Assembly: GCA_947507155.1 (NCBI GenBank)
Contig: CANNOC010000014.1
Span: 1,387 to 65,386 of the forward strand
From: an uncultured Collinsella sp.
GTDB lineage: Bacteria > Actinomycetota > Coriobacteriia > Coriobacteriales > Coriobacteriaceae
Reading direction: 5' to 3'
Length of the DNA: 64,000 nucleotides
Shown here: one piece after another, positions 1 through 64,000 of the stretch
Layout: each line of letters opens with the position of its first letter
Numbering within the stretch: the stretch's first letter is position 1
Notes under the pieces: model-generated
Seen by the model: only the letters and a program-made list of their open reading frames with translations
Databases searched by the model: none
What the model was told of the DNA's origin: nothing
Position numbers and translations under genes: made by a program

Positions 1-89
1 ACCAACGCGGCAAAAGCGACGAGCATCCCTGCAAAAACGGCTGCCATGCAAAAGCCAAGCTTCCTGATATTTTCGCCCGCTTTGGCCAT
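1..89 (-). CDS. 5' end of a gene running off the left edge; hydrophobic N-terminus (signal/TM segment)
   Basis: ATG at 89 reads MAKAGENIRKLGFCMAAVFAGMLVAFAAL, open to the edge; same strand as the adjacent signalling genes. Confidence 0.45.
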   Translation of the reverse strand, partial: MAKAGENIRKLGFCMAAVFAGMLVAFAAL

Positions 90-252
90 ACGCTGAACGC
101 TGTTAGACATACACTCACCCTCATCGACTCTATCGTTATTCGAACAGTTTATCGAACAACGATATTGATTGCATGCGGAAAGCCCCGCCAGTGCGCATAG
201 GCCATTTACTAACCCGGAGGGGTGAGCGTGGATTTTTGGACACATATCGAAC

Positions 253-316
253 GAGAGTGGATAATCTCCCACTTTGAGGCCGCCACCGGGCCTAAAACGG
301 GAGATTATCCACTCTC
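253..316. repeat. Palindromic repeat family E, copy 1
   Basis: GAGAGTGGATAATCTCCC (253-270) and its perfect reverse complement (299-316); second copy at 45133-45200. Confidence 0.85.
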
Positions 317-340
317 ATAGTCATCAAGGCCCGCAAGCTC

Positions 341-697
341 TTATTCGGCCGTCTCGCGCAGGGCCGACATCGTAGCCGCATATTGCTGCTGCAGCGCATG
401 CATCCCCTCGCGAGCGCCGTCAACGGCATCGGCGCCGCGCAGCGCCTCGGTCACCACGACCGCCGGCTCGTACAGATTATCGAATCCCAGGTTCTGGCTC
501 ACGCCCTTGAGCGTGTGCGCTGCCATAAACGCACCTTCGGCGTCTCCCGCCGCCATGGCGGCATCCAGCTTGTCCATGCTCTCGTCATCCAAAAACTTGA
601 GGGCAAAGCGGGCGAGCATTTCCTCGCCCATCAGCCGAGCGCACGCGTCATCATAATTGGCGCCGATCTTCTCATACGCCTCACGCATGGAAATCAT
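341..697 (-). CDS. Stand-alone Hpt (histidine phosphotransfer) protein
   Basis: 118 aa helical protein with AHTLKG phospho-His motif; directly downstream of the REC/HD-GYP gene. Confidence 0.88.
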   Translation of the reverse strand: MISMREAYEKIGANYDDACARLMGEEMLARFALKFLDDESMDKLDAAMAAGDAEGAFMAAHTLKGVSQNLGFDNLYEPAVVVTEALRGADAVDGAREGMHALQQQYAATMSALRETAE

Positions 698-721
698 AGA
701 TTAAAAACTCCTTTGGTCAAA

Positions 722-2602
722 CTAAATCGTGGGAAACGCGACAACGTCGGCGGGGCGTGCCAACGTCTCGGCAATTTGGTCTTGCACCTCAAGCAGACAA
801 TCGAGCAGCAGCGGGTTAAAGGTGCCGCACTTACCGTCCAGGATCATCTGAATTGCCTCCTTGTGCGGGATAGCGTCCTTGTACACGCGCACGCTCGTCA
901 GAGCATCGTACACGTCGGCCACCGAAACCACCTGTGCGGCAATGGGAATTTCGTCGCCCTTAAGGCCATCGGGATAACCCTTGCCGTCCCAGCGCTCGTG
1001 ATGCCAACGCGCAATCTGGTACGCATATTCCATAAGCGCATTGCCGGCGTGATGGCTACCCAGCTCAAGCAGCATGTCGGCGCCGATCGTGGTATGCGTC
1101 TTCATAATCTCGAACTCCTCGGACGTAAGGCGCCCGGGTTTGTTGAGAATCGCATCGTCAATCGACATCTTGCCGATATCGTGCAGCGCCGAAGCCAGGG
1201 CAATCGTGGAGCGCTCCTCATTGTCAAGGGAAATGGTGTCGCTACGCTGGACCAGACAGCCAAGCAGCAGCTCGGTCAGCTTTTCGATGTTCGTAACGTG
1301 CCTGCCGCTCTCGCCGTTGCGAAGCTCCATGACGCCAGCCATGATGTCGATGAGCATGCGACTGTTCTTGACACGCTCGTTGTACTGCTGGGACAGCAGG
1401 CTCGTCAGGCGGCGCTGTTTGGCGTATAGGCGGATGGTGTTGCTTACACGGCGGCGCACGACACGGGAGTCAAACGGGCGGTTGATATAGTCCGAGGCGC
1501 CCAGCTCGTACGCGCGCAGAACCATATCATCGGAATCTTCGCTCGAAATCATGATGACAGGCAGATTGTCACTAACCGATCGGCGCGACAGACCGGCCAG
1601 CACCTCAAAGCCGCTTATGCCCGGCATGACAATATCCAGCAGCACGAGCGACAACTCATCACCATAGCGGTCGACCATGTCGAGCGCCGTACGACCGTTG
1701 TCGGCCTCGAGGATGCAATACTCGTCCTTGAGCATCTCGCTGAGAATGACTCGGTTCATCTCGGAGTCATCGACAATAAGTACCAAAGGCTTTTCGCTTT
1801 GGAAGGCCTCGATGGAATCGGCATCGGTCACGACCGTACCGGCTTTTGCCTTAGCGCGGCTCAGTAACTGGACAGCGCGGCCAACGCCCTCATCGACCGT
1901 CTCGCCATGAATGCGAACGCCACCAACACATGCCGTCAAGCTCACGTACTCATGGCCCGGAATAATCGTGGAACGAACGGCATCGGACACCTGATGCAGG
2001 CGACGGGTGAAGTCATCGGAGGGAATATTGGGCATGACAACCACAAACTTGTCGCAGCCATAGCGCACAAGCTCGTCAGTCGAACGGATTCCGCTGCGCA
2101 TGGCTGTCGCCACAGCACCGAGCGCAAGGTCGCCGGCATGACGGCCACACGTATCGTTGAAGACCCTAAAATCATCAAGGTCGATCATCGCAACGCCGGC
2201 ATTCATGCGGGCGCTTCGGAGCTTTTCCTCGTAATACCGGCGATTATGCACGCTCGTCAGCACGTCGGTGTAGACAAGGTCTTCTTCTGCAGCCTCTTGC
2301 CCATCGATCGGACGCACCATCAGCAGGACATGAGGCTTGCCCTCGACCTTCAGAGGGCGCAGATGGGCACGGTACTCAACGCCATCGTTGAGCAGTTGCT
2401 CCGACACCTCATCGGAATCTGTCAAGGCCTCAAGACTCGACTGGCGCAGGCAAGGGCAGCGATCACCGGCGAGCAGGCAGTTAGGCTCGCTCTTAATCTG
2501 ATCGGCCGACAGTAAGCGTACCACGGGGTAGGTCTTCGCGACACGGGCGACCTCGGCGGCAGCCTCCTCGTCGGTTAGATTGACCTCGTGATTATTGAGC
2601 AT
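722..2602 (-). CDS. Degenerate GGDEF + receiver + HD-GYP protein (probable c-di-GMP phosphodiesterase)
   Basis: DVLTSVHNRR...IDLDDFRVFND...RYGCDKF; REC LIVDD...LLDIVMP; LHDIGK and HHERWDGKGYP. Confidence 0.88.
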   Translation of the reverse strand: MLNNHEVNLTDEEAAAEVARVAKTYPVVRLLSADQIKSEPNCLLAGDRCPCLRQSSLEALTDSDEVSEQLLNDGVEYRAHLRPLKVEGKPHVLLMVRPIDGQEAAEEDLVYTDVLTSVHNRRYYEEKLRSARMNAGVAMIDLDDFRVFNDTCGRHAGDLALGAVATAMRSGIRSTDELVRYGCDKFVVVMPNIPSDDFTRRLHQVSDAVRSTIIPGHEYVSLTACVGGVRIHGETVDEGVGRAVQLLSRAKAKAGTVVTDADSIEAFQSEKPLVLIVDDSEMNRVILSEMLKDEYCILEADNGRTALDMVDRYGDELSLVLLDIVMPGISGFEVLAGLSRRSVSDNLPVIMISSEDSDDMVLRAYELGASDYINRPFDSRVVRRRVSNTIRLYAKQRRLTSLLSQQYNERVKNSRMLIDIMAGVMELRNGESGRHVTNIEKLTELLLGCLVQRSDTISLDNEERSTIALASALHDIGKMSIDDAILNKPGRLTSEEFEIMKTHTTIGADMLLELGSHHAGNALMEYAYQIARWHHERWDGKGYPDGLKGDEIPIAAQVVSVADVYDALTSVRVYKDAIPHKEAIQMILDGKCGTFNPLLLDCLLEVQDQIAETLARPADVVAFPTI

Positions 2603-2813
2603 ATGGGGCCCTTTCGATAGCTTCGCATGGTAGCGGTGGGTTCCAAATGTTACAAGGGTAACACCTTGCCGATGCAGGTAAGCACGTAAATGCTGTTACA
2701 TTTTTATGAGTTGGCAGACGACGCGATTGAAGCCGCAGACGTGAGGTTTTGAGCACATTTGTTAACACGGCCGAAACGTTTGCGGGTGAAGGCTGTTTTG
2801 ATTTTTACGGCCG

Positions 2814-3611
2814 CTAGAGCTCCAGGATGCCACGGACAGTCTGGGCAGCCGCTGCCGGGCGATCGCGCAGGCCGTTGTGCGCGCCGGGAACCATTACGAG
2901 TGGACAGTCCAAAAGCTCAGCCGCCACCCTTGTGCCCGCCTCGCGAGGCGTGCCAATCGAGAGCTCGCCCAGGAGCACGGCGGCCACCGTTTTTGACGCA
3001 CGAACGCTATCCCAATCGGGAACGCAGGTCATAGTAATCCCGTATTCGTTTGCCATGAAGCTGCGGCCGTTGCGCAGGGCATGCTTGGCTTCTGCCTCGG
3101 TTAACTTGGGGGCCTCAGGGTCCGAATCGCCGATGGCGCCCAGGAAGGCCCGTAATGCCCTGGAGACCTTTCCCGCGGCGATCATCTCGAGCAAAACCGG
3201 GGCCGCGCCCAGACCGGCACCCTCATCCGTCACGGCGGGTTCATGCAGAATCGCACGCGAGATTATGGTGGGGTTTGCACGAAGAAGCTCCAGGGCCACC
3301 AACGTACCGGCACTGTGCGCGAGCACGTTTGCCGGAGTGCCAATATGCTCGATAACGGCCTGCAGGTCGGCAGCCTGGACGGCGAGGTCGTAGCGTCCGT
3401 CTGCAGCGTCGCCGCTCTCGCCGCAACCGCGGCGGTCGTAGGTAATGACGCGATAGTCACAGGCGAGCTCGCGGACGATGGCGTCAAAAAAGACGCCGTC
3501 GACGCAGGCACCGTGCACGCACACCAAGGCGGGTGCATCGGACGATACAACCGGGCCGGCATACTCGCGGCAGGCGATCGTAGTGCCCGCATTCTCGACC
3601 GTAAAATCCAT
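2814..3611 (-). CDS. Alpha/beta hydrolase
   Basis: HG oxyanion motif, YDRRGCGES, AHSAG nucleophile elbow, C-terminal GAHN His. Confidence 0.85.
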   Translation of the reverse strand: MDFTVENAGTTIACREYAGPVVSSDAPALVCVHGACVDGVFFDAIVRELACDYRVITYDRRGCGESGDAADGRYDLAVQAADLQAVIEHIGTPANVLAHSAGTLVALELLRANPTIISRAILHEPAVTDEGAGLGAAPVLLEMIAAGKVSRALRAFLGAIGDSDPEAPKLTEAEAKHALRNGRSFMANEYGITMTCVPDWDSVRASKTVAAVLLGELSIGTPREAGTRVAAELLDCPLVMVPGAHNGLRDRPAAAAQTVRGILEL

Positions 3612-3795
3612 ACTGTGTTCCCATCGTCAACACCACCAGGCCGTGCCGGGATACGGCTTGGCCAGATGGCGTCATTTTGTGCGTACATGAATGCGTCTAC
3701 TGTACCCGGCTCGCGCCCCTTCATGACAGGGTTTCGAAAACTCACCCGATTGCAAGGTTTCTGCCTAAACAACAGCGCCCAAACCCGCGACCCGC

Positions 3796-4623
3796 ATGAA
3801 GGCCGATGCTATGCTTAAGCTCAACTGTCCCAAGGAGCACATGCCTATGTCTACGTTTTTAAATGCCAGCCCCATCTTTGGGCCCGTCCGCAGCCGTCGC
3901 TTGGGCCTTTCGCTCGGTGTCAACATGATGCCGGCGAGCGGCAAAATCTGCACGTTCGACTGCATCTACTGCGAGAACGGTCTCAACGCCGAGCACCCCT
4001 GCCACGAGCCGTATAACACGGCTGCCGTGGTGCTCGATGCACTCGAGGCCAAGCTGCACGAGATGGCAATCGAGGGTGAGCTGCCCGATGTAATCACGTT
4101 TGCCGGCAACGGCGAACCAACCGCCGCACCTGAGTTTCCGCAGGCTATCGCCGGTGCCATCGCGCTGCGCGACCAGCTGGCCCCAAACACCAAGATTGCC
4201 GTGCTTTCCAACGGCACGCGCGCCGACCGTCCCCAGGTGCACGATGCACTCATGATGGTCGACGACAACATCCTCAAGCTCGATACGGTCGACCCGGCAT
4301 TTATCCAGCTGCTCGACCAGCCCGTTGGCCCCTACGATGTAGAGCACCAGATAGAGACGTTCGCAAACTTTAACGGTCATGTCATTATCCAGACGATGTT
4401 TTTGAGCGGTGAGTACCGGGGCAAGTCTCTCGATAACACCGGCGAGGAGTACGTTGGCCCTTGGCTCTCGGCGCTCGAGTGCATTCGCCCACAGGAGGCG
4501 ACCATTTACACGGTGGCGCGCGAAACACCGGTCGCCGGCCTTGCTAAAGCGGCGCCCGAGGTGCTCGACAAGATTGCTGCACGCGTGCGCGCCCTCGGCA
4601 TCCCCTGCCAGGTGAGCTACTAG
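3796..4623 (+). CDS. Radical SAM protein of unknown function
   Basis: CTFDCIYC CxxxCxxC, GPVRSRRLGLSLG, GNGEPT; start may be 3841/3847. Confidence 0.85.
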   Translation: MKADAMLKLNCPKEHMPMSTFLNASPIFGPVRSRRLGLSLGVNMMPASGKICTFDCIYCENGLNAEHPCHEPYNTAAVVLDALEAKLHEMAIEGELPDVITFAGNGEPTAAPEFPQAIAGAIALRDQLAPNTKIAVLSNGTRADRPQVHDALMMVDDNILKLDTVDPAFIQLLDQPVGPYDVEHQIETFANFNGHVIIQTMFLSGEYRGKSLDNTGEEYVGPWLSALECIRPQEATIYTVARETPVAGLAKAAPEVLDKIAARVRALGIPCQVSY

Positions 4624-4664
4624 CAAAACCACGCAGCAGCCAGTGCCCGCCATCCCGCCCCATC

Positions 4665-4731
4665 AGTTGCGGTGATATAGTTCCTATTTGTGCTGTTAAA
4701 CCGCTTAAATCGGAACTATATCACCGCAACT
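4665..4731. repeat. Palindromic repeat family D, copy 1
   Basis: AGTTGCGGTGATATAGTTCC / GGAACTATATCACCGCAACT perfect 20-bp arms. Confidence 0.85.
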
Positions 4732-4783
4732 TTTATAGACGCGTGGGTGGGCTATACTAGCTGCGGATGAAAGGAAGTTAGCC

Positions 4784-5671
4784 ATGTTTGACAAAGGACC
4801 CGTGCCCGGCCGCAACGACGCTTGCTGGTGCGGCAGCGGCAAAAAATATAAGAAATGCCATAGCACCTTTGACGAGCGCCTCGAGCGCCTGTGGGAAGAG
4901 GGCTGGGAGGTTCTACCTCGCACGCTCTACAAGACGCCCGCCGATATCGAGGGCATCAAGCGCTCGGCGGCTATCAACGTGGGCGTGCTCGACTACGTAG
5001 GCGAGCACATCGCCGCGGGCATGACCACCAACCAGATTGACCAGATGATCTACGACTACACCGTCGAGCACGGTGGCACGCCGGCCGACCTCAACTACGA
5101 GGGCTACCCCAAGAGCGTATGCACCTCGATCAACGACGTGGTCTGTCACGGTATCCCCTGCGATACGGACGTGCTGCACGAGGGCGACATCATCAACGTC
5201 GACTGCTCCACGATTCTTGACGGCTACTTTAGCGACTCGAGCCGCATGTTCTGCATCGGCGAGGTCTCTGCCGAGCGCCAGCGTCTTGTCGATGTCACCC
5301 GCGCCAGCGTGGAGGCGGGCCTGGCGGCCGTCAAGCCATGGCTGCCGCTGTCCGTTATGGCCGAGGCCGTGCAAAAGACGGTCGAGGACGCCGGCTTTAG
5401 CGTGGTGCGCGAGTACGGCGGACACGGCATTGGCAAGGAGTTCCACGAGGACCCGTTTGTGGGCTTTACCACCGAGGCGCCCGATGTGGACACCATCATG
5501 GCTCCGGGCATGGTCTTTACCATCGAGCCCATGGTCAACGCCGGAGCACCCGACATCAAGATTAGCAAGGGCGACGGTTGGTGCGTGCGCACCAAGGACG
5601 GCAGTGATTCGGCCCAGTGCGAGGTACAGCTCGTGGTGACCGAGGACGGCTACGAGCTGCTGAGCTGGTAG
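4784..5671 (+). CDS. map: Type I methionine aminopeptidase with N-terminal SEC-C zinc motif
   Basis: GRNDACWCGSGKKYKKCH; CTSINDVVCHGIP, DCST, GHGIG, FTIEPM. Confidence 0.93.
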   Translation: MFDKGPVPGRNDACWCGSGKKYKKCHSTFDERLERLWEEGWEVLPRTLYKTPADIEGIKRSAAINVGVLDYVGEHIAAGMTTNQIDQMIYDYTVEHGGTPADLNYEGYPKSVCTSINDVVCHGIPCDTDVLHEGDIINVDCSTILDGYFSDSSRMFCIGEVSAERQRLVDVTRASVEAGLAAVKPWLPLSVMAEAVQKTVEDAGFSVVREYGGHGIGKEFHEDPFVGFTTEAPDVDTIMAPGMVFTIEPMVNAGAPDIKISKGDGWCVRTKDGSDSAQCEVQLVVTEDGYELLSW

Positions 5672-5680
5672 CCGTGGATG

Positions 5681-5728
5681 CGCCGGATGCTGACGGGCAT
5701 GCTCGTCTTGCATCCGGCGTTTTTATTT
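5681..5728 (+). terminator. Intrinsic terminator after map
   Basis: CGCCGGATGC...GCATCCGGCG followed by TTTTTATTT. Confidence 0.7.
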
Positions 5729-5743
5729 GAACGTTTTGCCTGA

Positions 5744-5778
5744 TAAAACCTGCCAAAATTAACCTGTCCCTGGCAGGT
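5744..5778. repeat. Short repeat family F, copy 1
   Basis: TAAAACCTGCCAAAATTAACCTGTCCCTGGCAGG; related copies at 8006-8046 and 18214-18251 (reversed). Confidence 0.65.
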
Positions 5779-5797
5779 CGAGCGGAGAGGACTGCTT

Positions 5798-6733
5798 GTG
5801 AACATCCTGGTTTTGCTGCCCGTCAATGACCGCCATCGCGCAATTCTTGAGTCGAGCGCTCCGGGCGAGGACTTTATCTACACGAGCGCCGACGCCGCCA
5901 CACGTGAACAGGTCGCCGATGCCGACGTGATCCTGGGCAACATCGACCCTGACATGCTCACGGCATGCGAGCATCTCCAGCTGTTGCAATTGCAGACCGC
6001 CGGCTATGACGACTACCTTGCCGCCGGCACCGTGCCGGCTGAAGCTAAGCTGTCTTGCTCGATCGGCGCCTACGGTCAGGCCGTGAGCGAGCACATGTTT
6101 ACCATGGTCCTTTCCATGATGAAGCGCCTGCCCGGCTATCACGATTTGCAGCGCGAGCATCGCTGGGAGGATTTGGGGCCGGTTACCTCGCTCAAAAATG
6201 CCAACGTGCTGGTGCTGGGCGCGGGCGACATTGGCGGCCACTTTGCCACGCTCTGCCGCAGCATGGGTGCGCACGTCCGCGGCATCAAGCGCCATCCGCT
6301 CGTCTACCCCATTGTGTTTGAGGACATGGACGGCATGGACGCCCTACCTGAGCGCTTGGCGGAGGCCGACATCGTCGCATCCTTTATGCCGAGCACACCC
6401 GAGACCCACGGCCTGGCGAACGCCGAGTTCTTCGCCGCGATGAAGCCGGGCTCCTTCTTTGCCAACGGCGGCCGCGGAGATCTTGTGGTCGCCGACGACT
6501 TGATTGCCGCTCTGGAGTCGGGGCATCTCGCCGGCGCCGCGGTCGACGTCACCGACCCCGAGCCCCTGCCCGCGACAAGCCCGCTGTGGGATGCGCCCAA
6601 CATGCTCATCACACCGCACGTCTCCGGATGGTTCCACCTGGCAGCCACGCTCAACAATGTCGTAGACATCGCCGCGGAGAATCTGCGTCATCTGCAGGCC
6701 GGCGAGACCCTTCGCTGCTGGATCGAACACTGA
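5798..6733 (+). CDS. D-2-hydroxyacid dehydrogenase family protein
   Basis: GAGDIG Rossmann motif, NGGRG, DVTDPEPLP, TPHVSG. Confidence 0.9.
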   Translation: MNILVLLPVNDRHRAILESSAPGEDFIYTSADAATREQVADADVILGNIDPDMLTACEHLQLLQLQTAGYDDYLAAGTVPAEAKLSCSIGAYGQAVSEHMFTMVLSMMKRLPGYHDLQREHRWEDLGPVTSLKNANVLVLGAGDIGGHFATLCRSMGAHVRGIKRHPLVYPIVFEDMDGMDALPERLAEADIVASFMPSTPETHGLANAEFFAAMKPGSFFANGGRGDLVVADDLIAALESGHLAGAAVDVTDPEPLPATSPLWDAPNMLITPHVSGWFHLAATLNNVVDIAAENLRHLQAGETLRCWIEH

Positions 6734-6735
6734 TT

Positions 6736-6945
6736 GTTCCGGCGTTTTACCAAACGCCGGAACCTCTCGACGCTGCGAGCCCCATGGGTTCCGCCGTTCT
6801 AACGAACGGCGGACCGGTCGACGCTGCGAGCCCGCCGTTTGGCCAATCTGCCGTTCAATTTCAAAGGCGCGACCAGAAGGTCAGCGCCTTTTCATTTCAC
6901 GGCACCTTGGCTCAAACGGCAGGCTCTCGCTGACTTTTGCTCAAC
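6736..6945 (+). repeat. Structured repeat family B, copy 1 (5' hairpin duplicated)
   Basis: Homologous to 43813-43971 (reversed) and 60831-60989; GTT-stem-TTTTACCAAA-stem-AAC hairpin, TCGACGCT, AATCTGxCGTTCAA, ends GCTCAAC. Confidence 0.8.
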
Positions 6946-6964
6946 CTGTGGGGTCTTCAAATTG

Positions 6965-7456
6965 TTAGAGCGTTGCTAAGTAATTCTTTGCGTCTTCTAC
7001 GCTCATTGCTGCGACAGGTGCGTGTGAGCAGAGCTTGACATCGTTGGTGACCAGAAGGTCTGTCTTTGCGCGCATCGCTGCCGCGATGATTAAATCGTCT
7101 TCGTAATCGCTATGGAGCTTACGCTGCTTACTCGCCATCCATATGTCACTCAGATCGCAGGGCACGGGCGTAGCAAGTTGCGACAACACATCAAGACAAT
7201 CCCATGCGAGTGATGTCGCCGCCGAAGCGGCATCTTGAGACAGCGAACCGTGCTCTCGCCGATACCACGCCTTATGTTCGCTCGAAATCAAATAGAACAG
7301 GTCTTTGGACGATGTCGCCGCATACAGCAAATCAACCTGAGCCGCGCATGCATCACGTAGAAACTCAATCGCCGCCGCACGACCGCGTCGTGAAGGGATG
7401 AAATAATCAAGCCAGACGTTGGTGTCAACCAAGATGCGCTTAGGATTCTCACTCAT
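6965..7456 (-). CDS. PIN-domain toxin (VapC-like)
   Basis: ILVDTNVWLD, DYEDDLIIAAA, LLVTND; overlaps the upstream antitoxin stop. Confidence 0.85.
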   Translation of the reverse strand: MSENPKRILVDTNVWLDYFIPSRRGRAAAIEFLRDACAAQVDLLYAATSSKDLFYLISSEHKAWYRREHGSLSQDAASAATSLAWDCLDVLSQLATPVPCDLSDIWMASKQRKLHSDYEDDLIIAAAMRAKTDLLVTNDVKLCSHAPVAAMSVEDAKNYLATL

Positions 7457-7829
7457 AGAGCCAGCTCATCTCCTCGCCGTAGCGATCCGCATAGGCATTC
7501 CGTTTGAGCTCTTCGTCGTCCGATGGCTGAGCCTTGACCATATCGATTCCTGACTCACGGCAAGCGGCAGCGAACAGCTTCGACCCCTGATCCATGAGCT
7601 CGAGCTTACGTTCGGCGGCCTTTTCGCGCTCGCGCTGTTCCGCCCGGGCACGACTGGGCAGCAGGATATCCTCGAGCGCACCGGGGCGATCGGCCAGCGA
7701 CGCTGCAAGCTGCCAGAGCGCTCGCACCGCTTGGCTCGGCGTCATACCGGCCCTGGAGAGAGCGGCGTCCCCACTCCTTTTAAGATCGGCATCGAGACGC
7801 ACGTTGATCTGAGCGGCTGTTGTGGTCAT
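7449..7829 (-). CDS. RelB/DinJ-like ribbon-helix-helix antitoxin
   Basis: QINVRLDADLK...GMTPSQAVR; GGAGG RBS; coupled to the PIN gene. Confidence 0.8.
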   Translation of the reverse strand: MTTTAAQINVRLDADLKRSGDAALSRAGMTPSQAVRALWQLAASLADRPGALEDILLPSRARAEQREREKAAERKLELMDQGSKLFAAACRESGIDMVKAQPSDDEELKRNAYADRYGEEMSWLYE

Positions 7830-7852
7830 GACCCCTCCTTAATACTTCAAAA

Positions 7853-7874
7853 CTATCATAAAACTCTATGGTAG
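7853..7874. promoter_or_regulatory. Candidate TA operator
   Basis: CTATCATA-N6-TATGGTAG imperfect inverted repeat ~25 bp upstream of the antitoxin start. Confidence 0.5.
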
Positions 7875-7924
7875 ATACGTAAAGCATGTATAGCATTTAT
7901 AAGCATTAGCCGTACTCTGTACAC

Positions 7925-7958
7925 AAAAAGCCGCCGAGGCACACTGCACCTCGGCGGC
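7925..7958 (-). terminator. Intrinsic terminator downstream of the aminopeptidase
   Basis: GCCGCCGAGG/CCTCGGCGGC stem with a T-tract on the minus strand. Confidence 0.65.
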
Positions 7959-8005
7959 CACATATCACAGATCTAGCTCGGTTTCACCCTTTGCATTCGC
8001 CCAGA

Positions 8006-8046
8006 TAAAACCTGCCGAAATCAACATCCCTCTTTGGCAGGTTTTA
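8006..8046. repeat. Short repeat family F, copy 2
   Basis: TAAAACCTGCC...GGCAGGTTTTA. Confidence 0.65.
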
Positions 8047-17468: not shown

Positions 17469-18163
17469 TCGATCGTCTCGATAGGCACGGGATTTTGCTG
17501 GACCGTCTCGCTCTCCACGCGGCCGCTCTTAAAGCGGATCAGGCGATCGGCCATGGGCGCCAGCGCGGAGTTGTGGGTGATGATAATGACCGTGATGTCC
17601 TGCTTGCGGCAGGTGTCCTGTAGCAACTGCAAGATCTGCTTGCCGGTTTTGTAGTCGAGTGCACCCGTGGGCTCGTCGCACAAAAGCAGCTTGGGATTCT
17701 TGGCCAGTGCGCGGGCAATGGACACGCGCTGCTGCTCGCCGCCCGAAAGCTGTGCCGGAAAGTTGCCCAGGCGCTCGCCCAGGCCAACCTGACGAAGCGT
17801 CTGTTCGGCATCAAGCGAATCGGGGCAGATCTGAGCCGCGAGCTCAACGTTTTCGAGGGCCGTCAAGTTGGGGACCAGATTGTAGAACTGGAAGACGAAG
17901 CCGACGTCGGCGCGGCGGTATTCCACGAGCTGCGCCTCGTTGGCGGAGCTCACGTCGCGCCCGTCCACCGTCACGGTGCCGGAAGTCGCCGTATCCATGC
18001 CGCCCAGGATGTTGAGCGCCGTGGTCTTGCCGGCGCCCGAGGCGCCCAGGATAATGGCGAGCTCACCGCGCTCGACCGTAAAACTCGCGCCGTCGAGCGC
18101 GTGAATGCGGGCGTCACCCTCGCCGTATGCCTTGATGACGTCTTTGAATTCGATATAAGCCAT
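17462..18163 (-). CDS. ABC transporter ATP-binding protein (LolD/MacB-like)
   Basis: [26 protein letters not shown]. Confidence 0.93.
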
Positions 18164-18213
18164 CGAGTAATTCCCATCTGGTCGGATAACTCTTTAGTAT
18201 TACCCATTTCCCA

Positions 18214-18251
18214 CCTACCAAAAAGGGACAGGTTTATTTTGGCAGGTTTTA
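18214..18251. repeat. Short repeat family F, copy 3 (reverse orientation)
   Basis: Reverse complement TAAAACCTGCCAAAATAAACCTGTCCCTTTTTGGTAGG. Confidence 0.65.
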
Positions 18252-19622
18252 GAGGCGGACGGTAAAGGTGATCTGGTTACCGTGGCCGCAGACAGAAGCA
18301 CTCCCGCCATGGGCCTCGGCGATGGCTCGCACCACAGATAGGCCCACGCCCGAGCCGCCCGTCTTGGAGTTACGCGAGACATCTGCGCGGTAGAAGCGGT
18401 CAAACAGCCGGTCCAGGTCACCCTCGGGCAGCTCATCAACAGCATTCGATACGACAAGCTCGGCCGAGCCTTTGCCCGCACCGCGCGAGGCTGCGCGCAG
18501 GCTTAGCTCAATCACGCCGCCCTCGCTTGCGTAGCGTGTGGCGTTGTCCAGCAGCAACTCAACCACCTGTGCCACCGCCGCAACATCGGCATGGGCCCGC
18601 ACGCCGCTCGCAATCGACGTCGACAGACGCTTGCCGCGCGAAACCGCCACCGACTCAAACGGCGCCGCCGCCTTGTCCACGGCCTCCGAAAGATCGATCG
18701 ATGTCATGGTAAAGCCGGCCGAACCCTCGTCCATACGCGCCAGGAACACCAGACGCTCCGTCAGCGCCGTCAGCCGCGCGACCTGCTCGTGAATGCTCTG
18801 CGTCCATTCGCTCTCGCCGCTCTCGATTTCCTGCACCTCGTTGGCGGCGTCGATCACAGCTAGCGGCGTCTTGATCTCGTGGCTTGCATCGGTAATAAAG
18901 CGCTTTTGCTTGCTGTAGCTCTCGACCATCGGCCGAATCACCGCACCCGAGGCGCCCGCCACAATTGCCAGCACTGCCAACCAGCCAATGCAACTGATTG
19001 CCACGCTCGCGCTCAAAAACGAATGAAAGCTTGCAAGCTCACGCGAGCAGTCCACGAACACATAGGTGGTCTCACCGTCTTGAACGTCAGTCGTATAGCG
19101 ATAATTGCCAGAAAAACCCGAGACCCAACCCTTGGAATGCAACTTTGCGGCAATACTGGCGGCGCGCTTGGCACCCACCGCGGCAATGCGGGCCGTGTTG
19201 ACATCGGCAACCTGTCCGGCGGCAATCGTCACCGTAAAGTAGCGCGTGTCAAAGGGAGCTTCCGCCGTCATGCCTTCAAAACGCCCGTCGCGAACAGCCG
19301 CCTGGTTACCAGTAGCAACCTTGCCGGCAACCGCATCCTGGCCGGGATCGGCTTTAGGCTCGTTCCCCCAATCGATACCGTCCTTGCCCGCCAGGATATA
19401 GTCCAGGCGAGCGTCGGCCATCTTGCAGACATGCGAATAATTGACGATGTTGATGCCGGCGATGATGAGCGTGAGCACCACGGTCACGGCGCCCATGGCA
19501 ACCAGGATGAACTTGCGACGCAGGCGGCGGCCCAATGCGTCAGCAGAATTTGCCCGCCCCGTACTACTCGAGGCGGCGTGAAACCGCTCCGTCATGCGTT
19601 TACACCACGTGCGCACGCTCAC
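18249..19622 (-). CDS. Sensor histidine kinase
   Basis: DASHEIKTPL, LLDNA, FDRFYRAD, GSGVGLS; two TM segments; 4-nt overlap with the regulator. Confidence 0.93.
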   Translation of the reverse strand: MSVRTWCKRMTERFHAASSSTGRANSADALGRRLRRKFILVAMGAVTVVLTLIIAGINIVNYSHVCKMADARLDYILAGKDGIDWGNEPKADPGQDAVAGKVATGNQAAVRDGRFEGMTAEAPFDTRYFTVTIAAGQVADVNTARIAAVGAKRAASIAAKLHSKGWVSGFSGNYRYTTDVQDGETTYVFVDCSRELASFHSFLSASVAISCIGWLAVLAIVAGASGAVIRPMVESYSKQKRFITDASHEIKTPLAVIDAANEVQEIESGESEWTQSIHEQVARLTALTERLVFLARMDEGSAGFTMTSIDLSEAVDKAAAPFESVAVSRGKRLSTSIASGVRAHADVAAVAQVVELLLDNATRYASEGGVIELSLRAASRGAGKGSAELVVSNAVDELPEGDLDRLFDRFYRADVSRNSKTGGSGVGLSVVRAIAEAHGGSASVCGHGNQITFTVRL

Positions 19623-20308
19623 GCCTGCTCGCCTTCCTCGACAACCTCAAGCGAATATCCCTGGTTGCGCGACGCGCGGATGGCCACATTGGCACCCAGC
19701 GCCGCCAGCTTTTTGCGCAGGTACGAGATGTAGACCCACACCACGTTGGCGCCTTCGGGCGCGTCCTCACCCCAAACCTCGAGCATCAGACGCTCGGTGG
19801 GCATGCGCGTGCCGGCGTTGCGCATAAAGAGTTCCATAAGCTGAAACTCGCGATTGGCTAGGTGTTCCTCGCCCAAGGGACCCACAAGCGTGCAAGCCGC
19901 CGTATCGAGGCGCACGTTGCCCACACTGAGCGTCGTGGCATCGATCGCAGTCGCGGCACGCGTCATGGCGCGAATGCGCGCGAGCAGTTCCTTGGCGGCA
20001 AACGGCTTGGTCAGGTAATCGTTGGCGCCGGCGTCCAGGCCCTCGACCTTATCGGACACCTCGCTTTTGGCCGTGAGCATGATGATGGGCAGTCGCTTAC
20101 CGGCGGCGCGCGTGCGCTTGAGCACGTCGATGCCATCCATGCCGGGCATCATGATGTCCAGGATTGCGGCGTCATAGTCGTTGGCGAGCAGATATTCGAG
20201 CGCCGTCAGACCGTCGAGGGCGGTATCGACCTCGTAGTCGCTATGTTGAAGAATCGCGGTAAGAGCGCGGGAGAGGCCGGGTTCGTCTTCGGCAAGCATC
20301 AGCTTCAT
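19619..20308 (-). CDS. OmpR-family response regulator
   Basis: LAEDE, LDIMMPG, LTAK, KPF, winged-helix C-terminus. Confidence 0.93.
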   Translation of the reverse strand: MKLMLAEDEPGLSRALTAILQHSDYEVDTALDGLTALEYLLANDYDAAILDIMMPGMDGIDVLKRTRAAGKRLPIIMLTAKSEVSDKVEGLDAGANDYLTKPFAAKELLARIRAMTRAATAIDATTLSVGNVRLDTAACTLVGPLGEEHLANREFQLMELFMRNAGTRMPTERLMLEVWGEDAPEGANVVWVYISYLRKKLAALGANVAIRASRNQGYSLEVVEEGEQA

Positions 20309-20536
20309 GGTTGTTCCTTTGGCGCACGGCTATACAGGTTTCGATACCGCCGATGATAGCGCACCGCCAGCCGTCTTAGCGCAGCCTTAGCTGCTCAACC
20401 TGCGCGTTTTCAAATACGCAGGATATGGCTTAACCAAACTTAAGGCTCAGATGCCGAGCGCTTGGACGCATGCCGGTCGCGAAAAGACGGCGACTCGTTC
20501 TTTCACGGCGTCTTGGCTATGCAAAGTGCCCTGGCG

Positions 20537-21115
20537 TTACTCCTCGTACGCACCCTCGAGCCGCAGCAGCCACTCCTTGCGGTCAAGGCCGCCGGCATAT
20601 CCGTTGAGCGATCCGTCGGCCGCCACCACGCGATGGCACGGCACGATAATCGAAATGGGATTACGTGCGACCGCAGCCCCCACCGCACGAGGAGACACAA
20701 CGGGCGCCTCGTTTCCCGGTACACGATGTCGAGCCGCAACACGCTGGGCGATCTCGCCATACGTGGCAACCTCGCCACGCGGAATGGAAAGCAGCTCGTA
20801 CCAAACTTCACGCTGAAACGCCGTACCGATCATATGCAACGGCGGCGTAAACCGAGGTTCCTGCCCTGCAAAATAAGCATTCAGCCAAGCCCAGGAACGC
20901 TCAAGCACCGAAGAGGCCGCACCATTTGCGGGACTCAACGACGACATGCCACCAGTACCAGAAACCGCATCGGCACCTTCAACGTACTCCGCATCTTCTT
21001 TGAGAAGCGTGGAGCCAAAGTGCTCCTGCCCCTCAAACCAAAGCCCCGTCAGACCGCGGCCATCAGCGGCAAGCAGGATTTCGCCCAAAGGCGAAGCAAA
21101 TGTCGTCGTGACCAC
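20537..21115 (-). CDS. ogt: Methylated-DNA--protein-cysteine methyltransferase
   Basis: GTAFQREVW, ATYGEIA, PCHRV. Confidence 0.9.
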   Translation of the reverse strand: MVTTTFASPLGEILLAADGRGLTGLWFEGQEHFGSTLLKEDAEYVEGADAVSGTGGMSSLSPANGAASSVLERSWAWLNAYFAGQEPRFTPPLHMIGTAFQREVWYELLSIPRGEVATYGEIAQRVAARHRVPGNEAPVVSPRAVGAAVARNPISIIVPCHRVVAADGSLNGYAGGLDRKEWLLRLEGAYEE

Positions 21116-21281
21116 CAGCGGCTCCTTTCAAAACTTCGCAAACATAATACCGCGAACTGTGCAGACAACCTGTCAGATACACCTGGGCAGGCTCGTAATT
21201 GTTTAAGCGAGGCCGCTTTCCCCAATCAAGCGAAAAAGACGCAGGGCTTCGACGCCAGAGCGGCACCTCTATCAGCTGAGC

Positions 21282-21453
21282 TCTAGTACTTTCCCGAGAA
21301 GTGAACGAGTAAAAACGAAGCCCCGGAGCATCCACACCTTTAGCCCGCAAAACCGCAGGATTCGCGCAGAAAAACCGCAGGAAATAGCGGTCAAAATATG
21401 CCAATGCTTCGGGGGTCCAAATAAGGTCGTTCACTTCTCGGAAAAGTATTAGA
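21282..21453. mobile_element. MITE-like element H with 27-bp terminal inverted repeats
   Basis: TCTAGTACTTTCCCGAGAAGTGAACGA vs TCGTTCACTTCTCGGAAAAGTATTAGA (2 mismatches). Confidence 0.55.
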
Positions 21454-21480
21454 CCTCGATTCGCACCAACCCCAAAGTCA

Positions 21481-21610
21481 CCCCAGGCAGCAGGCGCGAA
21501 GCGCCGCAGCTGCCGTCACGCCCCGCAGCCACCCCAGGCAGCAGGCGCGAACGCGCCGCAGTTGCCGGCCGCGCCCCACAGTCCCCCAAGGCAGCAGGCG
21601 CGAAGCGCCG
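21481..21610. repeat. Degenerate GC-rich tandem repeat, 3 units of ~51-53 bp
   Basis: CCCCAGGCAGCAGGCGCGAAGCGCCG core at 21481, 21532 and ~21584. Confidence 0.75.
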
Positions 21611-21720
21611 GGGCCGCCGCCGGGACCAGGGCCCACAACAGCCACGTGCCCTCGCATCAGCCCAGCGGCCCCAACCAACAACGGCCCCATCGCAGGCCGC
21701 TCGCAGCAGCGTCACCGCAG

Positions 21721-21848
21721 GCGGGGGCCGGGCTTAGTTTTCAGAACACTCCGCAGACCAGTGTGGCGCCTTGTCCGCAGCTCCGAAGGAGCAGGACAAG
21801 GCGCCACACATGGTCGAGGACGTTCTGAAAACTAAGCCCGGCCCCGCC
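21721..21848 (-). repeat. Long nested palindrome family A, copy 2
   Basis: 24-bp outer arms; ACTCCGCAGACC ... CGAAG ... ATGGTCGAGGAC on the + strand; follows the asd stop. Confidence 0.82.
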
Positions 21849-21860
21849 GGACAGGTCGCA

Positions 21861-22886
21861 CTACTCGCAGAGCAGCTTAGCGATCTGGACGGCGTTGGTT
21901 GCCGCGCCCTTACGGATTTGGTCGCCGCAGCACCAGAAGGTGATGCCACGCGCGGCCTCTGGGTTCGAGATGTCGCGACGCACGCGGCCGACCCAGATCA
22001 GGTCCTGGTCGGAGGTGTCCATCGGCATGGGGAAGCGATCGTGCGCATCCTCGGCAGCCATATCGTCAACCAGCTTGACGCCGGGAGCGGCAGCCAGCGC
22101 AGCACGGGCCTCGTCAACCGTAATGTCGCGCTCAAACTCAAGCGTAATGCTCTCGGAGTGCGAGCGCAGCACGGGCACGCGCACGCAGGTGCAGTTCACG
22201 CGCAGCTCGGGCAGGTGCATAATCTTGCGGCCCTCGTTTTGCAGCTTCATCTCCTCGGATGTAAAGCCCTCTTCCTTGACGCCGCCAATCTGCGGAATCA
22301 GGTTGCTCGCCAGCTGGGCGGCAAATGCGCGCGGCTCGGGAATCTCCTCGCCACGGCCCAGGGCGGCCAGCTGAGCCTCGAGCTCGGCCATACCGGGAGC
22401 GCCGGCACCCGAAGCCGCCTGATACGTCGAGACGATCATACGCTTCACGCCGGCGAGCTGGTGCAGCGGCCACGTGGGAACCAGACCGATGATGGTCGCG
22501 CAGTTGGGGTTGGCGATAAGGCCGTGATGCCACTTGATATCGTCGGCATTGATCTCGGGCACGACCAGCGGCACCTCGGGATCCATGCGGAAGGCATGGC
22601 TGTTGTCGACCACGACAGCGCCGCGCTTGACGGCCTCGGGCAGTAGCTCCTTCGCGATATCGTCGCCAGCGGCTCCGAGCACAATATCACAGCCCTCAAA
22701 GGCCTCGGGGCAAGCCTCCTCGATTACGATCTGCTCGCCGCGGAACTCAACGGTCTTGCCCGCGGAGCGTGCACTCGCCAGCAGCTTGAGCTTACCGACC
22801 GGGAACTCCTGCTCGTTGAGGCACTCGAGCATCTGGGTGCCCACGGCTCCCGTCGCGCCCAAAATAGCAACCGTGTACTGTTTCAT
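21861..22886 (-). CDS. asd: Aspartate-semialdehyde dehydrogenase
   Basis: GATGAVG, ANPNCATI, STYQAASGAG, TCVRVPV, DQIRKGAATN; start at MKQYTV (22886). Confidence 0.95.
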   Translation of the reverse strand: MKQYTVAILGATGAVGTQMLECLNEQEFPVGKLKLLASARSAGKTVEFRGEQIVIEEACPEAFEGCDIVLGAAGDDIAKELLPEAVKRGAVVVDNSHAFRMDPEVPLVVPEINADDIKWHHGLIANPNCATIIGLVPTWPLHQLAGVKRMIVSTYQAASGAGAPGMAELEAQLAALGRGEEIPEPRAFAAQLASNLIPQIGGVKEEGFTSEEMKLQNEGRKIMHLPELRVNCTCVRVPVLRSHSESITLEFERDITVDEARAALAAAPGVKLVDDMAAEDAHDRFPMPMDTSDQDLIWVGRVRRDISNPEAARGITFWCCGDQIRKGAATNAVQIAKLLCE

Positions 22887-23059
22887 GCTTCCCCCTTTAA
22901 AGGTTGTGGCTTTTGCCCGCACGCCGAGCAGGCCAATTATTGTTGCCAGTGTATACAAGAACGGGGCGGGCACGAAACCCGCCCCGTCGAAACGAAACCG
23001 AAACGAAACGCCCCGCCGTAGATTTTTGAAACATGACCCAAAAATCTACCGAGCAGTCG

Positions 23060-24448
23060 CTACTTTTTGAGCGCAGCCAGAGCGGGATCGACCGGCGCGG
23101 GAGCCTCCAAGTCGGAAACCTTCACAATGCCGTTCTCATCGGAGAAGGCACGGTAAATGGTCTGAATCGCAAGGTCGAAGTCCTTCTCCTCGACACCGAT
23201 AATGATGTTGATCTCGTCGCAGCTCTGCGAAATCATACGCACGCTCACGCCCGCCTGGCCAAGCATGCCAAACAGGTGGCCAGAGATGCCGGCACGACCG
23301 CGCAGGTTACGACCGACGGTCGCGATAAGTGCCAGACCCTCGACAACCTCGATCTCGAGCGGCTCGACCTCCTGCTGAATGTCGCCCACGAGCGAGTACA
23401 GCGAATCGTGCACGTCCTGTTCCTGTACCACGGCGCCAAAGCGGTCGACACCGGTGGGCATGTGCTCGACGGAAACGTCATAGCGCTCGAACACCGAAAG
23501 CGCGCGGCGCATAAAGCCGACACGGGGCTTGGTGCGGTCGCGGGCAACGTTGATGGCAACAAAGCCGCGCTTGCCAGTCACGCCGGTAATGATGGGCTCT
23601 GCCTCGCCCTCATCAGCCGTCTCGCTAATGATGGTGCCGGGGTCCTGCGGCGCATTGGTGTTCTTGATGACCAGCGGAATACCCGCCTCGCGCACGGGGA
23701 ACACGGCCTCCTCGTGCAGGACGCTTGCGCCCATGTACGAAAGCTCGCGCAGCTCCTCGTAGGTAACGCGCGCAATGGGCTGAGCCTCGGGAACAATACG
23801 CGGATCGGCAGAATAGAAGCCCGAGACGTCGGTCCAGTTCTCGTACAGGTCGGCGCCCAGGCACTTGGCCAGAATCGAGCCGGAAATATCGCCGCCGCCA
23901 CGGTCGAGCAGCTTGATCTGGCCCTCACGCGTCGCGCCGTAGAAACCGGGCATAACAAAGCCGCCCTGCTGGCCGTACTCCTGCACCAACTCGGAGGTAC
24001 GGTTCATGCTGAGCGTACCGTCGTGATGGAACGCCACAACCGTCGCGGCGTCCAGGAACGGCAGGCCTAGGTACTCGGCCATCAGGCGAGCGGTGAAGTA
24101 CTCGCCGCGGCTCACAAGCTCCTCGGTGGAGTAGCCGCCCGAGCGGGCGCGCTCGGCAAAGGCCGCGAACTCCTCGCGGATGGGATAGGTGAGCTCCAGC
24201 TCGTCAGCGATATCAAAATAGCGTTGGCCGATGTCCTCGAGCAGCTCCTCACACGACACGTGATACTTAACGTGCGCGTTAACCAGGTAGAGTAGGTCGG
24301 TCACCTTGGTGTCGCCCTTAAAGCGGCGGCCGCAGGCGGAAACCACCACAAAACGGCGGGCAGGGTCGGCGTCGACGATGGCCTTGATCTTTTTGAAGTG
24401 TTCGGCGTCGGCGACCGACGAGCCGCCAAACTTGGCAATCTTAATCAT
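23060..24448 (-). CDS. lysC: Aspartate kinase with ACT domains
   Basis: AKFGGSSVAD, DRGGGDISG, WTDVSG, ELSYMGASVLH. Confidence 0.92.
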   Translation of the reverse strand: MIKIAKFGGSSVADAEHFKKIKAIVDADPARRFVVVSACGRRFKGDTKVTDLLYLVNAHVKYHVSCEELLEDIGQRYFDIADELELTYPIREEFAAFAERARSGGYSTEELVSRGEYFTARLMAEYLGLPFLDAATVVAFHHDGTLSMNRTSELVQEYGQQGGFVMPGFYGATREGQIKLLDRGGGDISGSILAKCLGADLYENWTDVSGFYSADPRIVPEAQPIARVTYEELRELSYMGASVLHEEAVFPVREAGIPLVIKNTNAPQDPGTIISETADEGEAEPIITGVTGKRGFVAINVARDRTKPRVGFMRRALSVFERYDVSVEHMPTGVDRFGAVVQEQDVHDSLYSLVGDIQQEVEPLEIEVVEGLALIATVGRNLRGRAGISGHLFGMLGQAGVSVRMISQSCDEINIIIGVEEKDFDLAIQTIYRAFSDENGIVKVSDLEAPAPVDPALAALKK

Positions 24449-24552
24449 GGGCTGGAGGTTACCTTTCTAAAAAGCCTCTGCGAACCTATTTTGCGCGCTC
24501 TGATACCATGGTTTCACCGATTGGGACCAAGGCATCCGAGGAGCAGTGTTAT

Positions 24553-26070
24553 ATGGGAACTTATCATAGTACACGAGGACGCACTTTATCGTGCTCAAGT
24601 AAGGTGGCAATCCGTACCGGCATCGCTCCCGACGGGGGTTTGTTTGTCTCGGACGAGCTCGGCACCCAGCAGGTCGATATCAGCTCGCTTGCAGATAAAT
24701 CGTACTTTGAAATCGCTCAAGATGTGTTGGGAATGTTACTGAATGATTACACGGCCGAAGAAATTTCGACGTGTGTCGACGAGGCATACCGTGGCACGTT
24801 CGCGAGCGAAGAGGTCACGCCGCTCGTCAAACTCGACGCCGCACCGGGCGCCGACGCCCCTCAGACCTATGTGATGGAGCTCTTTGGCGGCCCCACAAGC
24901 GCCTTCAAGGACGTCGCCCTGCAAATGCTCCCCCGCCTCATGGCCCGCACTTCCGCCAAGGACGGCGGCGCCGAGCGCATCATGATCGTCACCGCCACGT
25001 CGGGCGACACGGGCAAGGCCGCGCTCGCCGGTTTTGCCGACGCTCCGGGCACGGGCATCACCGTTTTTTATCCCGAGGGCAAGGTCAGCCGCGTTCAGAA
25101 CCTGCAGATGTCCACGCAGGAGGGCGATAACGTCGCCGTCTGCGGCATCCGCGGCAACTTTGACGACGCCCAGAGCGCCGTCAAGCGCATCTTTGCCGAT
25201 AAGGAGCTTGCCGAGCGCCTGGAGGCCGCTGGCACTGTGCTTTCGAGCGCCAACTCCATCAATGTCGGCCGTCTGGTACCGCAGGTCGTCTACTACTTTG
25301 CCGCCTATGCGCAGCTGCTGCGCGCCGGCGCCATCGAGGCCGGCGACACCGTGGAGTTCTGCGTACCGACCGGCAACTTTGGCGATATCCTGGCAGGCTA
25401 CTACGCCAAGCGCATGGGTCTGCCCGTCGCCAAGCTCGTCGTGGCGAGCGACAAGAACAACGTGCTTGCCGACTTCCTGACCACCGGCGTTTACGACCGT
25501 AACCGTCCGTTTTTCACGACCATCTCGCCGTCGATGGACATCCTTATTAGCTCCAACCTGGAGCGCATGCTGTACTTCCTGTCCGATGGCGACTGCGAGC
25601 TCGTTGCCGGCCTTATGGAGCAGCTGGCGCAGACGGGTCGCTACGAGGTGCCCGCCGAGCTGCTAGCCAAGATCCAGAGCGTCTTTGGCTGCGGCTGGGC
25701 CAGCGAGGACGAGGTCCGCGCCGCCATCAAGAGCTGCTGGGATGCGAACGGCTACGTGATCGACCCGCACACCGCTTGCGGCTATCACGTCTTTGAGCAG
25801 GTCGCTCCCGCCGAGGGCGCCAAGGCCCGCGTGCTGCTTTCGACCGCCAGCCCCTACAAGTTCCCGCGCGCCTGCTGCGACGCCCTGGGCCTCGACGTTC
25901 CCGAGGATGATTTTGAGGCTATGCGTGTACTCGAGCAGGCCACCAACACGGTTGCCCCGACCCAGCTCGCCGAGCTCGAGTCCAAGCCCGTCCGTTTCGA
26001 AGACGTCTGCGACGTAGCCGACATGGCCAACTACGTAGAGTCTGCAGCAAAAAAGATGGCTTCCAACTAA
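24553..26070 (+). CDS. thrC: Threonine synthase
   Basis: GIAPDGGL, GPTSAFKD (PLP Lys), ATSGDTG, NSINVGRL, PTGNFG, STASPYKF. Confidence 0.95.
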   Translation: MGTYHSTRGRTLSCSSKVAIRTGIAPDGGLFVSDELGTQQVDISSLADKSYFEIAQDVLGMLLNDYTAEEISTCVDEAYRGTFASEEVTPLVKLDAAPGADAPQTYVMELFGGPTSAFKDVALQMLPRLMARTSAKDGGAERIMIVTATSGDTGKAALAGFADAPGTGITVFYPEGKVSRVQNLQMSTQEGDNVAVCGIRGNFDDAQSAVKRIFADKELAERLEAAGTVLSSANSINVGRLVPQVVYYFAAYAQLLRAGAIEAGDTVEFCVPTGNFGDILAGYYAKRMGLPVAKLVVASDKNNVLADFLTTGVYDRNRPFFTTISPSMDILISSNLERMLYFLSDGDCELVAGLMEQLAQTGRYEVPAELLAKIQSVFGCGWASEDEVRAAIKSCWDANGYVIDPHTACGYHVFEQVAPAEGAKARVLLSTASPYKFPRACCDALGLDVPEDDFEAMRVLEQATNTVAPTQLAELESKPVRFEDVCDVADMANYVESAAKKMASN

Positions 26071-26083
26071 AACCCCTTATAAG

Positions 26084-26113
26084 GCGCCGGCGAAAGCCGG
26101 CGCACTTTCTTTT
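26084..26113 (+). terminator. Intrinsic terminator after thrC
   Basis: GCGCCGGC-GAAA-GCCGGCGC followed by ACTTTCTTTT. Confidence 0.7.
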
Positions 26114-26148
26114 AATTTGGCTCCCCAGCGCGGTGAGGAGACGGCGTA

Positions 26149-26259
26149 GGTCGGTTTCACGCTTGCTCCGTCGCGAGTTCCGCACGAGCCGAAGGCCACT
26201 AAATGTGGCCTTCGTGCGAGCAGGACTGTCCGAGCAGCGGAGCAAGCGTGAAACCGACC
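26149..26259. repeat. Divergent family A-like palindrome upstream of thrB
   Basis: 22-bp perfect outer arms GGTCGGTTTCACGCTTGCTCCG; TTCCGCAC / TGTCCGAG loop motifs. Confidence 0.6.
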
Positions 26260-26278
26260 CCCAGGAGGACCAACAACA

Positions 26279-27160
26279 ATGATCAAGATCACCGTCCCCG
26301 CCACCAGCGCAAACCTAGGCATCGGCTACGACACCCTCGGCATGGCCGTCAGCCTCTACTCGCACTTCACCTTCGAGCGCGCCGACAAGCTCACCATCAC
26401 GGGCTGCCCCGAGGAGTTCCAAAACGAGAATAACCTGGTCTATGTGAGCTTTGTCGATGCTCTGGCCGCCTGGGGCGAGCCGGCCTTCCCCGTCGCTATC
26501 GACATTCAGACCGACGTGCCCGTCGCCCGCGGCCTGGGTTCCAGCTCCACCTGCGTCGTCGCCGGCATCATGGCGGCCGCCGCGCTGACAGGCCACACCG
26601 TCGACCGCGCCGAACTCGTCCGCATCGCCACCGAGGTCGAGGGCCATCCCGATAACGTCGCCCCCGCCATCCTGGGCGGCGCCGTCTGCTCCTTTACGCC
26701 GACTGATTCGCTCCCCCAGTGCCTGCGCTACGAGGTAAGCGATCGCTTGCGTTTTATTACCGTGATTCCGCCCTACGAGGTGCATACGAGCGAGGCGCGC
26801 AAGGTTGTGCCGCAGGAGATTCCACTCTCCACCGCCGTATGGCAAATGGGCCGCATCGCCGGCATGACGCGCGGCCTGGAGACCGGCGACCTTGACCTGA
26901 TTGCCGCCGCTAATGACGACCGCATTCAGGAGCCCTATCGTCGCCGCCTGATTCCCGACTACAACGCCGTGCGCGACACCTGCCTTAACGGCGGCGCTAA
27001 GACCATCTGGATTAGCGGCTCGGGCTCGACCCTCATGGCTGTGACCGACGACACCATCGTGGCAAAGTTCCTGCAGGTCAAGCTGCGCGAGCAGTTCCCC
27101 AAGTGCGACACGCATATTTTGACGTGCGACACGGAAGGCGCCCAGATCGAATACCTGTAG
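26279..27160 (+). CDS. thrB: Homoserine kinase
   Basis: VPATSANLG, PVARGLGSSS, EGHPDNVAPA, ISGSGST. Confidence 0.95.
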   Translation: MIKITVPATSANLGIGYDTLGMAVSLYSHFTFERADKLTITGCPEEFQNENNLVYVSFVDALAAWGEPAFPVAIDIQTDVPVARGLGSSSTCVVAGIMAAAALTGHTVDRAELVRIATEVEGHPDNVAPAILGGAVCSFTPTDSLPQCLRYEVSDRLRFITVIPPYEVHTSEARKVVPQEIPLSTAVWQMGRIAGMTRGLETGDLDLIAAANDDRIQEPYRRRLIPDYNAVRDTCLNGGAKTIWISGSGSTLMAVTDDTIVAKFLQVKLREQFPKCDTHILTCDTEGAQIEYL

Positions 27161-27336
27161 TCGCCGTCCCGTATACCCGCCGGGGAGGCCAGGGGCTTTG
27201 CCCCCAAATCGTCCTCGGACATGGCAGGACCCCCGCTGCGCACTTCGTGCGGCGGGGGTCCTGCCGTCCTGCGGAAAGATTTGGGGGCAAAGCCCCTGGC
27301 CTCCCCTACGTTAACTTCGCTGGCGGCGGCTACAGG
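27154..27336 (+). repeat. Long nested palindrome family A, copy after thrB
   Basis: Core 27182-27306 with CGTCCTCGGACAT...CTTCG...CGTCCTGCGGAA. Confidence 0.88.
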
Positions 27337-27464
27337 GACCTACACTCTGGAAAGTCGCCGGGCTGATAGTTTGGCTTCTATTTGATAAAGGCGCACTTCC
27401 CACCATCTCATTCGCCCTATAGCTTTGTTTTAATTTCTAATTGATGATCGATGCGTGGCGTCAT

Positions 27465-27743
27465 CTAATTATCTTCGCTACTCAAAACAGCCCCAAGTTT
27501 ACGTACTAGCGTCTCAACAGTAATTCCGAGTGCATCCGCATAGACAAACTGCTCATAAACCCTAAGGCTGCGTTCCCCGGTCTCGACCTTTGAGATGAAC
27601 GACTGAGGTACCCCCAGTTTCTTTGCGAGTTCAACCTGAGTGATACCTTGCTCCCGACGAATCTGGGAAAGGCATTTTCCGCATGTCCTGTTAGCATCAA
27701 CGTTCATGCCGCTTACGCTATATTCCATTTTGATATATCCCAA
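27465..27743 (-). CDS. Small XRE-family HTH regulator
   Basis: IRREQGITQVELAKKLGVPQSFISKVETGER; start uncertain (27743/27728/27707). Confidence 0.82.
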   Translation of the reverse strand: MGYIKMEYSVSGMNVDANRTCGKCLSQIRREQGITQVELAKKLGVPQSFISKVETGERSLRVYEQFVYADALGITVETLVRKLGAVLSSEDN

Positions 27744-27831
27744 ACTGGGATATAGTTATGTCACCGGCCATTTCACCTGCCGTAGCTGTTCGCATAACAC
27801 ACTTAAGTACGGGAAAGGAACCTTGATAAAT

Positions 27832-28827
27832 ATGAGTGACAAGATGAAGGGGCCCGGCGAGTCTGACGAGCGGATGCCGGATATCGAAGAGAGCCAGTTT
27901 TCTGAGGGCGCTGACAACACCCCCCTCCCAGAAGAACAGCCATCTAATGAAGATGGCACCGCATGTAAAAAAGATGAAAGCGCCTCACTTCTAACTCGCG
28001 CTATTCAAAAATTCGGCGGTAAAAAACGGGCAGTCACTGCGGCCGCTGCGTTAGTTATTGTCATTTTCTGTTTGCCCATGATGTTTCCTCAGTTGTTTTG
28101 CACTCACAAGCTATGGGCCAATGCAACCTGTACAAGCCCTCGCACATGTAAAAGTTGCGGCAAAACCGAGGGGGAACCGCTTGGACACGAATGGGAAGAA
28201 GCAACGTGCACGGTTCCGAAGACCTGTCAACGCTGCGGTAAAACCGAGGGGGAACCCCTTGGGCATCAACCGGGCTCGTGGACTACCGAAGTTGACTACG
28301 TGGACGCCACCTCAAAGGAAATACGAGAATGCGAAAAATGCGGAGAGGTCGTTGACACCCGCAACGAGAAGGAAATCACATCTTTTCTTGGCGACGGAAA
28401 GTTTTCAATTTCCCCAAAAGGCTTTATTGATCGACTTAACGAGGAATTCTCCGATATCCCCAATTGCAGCAGCATGAATGCGGATTACGAACTAGACGAT
28501 AGCGGCATGGGACTCGAACTTCAGATCAAAAACGGTTCAAAGATTGCCGGTATTGGAGGCTTCTTTTCGGACTCGAGTAACCCGGTGCTACTCAGCTATC
28601 TTGGATCCGAAAACTGCTTCAAAAACATAGTCATGTACTTCGAAAACTCCGACTATGCCGCGGCGACAGCATTGGCAACTATACAAGCAATCGATCCAAC
28701 ACTTTCGTTTTCAGACGCCAAGGAAGTTGGTGCTGCCTGCGTAGATACGCCAACTGTCAAAAATGGAATTACGTATGCAATCGTAGCTTCGAATGGAGAG
28801 TACTGGCTAAGCGCTCGAATTGAATAA
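27832..28827 (+). CDS. Single-pass membrane protein with His/Cys repeats (possible Zn-binding) and a C-terminal domain of unknown function
   Basis: TM AVTAAAALVIVIFCLPMMF; repeats HxWxxATCTxPxTCxxCGKTEGEPLG x2 plus ECEKCG. Confidence 0.75.
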   Translation: MSDKMKGPGESDERMPDIEESQFSEGADNTPLPEEQPSNEDGTACKKDESASLLTRAIQKFGGKKRAVTAAAALVIVIFCLPMMFPQLFCTHKLWANATCTSPRTCKSCGKTEGEPLGHEWEEATCTVPKTCQRCGKTEGEPLGHQPGSWTTEVDYVDATSKEIRECEKCGEVVDTRNEKEITSFLGDGKFSISPKGFIDRLNEEFSDIPNCSSMNADYELDDSGMGLELQIKNGSKIAGIGGFFSDSSNPVLLSYLGSENCFKNIVMYFENSDYAAATALATIQAIDPTLSFSDAKEVGAACVDTPTVKNGITYAIVASNGEYWLSARIE

Positions 28828-29064
28828 TTTTCTTTGATTACTAAATTCAGACGCCTCTTACTCGCGATATATTAAAACTCAACCCCTGGCAGCATCGTCA
28901 ATCGAAAATTGCCCCGCCGAGCACTTTAGCTTGGCGGGGCATTTCAATATGAAAGCGGATTTAAATATCAACAAGGCCTGCACGCTCCAACGAGACAGCC
29001 GGCTTCGCTGCTCAAATTGCCCTTGGTGAACCACAAGTTGAGCAATCAGTGGCCAGAATCCCCT

Positions 29065-29763
29065 TTAGGCGGCGCTTGTTTCTTTGTATTCGAAGACTGG
29101 TTCTAGGAGGTCTTCGATGTTGCAGTGGAGGGCTTTTGCTATATCCCTTACGGTTGTTACCGAGGCTTCGTTGATGTTTCTCTGGCGTTGCTCGTACATT
29201 TGGATTGAGCGGAGTGACACACCCGATTCGTATGCCAAGTCTTGTTGGGTTTTCTTGAGCCTCTTTCTTGCTAACGCAAGTTTGGTTTGCCTGGACGCTT
29301 TTTTCGCCATATCGCAGACGAGGCGAGCCACGCGTTCCTCCGAGGCTTCGTGCCAGGGGTAGTACAGACTGCGTAGCACATCGAATGGAACGACATGCAG
29401 CAAATCTTCGAAAGACTCTCCTAGCCGCCACTGAAGGTATGCCAATATCCAGCCTGTCCAATATTCCGGTGTCTTTTCGAATCGGTAGGTTCGATTTGGC
29501 ATCGGCCTTGATTGATAGCCCGACCTTTCGGCAATGAGCGCGAACAGCTCAACGCCCGATTTTCCCGACACCACCCATGCGTTGCCGCGTTCAAACTCGC
29601 GGGCTACGCCGCTCAGGCAAAAGAGTTCAGCGACCTCGGACCCTTCCGCTCCATAGTCGTTTACGGCATAGTCAAAACAGTCGCCGAGGTTGCTCATTGC
29701 ATCCTCGAGGTAGTAGACGGGATATGTCCTACTCGGCCCACAATCCGTTAACTCTTGGATCAT
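29065..29763 (-). CDS. Conserved protein with C-terminal XRE HTH (partner of the DUF3990-like gene)
   Basis: YLEDAMSNLGDCFDYA N-terminus; LARKRLKKTQQDLAYESGVSLRSIQMYEQ HTH; 35-nt overlap with the upstream gene. Confidence 0.78.
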   Translation of the reverse strand: MIQELTDCGPSRTYPVYYLEDAMSNLGDCFDYAVNDYGAEGSEVAELFCLSGVAREFERGNAWVVSGKSGVELFALIAERSGYQSRPMPNRTYRFEKTPEYWTGWILAYLQWRLGESFEDLLHVVPFDVLRSLYYPWHEASEERVARLVCDMAKKASRQTKLALARKRLKKTQQDLAYESGVSLRSIQMYEQRQRNINEASVTTVRDIAKALHCNIEDLLEPVFEYKETSAA

Positions 29764-30412
29764 TTAAATCAACCCTCCCTGCCATTAAATCCCTAATGTA
29801 GACACCCTCAGAGTCGAATCCATTCACAGTTTCCAAGTACTTGCGCCGCGCGCTCTGCTCTCGCTTAAAGCGCTTGGGATAATACACAGATCCCAACGCC
29901 TGCTTCCATTCGCAGAATCTGATTGCTGAGAACGCACGCTCACTCATAAGAGCGTATTGGATGCCCAAATCGCCCAAACGCATAATGAGTTGCAGTTGTC
30001 TAAGCGAGATCATGCCGTTAACGAACTGTCTTGCAAACGAAAAGTAGGAATCGTCGGCGCGATAGCCTCGGATAACGTCATAGGGAGAAATATCAATCAG
30101 GCAGTTATCCAGCAGATAGCGAAGCCCTTCGCGCGCCAGCGGTGTCGAAACATTGAACTCCCTATTGTTAGCCAAAATCGCGAGCCAATTGAGAATTGAA
30201 AACTCCCCGGACTCCAAATCCAAGACCGCGAGACCATCCATATCGAGCTCATATCGATTCGCGATACCATCGGACTCGGTCCGACATGCCCACTCCATTG
30301 CCATTTCCTCATGTGGCGTGCAATAAAACCCACACCCATAGTCATTGAATTGTCTGCATTTTTCCAACGACGGATGCTCGACAACAGCCTCCGACCCGTG
30401 CCAAAGCTCCAT
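29729..30412 (-). CDS. DUF3990-like protein (possible ADP-ribosyltransferase fold)
   Basis: LWHGS...NDYGCGFYCT...AMEWA...YDVIRGYRADDSYFSFA; GGAGG RBS before ATG 30412; family recognised from memory. Confidence 0.75.
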   Translation of the reverse strand: MELWHGSEAVVEHPSLEKCRQFNDYGCGFYCTPHEEMAMEWACRTESDGIANRYELDMDGLAVLDLESGEFSILNWLAILANNREFNVSTPLAREGLRYLLDNCLIDISPYDVIRGYRADDSYFSFARQFVNGMISLRQLQLIMRLGDLGIQYALMSERAFSAIRFCEWKQALGSVYYPKRFKREQSARRKYLETVNGFDSEGVYIRDLMAGRVDLNDPRVNGLWAE

Positions 30413-30430
30413 ATCGACCTCCAAACAAAA

Positions 30431-30477
30431 ATATCACCCCAGTGATAGTGTAGCAATAACTATCACTGGGGTGATAT
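30431..30477. promoter_or_regulatory. Nested double operator-like palindrome
   Basis: Perfect 19-bp inverted repeat ATATCACCCCAGTGATAGT-N9-ACTATCACTGGGGTGATAT; each arm contains TATCAC-N4-GTGATA. Confidence 0.7.
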
Positions 30478-30513
30478 AGATAGATGCAAACTATTGCCTG
30501 CCAAGAGCCCTTA

Positions 30514-31104
30514 TTAGAGGCAAGCCTCCGCAATGCGGCGCTTGAGCTCGTCGATGCCGGCGCCGGTTTGGGAGCTTGTGATGATCACGTTCTCGGCAGG
30601 GACGTTGAGCTGCTTTTTGATGGCCGCTGCCTGGCGGGCCTGCTGGGTGCGGCTGAGCTTGTCGGCCTTGGTGAGGCAGACGATAAAGTTGAACTCGTTG
30701 CCCTGCAGGTAGTCGATCATGTCATGGTCGAGCTTACTGGGATCATGGCGAATGTCCACCAGCGATACAACCAGGTTAAAGCTGCGCTCGGAGTCGAAGA
30801 AGTCGCCGATGAGCTCGGCCCAGCGGTCGCGCTCGGCCTTGGAACGGCGGGCGAAACCGTAACCCGGCAGGTCAACAAAGTGCACGTCGTCGGCCTCGAA
30901 GAAGTTAATGTTGCTCGTCTTGCCCGGTGTGCTCGAAACCTTGACGAGGTTCTTGCGGCCAAAAAGCTTGTTCATGATCGACGACTTGCCCACGTTGGAG
31001 CGGCCGACGAAGCTCACCTCGGGGCAGGTGGACTCGGGAATCTGTGAAACCTTGCCATAGCTGGCAACGAACTTGGCAAGCTGGTAGTTAATGGAATCGG
31101 CCAT
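30514..31104 (-). CDS. engB: Ribosome biogenesis GTPase YihA/YsxC
   Basis: GRSNVGKSS, STPGKT, DLPGYG, TKAD. Confidence 0.95.
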   Translation of the reverse strand: MADSINYQLAKFVASYGKVSQIPESTCPEVSFVGRSNVGKSSIMNKLFGRKNLVKVSSTPGKTSNINFFEADDVHFVDLPGYGFARRSKAERDRWAELIGDFFDSERSFNLVVSLVDIRHDPSKLDHDMIDYLQGNEFNFIVCLTKADKLSRTQQARQAAAIKKQLNVPAENVIITSSQTGAGIDELKRRIAEACL

Positions 31105-31143
31105 GGACACTCCTTGGTCGTAGGTTCTTACAAAAAGAGCGCG

Positions 31144-31896
31144 CTAATAGATAGCAGCGATACGGCGAACGATATCGAGCGTAATGCCACTCGCGGTACG
31201 GGCATACTCGAACAGGTCGAACTCGCGGTCGCAAATCGCATCGTACGCCTCGTCACAATTATCGCTGATAGCGCGCAGCACCAGGCAATCGACACCATTT
31301 TTGGTTGCGATATGGGCAATTGCCGCGCCCTCCATGCCGACGCAATCGGCATGCGTCGCCTCGATAGCGTCATTGCGCATGGCGGCGCCCGTCACAAAGC
31401 GGTTACCCGTGGCAATCGTGCCGACCAGGAACTGCTTTGCGCCCTCGTTCGAGGCGGCTGCATTTGTCGAAGCGTTGACAAAGCCACGCTCAGAAAGCAC
31501 ATCGGCAGCAATATCGACCAGCGCAGGCGTCGAGCCAAACTCCTCGAGCCCCGGTGCAGACTCGGCGATAAGCGCGGTATCGGTATCCAGATAGCGCAGG
31601 CATTTGCCGATGACCACGTCGTCGATATGGAGCTTGGGGTTCAAACCGCCCGCGATACCCGAAAGCACAACTGCCTGCGGAGCATACTTGCTAATGAGGT
31701 GCTGTGTTGCGGCGGCAGCGTTCACAGTGCCCATACCCGCCGTCGTGGCGACAATCGACAGGCCGTCGAGCCCGCCGGTCACAACGTTCAAGCCCGCCTC
31801 CTGTACCATGCAAACGTTGCTCAACTCTTCCTTAATCTGCATGATCTCTTTTTCGAGTGCACCGATAATCGCGATGGTAGCCATGCCATTCCCCAA
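31144..31896 (-). CDS. mtnN: 5'-methylthioadenosine/S-adenosylhomocysteine nucleosidase
   Basis: IIGALEKE, GMGTVNAA, SGIAGG, MEGAAIA, RAISD. Confidence 0.85.
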   Translation of the reverse strand: MGNGMATIAIIGALEKEIMQIKEELSNVCMVQEAGLNVVTGGLDGLSIVATTAGMGTVNAAAATQHLISKYAPQAVVLSGIAGGLNPKLHIDDVVIGKCLRYLDTDTALIAESAPGLEEFGSTPALVDIAADVLSERGFVNASTNAAASNEGAKQFLVGTIATGNRFVTGAAMRNDAIEATHADCVGMEGAAIAHIATKNGVDCLVLRAISDNCDEAYDAICDREFDLFEYARTASGITLDIVRRIAAIY

Positions 31897-31962
31897 ACCT
31901 ATACGAAATTCTCAACCACGGTATGGTACCAGCATTTTGTTTGACCTCGTCAAACGAACACG

Positions 31963-33078
31963 CTAGGCCAGCGCAGCTCGCGTATCAAAGAACGCCTTAG
32001 CAATCGCAGCCACCAGCTCACTCGAGCGATCGCTCCATGGCATCGATGTCATGATGCTCATGACATAGGTACGGCCATCGATGTCGATAAGGCCCGCATC
32101 GCATGTCGAATAGCAACCATCCTCGCTAATCCAGCCGGCCTTGTTGCGCACCAAGGCTTGGTCGTCCGCAATGCCGTCGCGGATAAAGGACCGGGTCGTA
32201 GAGGACAGAAGGCCCGACAGCCATTGCGACGTCTCACTATCACGGCTCAAATACTCGCTCATCTCGCGCCACAACTTGGCCGAGGTGCGCGGGCAATAGG
32301 TGGGAAAATCACTCATCGGATCGAGTGCGGTATCGTAATCGATGCCAAGACTGGCAATCCAATCCTCGTAACCGACACTGTCAAACGCCGCGCGTAACGC
32401 AATAAACGAATCGTTGTCCGAATTAACGACCGCGGCATCGATCAGGTCGCGCACCGTCTGCCAACCCATGTTGTAGCCACCATAGGTACCAAGGGAATCA
32501 TCGAGTGAAACCTGACCCGTCTCGACCAGAGATTCGCAGATGTACAACACATAGAGCGCCTTGTAGCTACTCGCACCGTAAACCTCGACATCGGGGTTAT
32601 ACGTCACGCCCTTGCCGCTTGACAGGTCGTAGAACACCACACCCACATCGCCTAGCTCCTGCGCCCGACTCAGGGCATCCTGGAGCAAGGCAAGGCTCTC
32701 ATCCTCCAAGGTAGGAGTCTTGTTATCCACCAACGAGAAGGTCTGAACGGTATCACCCGAAGGGATATCGTTGAAGTCCGCCTTCGAAAGTCTCGTCTTG
32801 AGATCTGCCGACGCTTTGGGCTTTGAAACTTTCTCGTTTTGCGTCTGTACCGTTGACGCATCTGAGTGTGCCATTCGCTCCGACGCGTAGGTTTTGGCGG
32901 TAATTCCGAGGATAATAATCGCCAATGTTAGCATCCCAATGGCGGCAATCTTCGTCACGCGGACGCGAGCGTCGGCAAGGTCACGCGAAGACGTGCCCTT
33001 CGTCTCATATCTGCTGCTATGCTGCGGCATATACTCGTCCCGCGATGCGTTGTTTCGCACGTGGTCTCCTGACTGCAC
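31963..33078 (-). CDS. Membrane-anchored serine hydrolase (class A beta-lactamase-like / PBP fold)
   Basis: ASSYK (SxxK), SDN, NKAG (KxG); N-terminal TM. Confidence 0.8.
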   Translation of the reverse strand: MQSGDHVRNNASRDEYMPQHSSRYETKGTSSRDLADARVRVTKIAAIGMLTLAIIILGITAKTYASERMAHSDASTVQTQNEKVSKPKASADLKTRLSKADFNDIPSGDTVQTFSLVDNKTPTLEDESLALLQDALSRAQELGDVGVVFYDLSSGKGVTYNPDVEVYGASSYKALYVLYICESLVETGQVSLDDSLGTYGGYNMGWQTVRDLIDAAVVNSDNDSFIALRAAFDSVGYEDWIASLGIDYDTALDPMSDFPTYCPRTSAKLWREMSEYLSRDSETSQWLSGLLSSTTRSFIRDGIADDQALVRNKAGWISEDGCYSTCDAGLIDIDGRTYVMSIMTSMPWSDRSSELVAAIAKAFFDTRAALA

Positions 33079-33217
33079 CGTTCATATACGAGCAGCATAA
33101 TACCGAGCAGGCATTTCTTTCCAAAGATATTCAGCGGCGTTTAAGGCGTCTTTAAAGAAATCACAAGCGTATTTATCCAAATGGCACGATTCTGTTGCGC
33201 ATCTCCGCCCAAAACGC

Positions 33218-33284
33218 AGTTGCGGTGGAATAGTTCCTATTTGGGCGGCATAAGCCGAAAAACAAGAACTATTCCACCGCAACT
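33218..33284. repeat. Palindromic repeat family D, copy 4
   Basis: AGTTGCGGTGGAATAGTTC/GAACTATTCCACCGCAACT. Confidence 0.85.
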
Positions 33285-33373
33285 TGACGGGGCTCTTTAG
33301 CAATCAACTAGGTGCCCGGGGCACTCATTTAAGTCTGTCCCCAATGAGTGCCCTTGGGGGCGAAAATGACTCG

Positions 33374-34192
33374 CTAGCCGATGGCGTTTTTGAGTTCCGT
33401 GCGGCGCTTTTTCATGCCGGTCATAACGGCATTGCGCAACTCGGGCATGCGCGCGGTATCCATCTGGGGCACGCCCTCAAGCTTATAGGGAATGCCCAGT
33501 TGCTCGTACTTGACGACACCCATCGTGTGATACGGCAGCATCTCCAGGCCGACCACGTTATGCCACGGGGCAATCAGGCGGCCGAGTGCCTCGCACTCCT
33601 CCACCGTGTCGGTAATGCCCGGCACCACCACGTGGCGGATAACGACCTTAATCTTGCGACGGGCAAGCTCATCGCCAAACGCCAGAATGCGTGCGGGATC
33701 GCAACCGGTCAGCTTTTTATGCTCGACGGGATCGGCGTGTTTAATGTCGAGCAGCACCATATCGGTCTCGTTGAGTACGGCATCGAACTTCTCGGGGTGG
33801 TTGGGATCGAACGCATAGCCGCAGCTGTCGAGGCAGGTATGCACGCGGCCATCGGGATTGTTGTGCATTGCACGGAAAAGGTCGGCCAAAAACTCGGGCT
33901 GCAGAAGCGGCTCGCCACCCGAAACCGTAATGCCGCCGCTGCGATAGAACTCATGGTTGCTCTGGAACTCGTCCATGAGGTGCTCGACAGTCACCATGGT
34001 GCCGCCGTGAACAGACCAAGTATCGGGATTGTGGCAATACGCGCAGCGCATGGGGCAGCCTTGGACAAACACTACGAAGCGGATGCCGGGACCGTCGACC
34101 GTACCCATCGTCTCAATCGAATGTACGCGGCCCAGGGCAAACGCAGAGTCCTCGGGACGAGCGTCCACACCCTCGAGCGTCATCTCAGCCAT
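33374..34192 (-). CDS. pflA: Pyruvate formate-lyase activating enzyme
   Basis: HSIETMGTVDGPGIRFVVFVQGCPMRCAYCHNPD, SGGEPLLQ, LPYH. Confidence 0.95.
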   Translation of the reverse strand: MAEMTLEGVDARPEDSAFALGRVHSIETMGTVDGPGIRFVVFVQGCPMRCAYCHNPDTWSVHGGTMVTVEHLMDEFQSNHEFYRSGGITVSGGEPLLQPEFLADLFRAMHNNPDGRVHTCLDSCGYAFDPNHPEKFDAVLNETDMVLLDIKHADPVEHKKLTGCDPARILAFGDELARRKIKVVIRHVVVPGITDTVEECEALGRLIAPWHNVVGLEMLPYHTMGVVKYEQLGIPYKLEGVPQMDTARMPELRNAVMTGMKKRRTELKNAIG

Positions 34193-34378
34193 TCCCGCTA
34201 CCTTGCCTCTCATTGGTTTTGGTTACATAAATACCAGAGCCATTCTAGCCCATACGCATGATGGTGAAACGGTTTAGCGGTCAATTGGGTTGTTCTATTT
34301 GGCCCCACGTAAAAGCGGCGGGAGAGCTATCGCAACCCGCCCGCCGCCGTGGCAATAGAAATCGATAGACGCCAGGCC

Positions 34379-35233
34379 TTACGCCTTGAGCGTGAGCACC
34401 GCACCGAAGGCGGTCGGGCCGCAATGGCTCGAGATGACACCGCCGACCTGAGTCCAGGTAATGTCCTTAAAGCCTAGGTCGTGCGCATAGACTTCCATGT
34501 CGTCGCGCAGCTCCTCGGAAAGGCCTACCGAATACGCCAGGCCAATGTGCGAGTAGTCAATCTCTCCCTTCGTAACCATGTAGTCAATAAAGGCACGGGC
34601 GCATTTGAGCATAGAGCCGCGGAACTTCTTAGTTGCCACGAACTTGCCGCCCGTCACCTCAATGCAGGGCTTAATCTTGAGCAGGTGGGCGCCAAGGAAT
34701 GCCACGTTGGACAGACGACCGCCCGCCTTAAGGAAGGCAAGGTCGGTAGGAACAAAGCCCAACAGCACGCGGTCCATGACGGAGTTCGCAAATGCAAAGA
34801 TTTCTTCAACGGTGGCATCGGGGTGGGCCTCGATGTATTTGGCGGTCTCGACGACAACGAGCGACTGGCCTACCGAGACAAAGCGCGTGTCCATGGAGAA
34901 CACGTAGTCGCGCCCCTGGGCCGCAATCTTCGAGGACTGATGCGAACAGGTCGTTGCCTCGGAATATGCAAGATGCAAAATGGTCGCGTCGGGCTGCTCG
35001 GCGTGGATACGGTCGTACACGTGAGCAAAATCCGCGGGCGCACAGCCGCTGGTCTTGGGCATTACGCCAAACTCATTGCAGCGTGAATAAATCTCGAGCG
35101 GATCAATCGAGCCGTCCTCGACGGTCTCGTCACCGATCGTGACATGCATGGGCACGCGCACGATACCGTAGCGCTCGCAGAGCTCCGGCGTCACATCCGA
35201 CCCAGACTCAACCACGATTACGTACTTGCCCAT
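34379..35233 (-). CDS. degV: DegV family fatty-acid binding protein
   Basis: PKTSG, DTRFVS, LKAGGRL, GGVISSHCGP. Confidence 0.88.
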   Translation of the reverse strand: MGKYVIVVESGSDVTPELCERYGIVRVPMHVTIGDETVEDGSIDPLEIYSRCNEFGVMPKTSGCAPADFAHVYDRIHAEQPDATILHLAYSEATTCSHQSSKIAAQGRDYVFSMDTRFVSVGQSLVVVETAKYIEAHPDATVEEIFAFANSVMDRVLLGFVPTDLAFLKAGGRLSNVAFLGAHLLKIKPCIEVTGGKFVATKKFRGSMLKCARAFIDYMVTKGEIDYSHIGLAYSVGLSEELRDDMEVYAHDLGFKDITWTQVGGVISSHCGPTAFGAVLTLKA

Positions 35234-35497
35234 TATTATCACGACCCATCTCTACGTTGGTTTTTCAATACATGACACGCGCCGCCGCACTGTTGCACAA
35301 CGGCGTCCAAGCGCCAAAGAGACGCCGTCCCTTGCACACAACAAAGGACAGCGTCTCCCTGGAAAACTCCGTGCTTATCTAGGATTCCATACGGTTTATT
35401 AAGGAGGGTTACTTATTCCGCAAACGGTCGCTATATGCGGTAAGCGGTAGCTACCAAGAAAGTATCCCATGCGTCCAACCCCTCAGGAGAGTTCCGC

Positions 35498-35676
35498 CCA
35501 AAGGGTGACTACACAGGACCCCAGCCGAGCCGCTTTGGGTTACTTTCCAAAACATTCCGCAGGACGCAAAGGGCTCCGCCGCGCGAAGCGCGCAGCGGAG
35601 CCCTTTGCATGTCCGAGGACGTTTTGGAAAGTAACCCAAAGCGGCCCGGCGATCCTGCGGGAGTTAATCCCCTTTA
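35498..35676 (-). repeat. Long nested palindrome family A, copy after the glycyl-radical gene
   Basis: Core 35524-35650; + strand ATTCCGCAGGACG...GCGAAGC...ATGTCCGAGGACG. Confidence 0.85.
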
Positions 35677-35925
35677 GAACTTGTCGTGGAAAGTGCGCGC
35701 AATGACCTCGTCCTGCTGCTCCTTGGTGAGCGTGTGGAAGTTCACGGCATAGCCGGAAACGCGGATGGTCAGCTGCGGGTACTTCTCGGGGTGAGCCTGA
35801 GCGTCGAGCAGCGTCTCACGGTTGAAGACGTTGACGTTCAGGTGGTGGCCACCCTTCTCGGCGTAAGCGTCGAGCATGTGGACCAGGTTATCGGCCTGAG
35901 TCTCGGAAACTTCAGAAACCTTCAT
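35674..35925 (-). CDS. grcA: Stand-alone glycyl-radical domain (GrcA-like; the missing C-terminus of PFL)
   Basis: GGHHLNVNV...[16 protein letters not shown]; own AAGGAG RBS. Confidence 0.92.
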
Positions 35926-36009
35926 AATGTGTCTCCTTCGATTGATAGCGCCGGCCGAAACCGGCGCGCTAATCAGTAATCGTTATTGTTAGTATAGCAC
36001 TAACAATAG

Positions 36010-38061
<2,052 letters not shown>

Positions 38062-38609
38062 TGTGTAACCACGCTCCTAGTTACGTGTAATGCGGCGCTC
38101 TCTCACACCGCTGCTTATTGAATTCTTGAATTTTCGGCTTGCACTACCGGCTTCTTCCGTTCTTCACCACATGTTGGTGCAGGGAAAAACGTTTGTCCAC
38201 CTTGGAACTGCAACCCAAACCCAAGATTTCACCCGTTTGAGAAGGATAACATAGCGACCCTCTCCATCTGGGCTGTTATATGTTTCTTTTTTTATATCAT
38301 AAGGGCGTTTTTTACAAACCCGCAGGAAATGCGAGCGTGAACAACTACCGTTCACCGATTTGTTTAGTTTTTTCCTTGCCTTTGTACGACGTTCACTCTA
38401 GCTGTTATGCCAGCTTTAGCAGGGTAAAGTGCCTCTGAGTGGGCTTTAGGACGTGCTCAGAGATCTACCCCTAACTTTGCTGATACCGACGGTGTACGGA
38501 GGTCGCCTAAAGGTTGTTTTCTAGGCATGTCCCAAAATCTACCGTATAGGGTGCGCGTGCGGGGGTATCATCTTTCACCGAAAATAGTTTCTAGTGTTAG
38601 GGGTTTTCG

Positions 38610-39059
38610 GTGGAAGATACCGATTTCCGTGAACTTGGGCGTCAGCTCCTTACCGAGTTCGGCAGCATGCATCAGCGCATTTCGCGCTTTGCGGACAAAG
38701 CCCTCGGCGGCGAGATGGCCGTCATGCGCGCCCTTATGCTCGCTGGCGGTTCGCTCACGCCGAGCGAACTCGCCGATCGCGCCTGGGTCTCGAGCGCCCG
38801 CATCGCCAATATCCTACGCGCTCTCGAAGCCAAGGGCTGGGTCGAGCGCGAGCACTCAAAGACCGACCGTCGTCGCGTACACGTCACGGTGACCGACAAG
38901 GGATTCCAGGATCTCGAAATCAAACGCCGGGAATTCGAGGAGCGCACCGCGGCTTTCCTCGAGCAGCTCGGCGAAACAGATACCCAAGAGATGGTGCGCC
39001 TTCTAAGACGTGCCAACGAAATTATCGACCGCAATCAAGAAAGGAGAGATGCCGAGTGA
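38610..39059 (+). CDS. MarR-family regulator
   Basis: LTPSELAD..., LEAKGWVER...DRRRVHVTVTDKG; overlaps the ABC gene start. Confidence 0.9.
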   Translation: MEDTDFRELGRQLLTEFGSMHQRISRFADKALGGEMAVMRALMLAGGSLTPSELADRAWVSSARIANILRALEAKGWVEREHSKTDRRRVHVTVTDKGFQDLEIKRREFEERTAAFLEQLGETDTQEMVRLLRRANEIIDRNQERRDAE

Positions 39060-41422
39060 GGATTCTCAAGCTCTTTAAAAAGCATGTCCTGGCACTGTTC
39101 GCAGCTATCGTACTTATCGTAATCAGCTGCAACGCCGACCTGGCGCTGCCTACCTATATGAGCGACATCGTCGACGTGGGCGTGCAGCAAGGCGGCATTG
39201 CCTCGCCCGTGCCCGACACCATTCGCGCCGAATCGCTCGACGACCTCGAACTCTTTATGCGCGCCAAGGACGCCAAAGCTGTGGAGGCCGTGTTTGGCAA
39301 GGCAGACAAGAACGGCATTCGAACGTACAAGGGCACCGAGGAAGAGCGTGCCGACGGCAGCAAGATTGCCGACATTATGAGCCTGCCTGAGACCGTCGTG
39401 CTCGCCTTCAACCAGGGCATCGACGCCGACTCCATGGGCGACATGACCGGCACGTCCAGCGAGAAAGACAGCGACGCCGCTCAGGCCATGCCCACGCCCG
39501 AGCAAATGGCAGCTATGACGCCCGAGCAGCTCGCCGAGATGCAGCAGAAAGCCGCAGCCGCGCAGAACATGCAAAAGCAGATTGATGCCGACGGCGGTAA
39601 GATCACCATGAAGAGTCTGCGTCTGAGCGTTGAAGGCGGTCTGGTAGACCAAAGCAAGCTCGTCGAGGGCGCCAACGATATGGCAGACAAAATGGGCTCC
39701 ATGTCGGGCTCCATCGTGACCCAGCGCGCCGTGACCTACGTACAAGAAGAGTACAAAGCGCAGGGCATCGACCCCGCCGACGTGCAGAACGCTTACCTGA
39801 GCCGCATGGCGACCACGATGTTTGGCCTGTGCCTGGTGTCGCTCGTCGCCACCATCCTGACCGGTGCCGTGGCGTCGCGCACCGCCTGCTCCATCGCCCG
39901 CGACCTGCGCCGCGAGACCTTCAACAAGGTTATGCACTTCTCGCCGGCCGAGGTGGGCAAGTTTAGCCAGGCCTCGCTCATCACCCGCTGTACCAATGAC
40001 ATTCAGCAGATCCAGATGGCCGCAACCCTGTTTATCCGCATGTGTCTGATGGCCCCCGTCATGGGCATCGTCGCCGTCATGCGCGTCCTGGCCAACCATA
40101 CCGGCCTGGAGTGGACCATCGCCGTTGCCATCATCGCGGTCTCGGCCGTCGTCGGCGTGCTCATGGGCCTCACCATGCCCAAGTTCAAAAAGATGCAAAG
40201 TTACGTGGACCGCGTGAACCTTACCGCCCGCGAGCTGCTCGACGGCCTTATGCCTATCCGCTCGTTCAACCGCGAGGAGCATGAGCTCGAGCGTTTTGAC
40301 AAGGCTTCGCTCGACCTGATGACCACGCAGCTCTACACCAACCGAGCCATGAGCTTTATGATGCCGCTCATGATGCTCGTCATGAACTGCGTCACTGTGC
40401 TTATCGTCTGGTTTGGCGCGCAGGGCGTGTCCGACGGCGTGATGCAGGTCGGCAACATGATGGCGTTCATCTCCTACACCATGCAGATCGTCATGGCGTT
40501 TATGATCCTCACCATGGTTTCGGTCATCCTGCCCCGCGCCGAGGTCGCAGCCGAGCGCGTGGAAGAGGTCATCACCTGTCCCACGAGCATCAACGACCCT
40601 GTCTCACCCAAATTGCCTGCTGCCAGCGCGCCGCGCGGTGAGCTCACCTTCCGTGACGTGAGCTTCCAGTATCCCGATGCCCGCGCCGACGTCATTAGCG
40701 GCGTAAACTTCACCACGCACGCCGGCCAGATGCTCGGCATCATTGGTTCCACGGGCTCGGGCAAGTCCACGCTTGTACAGTTGATTCCGCGCCTGTACGA
40801 CGTCACGGGCGGCAGCATTTCGCTCGACGGCATCGACGTGCGCGACATGACCCTCTCTGAGCTGCGCCGCCGCATCGGTTATATTCCGCAGCAGGGTCGT
40901 CTGTTCTCGGGTACCGTCGAGAGCAACCTCAAGTTTGCCGGCGACATGGTGAGTGACGAGGATATGCGCCAGGCAGCACACGTCGCCCAGGCGGAGGACT
41001 TTATCGCCGAGCGCGAGGACGGATACGACTCCCCCATTAGCCAGGGCGGCTCCAATGTCTCGGGCGGTCAGCGCCAGCGTCTGGCCATCGCCCGCGCGTT
41101 GGCCAAAAAGCCCGAGGTCGTGGTGTTCGATGATTCGTTTAGCGCCCTCGACTACAAGACCGACGCGCGCCTGCGCGAAGAGCTGGCCAAAAACGTCACC
41201 GACGCCGCGCTCGTGGTCGTGGCCCAGCGCATCGCGACCATCATGCACGCCGACCAGATCATCGTGCTCGACGACGGCCACGTGGTGGGCACCGGTACGC
41301 ACGAGGAGCTGCTGCGCAGCTGCCCGGCGTACCTGGAGATCGCACAGTCGCAGCTTTCCGCCGAGGAGCTGGGGCTTACCCAAGAAGAAATTGCAGCCGT
41401 CACGGAAGGAGGCGAGCGCTAA
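39056..41422 (+). CDS. Heterodimeric ABC exporter subunit 1 (degenerate site; large extracellular insert)
   Basis: GSTGSGKST, SGGQRQR, FDDSFSALD, AQR. Confidence 0.92.
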   Translation: MRILKLFKKHVLALFAAIVLIVISCNADLALPTYMSDIVDVGVQQGGIASPVPDTIRAESLDDLELFMRAKDAKAVEAVFGKADKNGIRTYKGTEEERADGSKIADIMSLPETVVLAFNQGIDADSMGDMTGTSSEKDSDAAQAMPTPEQMAAMTPEQLAEMQQKAAAAQNMQKQIDADGGKITMKSLRLSVEGGLVDQSKLVEGANDMADKMGSMSGSIVTQRAVTYVQEEYKAQGIDPADVQNAYLSRMATTMFGLCLVSLVATILTGAVASRTACSIARDLRRETFNKVMHFSPAEVGKFSQASLITRCTNDIQQIQMAATLFIRMCLMAPVMGIVAVMRVLANHTGLEWTIAVAIIAVSAVVGVLMGLTMPKFKKMQSYVDRVNLTARELLDGLMPIRSFNREEHELERFDKASLDLMTTQLYTNRAMSFMMPLMMLVMNCVTVLIVWFGAQGVSDGVMQVGNMMAFISYTMQIVMAFMILTMVSVILPRAEVAAERVEEVITCPTSINDPVSPKLPAASAPRGELTFRDVSFQYPDARADVISGVNFTTHAGQMLGIIGSTGSGKSTLVQLIPRLYDVTGGSISLDGIDVRDMTLSELRRRIGYIPQQGRLFSGTVESNLKFAGDMVSDEDMRQAAHVAQAEDFIAEREDGYDSPISQGGSNVSGGQRQRLAIARALAKKPEVVVFDDSFSALDYKTDARLREELAKNVTDAALVVVAQRIATIMHADQIIVLDDGHVVGTGTHEELLRSCPAYLEIAQSQLSAEELGLTQEEIAAVTEGGER

Positions 41423-43278
41423 TGGCAGACGAGACCAAGACCCAAATTCCCAAGCCCACCCGTCAGCGTGGACCCATGGGCCGCATGGGTGGCATGCGCC
41501 GTGGCGAAAAGGCCAAGGACTTTAAGGGCACCATGAGGCAGCTGCTCGGCTATATCGGCCAGCACAAGATTGCCGTGTTTGCCGCCGTCGCCTTTGCCGT
41601 GTGCTCGGTCATCTTTAACATTGTGGGGCCCAAGGTGCTCGGCCAGGTTACGACCAAGCTGTTCGAAGGCCTGGTCGCCAAGGTCAACGGCACCGGCGAC
41701 GTTGACTTTGACTGGATCGCCAAGACGCTCGGCTTTTTGCTCTGCCTGTATCTGGCGAGCTCTGTCTGCAGCCTGGTCCAGGGCTGGCTCATGACCGGCG
41801 TCACGCAAAAGATCTGCTACCGCATGCGCAAGGAAATCGCCGCCAAGATTGCCGTCGTGCCGATGAGCTACTTCAACGGTCACAGCAAGGGCGATGTGCT
41901 CAGCCGCATCACCAACGACGTCGATACACTCGGCCAGTCGCTCAACCAGAGCGTGACGCAGCTTATTACGTCCGTCACGCAGATTATCGGCGTGCTCGTC
42001 ATGATGCTGTCGATCAGCCTGCCGCTCACCGGCGTCACCGTGCTCACGCTGCCGGCAGCCGCAATTATCTTGATGGTGATGATTCACTTCTCGCAGCCGT
42101 ACTTCCGCGAGCAGCAGCAGGTCCTGGGCGCCGTCAACGGCATTATCGAGGAAGACTTTGCCGGCCAGAATGTCATTCAGGTGTTCGACCGCGCCGAGGC
42201 CTCGATCGAGGAGTTCGACCGTCAAAACGACCGCCTCTTTATTAGTGGCTGGCGCTCGCAGTTCCTGTCGGGCCTGATGATGCCGCTTATGAGCCTGGTG
42301 GGCAACATGGGCTACGTGGGCGTCGTCGTGGTGGGCGCGCAGCTCGCGCTGACCGGCAATGCCACGCCCGGCGACATCCAGAGCTTTATCCAGTACGTTC
42401 GCAACTTTACGCAACCCGTACAGCAGCTGGGCAACGTGAGCAACACGATGCAGTCGATGGCCGCCGCCACCGAGCGTGTGTTTGAGTTCCTTGCCGCGCC
42501 CGAAGAGGAGCAGAAGTCCGACGCCCAGATTCCCGAGAAGCGCCCCGGCCACGTGGAGTTTGACCATGTCAAGTTTGGCTACACGCCCGACAAGACCATC
42601 ATCCACGACTTTAGCTGCGAGGCACAGCCCGGCCAAACCATCGCCATCGTCGGCCCCACCGGCGCCGGCAAGACCACGCTCATTAAGCTGCTGCAGCGCT
42701 TTTACGACGTGGACGGCGGTTCGCTGCGCGTCGAGGGCATCGACGTGCGCGATTGGGACCGCGCGGCGCTGCGCGGCGAGTTTGCCATGGTGCTACAGGA
42801 TACCTGGCTGTTTAACGGCACGATCCGCGAGAACATCCGCTACGGACGCCCCGATGCGAGCGATGCCGAGGTCGAGGCCGCTGCACGCGCCGCACGCTGC
42901 GATCACTTTATCCATACGCTCGCCGGCGGCTACGACTTTATGATCAACGAGGAGGGCACCAACCTCTCGCAGGGCCAGCGCCAGCTCGTGACCATCGCCC
43001 GTGCCATTTTGGCCGACCGCCCGGCACTGATTTTGGACGAGGCGACCTCCAACGTCGATACCCGCACCGAGGAGCTTATTCAGCGCGCCATGGATGCGCT
43101 GATGCAGGGCCGCACGAGCTTTGTCATCGCACACCGCCTGTCCACGATCCGCAACGCCGACGTGATCCTGGTGATCCGCGACGGCGACATCGTCGAAAAG
43201 GGCACGCACGACGAGCTGCTCGCCCAGGGCGGCTTCTACGCCGACCTGTACAACTCGCAGTTCGACGAGGCGGCGTAA
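41422..43278 (+). CDS. Heterodimeric ABC exporter subunit 2
   Basis: GPTGAGKT, SQGQRQL, LDEATSNVD, AHRLS. Confidence 0.92.
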   Translation: MADETKTQIPKPTRQRGPMGRMGGMRRGEKAKDFKGTMRQLLGYIGQHKIAVFAAVAFAVCSVIFNIVGPKVLGQVTTKLFEGLVAKVNGTGDVDFDWIAKTLGFLLCLYLASSVCSLVQGWLMTGVTQKICYRMRKEIAAKIAVVPMSYFNGHSKGDVLSRITNDVDTLGQSLNQSVTQLITSVTQIIGVLVMMLSISLPLTGVTVLTLPAAAIILMVMIHFSQPYFREQQQVLGAVNGIIEEDFAGQNVIQVFDRAEASIEEFDRQNDRLFISGWRSQFLSGLMMPLMSLVGNMGYVGVVVVGAQLALTGNATPGDIQSFIQYVRNFTQPVQQLGNVSNTMQSMAAATERVFEFLAAPEEEQKSDAQIPEKRPGHVEFDHVKFGYTPDKTIIHDFSCEAQPGQTIAIVGPTGAGKTTLIKLLQRFYDVDGGSLRVEGIDVRDWDRAALRGEFAMVLQDTWLFNGTIRENIRYGRPDASDAEVEAAARAARCDHFIHTLAGGYDFMINEEGTNLSQGQRQLVTIARAILADRPALILDEATSNVDTRTEELIQRAMDALMQGRTSFVIAHRLSTIRNADVILVIRDGDIVEKGTHDELLAQGGFYADLYNSQFDEAA

Positions 43279-43305
43279 AACCGGCGGCAAACAACCGCAA
43301 TGCCC

Positions 43306-43342
43306 AAAAACGGGGGCGCAGAATGAACTGCGCCCCCGTTTT
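43306..43342 (+). terminator. Terminator after the ABC operon
   Basis: AAAACGGGGGCGCAG/CTGCGCCCCCGTTTT. Confidence 0.7.
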
Positions 43343-43403
43343 GTGTCCTTTGGGCCTCGAAACGCCTTCCCTGAGACCTCATTGACGGCGCTTTCCAGAC
43401 CCC

Positions 43404-43633
43404 GTGGGCAAAAAATGGCAAATATGAGTACTGTTACTTTTTTAGTATCAGCCAAAACAGCCTCAAACGACCTCCTTGCGGCCTAGATATGCCTTCAAAT
43501 TGATCAAAACGCCCGGTAGCATGCTTCTGTGTGCCAACGTCAATGAACATATTTACTGTTGTGCCTATTATCTTGTAAGGTCGGTATGATACTAAGCTAG
43601 CAACAGTACTCATATTTGCCATTTTTTGTCCAC
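43404..43633. mobile_element. MITE-like element G, 230 bp, ~32-bp terminal inverted repeats
   Basis: GTGGGCAAAAAATGGCAAATATGAGTACTGTT vs reverse complement GTGGACAAAAAATGGCAAATATGAGTACTGTT; AT-rich interior. Confidence 0.6.
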
Positions 43634-43730
43634 AGGGCTTGGAGAACGCCAAAGACTTGCCAACGCCAGCAAGCAAACCGCGTCCCATCCCCAGTGCACC
43701 AACAAGGAGTGTCCCCAAGTGCCGCCTAGT

Positions 43731-43790
43731 AGTAGTCGTTGGGGACGTTCTTATTTGACTAGTCGTTTAAGAACGTCCCCAACGACTACT
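43731..43790. repeat. Perfect 23-bp inverted repeat
   Basis: AGTAGTCGTTGGGGACGTTCTTA-N14-TAAGAACGTCCCCAACGACTACT. Confidence 0.8.
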
Positions 43791-43812
43791 TGCCAGCAAC
43801 GGGAGCGCCGAT

Positions 43813-43971
43813 GTTCTGGCAAAGCCAGCGAGCGAGCCGCATTTGAGGCAAGGTGACGTGAAACGAAAGGGCGCTGACCTTCTGGTCGCGCCCTTGAAGT
43901 TGAACGTCAGATTGTCCAAATGCGGCCCGCGCAGCGTCGAGCCGTTACGCGGTTTGGTAAAACCGCGTAAC
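43813..43971 (-). repeat. Structured repeat family B, copy after the DAHP synthase gene
   Basis: Reverse complement aligns with 6818-6945 and 60831-60989. Confidence 0.8.
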
Positions 43972-43972
43972 T

Positions 43973-45004
43973 CTACACCCGTTCTGCGATCTCGTGGATG
44001 AGGTAGTCGGTCTTTTCCCAGCCCAGGCACGGGTCGGTGATCGACTTGCCAAAGACGCCGCCGTCGACCGGTTGGTTGCCGTCCTCCAGGTAGGACTCGA
44101 TCATAAAGCCCTTGACCAGCTTGGAGATGGACTCATTGCGGCGGCAGCTGTCGAGCACCTCCTTGCAAATGCGGTACTGCTCCAGCGGGCGCTTGCCCGA
44201 GTTGTCGTGGTTGCAGTCGATGACCGCTGCCGGATTGGCGTAGCCGGCATGCTCGGTATAGCGCTCGGCCAGGCGCTCCAGGTGCTCATAGTGGTAATTG
44301 GGGTAGGTACGACCGTCGAGACCGATGTAGCCACGCATAACGGCGTGCGCGAGCGGATTGCCGTCGCACTCGACTTCCCAGTTGCGGAAGATAAAGCTCT
44401 GGTGCGCCTGCGCGGCGTAAATGGAGTTGAGCATGACGGTGGTGGAACCGGCAGTAGGGTTCTTCATGCCCACGGGCACCGAAATGCCGCTCGATACCAG
44501 GCGATGCTCCTGGTTTTCGACCGAGCGCGCGCCCACGGCAACATAGCTCAGCAGGTCAACGAGGTACTGGTAGTTGGACGGATAGAGCATCTCGTCGGCG
44601 GTGAAGAAGCCCGTTTCCTCAATAACGCGCAGGTGCATGTGGCGGATGGCCTTAACGCCTTCGAGCAGGTCATCGGGCGCCTCGGGGTCGGGGTTGTGCA
44701 GCAGACCCTTGTAGCCGGTGCCCTTGGTGCGCGGCTTGTTGGTGTAGACGCGCGGAATGATGATGAGTTTGTCTTTGACCTCCTCGGCGGTCTTGGCCAG
44801 TCGGTTCATGTACTCAAGCACCGAATCCTCGCGGTCGGCAGAGCACGGGCCGATGATGAGCACCTTGCGCGCGTCCTCGCCGGTAAAGACCTTGGCGACC
44901 TCGGCGTCGAATGCCTGCTTTTTGGCGGTAAGCTCGGCGGAGAGCGGCATTTCCTCGCGGATCTCCATGGGGATCGGCAGCCTGCGTTTAAAATCCATGG
45001 CCAT
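43973..45004 (-). CDS. aroF: 3-deoxy-7-phosphoheptulonate (DAHP) synthase, class I
   Basis: IIGPCSAD, RVYTNKPRT, GYKG, AVGARS, VGMKN, DCNHDNS, SITDPC. Confidence 0.9.
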   Translation of the reverse strand: MAMDFKRRLPIPMEIREEMPLSAELTAKKQAFDAEVAKVFTGEDARKVLIIGPCSADREDSVLEYMNRLAKTAEEVKDKLIIIPRVYTNKPRTKGTGYKGLLHNPDPEAPDDLLEGVKAIRHMHLRVIEETGFFTADEMLYPSNYQYLVDLLSYVAVGARSVENQEHRLVSSGISVPVGMKNPTAGSTTVMLNSIYAAQAHQSFIFRNWEVECDGNPLAHAVMRGYIGLDGRTYPNYHYEHLERLAERYTEHAGYANPAAVIDCNHDNSGKRPLEQYRICKEVLDSCRRNESISKLVKGFMIESYLEDGNQPVDGGVFGKSITDPCLGWEKTDYLIHEIAERV

Positions 45005-45132
45005 GCGGGGCCTCCTTAATCAACAAAGTCTAAGCTTGAATCGTCGAATGCTCGGCATTATCCGCTGTCGCACACTAAAGTGCAAGCACGACCAACCAAA
45101 AAGGGAACGGATGACACGAGGACTTGCTTACC

Positions 45133-45200
45133 ACGAGAGTGGATAATCTCCCGTTTTCGGCCTATGTTCGCGCCAAAAGCGGGAGATTATCCACTCTCGT
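45133..45200. repeat. Palindromic repeat family E, copy 2
   Basis: 21-bp perfect arms ACGAGAGTGGATAATCTCCCG. Confidence 0.85.
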
Positions 45201-45360
45201 CGAGCAAGCGTCCGAAAATCCTCGCTCGTGACCTCTTTTACATGAAGCGCATCCTGGAGGATCACAGCCAAGACACCGGCGACGGCTTTATCGTCTACAT
45301 GTACGGAGGCGACACGCAGGATTAGCCTGTGTGCCGCCTCACGGGCTTTCTCCAAGACAG

Positions 45361-46100
45361 TCAGCAATCAGCCAAACGAGCTAATAGGGCGTGCTCTCCT
45401 CTGCAGTAGGGACATTCATCCTGCGAAGCATGATATAGATGATGACCGCGCTGGCACTGAACGGTCTCTGATAGATAACGGTCGAGCAGGCGCGCCCATG
45501 TATGCGCGTCAAGGCGCTCTTGCGCTTTGCCAAAGAGCGACCGGCGGAAAGCCTCGCCCACGAGGCTGCCGAAATCATCGAGCGTAAGAGCGTACTTGGG
45601 GACAACATATCCGATCAGCGTCCCCACAAAGGGGCTGCGCCCATTGCACACGCAGTTGTTCAGCGACGGTGCAGGCGGTATGTCGTCATCCAGGTCAAAA
45701 TAATCCAAGTCAAGTTCGCCAGAAGCGTATGGATGTATTCCGCGATTGAGCATCTTGAAGATATGGACCGCGAGTCCAAAGTCATCCGTCTGAGGTGTAA
45801 ACACCGGGGCATTCGTGGCTGCCAGGCTCTCGAAATCGCTTACGCCAGTTGTCTCCATGAGCTTGAGCACCTCCGGTGCGATATATCCTGGTGCTGCACA
45901 GGTGGTTTGGTAGCTCACATCTGAAAGTGTGAAAGCATACGAATCGGTGTCAAGTAGCATCAGGCTGCCCCTCTCCCCCACAAGGATGTTGCGAGGATTC
46001 CAGTCATCCACGGTGATGCCGATGTCATGGAGCCCCGAGGTAAGCTTGCACAGATCGCCAAGACCCAATCGAGCGCCAATGCCCCCACCGGTGCCGCGCT
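45361..46100 (-). pseudogene. C-lobe of a YegI-like protein kinase with C-terminal Cys/His cluster; N-lobe missing
   Basis: LHDIGITVDDWNPRNILV, LLDTDSY, APGYIAPE, DDFGLAVHIF, GIHPY, CQRGHHLY...CPYC; no Gly-loop or VAIK Lys; only a TTG start. Confidence 0.7.
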
Positions 46101-46442
46101 CAGAATCGGCGCGGCAGCACGCTCCATCTTGGCAAGATTTGTATAGAGCCTGGTGACCGACTGTTTGTATCCCTTGGCATAATTTGGCACCAGCAGGACT
46201 TTTTCACCATGACGGCAGTAGTGCACACCGCCTAGGAGGTGGATGAGTTCGGGGCAGTCACAACGTAGGAGCTCCACGAGCGCCTTGATGGTATCCATGC
46301 CCGCACGCGCCGAAACCTCGCAGCCCTTCTGCCCGTTGAGTACGCATTCGAGTAGCGTATCGTATGCGCGCTGGGCTTCGGGGGCCAGGTGTGCCCTGTT
46401 AAACATGCCCCCGGGTCGCACGTTTCCCTTCGAGTCGATCAT
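45960..46442 (-). pseudogene. Truncated N-terminus resembling transglutaminase-like proteins, out of frame with the kinase remnant
   Basis: ATG 46442; AQRAYDTLLECVLNG...LLRCDCPELIHL; frame degrades where the kinase frame begins. Confidence 0.5.
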
Positions 46443-46529
46443 ACAAGCCCCCAATCTGTTTGGTTTTCCCAGATTGTGAGCCCGCACACCCAAGCCGCAC
46501 GGCCCGCCGTTCAGCTGAAACCACCACAC

Positions 46530-46564
46530 AAAAAGTCCGCCGACCATTGAAGTCGGCGGACTTT
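46530..46564 (-). terminator. Terminator after agmatine deiminase 1
   Basis: AAAGTCCGCCGAC/GTCGGCGGACTTT with a T-tract on the minus strand. Confidence 0.7.
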
Positions 46565-46602
46565 CGTGTGCGGACAATCAAGCCCTGTTCACCATGGAAC
46601 TA

Positions 46603-47724
46603 CTATTTACAGCGCGCCTTGGGCTGCTGCTGGGTGATGCAGTGAATGTTGCCGCCGCCGTAAATAACCTCGCGGGTCATGATACCGATGACTTCGCGGT
46701 CCGGATAAGCAGCCTGGATATCCTTGAGCGCCTGGGCGTCGTTAGGGTCACCGAACTGCGGCACAAGCACCGCTCCGTTGATGGGCAGGAAATTGAGATA
46801 GCTCGGCTCGAAGGCGTCCTCGGGGGTACGCGGCAGCACGCCCTCGACGGGATCAATCGTGCTGGCCTCCTCTTCGGTCATATATACCGAGGTCGCAGGC
46901 ATGATTACCTTGTGGACCTTGAGTTTGCGGCCACGGGCATCCGTCGTCTCGGAAAGCGTCTTATACGCCTCCTGGCACTCCTTGTAGAACTTATGGTTGG
47001 GATCATCGGTCCACATGCAGCAGACTTCGCCGGGTGCACTAAAGCATGCGACGTCGTCCACATGACCGTTCGTTTCGTACGGATCGATACCGTCCTTGAT
47101 CCAGATAACTTTCTCGATACCGAGGTACTCAGAGAGCTTCTTCTCAATCTGCTCCTTGGTGTACTGCGGGTTGCGGTCCTCGTTGAGCAGACACATCTCG
47201 GTGGTCACGACGGTGCCTTGACCATCACAGTTGAACGAGCCGCCCTCGAGGATGTAATCCTCGGGACGATAACGGTTAACCTGCTCAAGCTGTGCCACCT
47301 GCAGGCCAATGGAAGCGTCCTTGTCCCACGGGAAGTACAGGCCGTCAATGAAACCGCCGTAAGCATTAAAGTGGAAGTGCGAAAGAGCAACCTCACCATT
47401 GTCATTAACGAGGAACGCCGGGCCAGGGTCGCGAATCCAGCTGTCGTTGTACTCCATGTGGATAACGCGCACGTTCTCAACACCGTCGAAGATCTCGCAC
47501 ACCGCGGGGAAGTCCTCGGTGTTCACGCCTACCGTGATGGGCTGAAAGCGTGCAACGGTCTTAATAATCTCGGTGAAGACCTTCTGCGCCGGCTTGGCGC
47601 CGCAGCGCCACACGTCGGAGCGGTGCGGCCACAGAATCCAGGTGCGCTCCTGCTCCTCATACTCGCCGGGCATATAGAACCCGTCCTTCTTAGGCGTGGA
47701 CTCACTCTCGTAGATAGTCTTCAT
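46603..47724 (-). CDS. aguA: Agmatine deiminase (paralog 1)
   Basis: TPKKDGFYMPGE, WIRDPGP, LEGGS, ETNGHVDD, GGGNIHCITQQ; AAGGAG RBS before 47724. Confidence 0.92.
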   Translation of the reverse strand: MKTIYESESTPKKDGFYMPGEYEEQERTWILWPHRSDVWRCGAKPAQKVFTEIIKTVARFQPITVGVNTEDFPAVCEIFDGVENVRVIHMEYNDSWIRDPGPAFLVNDNGEVALSHFHFNAYGGFIDGLYFPWDKDASIGLQVAQLEQVNRYRPEDYILEGGSFNCDGQGTVVTTEMCLLNEDRNPQYTKEQIEKKLSEYLGIEKVIWIKDGIDPYETNGHVDDVACFSAPGEVCCMWTDDPNHKFYKECQEAYKTLSETTDARGRKLKVHKVIMPATSVYMTEEEASTIDPVEGVLPRTPEDAFEPSYLNFLPINGAVLVPQFGDPNDAQALKDIQAAYPDREVIGIMTREVIYGGGNIHCITQQQPKARCK

Positions 47725-47902
47725 TTCAAGCTCCTTGATCTCGGTGCTTTTGCTTGACGAGACCATAATGCAGCCGCACCGAGATGTCCTCAATGGTCCC
47801 TCGAGCCCCTTTCAGCGACCGCCGGTATACCATTCGCTGACCTAAAGTTCTATTCAGGCCGAGAACATGACATACTGGGTTCCACAATGGAAAGGACGCC
47901 CT

Positions 47903-48706
47903 ATGCCCCCATGCAATAAACAGCAGGCTATTGAGCTGGACAGTACGACCTGGACCGCCCTCAACGAGCTCGCGCTCGCGATCCACGCATCACACGGTGT
48001 CGATATGCTGCAAAAGGAGACACTCGAGGGAACGACAGGACTCGTGCCCCATCGGGTCGCCATGTTCGACCTGATCGAGGCGGCGGGCAGCGATGCCCCA
48101 CGCTACGTCCACCCCGTAAGCAGCGGAATGGACGACCGCGCACTGAGCGACTACTACAACCGCTACGCCGCGATGGACTATACAACATGGTCCTTTGACC
48201 TACATAGGGTCGGCGTCTACCGCGACCTCGACCTCGTCGACGTCGAGCGACGCGATGCCACGCCCATCTATCGCAAATGGATGGAACCCCAGGGCGTCTA
48301 CTTTGGCTGTACGGCCACGCTCGCGCACAACGACAGCCCGCTGGGAAGCATCACCCTGTTTCGCGAACGCACGGCCGGAGACTTCACCGACACCGAGCTC
48401 GCAATCCTGCTCGAAGTCGCTCGGCACGCGAGCCTCGCGCTCGCCAACCTCTATCCTCGGGGCATTAAACTCACCCAGACCGAAGACACAAACCAGCTGA
48501 ATGCTTTCATTGCAGAACACAATATCCAACCGCGCGAAGCCGAAGTCATGCGGCTCATGCTCGACGGCAAAACAAACAAACAGATGGCAAACGAGCTATT
48601 CATAAGCGAGTCAACCGTCAAGAAGCACGTCAACGCCATCTATCGCAAGCTCGGCGTCAGCAACCGCCTGGGCCTCATGACTGCCATGCAAAACATCCCG
48701 CGATAA
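47903..48706 (+). CDS. Cytoplasmic GAF-like sensor + LuxR HTH regulator
   Basis: REAEVM...[31 protein letters not shown]; divergent from aguA1. Confidence 0.88.
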
Positions 48707-48771
48707 AAAAGGGCGCCCTCCATGCGGAGAACGCCCTTTGATTTCGCCGTTGAATGAGAAGCGGCCCTACG

Positions 48772-50154
48772 CTATGCAATGAGCCCATTCAGGCGCTTTT
48801 GTTCCTTTGCAGCAAGTGCAATGGAAACCAGGCCGGTAATGGCATCGGCTGCAACCAAGGCAATCCAAACACCCTGCGCGCCCATCATGCTGCCAAGCAA
48901 GTACATGAGCGGTACGGAACAGATCACGTAACGGAGCAGGCCGCAGAACGTGGCGATACCCACCTTCTCGTTCGCCTGGAAGTACATCGACATGGTCATG
49001 GCAAGATAGCCCAGGGCAACAGCCAGGATGACGGTACGCGTGGCGTTGGCGGCAACCTCAACGAGCGCGGGATCGCTGCCGGCAAAGAAGGCACACACCG
49101 GCGTGGCGGCAAGCCAGAGTACAACGGTGACCAGCGCCAGCGTCACAACCTGGTACTTAAGCGTGCAGGAGAGCGTCTCCTTAAGACGCGCCCATGCCTT
49201 GGCACCGGCATTGAAGGCAGCGATGGGCTGCAGACCATAGGAGAAGCACTGGGCGACCATCATGGTGATGTAGAGAATGTAGCCGTTGATTACGCCGAAG
49301 GCAGCGATGTAGAGCGAACCCATGTCACCGCCAAGCGTGCCGAGCAGCGAGTTGGCAACGGTATTGAAGATGAATGTCGCAGCCTGGACCAGGAAGAACG
49401 GGAAGCCGATCTTAACGATCTGCCCGCAGATACCCATGTCGAGTTTGAGGTCGACCAGGTTAATCTGGAGCTGAGACTTCTTGCCGCCAACATACCAGAA
49501 GATGCCGATGGCCCAGATGCCAATGGACAGGCCATAGTACACGCCAGCACCCATGACGCCGAGCTTGAGTACGAAGGTCGAGAGCGCAAGCCAGCAAATG
49601 GCAACGATGGCAGATACGGTCATGAGATTTGCCTGGACCTGAACCTTCTCATCGACGCGCATAACAGCGGTGACCATCTGGCCGATGACCGTGAGCGGCA
49701 ATAGCACGGCGAACGTGCGCACGCCGGCGACCGTGTCAGCCATGATATCGGGCGTTGCGCCAAAGAATGCACAGATGGGCTCGGTGAAGACTGCCATCAC
49801 GACGGCGAGCAGAACCGAAACAATCGTCGTGAGCCAGAAACCCTGACTAAATGCCTTACTCGCCCCCTTGATGTCGCCGGCGCCGAGCAGATTGCCCACG
49901 ACGGCCGGCACGCCCGTACCGAAGAGGTTGCCGAAGGCCAGATTGATATACTCGACAGACATGATGATCGAGACGCAAGCAAGACCGTGAGAGCCCAGGC
50001 CCCAGCCCATCACGAGACCCTCGAGCACGACCATAATGATCTGCGCGAGCATGCCCTGACCGGTCACAATTGTGTAGCGGCGCACGAGTTCTGGAATCGG
50101 CTTTGAGGCGAGCTCATGCTCCTCCCCAACGACAGCGGTTGTTTCTTCTGCCAT
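48772..50154 (-). CDS. MATE family efflux transporter
   Basis: ~12 TM, two-fold internal repeat, GLQPIAAFNAGA, MepA-like pattern. Confidence 0.85.
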   Translation of the reverse strand: MAEETTAVVGEEHELASKPIPELVRRYTIVTGQGMLAQIIMVVLEGLVMGWGLGSHGLACVSIIMSVEYINLAFGNLFGTGVPAVVGNLLGAGDIKGASKAFSQGFWLTTIVSVLLAVVMAVFTEPICAFFGATPDIMADTVAGVRTFAVLLPLTVIGQMVTAVMRVDEKVQVQANLMTVSAIVAICWLALSTFVLKLGVMGAGVYYGLSIGIWAIGIFWYVGGKKSQLQINLVDLKLDMGICGQIVKIGFPFFLVQAATFIFNTVANSLLGTLGGDMGSLYIAAFGVINGYILYITMMVAQCFSYGLQPIAAFNAGAKAWARLKETLSCTLKYQVVTLALVTVVLWLAATPVCAFFAGSDPALVEVAANATRTVILAVALGYLAMTMSMYFQANEKVGIATFCGLLRYVICSVPLMYLLGSMMGAQGVWIALVAADAITGLVSIALAAKEQKRLNGLIA

Positions 50155-50193
50155 GGTTCTCCCCTTTCCTTGAGAGATTGAAAGACTGTGGGG

Positions 50194-51822
50194 CTACTTC
50201 TCGTAGACGACCTTACCGGCGATCACCGTAAGCTCAGCCGTGGCGCCGAGAACCTCTGCCGGCTCGCAGGTAAAGAGATTGCGGTCGAGTACGCAGATGT
50301 CGGCTTGCTTGCCGCAGGCGAGTGTGCCGATGCGGTCCTCAGCATGCATAGCGTAGGCGCCGCCGTAGGTGTATGCGCGCAGGGCCTCGGCCATAGTGAT
50401 TCGCTCCTCGGGGAACCAACCCTCAGGATTAGATCCGTCCTCGAGCATGCGATAGACCGCGCCATAGACTTCCTCCATAGGCTCAAGCCCCACAACCGGG
50501 AAGTCGGAGCCCAAATGCACGCAGGCACCGCTCGCAAGCAGGCTATGAATTGGCCACGAGAGCGCCGCGCGCTCGGGGCCAACGGCGTCGTCCTTTGCCA
50601 AGTCGGCCATATCGAGCAGCATATGCCACGGCTGCATGGCCGGACAGACGCCGAGTTCCGCATAACGCGGCAAATCCTCAGGTTGAACAGTCTCGTTGTG
50701 CTCCATGGAGTGACGACAGCCCATAAGACCGTAACGCTTCTCACCCTCCTCGAAGCAGTCCAGGACAAAGCGTACGGAACGATCGCCTATGGTATGGATG
50801 CGCGTGTCGACACCCCACTCAAGCGCTTTAAGGATGGCATTACGCACATGCTCTGGTTCCTCAGCCGGCTCGCCACAGGTCTCGGGAGCATTGGCATAGG
50901 GCTCGAGCATCCAAGCAGTATGATCGGAACACACGCCGTCGATGAACTGCTTAAAGCCATGCCACTCGACCTGCGTGCCCGGAAAGTCATATTTAGCTCG
51001 AATTTCCTCGAGTGTCATGGTCTCGTTCTCAAAAAGGTCTGTATACATGAACACGCGTAACGGCAGTTCACCCTTACCGTTGAGCTCTGCAAGCACCTTG
51101 TAGGGGTTGTCCATGCTCACGAAGGTCGGATTAACCATGCCGACGGTCGTAATACCGAGAGCGTTGGCGCGGCGTGCAGTCTTGGCAAAGGAGGCATCGA
51201 CCACTTCGGGAGCAGGGTCGTATACCTCGTCCATAAAAAGGGCACCAGCGTTGTTCGAGAAAACCCCCGTGAGATTGCCGAGCTCATCCTTGAGAATCTT
51301 GCCGCCTGTAGGATTGGGCGTCTCAGTAGTAATGCCGACTTTTTCGATAGCGCAGGTATTGGCACTAAACGTATGCATGTCGACCTGCTGCAAAAATACC
51401 GGACGGTCCGAGATGTATTTGTCAATCATCGCGGCCGTGGGCATCTCAGGCACATCCCACTGGAACTGAATGATTTGGCAGCCCACAATCCACTCGTTGC
51501 TCGGATGGCTTTCGGCAAATGCCTGAACACGCTCCATACACTGCTCGAAGCTTGTGCAATCGATGAGATTGACGGCGAAATCGGGATCGGTCATAAAGGC
51601 GCCCTGGGCAAAATGCGTATGCGAGTCGATGATGCCAGGCATGACGAGCCTATCGCCATAGCTGCGCACCTCGGTATCGGGCCCGATAAAAGCGTCGAGG
51701 TACTTATCTTCGCCGCACGCAACAATTCTGTCACCCGCGACGGCAACACCGCCCTTGAACGGTGCCAGCCCGTCACCAGTGAACACAGCGTTACTTTTGA
51801 TGACTAAATCCGCTTTGTCCAT
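50194..51822 (-). CDS. Metal-dependent amidohydrolase (YtcJ/NfdA-like, amidohydrolase_3)
   Basis: PGIIDSHTH, HTIGD, HSMEH, LGSDFP, GTLACGKQAD; GGAGG RBS before 51822. Confidence 0.9.
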   Translation of the reverse strand: MDKADLVIKSNAVFTGDGLAPFKGGVAVAGDRIVACGEDKYLDAFIGPDTEVRSYGDRLVMPGIIDSHTHFAQGAFMTDPDFAVNLIDCTSFEQCMERVQAFAESHPSNEWIVGCQIIQFQWDVPEMPTAAMIDKYISDRPVFLQQVDMHTFSANTCAIEKVGITTETPNPTGGKILKDELGNLTGVFSNNAGALFMDEVYDPAPEVVDASFAKTARRANALGITTVGMVNPTFVSMDNPYKVLAELNGKGELPLRVFMYTDLFENETMTLEEIRAKYDFPGTQVEWHGFKQFIDGVCSDHTAWMLEPYANAPETCGEPAEEPEHVRNAILKALEWGVDTRIHTIGDRSVRFVLDCFEEGEKRYGLMGCRHSMEHNETVQPEDLPRYAELGVCPAMQPWHMLLDMADLAKDDAVGPERAALSWPIHSLLASGACVHLGSDFPVVGLEPMEEVYGAVYRMLEDGSNPEGWFPEERITMAEALRAYTYGGAYAMHAEDRIGTLACGKQADICVLDRNLFTCEPAEVLGATAELTVIAGKVVYEK

Positions 51823-52128
51823 ATGAGCCTCCTCAGACGTTACAGGACAATGGATGAGCGCCTCGATACGACGCGCACAATCGGTGAGGGAGCATTTGCC
51901 GCCCCCTCGTAACACGTGCCTACGAGCAGTTGGGCGCCTGTCCTGCGCCCTACGCCCCGCGTCAACACCCATTGACGCACCTTTTGCATGAGCTGCCAAG
52001 ATGGAGTCAAGCGAACGGACGGGTTAAGCAGGTTTACACGTCTGAGCAGGTATTTTATTGTCTAAGTTTATTGTCGCTTCTTTACGCCGAGCGGTCTGCG
52101 ATATGCCGTCAGCCGATCCTCTCCAGCC

Positions 52129-53121
52129 TTACGAGCGCCAGAATGTCTCAATCAAGTCGTCACGCGCCTTGACTTCGCTCTTTACATAGATGCGATGCAG
52201 GTGAGCCTTGACAGTACCCGGGCTAATCACAAGTTCGTTAGCAATATTTTGAACATCGAGTCCACGCAATACGAGTGTAAGCACTTCCTGTTCGCGCTTT
52301 GAAAGCCCATGCTCGTCCGAGAAAATCACAACACGCGAGACAAGGTCCTCCCGTGCATCACGGCGCTCTGTCGCTACCTCTTCATCGGCACGAGGGTGAC
52401 GCGAGAACACACGTAAGATATGGCTGAACTGTTTAAATAGCTGAACGGCTACAGCCACAAACAATATATTCTCTGAGATATTCCGCTCGCCCAGATACCA
52501 TAAAAAGGCGCTCACCATCACGTTGTCAACGTCAGGCGTGCAGAATAGGATCATATAGGTATCCTCGATAACCACCATCACGGTAAGCACGCAGGCTATG
52601 CGAAAGAACGTCCGAGAGCGCTCAAGATCGAGCCGCTCAGCCCTATTCTCCGTCTTGCGATAGCGGGCGTAAACATATACCAAGCAGAATGCCATTCCCA
52701 AATCGCGCGCAAGCCAAAAAAGATATTGCTGAACCTGGCTCGCAAAGCCAGTACGAGGTACCAGAGCAAGCTGAAGCACGGCGATCGGTACGACATATGC
52801 GGCAACGCGCTTAACGGTCACCTCATCGTGTAAGCGAAACGTTACCCAAAGCCATACGCACGCAAGAATCGCCACGCCCAGCGCGCAGCGCAGTAACGGA
52901 TGTTGAAGCGGCTCATTAAACGTCACCACATAGTCATATTTGAGCCGGTTGTACTCATCAAAGAAAATCACCGACATATCGAAGATATAGAGAAGGAAGC
53001 CCGCGGCCGCCACCAAACAATCGCGTCGACGAGTCATGAGCCATATTACGAGTGCAGTTGATGCCGTCACCAATCCAACGCCCATGACAAGAATCGTGTA
53101 GATAAAGAATGCGAAGCTCAT
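52129..53121 (-). CDS. Multi-TM sensor + LuxR HTH regulator (AguR-like paralog)
   Basis: ~7 TM N-terminus, YLGERNISEN, LSKREQEVL...TVKAHLHRIYVK; homologous to 59864-60829. Confidence 0.88.
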   Translation of the reverse strand: MSFAFFIYTILVMGVGLVTASTALVIWLMTRRRDCLVAAAGFLLYIFDMSVIFFDEYNRLKYDYVVTFNEPLQHPLLRCALGVAILACVWLWVTFRLHDEVTVKRVAAYVVPIAVLQLALVPRTGFASQVQQYLFWLARDLGMAFCLVYVYARYRKTENRAERLDLERSRTFFRIACVLTVMVVIEDTYMILFCTPDVDNVMVSAFLWYLGERNISENILFVAVAVQLFKQFSHILRVFSRHPRADEEVATERRDAREDLVSRVVIFSDEHGLSKREQEVLTLVLRGLDVQNIANELVISPGTVKAHLHRIYVKSEVKARDDLIETFWRS

Positions 53122-53211
53122 ACTACCCTCATTCCGCGCACAGCCAGCTTGATTCCGCATTACGGTTATGGTAGAAACATCGAACGAATACCAAGATCGA
53201 AAGGAGATGCC

Positions 53212-53403
53212 ATGGCGCCGATTGCACCACTCAAGATTATTGTCGCGCCTGCCGCCAAGGCCATCGCCAAGATCGGTTCGACCATGACCTACGATGACGT
53301 TCCCTGCATCGTTGATGAGCGCAACGACAGTTGCCCTTACCTGGGACACGTCCCCTACTTTGCGCCCAAGCTCTCCTCTTCATTCGACCAGCGCAACCGT
53401 TAG
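53212..53403 (+). CDS. Unlisted 63-aa small protein
   Basis: AAAGGAG RBS, GC3-rich codons; MAPIAPLKIIVAPAAKAIAKIGSTMTYDDVPCIVDERNDSCPYLGHVPYFAPKLSSSFDQRNR. Confidence 0.55.
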   Translation: MAPIAPLKIIVAPAAKAIAKIGSTMTYDDVPCIVDERNDSCPYLGHVPYFAPKLSSSFDQRNR

Positions 53404-53502
53404 CATAACCTCCACGATTGCCACAGTAATCCTCGCAGCAATTTATTAACTTGGAAGCAACCCCGGTTTTAGCCCCGTGCCGGTGGGCCAAGCCCCTCAC
53501 GG

Positions 53503-54894
53503 TCAGCGTTTTCTATACACGCCAACGCCGGGATTGTCGACGCTGCGGCCGCGGCGCGATATGAGGCGCGAAACCTCGCCCAGCAACACGGCGATCACTA
53601 CACCCATGAGAATGGGCAACTTTGCCATTTCGGCGGGCGAGCCGTTGAGCGGCACAATCGTAGCGACAATCGAAAGCACAAGCTCCACCACGGGAATCGC
53701 AAGTGCCACCGCAAGCACCTTGCCCTCGAAGGGCGCGCGGAACACGCGCGGACGATCGTCATATTTGCGCAGGCGCCAAAACGCTGGAAACATTGGGATA
53801 TAACTCATGAGCAGAAAGACGACGTTCATCGAAAAGAAGACCCAAAAAACGTCGGAGCCCTCGCCCAGCGGAATCTGAAGCAGTAGTACCAGGCTGGCAA
53901 AACAACCGTTAATGATTGCCGAGCCATTGGGCATGCCGGTCTTCTTGGACACCAGCGCAAAGGGACGCGGCATATTGCCATGACGCGCGGCATAGCTCGC
54001 CACGTTGTTGACGCCAAAGCTCCAGCAGATCATGTTGGCGAACAGCGTCACCAAAAAGGCCACGCCCACGACCATCGTCAGCGGATGGCTGCGCCCCAAC
54101 ATGGCGGCGACCGCGTCCACAATGCCCGAATCGAGCGAAAGCTGCTCGGTTGGAACCGCGGCTCCAATGCCGATGCCGCAGATAATGTAGATTGCCGCAA
54201 TGGCAACGCCACCAGCGATAACCGCCTTGGGGATATCGCGCGATGGGTTTTTCATCGTGCTGGCAAAGGTCGCGACCACTTCGAAGCCCATAAAGTTGAA
54301 CAGGATGATCGATAGGTACGTCAACGAATTGGTGTCGCCCAAATCTGGAATGAAGGTCTTAAACGACATATCGTTGGCAAAGCCGTTATTGCAGGCAAAC
54401 CAGATGCCGACGATTCCCACCACGGCGGTAATGAGCACCTTAATGACGGCACCGCCGTCCATGACCCAATCGGCCTCGGCAACCGGCTGCATCGCCATGA
54501 CGGTGACACCCCACACAAAGGCAAGCTCGATGGCAATTCGGACCCCGAGCGAAAACTCGATACCCCATACCGCATTGATAACACTGGGGAACATGCAGGC
54601 GATACTTGCCACCCACAGCGGAAAGTTAACCCAGTAGCACCAGGAACAGCGGGCGCCCCAACGGTCACCCAGGCCCAAGCGAACCCAATCGTACAGACCG
54701 CCCTCGGAATCGAACGCCGTACCCAGCTCGGCCACCACCAGGCCATAGGGAAGCAAAAACGTAATGATGAGGAAGATCCACCAGAAGAACTGCACGTTGC
54801 CCATGGCAGATGCCGGAGCAGCCGCCTCGATGGTAAATACGACGCAGATAACCGAGAGGATGACCTCGAACAGGGAGAACTTTTTACCTGCCAT
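53503..54894 (-). CDS. APC-family permease (AguD-like paralog 2)
   Basis: EAAAPA, AELGT...EGGLYDWVR, FNFMGFEV; paralogous to 56886-58325. Confidence 0.9.
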   Translation of the reverse strand: MAGKKFSLFEVILSVICVVFTIEAAAPASAMGNVQFFWWIFLIITFLLPYGLVVAELGTAFDSEGGLYDWVRLGLGDRWGARCSWCYWVNFPLWVASIACMFPSVINAVWGIEFSLGVRIAIELAFVWGVTVMAMQPVAEADWVMDGGAVIKVLITAVVGIVGIWFACNNGFANDMSFKTFIPDLGDTNSLTYLSIILFNFMGFEVVATFASTMKNPSRDIPKAVIAGGVAIAAIYIICGIGIGAAVPTEQLSLDSGIVDAVAAMLGRSHPLTMVVGVAFLVTLFANMICWSFGVNNVASYAARHGNMPRPFALVSKKTGMPNGSAIINGCFASLVLLLQIPLGEGSDVFWVFFSMNVVFLLMSYIPMFPAFWRLRKYDDRPRVFRAPFEGKVLAVALAIPVVELVLSIVATIVPLNGSPAEMAKLPILMGVVIAVLLGEVSRLISRRGRSVDNPGVGVYRKR

Positions 54895-55201
54895 GGCACA
54901 CTCCCCCTACAGCAAAAAGGATGGCATCTGTACCGAAGGCGCAGCCCAAGGTAGGGTTGCAGGCCGCGTCACCGGTGCAGGTGCCATCCCATAGAGAAGA
55001 GAGGATGCAATTGTTGGACCAACGCTCGCGGAACAGGCGGGTGAAGATGACGATACGCTGGTACAAAGATACTCCGATCAAAACGGCCGCGCTCGCAACC
55101 GGAAACTTTCGGCGATTGAAGACGCGTCTGACCTGGGATATCCAAGCGAACAATTGGCCTAACCCGCAAAAATCCCAGGCCAGACGCGTATTCAATCAAA
55201 G

Positions 55202-55238
55202 AAAAAGGGCACTCCGATGTGGAGGCAACGGAGTGCCC
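55202..55238 (-). terminator. Terminator closing the aguB-aguD-aguA operon
   Basis: GGGCACTCCG/CGGAGTGCCC followed by TTTTTC on the minus strand. Confidence 0.72.
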
Positions 55239-55291
55239 AAAGAAAACCCAACCGGTCAACCAGGCAGTCCCCGTCCGATTGGCCGGCTGGG

Positions 55292-55385
55292 TTTTCGAGG
55301 TGCCCCAGGTCGCCGCGAAAGAGGAGCGAAGCGTACTTCGGTACGCGAGCGACGGCTTGAACGGCGAGATGGGGTGCCTCGGAAA
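55292..55385 (-). repeat. Partial family B element after aguA2
   Basis: Minus strand TTCAAGCCGTCGCTCGCGTACCGAAGTACGCTTCGCTCCTCTT closely matches 60898-60942. Confidence 0.65.
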
Positions 55386-55394
55386 GCCAGACGA

Positions 55395-56600
55395 TTAAGC
55401 GGACGGCTCCTGCTGCGTGATGCAGTGGATGTTGCCGCCGCCGTAGACGACCTGGTCGGACTGGACGCCCACGCACTTGTAGACGCCCTCGCCCCAGACC
55501 TCGTCGTAGATCTTCTGGAGCGTGTCGACGGCCAGCCGGTCGTTCTCGTCGCCGTACTGCGGGACGATGACGCCGTGGTTGGTGACCAGGTAGTTCATGT
55601 AGGAGGCGATCAGCGGCTCGTCGGGGACGCGCGGCTCGGCGTTCTCGTCGGCGTCGATGGTGTCGCAGGAGGCCTGGTCCATGTACAGCGGGTTCACGGG
55701 CATGCAGAGCTTGTAGACCTTAATCTTGCGGCCCTTGGCGTCGACCGCGTTGGAGAGGGTCTCGTAGGCGGCGTGGCACTGCTCGTAGAACGGGTAGTCG
55801 GGGTCGTCGGTCCAGATGCAGGCCATGACGCCCGGGGCGATGAAGGTGGCGACGTCGTCGATGTGGCCGTTGGTCTCCTCGGGGTCGATGCCCTCCTTGA
55901 CCCAGATGACCTTCTCGACGCCCAGGTAGTCCTTGAGGTGCTCGTCCATGTAGGCGCGGAGCTCCTCGCTCCAGGGCTCGAACTTCTTGCGGTACTTGGG
56001 CCAGATGGACTCGGGGTCCTCTTCCTCCTCGAGCACCGCGGAGCAGGTGCGGCCCGGGGAGAGGAGGCACTGGTCGGTCACGACGAGGGTGCCCTCGCCG
56101 TCGACGGTGATGGAGCCGCCCTCGAGGATCATGTCGTCGGGACGGTAGCGGCGGCAGCCGGAGAGCTCGGCCATCTTGAGGGCGATCTGCTCGTCCTTGT
56201 CCCACGGGAAGTACAGGCCGTCGACGAGGCCGCCGTAGGCGTTGAAGTGCCAGTGGTTGGCGCGCTTCCCGCCCTTGCCGTCGATGACGTAGGTGGCGGC
56301 GGTGTCGCGGAACCAGGCGTCGTCGGTGGTCATCTCGATGACGGTGACGTTCTCGTCGTCCTCGAAGACGGCCTTGCAGTTGGCGTAGTCGACCTGGTTG
56401 GCGCACATGTAGACCGGGGTGAACTCGGCGATGGCGCGGGCGATGGCGGCATACTGCCTCTGGGCGGGCTTGGCGCCGTGGGCCCAGGTGTCGGTGCGGT
56501 GGGGCCAGCCCATCCACACGCGGTCCTGCGGGGCGAACTCGGCGGGCATGAAGAAGCCGTCGGCCCTGGGGGTGGACTCGGACTCGGTGATCGTACGCAT
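55395..56600 (-). CDS. aguA: Agmatine deiminase (paralog 2, with a ~25-aa insertion)
   Basis: TPRADGFFMPAE, WFRDTAA, ETNGHIDD, GGGNIHCITQQ; GGAGG RBS before 56600. Confidence 0.92.
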   Translation of the reverse strand: MRTITESESTPRADGFFMPAEFAPQDRVWMGWPHRTDTWAHGAKPAQRQYAAIARAIAEFTPVYMCANQVDYANCKAVFEDDENVTVIEMTTDDAWFRDTAATYVIDGKGGKRANHWHFNAYGGLVDGLYFPWDKDEQIALKMAELSGCRRYRPDDMILEGGSITVDGEGTLVVTDQCLLSPGRTCSAVLEEEEDPESIWPKYRKKFEPWSEELRAYMDEHLKDYLGVEKVIWVKEGIDPEETNGHIDDVATFIAPGVMACIWTDDPDYPFYEQCHAAYETLSNAVDAKGRKIKVYKLCMPVNPLYMDQASCDTIDADENAEPRVPDEPLIASYMNYLVTNHGVIVPQYGDENDRLAVDTLQKIYDEVWGEGVYKCVGVQSDQVVYGGGNIHCITQQEPSA

Positions 56601-56885
56601 AAGATTTCCTCCAAATCGAACGATCGTTTGCCGCGGGCGGGTTGCCCGCAGCCTAAAACCAAGAGATGTTAGGCGCCCGTTCCCCGGCAAAGGTCGGGGC
56701 GCCCGGCGCCGGTTTTCACGGAGTCGCACCGGCAAGCGACGACGTAGCCAAGTGCGCGGAGACAAGACGCACGAAGGATACGGAAGAGAGGTTGGGGTGG
56801 GCGGTGGTTACCGGAGCTATCGCTCGCACCCACCCCAGGGAATGGCTGAGTGACGAGGAGGGTCGGGGCCCCGAATTTGGGTGCC

Positions 56886-58325
56886 CTAGTCCTCCTCGGC
56901 CTCGGCGGCCTCCTCAGCGAGACGCTGGGCTGCGAGCTCAGGGGTCAGACCCTTGTACTCTTCCTTGCGGCCCTTGGCGCTGACGACGCGGACGACCTCG
57001 CCGATGAGCACGAGCACGATGAAGATGACGATCATCGGGACCTTGTCGCCGATTTCGGCGGCGGAGAACGGTACCAGCGTCGCGACGATGGCCAGGACCA
57101 GCTCGATGCAGGGGATGGCCAGCATGACCTTCATCATCGCGCCCTTGAACGGGAACGTGAAGATACGCTCGCGGTCGGGGTCGTTCTTGCGAAGGTTGAG
57201 GAATGCCGGGAACATCGGGATGTAGGTGAGCAGCAGGAAGACGACGGAGGTGCCGAAGAGCATCCAGAAGACGCCGTTGGAGATGGCGTCGATGGGAACG
57301 AGCTGCAGGCAGAGAACCAGGGAGGCAACGACGGCGTTGACCAGGTTGGCGCCGTTGGGCATGTCGTCCTCGGAGATCATCGAGGCGAAGACCTTGGGCA
57401 TGTTGCCGTGCTCAGCAGCATAGCGAGCGACGGAGTTGACGCCGAAGGACCAAGCAGCCATGTTGGCGAACAGGGTAATCAGGAAGGCGATGCAGATGAC
57501 CTTGAAGATCATGGAGTCGCCCACCATGGTCTGGACTGCGACGATCATGCCGTAGTCGGGGTCGATGGAGTCGGCCGGCACAGCGGCGCCGATGCCGAAG
57601 CCAGCGAACAGGTAGATGACGGCAATAGCCACGCCACCGACAATGATAGCCTTGGGAATATCGCGAGCGGGATCGGCCATGTCGTCGGTCATGGTGCAGA
57701 TGACCTCGAAGCCCATGAAGTTAAAGATGATGATGGACAGGTAGCCGAGAGCGTTGGTGTTGGTAAGCTCGGGCAGGAAGGTGGCGGCGGACATGTCGTT
57801 CGCAAAACCGTTCTCCATGGCATACCAGATGCCCAGAGCGCCGACGATAACGGCAACGGCGACCTTGATGATAGCGCCACCGTTGAGGACCCACTCGGAG
57901 TCGGCCGCCTTGGAGCGACCCATGAGATACACGATCCACACGAAGGCAAGCTCGATGCCCATCTTGGCGATTAGGTTGAACTCGACGCCGAAGACCATGC
58001 CCAGGATGTCGGGGAACATGGTTGCCAGCGAGGCGATCCACAGCGGGTAGTTGACCCAGTAGTAGTACGAAATGCGGGCGCCCCACTTGTCGCCCAGGCC
58101 ATCGCGTACCCAGTCGTAAATGCCGCCCTCGCCGTCATAGGTGGTGCCGAGCTCGGCGACGACCATGCCGTAAGGGAGCAGGAAGGTCAGGATCAGGAAG
58201 ATCCACCAGAAGAACTGCTGGTTGCCAATGGCAGCAGCAGGAGCGGCGGCCTCGCAAACGAAGACGACGCAGATGATAGTCGAAATGACCGTCAGGAAGG
58301 AAAGCTTTTTCTTTCCGTCACTCAT
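56886..58325 (-). CDS. aguD: Agmatine:putrescine antiporter (APC family)
   Basis: CEAAAPAAAIGNQQFFWW, FNFMGFEV; lies between aguB and aguA. Confidence 0.88.
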   Translation of the reverse strand: MSDGKKKLSFLTVISTIICVVFVCEAAAPAAAIGNQQFFWWIFLILTFLLPYGMVVAELGTTYDGEGGIYDWVRDGLGDKWGARISYYYWVNYPLWIASLATMFPDILGMVFGVEFNLIAKMGIELAFVWIVYLMGRSKAADSEWVLNGGAIIKVAVAVIVGALGIWYAMENGFANDMSAATFLPELTNTNALGYLSIIIFNFMGFEVICTMTDDMADPARDIPKAIIVGGVAIAVIYLFAGFGIGAAVPADSIDPDYGMIVAVQTMVGDSMIFKVICIAFLITLFANMAAWSFGVNSVARYAAEHGNMPKVFASMISEDDMPNGANLVNAVVASLVLCLQLVPIDAISNGVFWMLFGTSVVFLLLTYIPMFPAFLNLRKNDPDRERIFTFPFKGAMMKVMLAIPCIELVLAIVATLVPFSAAEIGDKVPMIVIFIVLVLIGEVVRVVSAKGRKEEYKGLTPELAAQRLAEEAAEAEED

Positions 58326-58458
58326 GATGAGCTCCTTCGCTCAGTCTTGGACAGATCCGAGGCCCTAAGGTATTAAGGCAATTGCTTGGGCCTCGGTGAG
58401 CGGGCGGCAGGAGACGAGCATCCGCCGCCAGCAAACGTGCTTTTAGAAGCCTTGAGGC

Positions 58459-64000: not shown

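Follow-up and report, generated by a model that had tools for sequence, protein, structure and literature searches.

What does a small pair of overlapping genes, imported into the genome of a gut Collinsella, do in the cell that carries it? The window we analyzed, 64,000 nucleotides of that genome, contains a 1.45-kb imported cassette with both of its genes on the minus strand, located at the 3′ end of engB; empty thrB-engB sites also exist. The borders of the module enclose the two genes only, and its GC content is ~50%, compared with 60 to 66% in the flanks (Table 1). A preliminary description made from the sequence had taken gene 1 to be DUF3990-like, with an ADP-ribosyltransferase (ART)-like fold, and gene 2 to be a DNA-binding antitoxin or regulator. 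We consider it probable that the cassette is a type II toxin-antitoxin-style module, consisting of an ART-fold toxin and a neutralizing partner that represses its own synthesis.

Table 1. Features of the two-gene cassette, numbered from the first letter of the window
Feature	Position	Strand	Basis or remark
Imported two-gene module, extent	29064..30505	.	Comparison with empty thrB-engB sites
Gene 2, partner (predicted antitoxin and repressor)	29065..29763	-	232 aa plus stop
Partner C-terminal XRE/Cro-type HTH	29068..29298	-	Recognition helix at about residues 183-193; HTH_3, Foldseek
Partner N-domain, residues ~1-155, all-helical, presumed toxin-neutralizing	29299..29763	-	AF2; PDC-M42B match
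Gene 1, DUF3990 protein (predicted ART-fold toxin)	29729..30412	-	227 aa plus stop
Gene 1/gene 2 overlap, 35 nt	29729..29763	-	Contains partner RBS GGGAGGG and ATG within toxin 3′ end
Gene 1 RBS GGAGG	30418..30422	-	6 nt upstream of ATG; read from sequence
19-bp perfect inverted repeat from both operator sites	30431..30477	-	U-run after it in engB transcript
Predicted operator site 2, RBS-side	30432..30447	-	Exact reverse complement of site 1
Possible extended -10, TGCTACACT in gene orientation, between operator sites	30447..30455	-	Uncertain; read from sequence
Predicted operator site 1, promoter-side, 16-bp palindrome TATCAC-N4-GTGATA	30461..30476	-	Sequence comparison

Gene 1 begins at an ATG (position 30412) within an open reading frame that spans 29729 to 30424, and its product proved to be a true member of the family to which it had been likened, Pfam DUF3990 (PF13151; E = 1.7e-41, 141.8 bits against a cutoff of 32.2, model positions 1 to 152 of 152), with residues 167 to 227 forming a helical extension past the Pfam model. 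It also matched PADLOC PDC-M42A over nearly its full length (E = 4.9e-36), and it had no match in NCBIfam or PHROGs. The ART assignment of DUF3990 is not new, the family having already been placed in Pfam's ART clan (PMC7955679), and the searched literature that mentions DUF3990 gives no function for it, in agreement with the preliminary description, which had known of no functional characterization. We ran the Foldseek check proposed there on the AF2 model of gene 1 (seven strands, pLDDT 95.2) and found that the best named neighbors were ART-PolyVal, PARP, and diphtheria-toxin-like folds, as the claim of an ART-like fold had anticipated. In BFVD the model matched an ART-PolyVal-like structure (E = 2.4e-4, probability 1.0) and also PARP domains, and in the PDB the top of the list was dominated by PARP-2/4, diphtheria toxin homologues, CARDS, Arr (2hw2), and Tpt1, all at weak scores (E of 0.2 or worse, TM ~0.3). 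Sequence and profile searches of gene 1 against the PDB matched no solved ART, and hhalign of DUF3990 against alignments of Arr (10 sequences) and DarT (8 sequences, impure) gave probabilities below 1% (0.8% for DarT), which is weak evidence because the alignments were small. The weak PDB scores and these negative searches count against the toxin-antitoxin reading. ART-PolyVal (PF18760) was matched in 1 of the 301 genomes searched. As far as computation reaches, the predicted ART-type fold of gene 1 holds.

Conservation across 76 DUF3990 sequences singles out a candidate active site. His5 and Gly6 were each present in 75 of these sequences and Ser or Thr at position 7 was present in 72, all within strand 2-7; Tyr30, within strand 29-32, and Asp112, immediately before strand 113-117, were found in 76/76, and Asp120 was likewise invariant. 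The two motifs that had been noted earlier are indeed where these residues lie, gene 1 starting with MELWHGS (described as LWHGS) and carrying GFYCT at residues 28 to 32. We regard His5, Tyr30, and Asp112 as the candidate catalytic residues. The assignment to the HYE clade stood in part: the H-G-S and G-F-Y-x-T elements are present, but the third residue is probably Asp112, not Glu. The protein is also acidic (pI 5.0), which is not usual for nucleic-acid-modifying ARTs.

Fold class by itself does not fix chemistry, and RES-domain toxins of the ART clan, which have been reported to degrade NAD+, provide the model for an alternative in which gene 1 would not transfer ADP-ribose but would encode an NAD+-degrading enzyme, or a pseudo-enzyme that binds ADP-ribose or NAD+, still as part of a toxin-antitoxin or defense pair. 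An aspartate instead of a glutamate as the probable third catalytic residue and a similarity to true transferases that is only moderate would both fit such a protein, but in its H-G-S and G-F-Y-x-T motifs gene 1 matches transferases of the diphtheria toxin/PARP clade, such as PARP1 and diphtheria toxin, and we consider the alternative distinctly improbable.

The AF2 model of gene 2 was all-alpha (pLDDT 92.6), and the division into an N-domain and a C-terminal XRE HTH made in the preliminary description was correct, in that Pfam HTH_3 matched residues 163 to 219 (E = 1.5e-7) and the ~155 residues before it belonged to no Pfam family; none of the 59 members of the partner family had a Pfam match in this domain. 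The HTH resembled those of C.AhdI, 434 Cro, P22 c2, SinR, and HigA2 in Foldseek searches (TM 0.6 to 0.9 over ~60 residues), and both Foldseek and PDB profile matches were confined to it, leaving the N-domain with no solved relative among them; NCBIfam and PHROGs returned generic HTH matches only. The N-domain did match PADLOC PDC-M42B (E = 4.8e-8, residues 12 to 140), as did 46 of the 59 family members. DUF3791 was considered as a relative, and we do not call the N-domain DUF3791-like because no homology was detectable, either by Pfam (0/59) or by hhalign against a Bacteroides DUF3791 protein (probability 0.07).

It is most likely that the partner both neutralizes the toxin and represses the shared promoter. 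The N-domain retains 33 to 43% identity across phyla, shows the same degree of constraint as the toxin (dN/dS 0.05), and contains a set of invariant residues (S51, G60, G67, G70, E72, Y101, W102, H138, and E139). This constraint and the polar residues among them (S51, E72, Y101, H138, and E139) would suit either an enzyme or a binding protein, and to that extent they count against the toxin-antitoxin reading. They also favor, as do the invariant glycines and the identity kept across phyla, an enzymatic antidote of the kind seen in DarT-DarG, whereby the N-domain would be an enzyme, all-helical and of a new fold, acting to remove the mark made by DUF3990 while the HTH still autoregulates. We think this quite unlikely, since Pfam, PDB profile, and Foldseek searches revealed no hydrolase similarity, no catalytic motif is recognizable in the N-domain, and antitoxins that act by binding typically show tight translational coupling and a 1:1 gene architecture.

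That the two genes are translationally coupled is implied by the position of the partner RBS and ATG within the 3′ end of the toxin gene. The open reading frame coordinates agreed with the 35-nt overlap reported earlier, and the arrangement recurs: all 40 of the diverse loci compared, which come from several phyla, have a partner homologue after DUF3990, and the two genes overlap by 17 nt or more in each. This recurrence, together with the strength of the DUF3990 match (E as given above), places the pair far beyond chance. In a C. aerofaciens record that is nearly identical, NCBI has the partner starting 22 codons later, which removes the overlap. We favor the longer predicted form because conservation across phyla extends over residues 10 to 22 (≥90% for Y14 and A22), because the PDC-M42B match begins at residue 12, and because all of the natural deletions described below end before the upstream RBS and ATG.

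Among 200 Collinsella genomes, both genes were present in 92, and all 92 genomes with the toxin also had the partner. In 18 of the 200, the partner was intact and the DUF3990 gene was 5′-deleted or gone, whereas the reverse state, a toxin without a partner, was found in none. We read at least four distinct deletion junctions, each sparing the partner RBS and ATG, and the 35-nt overlap was kept in all natural toxin deletions; the 18 toxin-less genomes come from related species and therefore count as four or more events rather than 18. The imbalance between 18 toxin-less genomes and 0 partner-less genomes supports a toxin-antitoxin polarity, from which toxicity of gene 1 and protection by gene 2 would be predicted. 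Along with the Pfam and Foldseek evidence for the HTH and the operator co-variation described below, the toxin-only losses speak for a predicted role of gene 2 as a DNA-binding antitoxin or regulator, as had been proposed. Strong purifying selection acts on both genes where they are intact (dN/dS 0.056), which lends support to the same polarity. Relatives occur on plasmids, and some lie next to type I RM specificity genes; together with the empty sites and the low GC content, this marks the module as mobile.

The pattern of loss also bears on whether DUF3990 is a toxin at all, for it could instead be a non-toxic enzyme that ADP-ribosylates a dispensable target or, in the manner of Arr and rifamycins, a small molecule, with the partner serving as a ligand-sensing repressor and not as an antitoxin. 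The presence of Arr (2hw2) among the Foldseek neighbors, the acidity of gene 1, a partner built like a one-component regulator, and a predicted H-Y-D triad that presumably resembles that of Arr would all suit such an enzyme. An enzyme and its regulator, however, would not be expected to give the 18-to-0 imbalance, and the hhalign comparison with Arr was negative. Short relatives of DUF3990 with DUF3791 also lie beside ParA on plasmids, like addiction modules, and in T6SS Rhs effectors of Serratia and Enterobacter (PMC4524185, PMC10763514) DUF3990 occupies the C-terminal toxin position, with a small candidate immunity gene after it. We regard a non-toxic enzyme as highly improbable.

Control of the cassette was addressed by comparing promoter regions. 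A 16-bp palindrome was found in the promoter in 40 of 41 loci across phyla, against a mean of 21.8 in shuffles, and the usual layout was TTGACA-N3-site-TAAT with a second site 29 bp downstream. The recognition helix of the partner co-varies with the half-site, such that RSIQMYEQR accompanies TATCAC, NLRTLQQYE accompanies TACTTC, and LRMIQQYEQR accompanies TAACTC. These comparisons support the view that the partner would autoregulate through palindromes in its own promoter. The inverted repeat that the two sites form in Collinsella has a predicted RNA fold of -31.4 kcal/mol and exists in 10 variants among 44 Collinsella loci, including two double changes that are compensatory, and it is probably also an engB terminator or insulator. 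A role as an engB terminator only was rejected because the sites track the HTH sequence and because homologous loci have, at the promoter position, single or non-complementary sites. A scan for consensus sigma-70 promoters upstream of gene 1 in the Collinsella copy found none. As a candidate, the pair TTGCAT/GATAGT has a 19-nt spacer, and we preferred the possible extended -10, TGCTACACT, in place of which other Collinsella alleles have TGGTAAACT. The acidity of the toxin and the result of the promoter scan also count against the toxin-antitoxin reading.

In the toxin-antitoxin module that we propose, the ART-fold enzyme encoded by gene 1 would modify an essential target, or deplete it, by using NAD+, through an active site made up of His5 (strand 1), Tyr30 (strand 2), and Asp112 (at the entry to strand 5). 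Translation of gene 2 would be coupled to that of gene 1, the helical N-domain of the partner would bind the toxin directly and so neutralize it, and a dimer of the XRE HTH, sitting on the two palindromes that bracket the promoter, would repress the transcription of its own genes. The hairpin and U-run in Collinsella would probably keep engB transcription from running into the cassette, which would then control its own expression. The toxin would be released if the partner were lost or titrated away, for example, during phage infection or upon loss of the mobile element, and the physiological role of the module may be defense or stabilization.

A more far-reaching reading, possible but unlikely, is that DUF3990 is an ADP-ribosyltransferase with a target class new to toxin-antitoxin and defense systems and that the N-domain is a new antidote, either a new-fold enzyme that removes ADP-ribosyl groups or a sensor of phage infection that releases the toxin. 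If this were true, a very common gut microbiome cassette would constitute a new anti-phage or abortive-infection mechanism, and the natural toxin-deleted Collinsella strains would be ready-made controls.

The toxin-antitoxin module proposed here can be set beside several known systems. The RES-Xre systems ParST and MbcTA combine an ART-clan toxin with an antitoxin made up of an XRE HTH and a neutralizing domain, under palindromic operator control. The predicted toxin and antitoxin here are of the same architecture class, with palindromic control likewise predicted, but the toxin is DUF3990 and not RES, the genes stand in the opposite order, the HTH is C-terminal instead of N-terminal, and the neutralizing domains are unrelated. 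DarTG also places an H-Y-E-clade ART-fold toxin in a two-gene, mobile, defense-linked module. Gene 1, however, has no DarT similarity (by the hhalign comparison above, against a small and impure alignment), and the partner is a helical domain plus HTH, with neither a macrodomain nor a NADAR antidote; NADAR (PF08719) had no match in the 99.8%-complete genome. The DUF3791-DUF3990 pairs of Bacteroidales and Clostridium plasmids (PADLOC PDC-M13/PDC-M10) share the toxin family and its tight coupling to a small helical partner and are likewise carried on mobile elements, and they differ in having a short toxin (~160 aa) without the C-terminal helical extension and an upstream partner, DUF3791, without an HTH. 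The DUF3990 domains of Rhs effectors are delivered between cells as polymorphic toxins, whereas the protein described here would be stand-alone, cytoplasmic, and self-regulated.

The cassette is not new in kind but is a member of an already catalogued candidate family, PADLOC PDC-M42, with gene 1 matching PDC-M42A and the partner N-domain matching PDC-M42B. Some relatives adjoin type I RM specificity genes as guilt-by-embedding expects, but in the Collinsella cassette an XRE HTH follows the B-type domain in the same protein, and the cassette does not lie inside a defense system. The PDC systems are explicitly untested candidates (Payne et al., bioRxiv 10.1101/2024.01.29.577857), and the target of DUF3990 would also decide whether PDC-M10, PDC-M13, and PDC-M42 are real defense systems. 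The locus offers a clean test system: the module is minimal, with two genes between defined borders, its active site (H5/Y30/D112) and operator code are predicted, and natural, isogenic-like variants lack the toxin only. DUF3990 cassettes are widespread among gut bacteria and present in roughly half of the Collinsella species sampled. Our search for the family returned 6127 clusters (90% identity) or 1926 (50% identity), and finding what it modifies would provide annotation for thousands of genes.

The preliminary description reported two genes overlapping by 35 nt, and the ORF coordinates of two minus-strand reading frames bear this out. Gene 1 begins MELWHGS and carries GFYCT at residues 28 to 32, so that the LWHGS start and the GFYCT motif were both read correctly, and its assignment as DUF3990-like is upheld by a full-length Pfam match to DUF3990 (E 1.7e-41). 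The product of gene 2, the partner, has the expected C-terminal HTH after ~155 residues without a Pfam family. In a cross-phylum sample of 40 loci (37 of the 80 retrieved from other organisms and three others, drawn from Clostridia, Erysipelotrichales, Parasutterella, Oxalobacter, Treponema, Sphaerochaeta, Lentisphaerota, and Elusimicrobia), an overlapping partner homologue lay 3' of DUF3990 in every case. The partner HTH was present in 37, two of the three exceptions stopping at a contig edge. Transposase, TnpV, and type I RM specificity genes adjoin some copies of the pair.

Features of the thrB-engB region (window positions)
Feature	Position	Strand	Remarks
thrB	26279-27160		flanking gene
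Imperfect palindromic element	27160-27380		long; 3' of thrB
Second low-GC cassette	27378-29063		replaces 66 nt holding the left repeat of module-only genomes
Small XRE repressor	27465-27743	minus	in second cassette; divergent from 332-aa gene
332-aa protein	27829-28827	plus	in second cassette; membrane anchored, repeated Cys motifs, no Pfam family
Gene 2 (partner)	29065..29763	minus	232 aa; HTH_3 (Pfam) at residues 163-219
Gene 1 (DUF3990)	29729..30412	minus	227 aa; ATG at 30412, GGAGG 6 nt 5' of ATG
Operator palindrome	30432-30447		16 bp, TATCAC-N4-GTGATA; upstream of gene 1; reverse complement of the 30461-30476 site
Operator palindrome	30461-30476		16 bp, TATCAC-N4-GTGATA; upstream of gene 1
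Hairpin spanning both operators	30431-30477		19 bp
engB-end repeat	30490-30530		
engB/yihA	30514-31110		flanking gene

The proposal that gene 1 encodes an ADP-ribosyltransferase (ART) fold was supported by structure prediction. An AlphaFold2 model (pLDDT 95.2, pTM 0.90) made from an alignment of 76 diverse homologues, chosen from 1926 cluster representatives, has seven strands and a C-terminal helical extension. Foldseek found no PDB match to it at E ≤ 0.001, and the best-scoring PDB matches, at a TM of ~0.3, were mostly ART folds (PARP-2, PARP-4, diphtheria-toxin homologues, CARDS toxin, tankyrase, Arr, and Tpt1). Among predicted viral structures, the model matched an ART-PolyVal-like protein (E 2.4e-4, probability 1.0), with giant-virus PARP domains next. 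ART folds lead the named structural neighbors, although the PDB scores are weak. DUF3990 has already been placed in Pfam's ART clan (PMC7955679) and, in T6SS Rhs effectors, takes up the toxin position (PMC4524185, PMC10763514, PMC12165300). Strand 1 of the model carries H5 and G6 (each conserved in 75 of the 76 homologues) and S/T7 (in 72), strand 2 carries Y30, and D112 lies directly before strand 113-117, the last two residues being invariant. The ART catalytic acid sits just before the strand corresponding to strand 113-117, and from the position of D112 in the model we infer a candidate H-Y-D active site (H5, Y30, D112). An ART-fold protein could alternatively degrade NAD+ instead of transferring ADP-ribose. 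hhalign tests of DUF3990 against Arr and DarT were negative, and the gene 1 protein is acidic (pI 5.0).

The AlphaFold2 model of the partner is all helical (pLDDT 92.6), and its structural and profile matches are limited to the last ~60 residues (C.AhdI, 434 Cro, P22 c2, SinR, HigA2, and HipB). None of 59 homologues has a Pfam family in the N-domain; in 46 of them, this domain matches the PADLOC phage-defense candidate PDC-M42B (E 4.8e-8 for the window copy), and gene 1 matches PDC-M42A (E 4.9e-36). The PDC set comprises 145 candidate systems, predicted from their occurrence inside BREX, DISARM, and type I RM loci (bioRxiv 10.1101/2024.01.29.577857). In the PDC-M13/M10 type, by contrast, a short DUF3990 on Bacteroidales plasmids has a DUF3791 partner upstream, and no similarity was detected between DUF3791 and the partner N-domain. 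Long DUF3990 proteins pair with an N-domain plus HTH partner and short ones with DUF3791, which suggests that the C-terminal extension of gene 1 may be a docking surface for the partner. The module shares its general logic with RES-Xre and DarTG but is a member of neither; it is a further example of a catalogued kind and not new in type. New here are the natural deletions that remove only the toxin, the estimates of selection, and the code relating operator to recognition helix.

We searched 200 species-level Collinsella genomes with the gene 1 and partner proteins separately. A full-length orthologue of the gene 1 protein (the predicted toxin) adjoins a partner orthologue in 92 (the partner being cut by a contig end in three), and in 18 an intact partner orthologue stands with a toxin that is absent or a 3' remnant (in two of these, only a weak toxin match of unlisted position). 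None of the 200 keeps an intact toxin where the partner is disrupted or lacking. The remnants start at residue 146, 171/172, or 199 or consist of the last dozen codons alone. The junctions read in seven genomes represent at least four distinct deletions, all of which leave at least 35 nt of the toxin 3' end, which holds the partner RBS and start codon; two deletion classes retain both operators. In one C. aerofaciens genome (NZ_OY725717.1; locus L138, 4216-4848), the partner is annotated from 22 codons later, giving 210 aa and no overlap. The deletion endpoints and the conservation of residues 10 to 22 favor the upstream, overlapping start.

Where both genes are intact, each is under strong purifying selection (median dN/dS of 0.056 for the toxin and 0.056 for the partner, dS ~0.55). 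Together with the one-sided deletions, this indicates that most lineages carry a functional toxin gene, which can be lost only where the partner stays. Judged from these genomes, a toxin losable only with the partner kept is the pattern predicted for a toxin and its antidote. A rival reading, which that pattern does not favor, is a harmless enzyme and its regulator. The weak PDB scores, the negative hhalign tests, the acidic toxin, and the constrained N-domain all argue against over-confidence in the proposed mechanism. Such constraint on the N-domain is, on the sequence comparisons, unusual for an antitoxin. By analogy with DarG, the antidote might instead be enzymatic. The window's genome has no NADAR gene.

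The partner-without-toxin pattern repeats in a paralogous family. A second DUF3990/partner pair (45 to 50% identity) occurs elsewhere in ~38 of the 200 genomes, and the paralogous partner stands alone in several more. The window's genome itself encodes another such partner (229 aa, 38% identity, PDC-M42B plus HTH_3; locus L131, contig 24, 26500-31500) with at most a weak toxin-like remnant (E 0.021) 5' of it. Beside this paralogue lie genes for a Fic/Doc-family protein and an AAA_21 ATPase, and the region may be a small toxin or defense island.

Operator-type sites (6-N4-6 palindromes with at most one mismatch, within 110 nt of the start) were found at least once in 40 of 41 loci; shuffled controls averaged 21.8 and reached at most 33. 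In many Bacillota copies, TTGACA is followed after 3 nt by site 1, which ends in the -10 (TATAAT), and site 2 lies 29 bp downstream, immediately 5' of the RBS. Half-sites vary between loci, match within a locus, and follow the partner recognition helix: TATCAC accompanies RSIQMYEQR in all six of its loci (Collinsella and Clostridia), TACTTC accompanies NLRTLQQYE in nearly all of ~15, and TAACTC/GAGATA accompanies LRMIQQYEQR in four, while TAATAC, TACTCC, and TGTCGT go with other helices. This tracking argues strongly, on comparative grounds, that the partner binds its own promoter. As proposed, the module would be a self-repressed, translationally coupled toxin-antitoxin pair whose toxin has an ART fold, with a likely role in abortive-infection-type defense or mobile-DNA stabilization.

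In Collinsella, the two operators together form a perfect hairpin (-31.4 kcal/mol) that lies after engB and precedes a U-run. Ten variants occur among 44 Collinsella loci, including two double changes that fully preserve pairing and one G-U change; the central four-base complementarity between sites is not kept in Bacillota copies. We read the hairpin as having a second, local role in terminating engB transcripts, proposed because the insertion displaced engB's own terminator. The loop possibly holds an extended -10, TGCTACACT or, in other alleles, TGGTAAACT; a transcript started there would be without the 5' hairpin arm.

The thrB-engB stretch holding the pair has a GC content of ~46 to 53%, versus 60 to 66% in the flanks, and genomes of the genus show three states of this site: empty, with a gap of ~265 bp (G021, G002, G013, and G010); occupied by the two-gene module only (G044, G004, and G020); and, as in the window, occupied by the module plus an extra 1.7-kb cassette. 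In module-only genomes, the 1.45-kb insert is bounded by the true engB 3' end, single copy in empty sites, and a degenerate copy of it, which marks the module as an imported unit inserted at the engB end. The repeats (compared with the left junctions of L015 and L009; ~24 of 31 bases identical, counted by eye) look like an att-type duplication, yet the module is without a recombinase. The second cassette also adjoins toxin-deleted partners (L133 and L136). The palindromic element beside thrB is found in empty-site loci too (L012 to L016), its arms varying between genomes with complementarity kept, and it is one of a family of nested palindromes. In Hominifimenecus (L018, 3655-3730), an apparent tRNA gene, recognized by eye, lies just 5' of a homologous cassette; tRNA genes are common integration targets.
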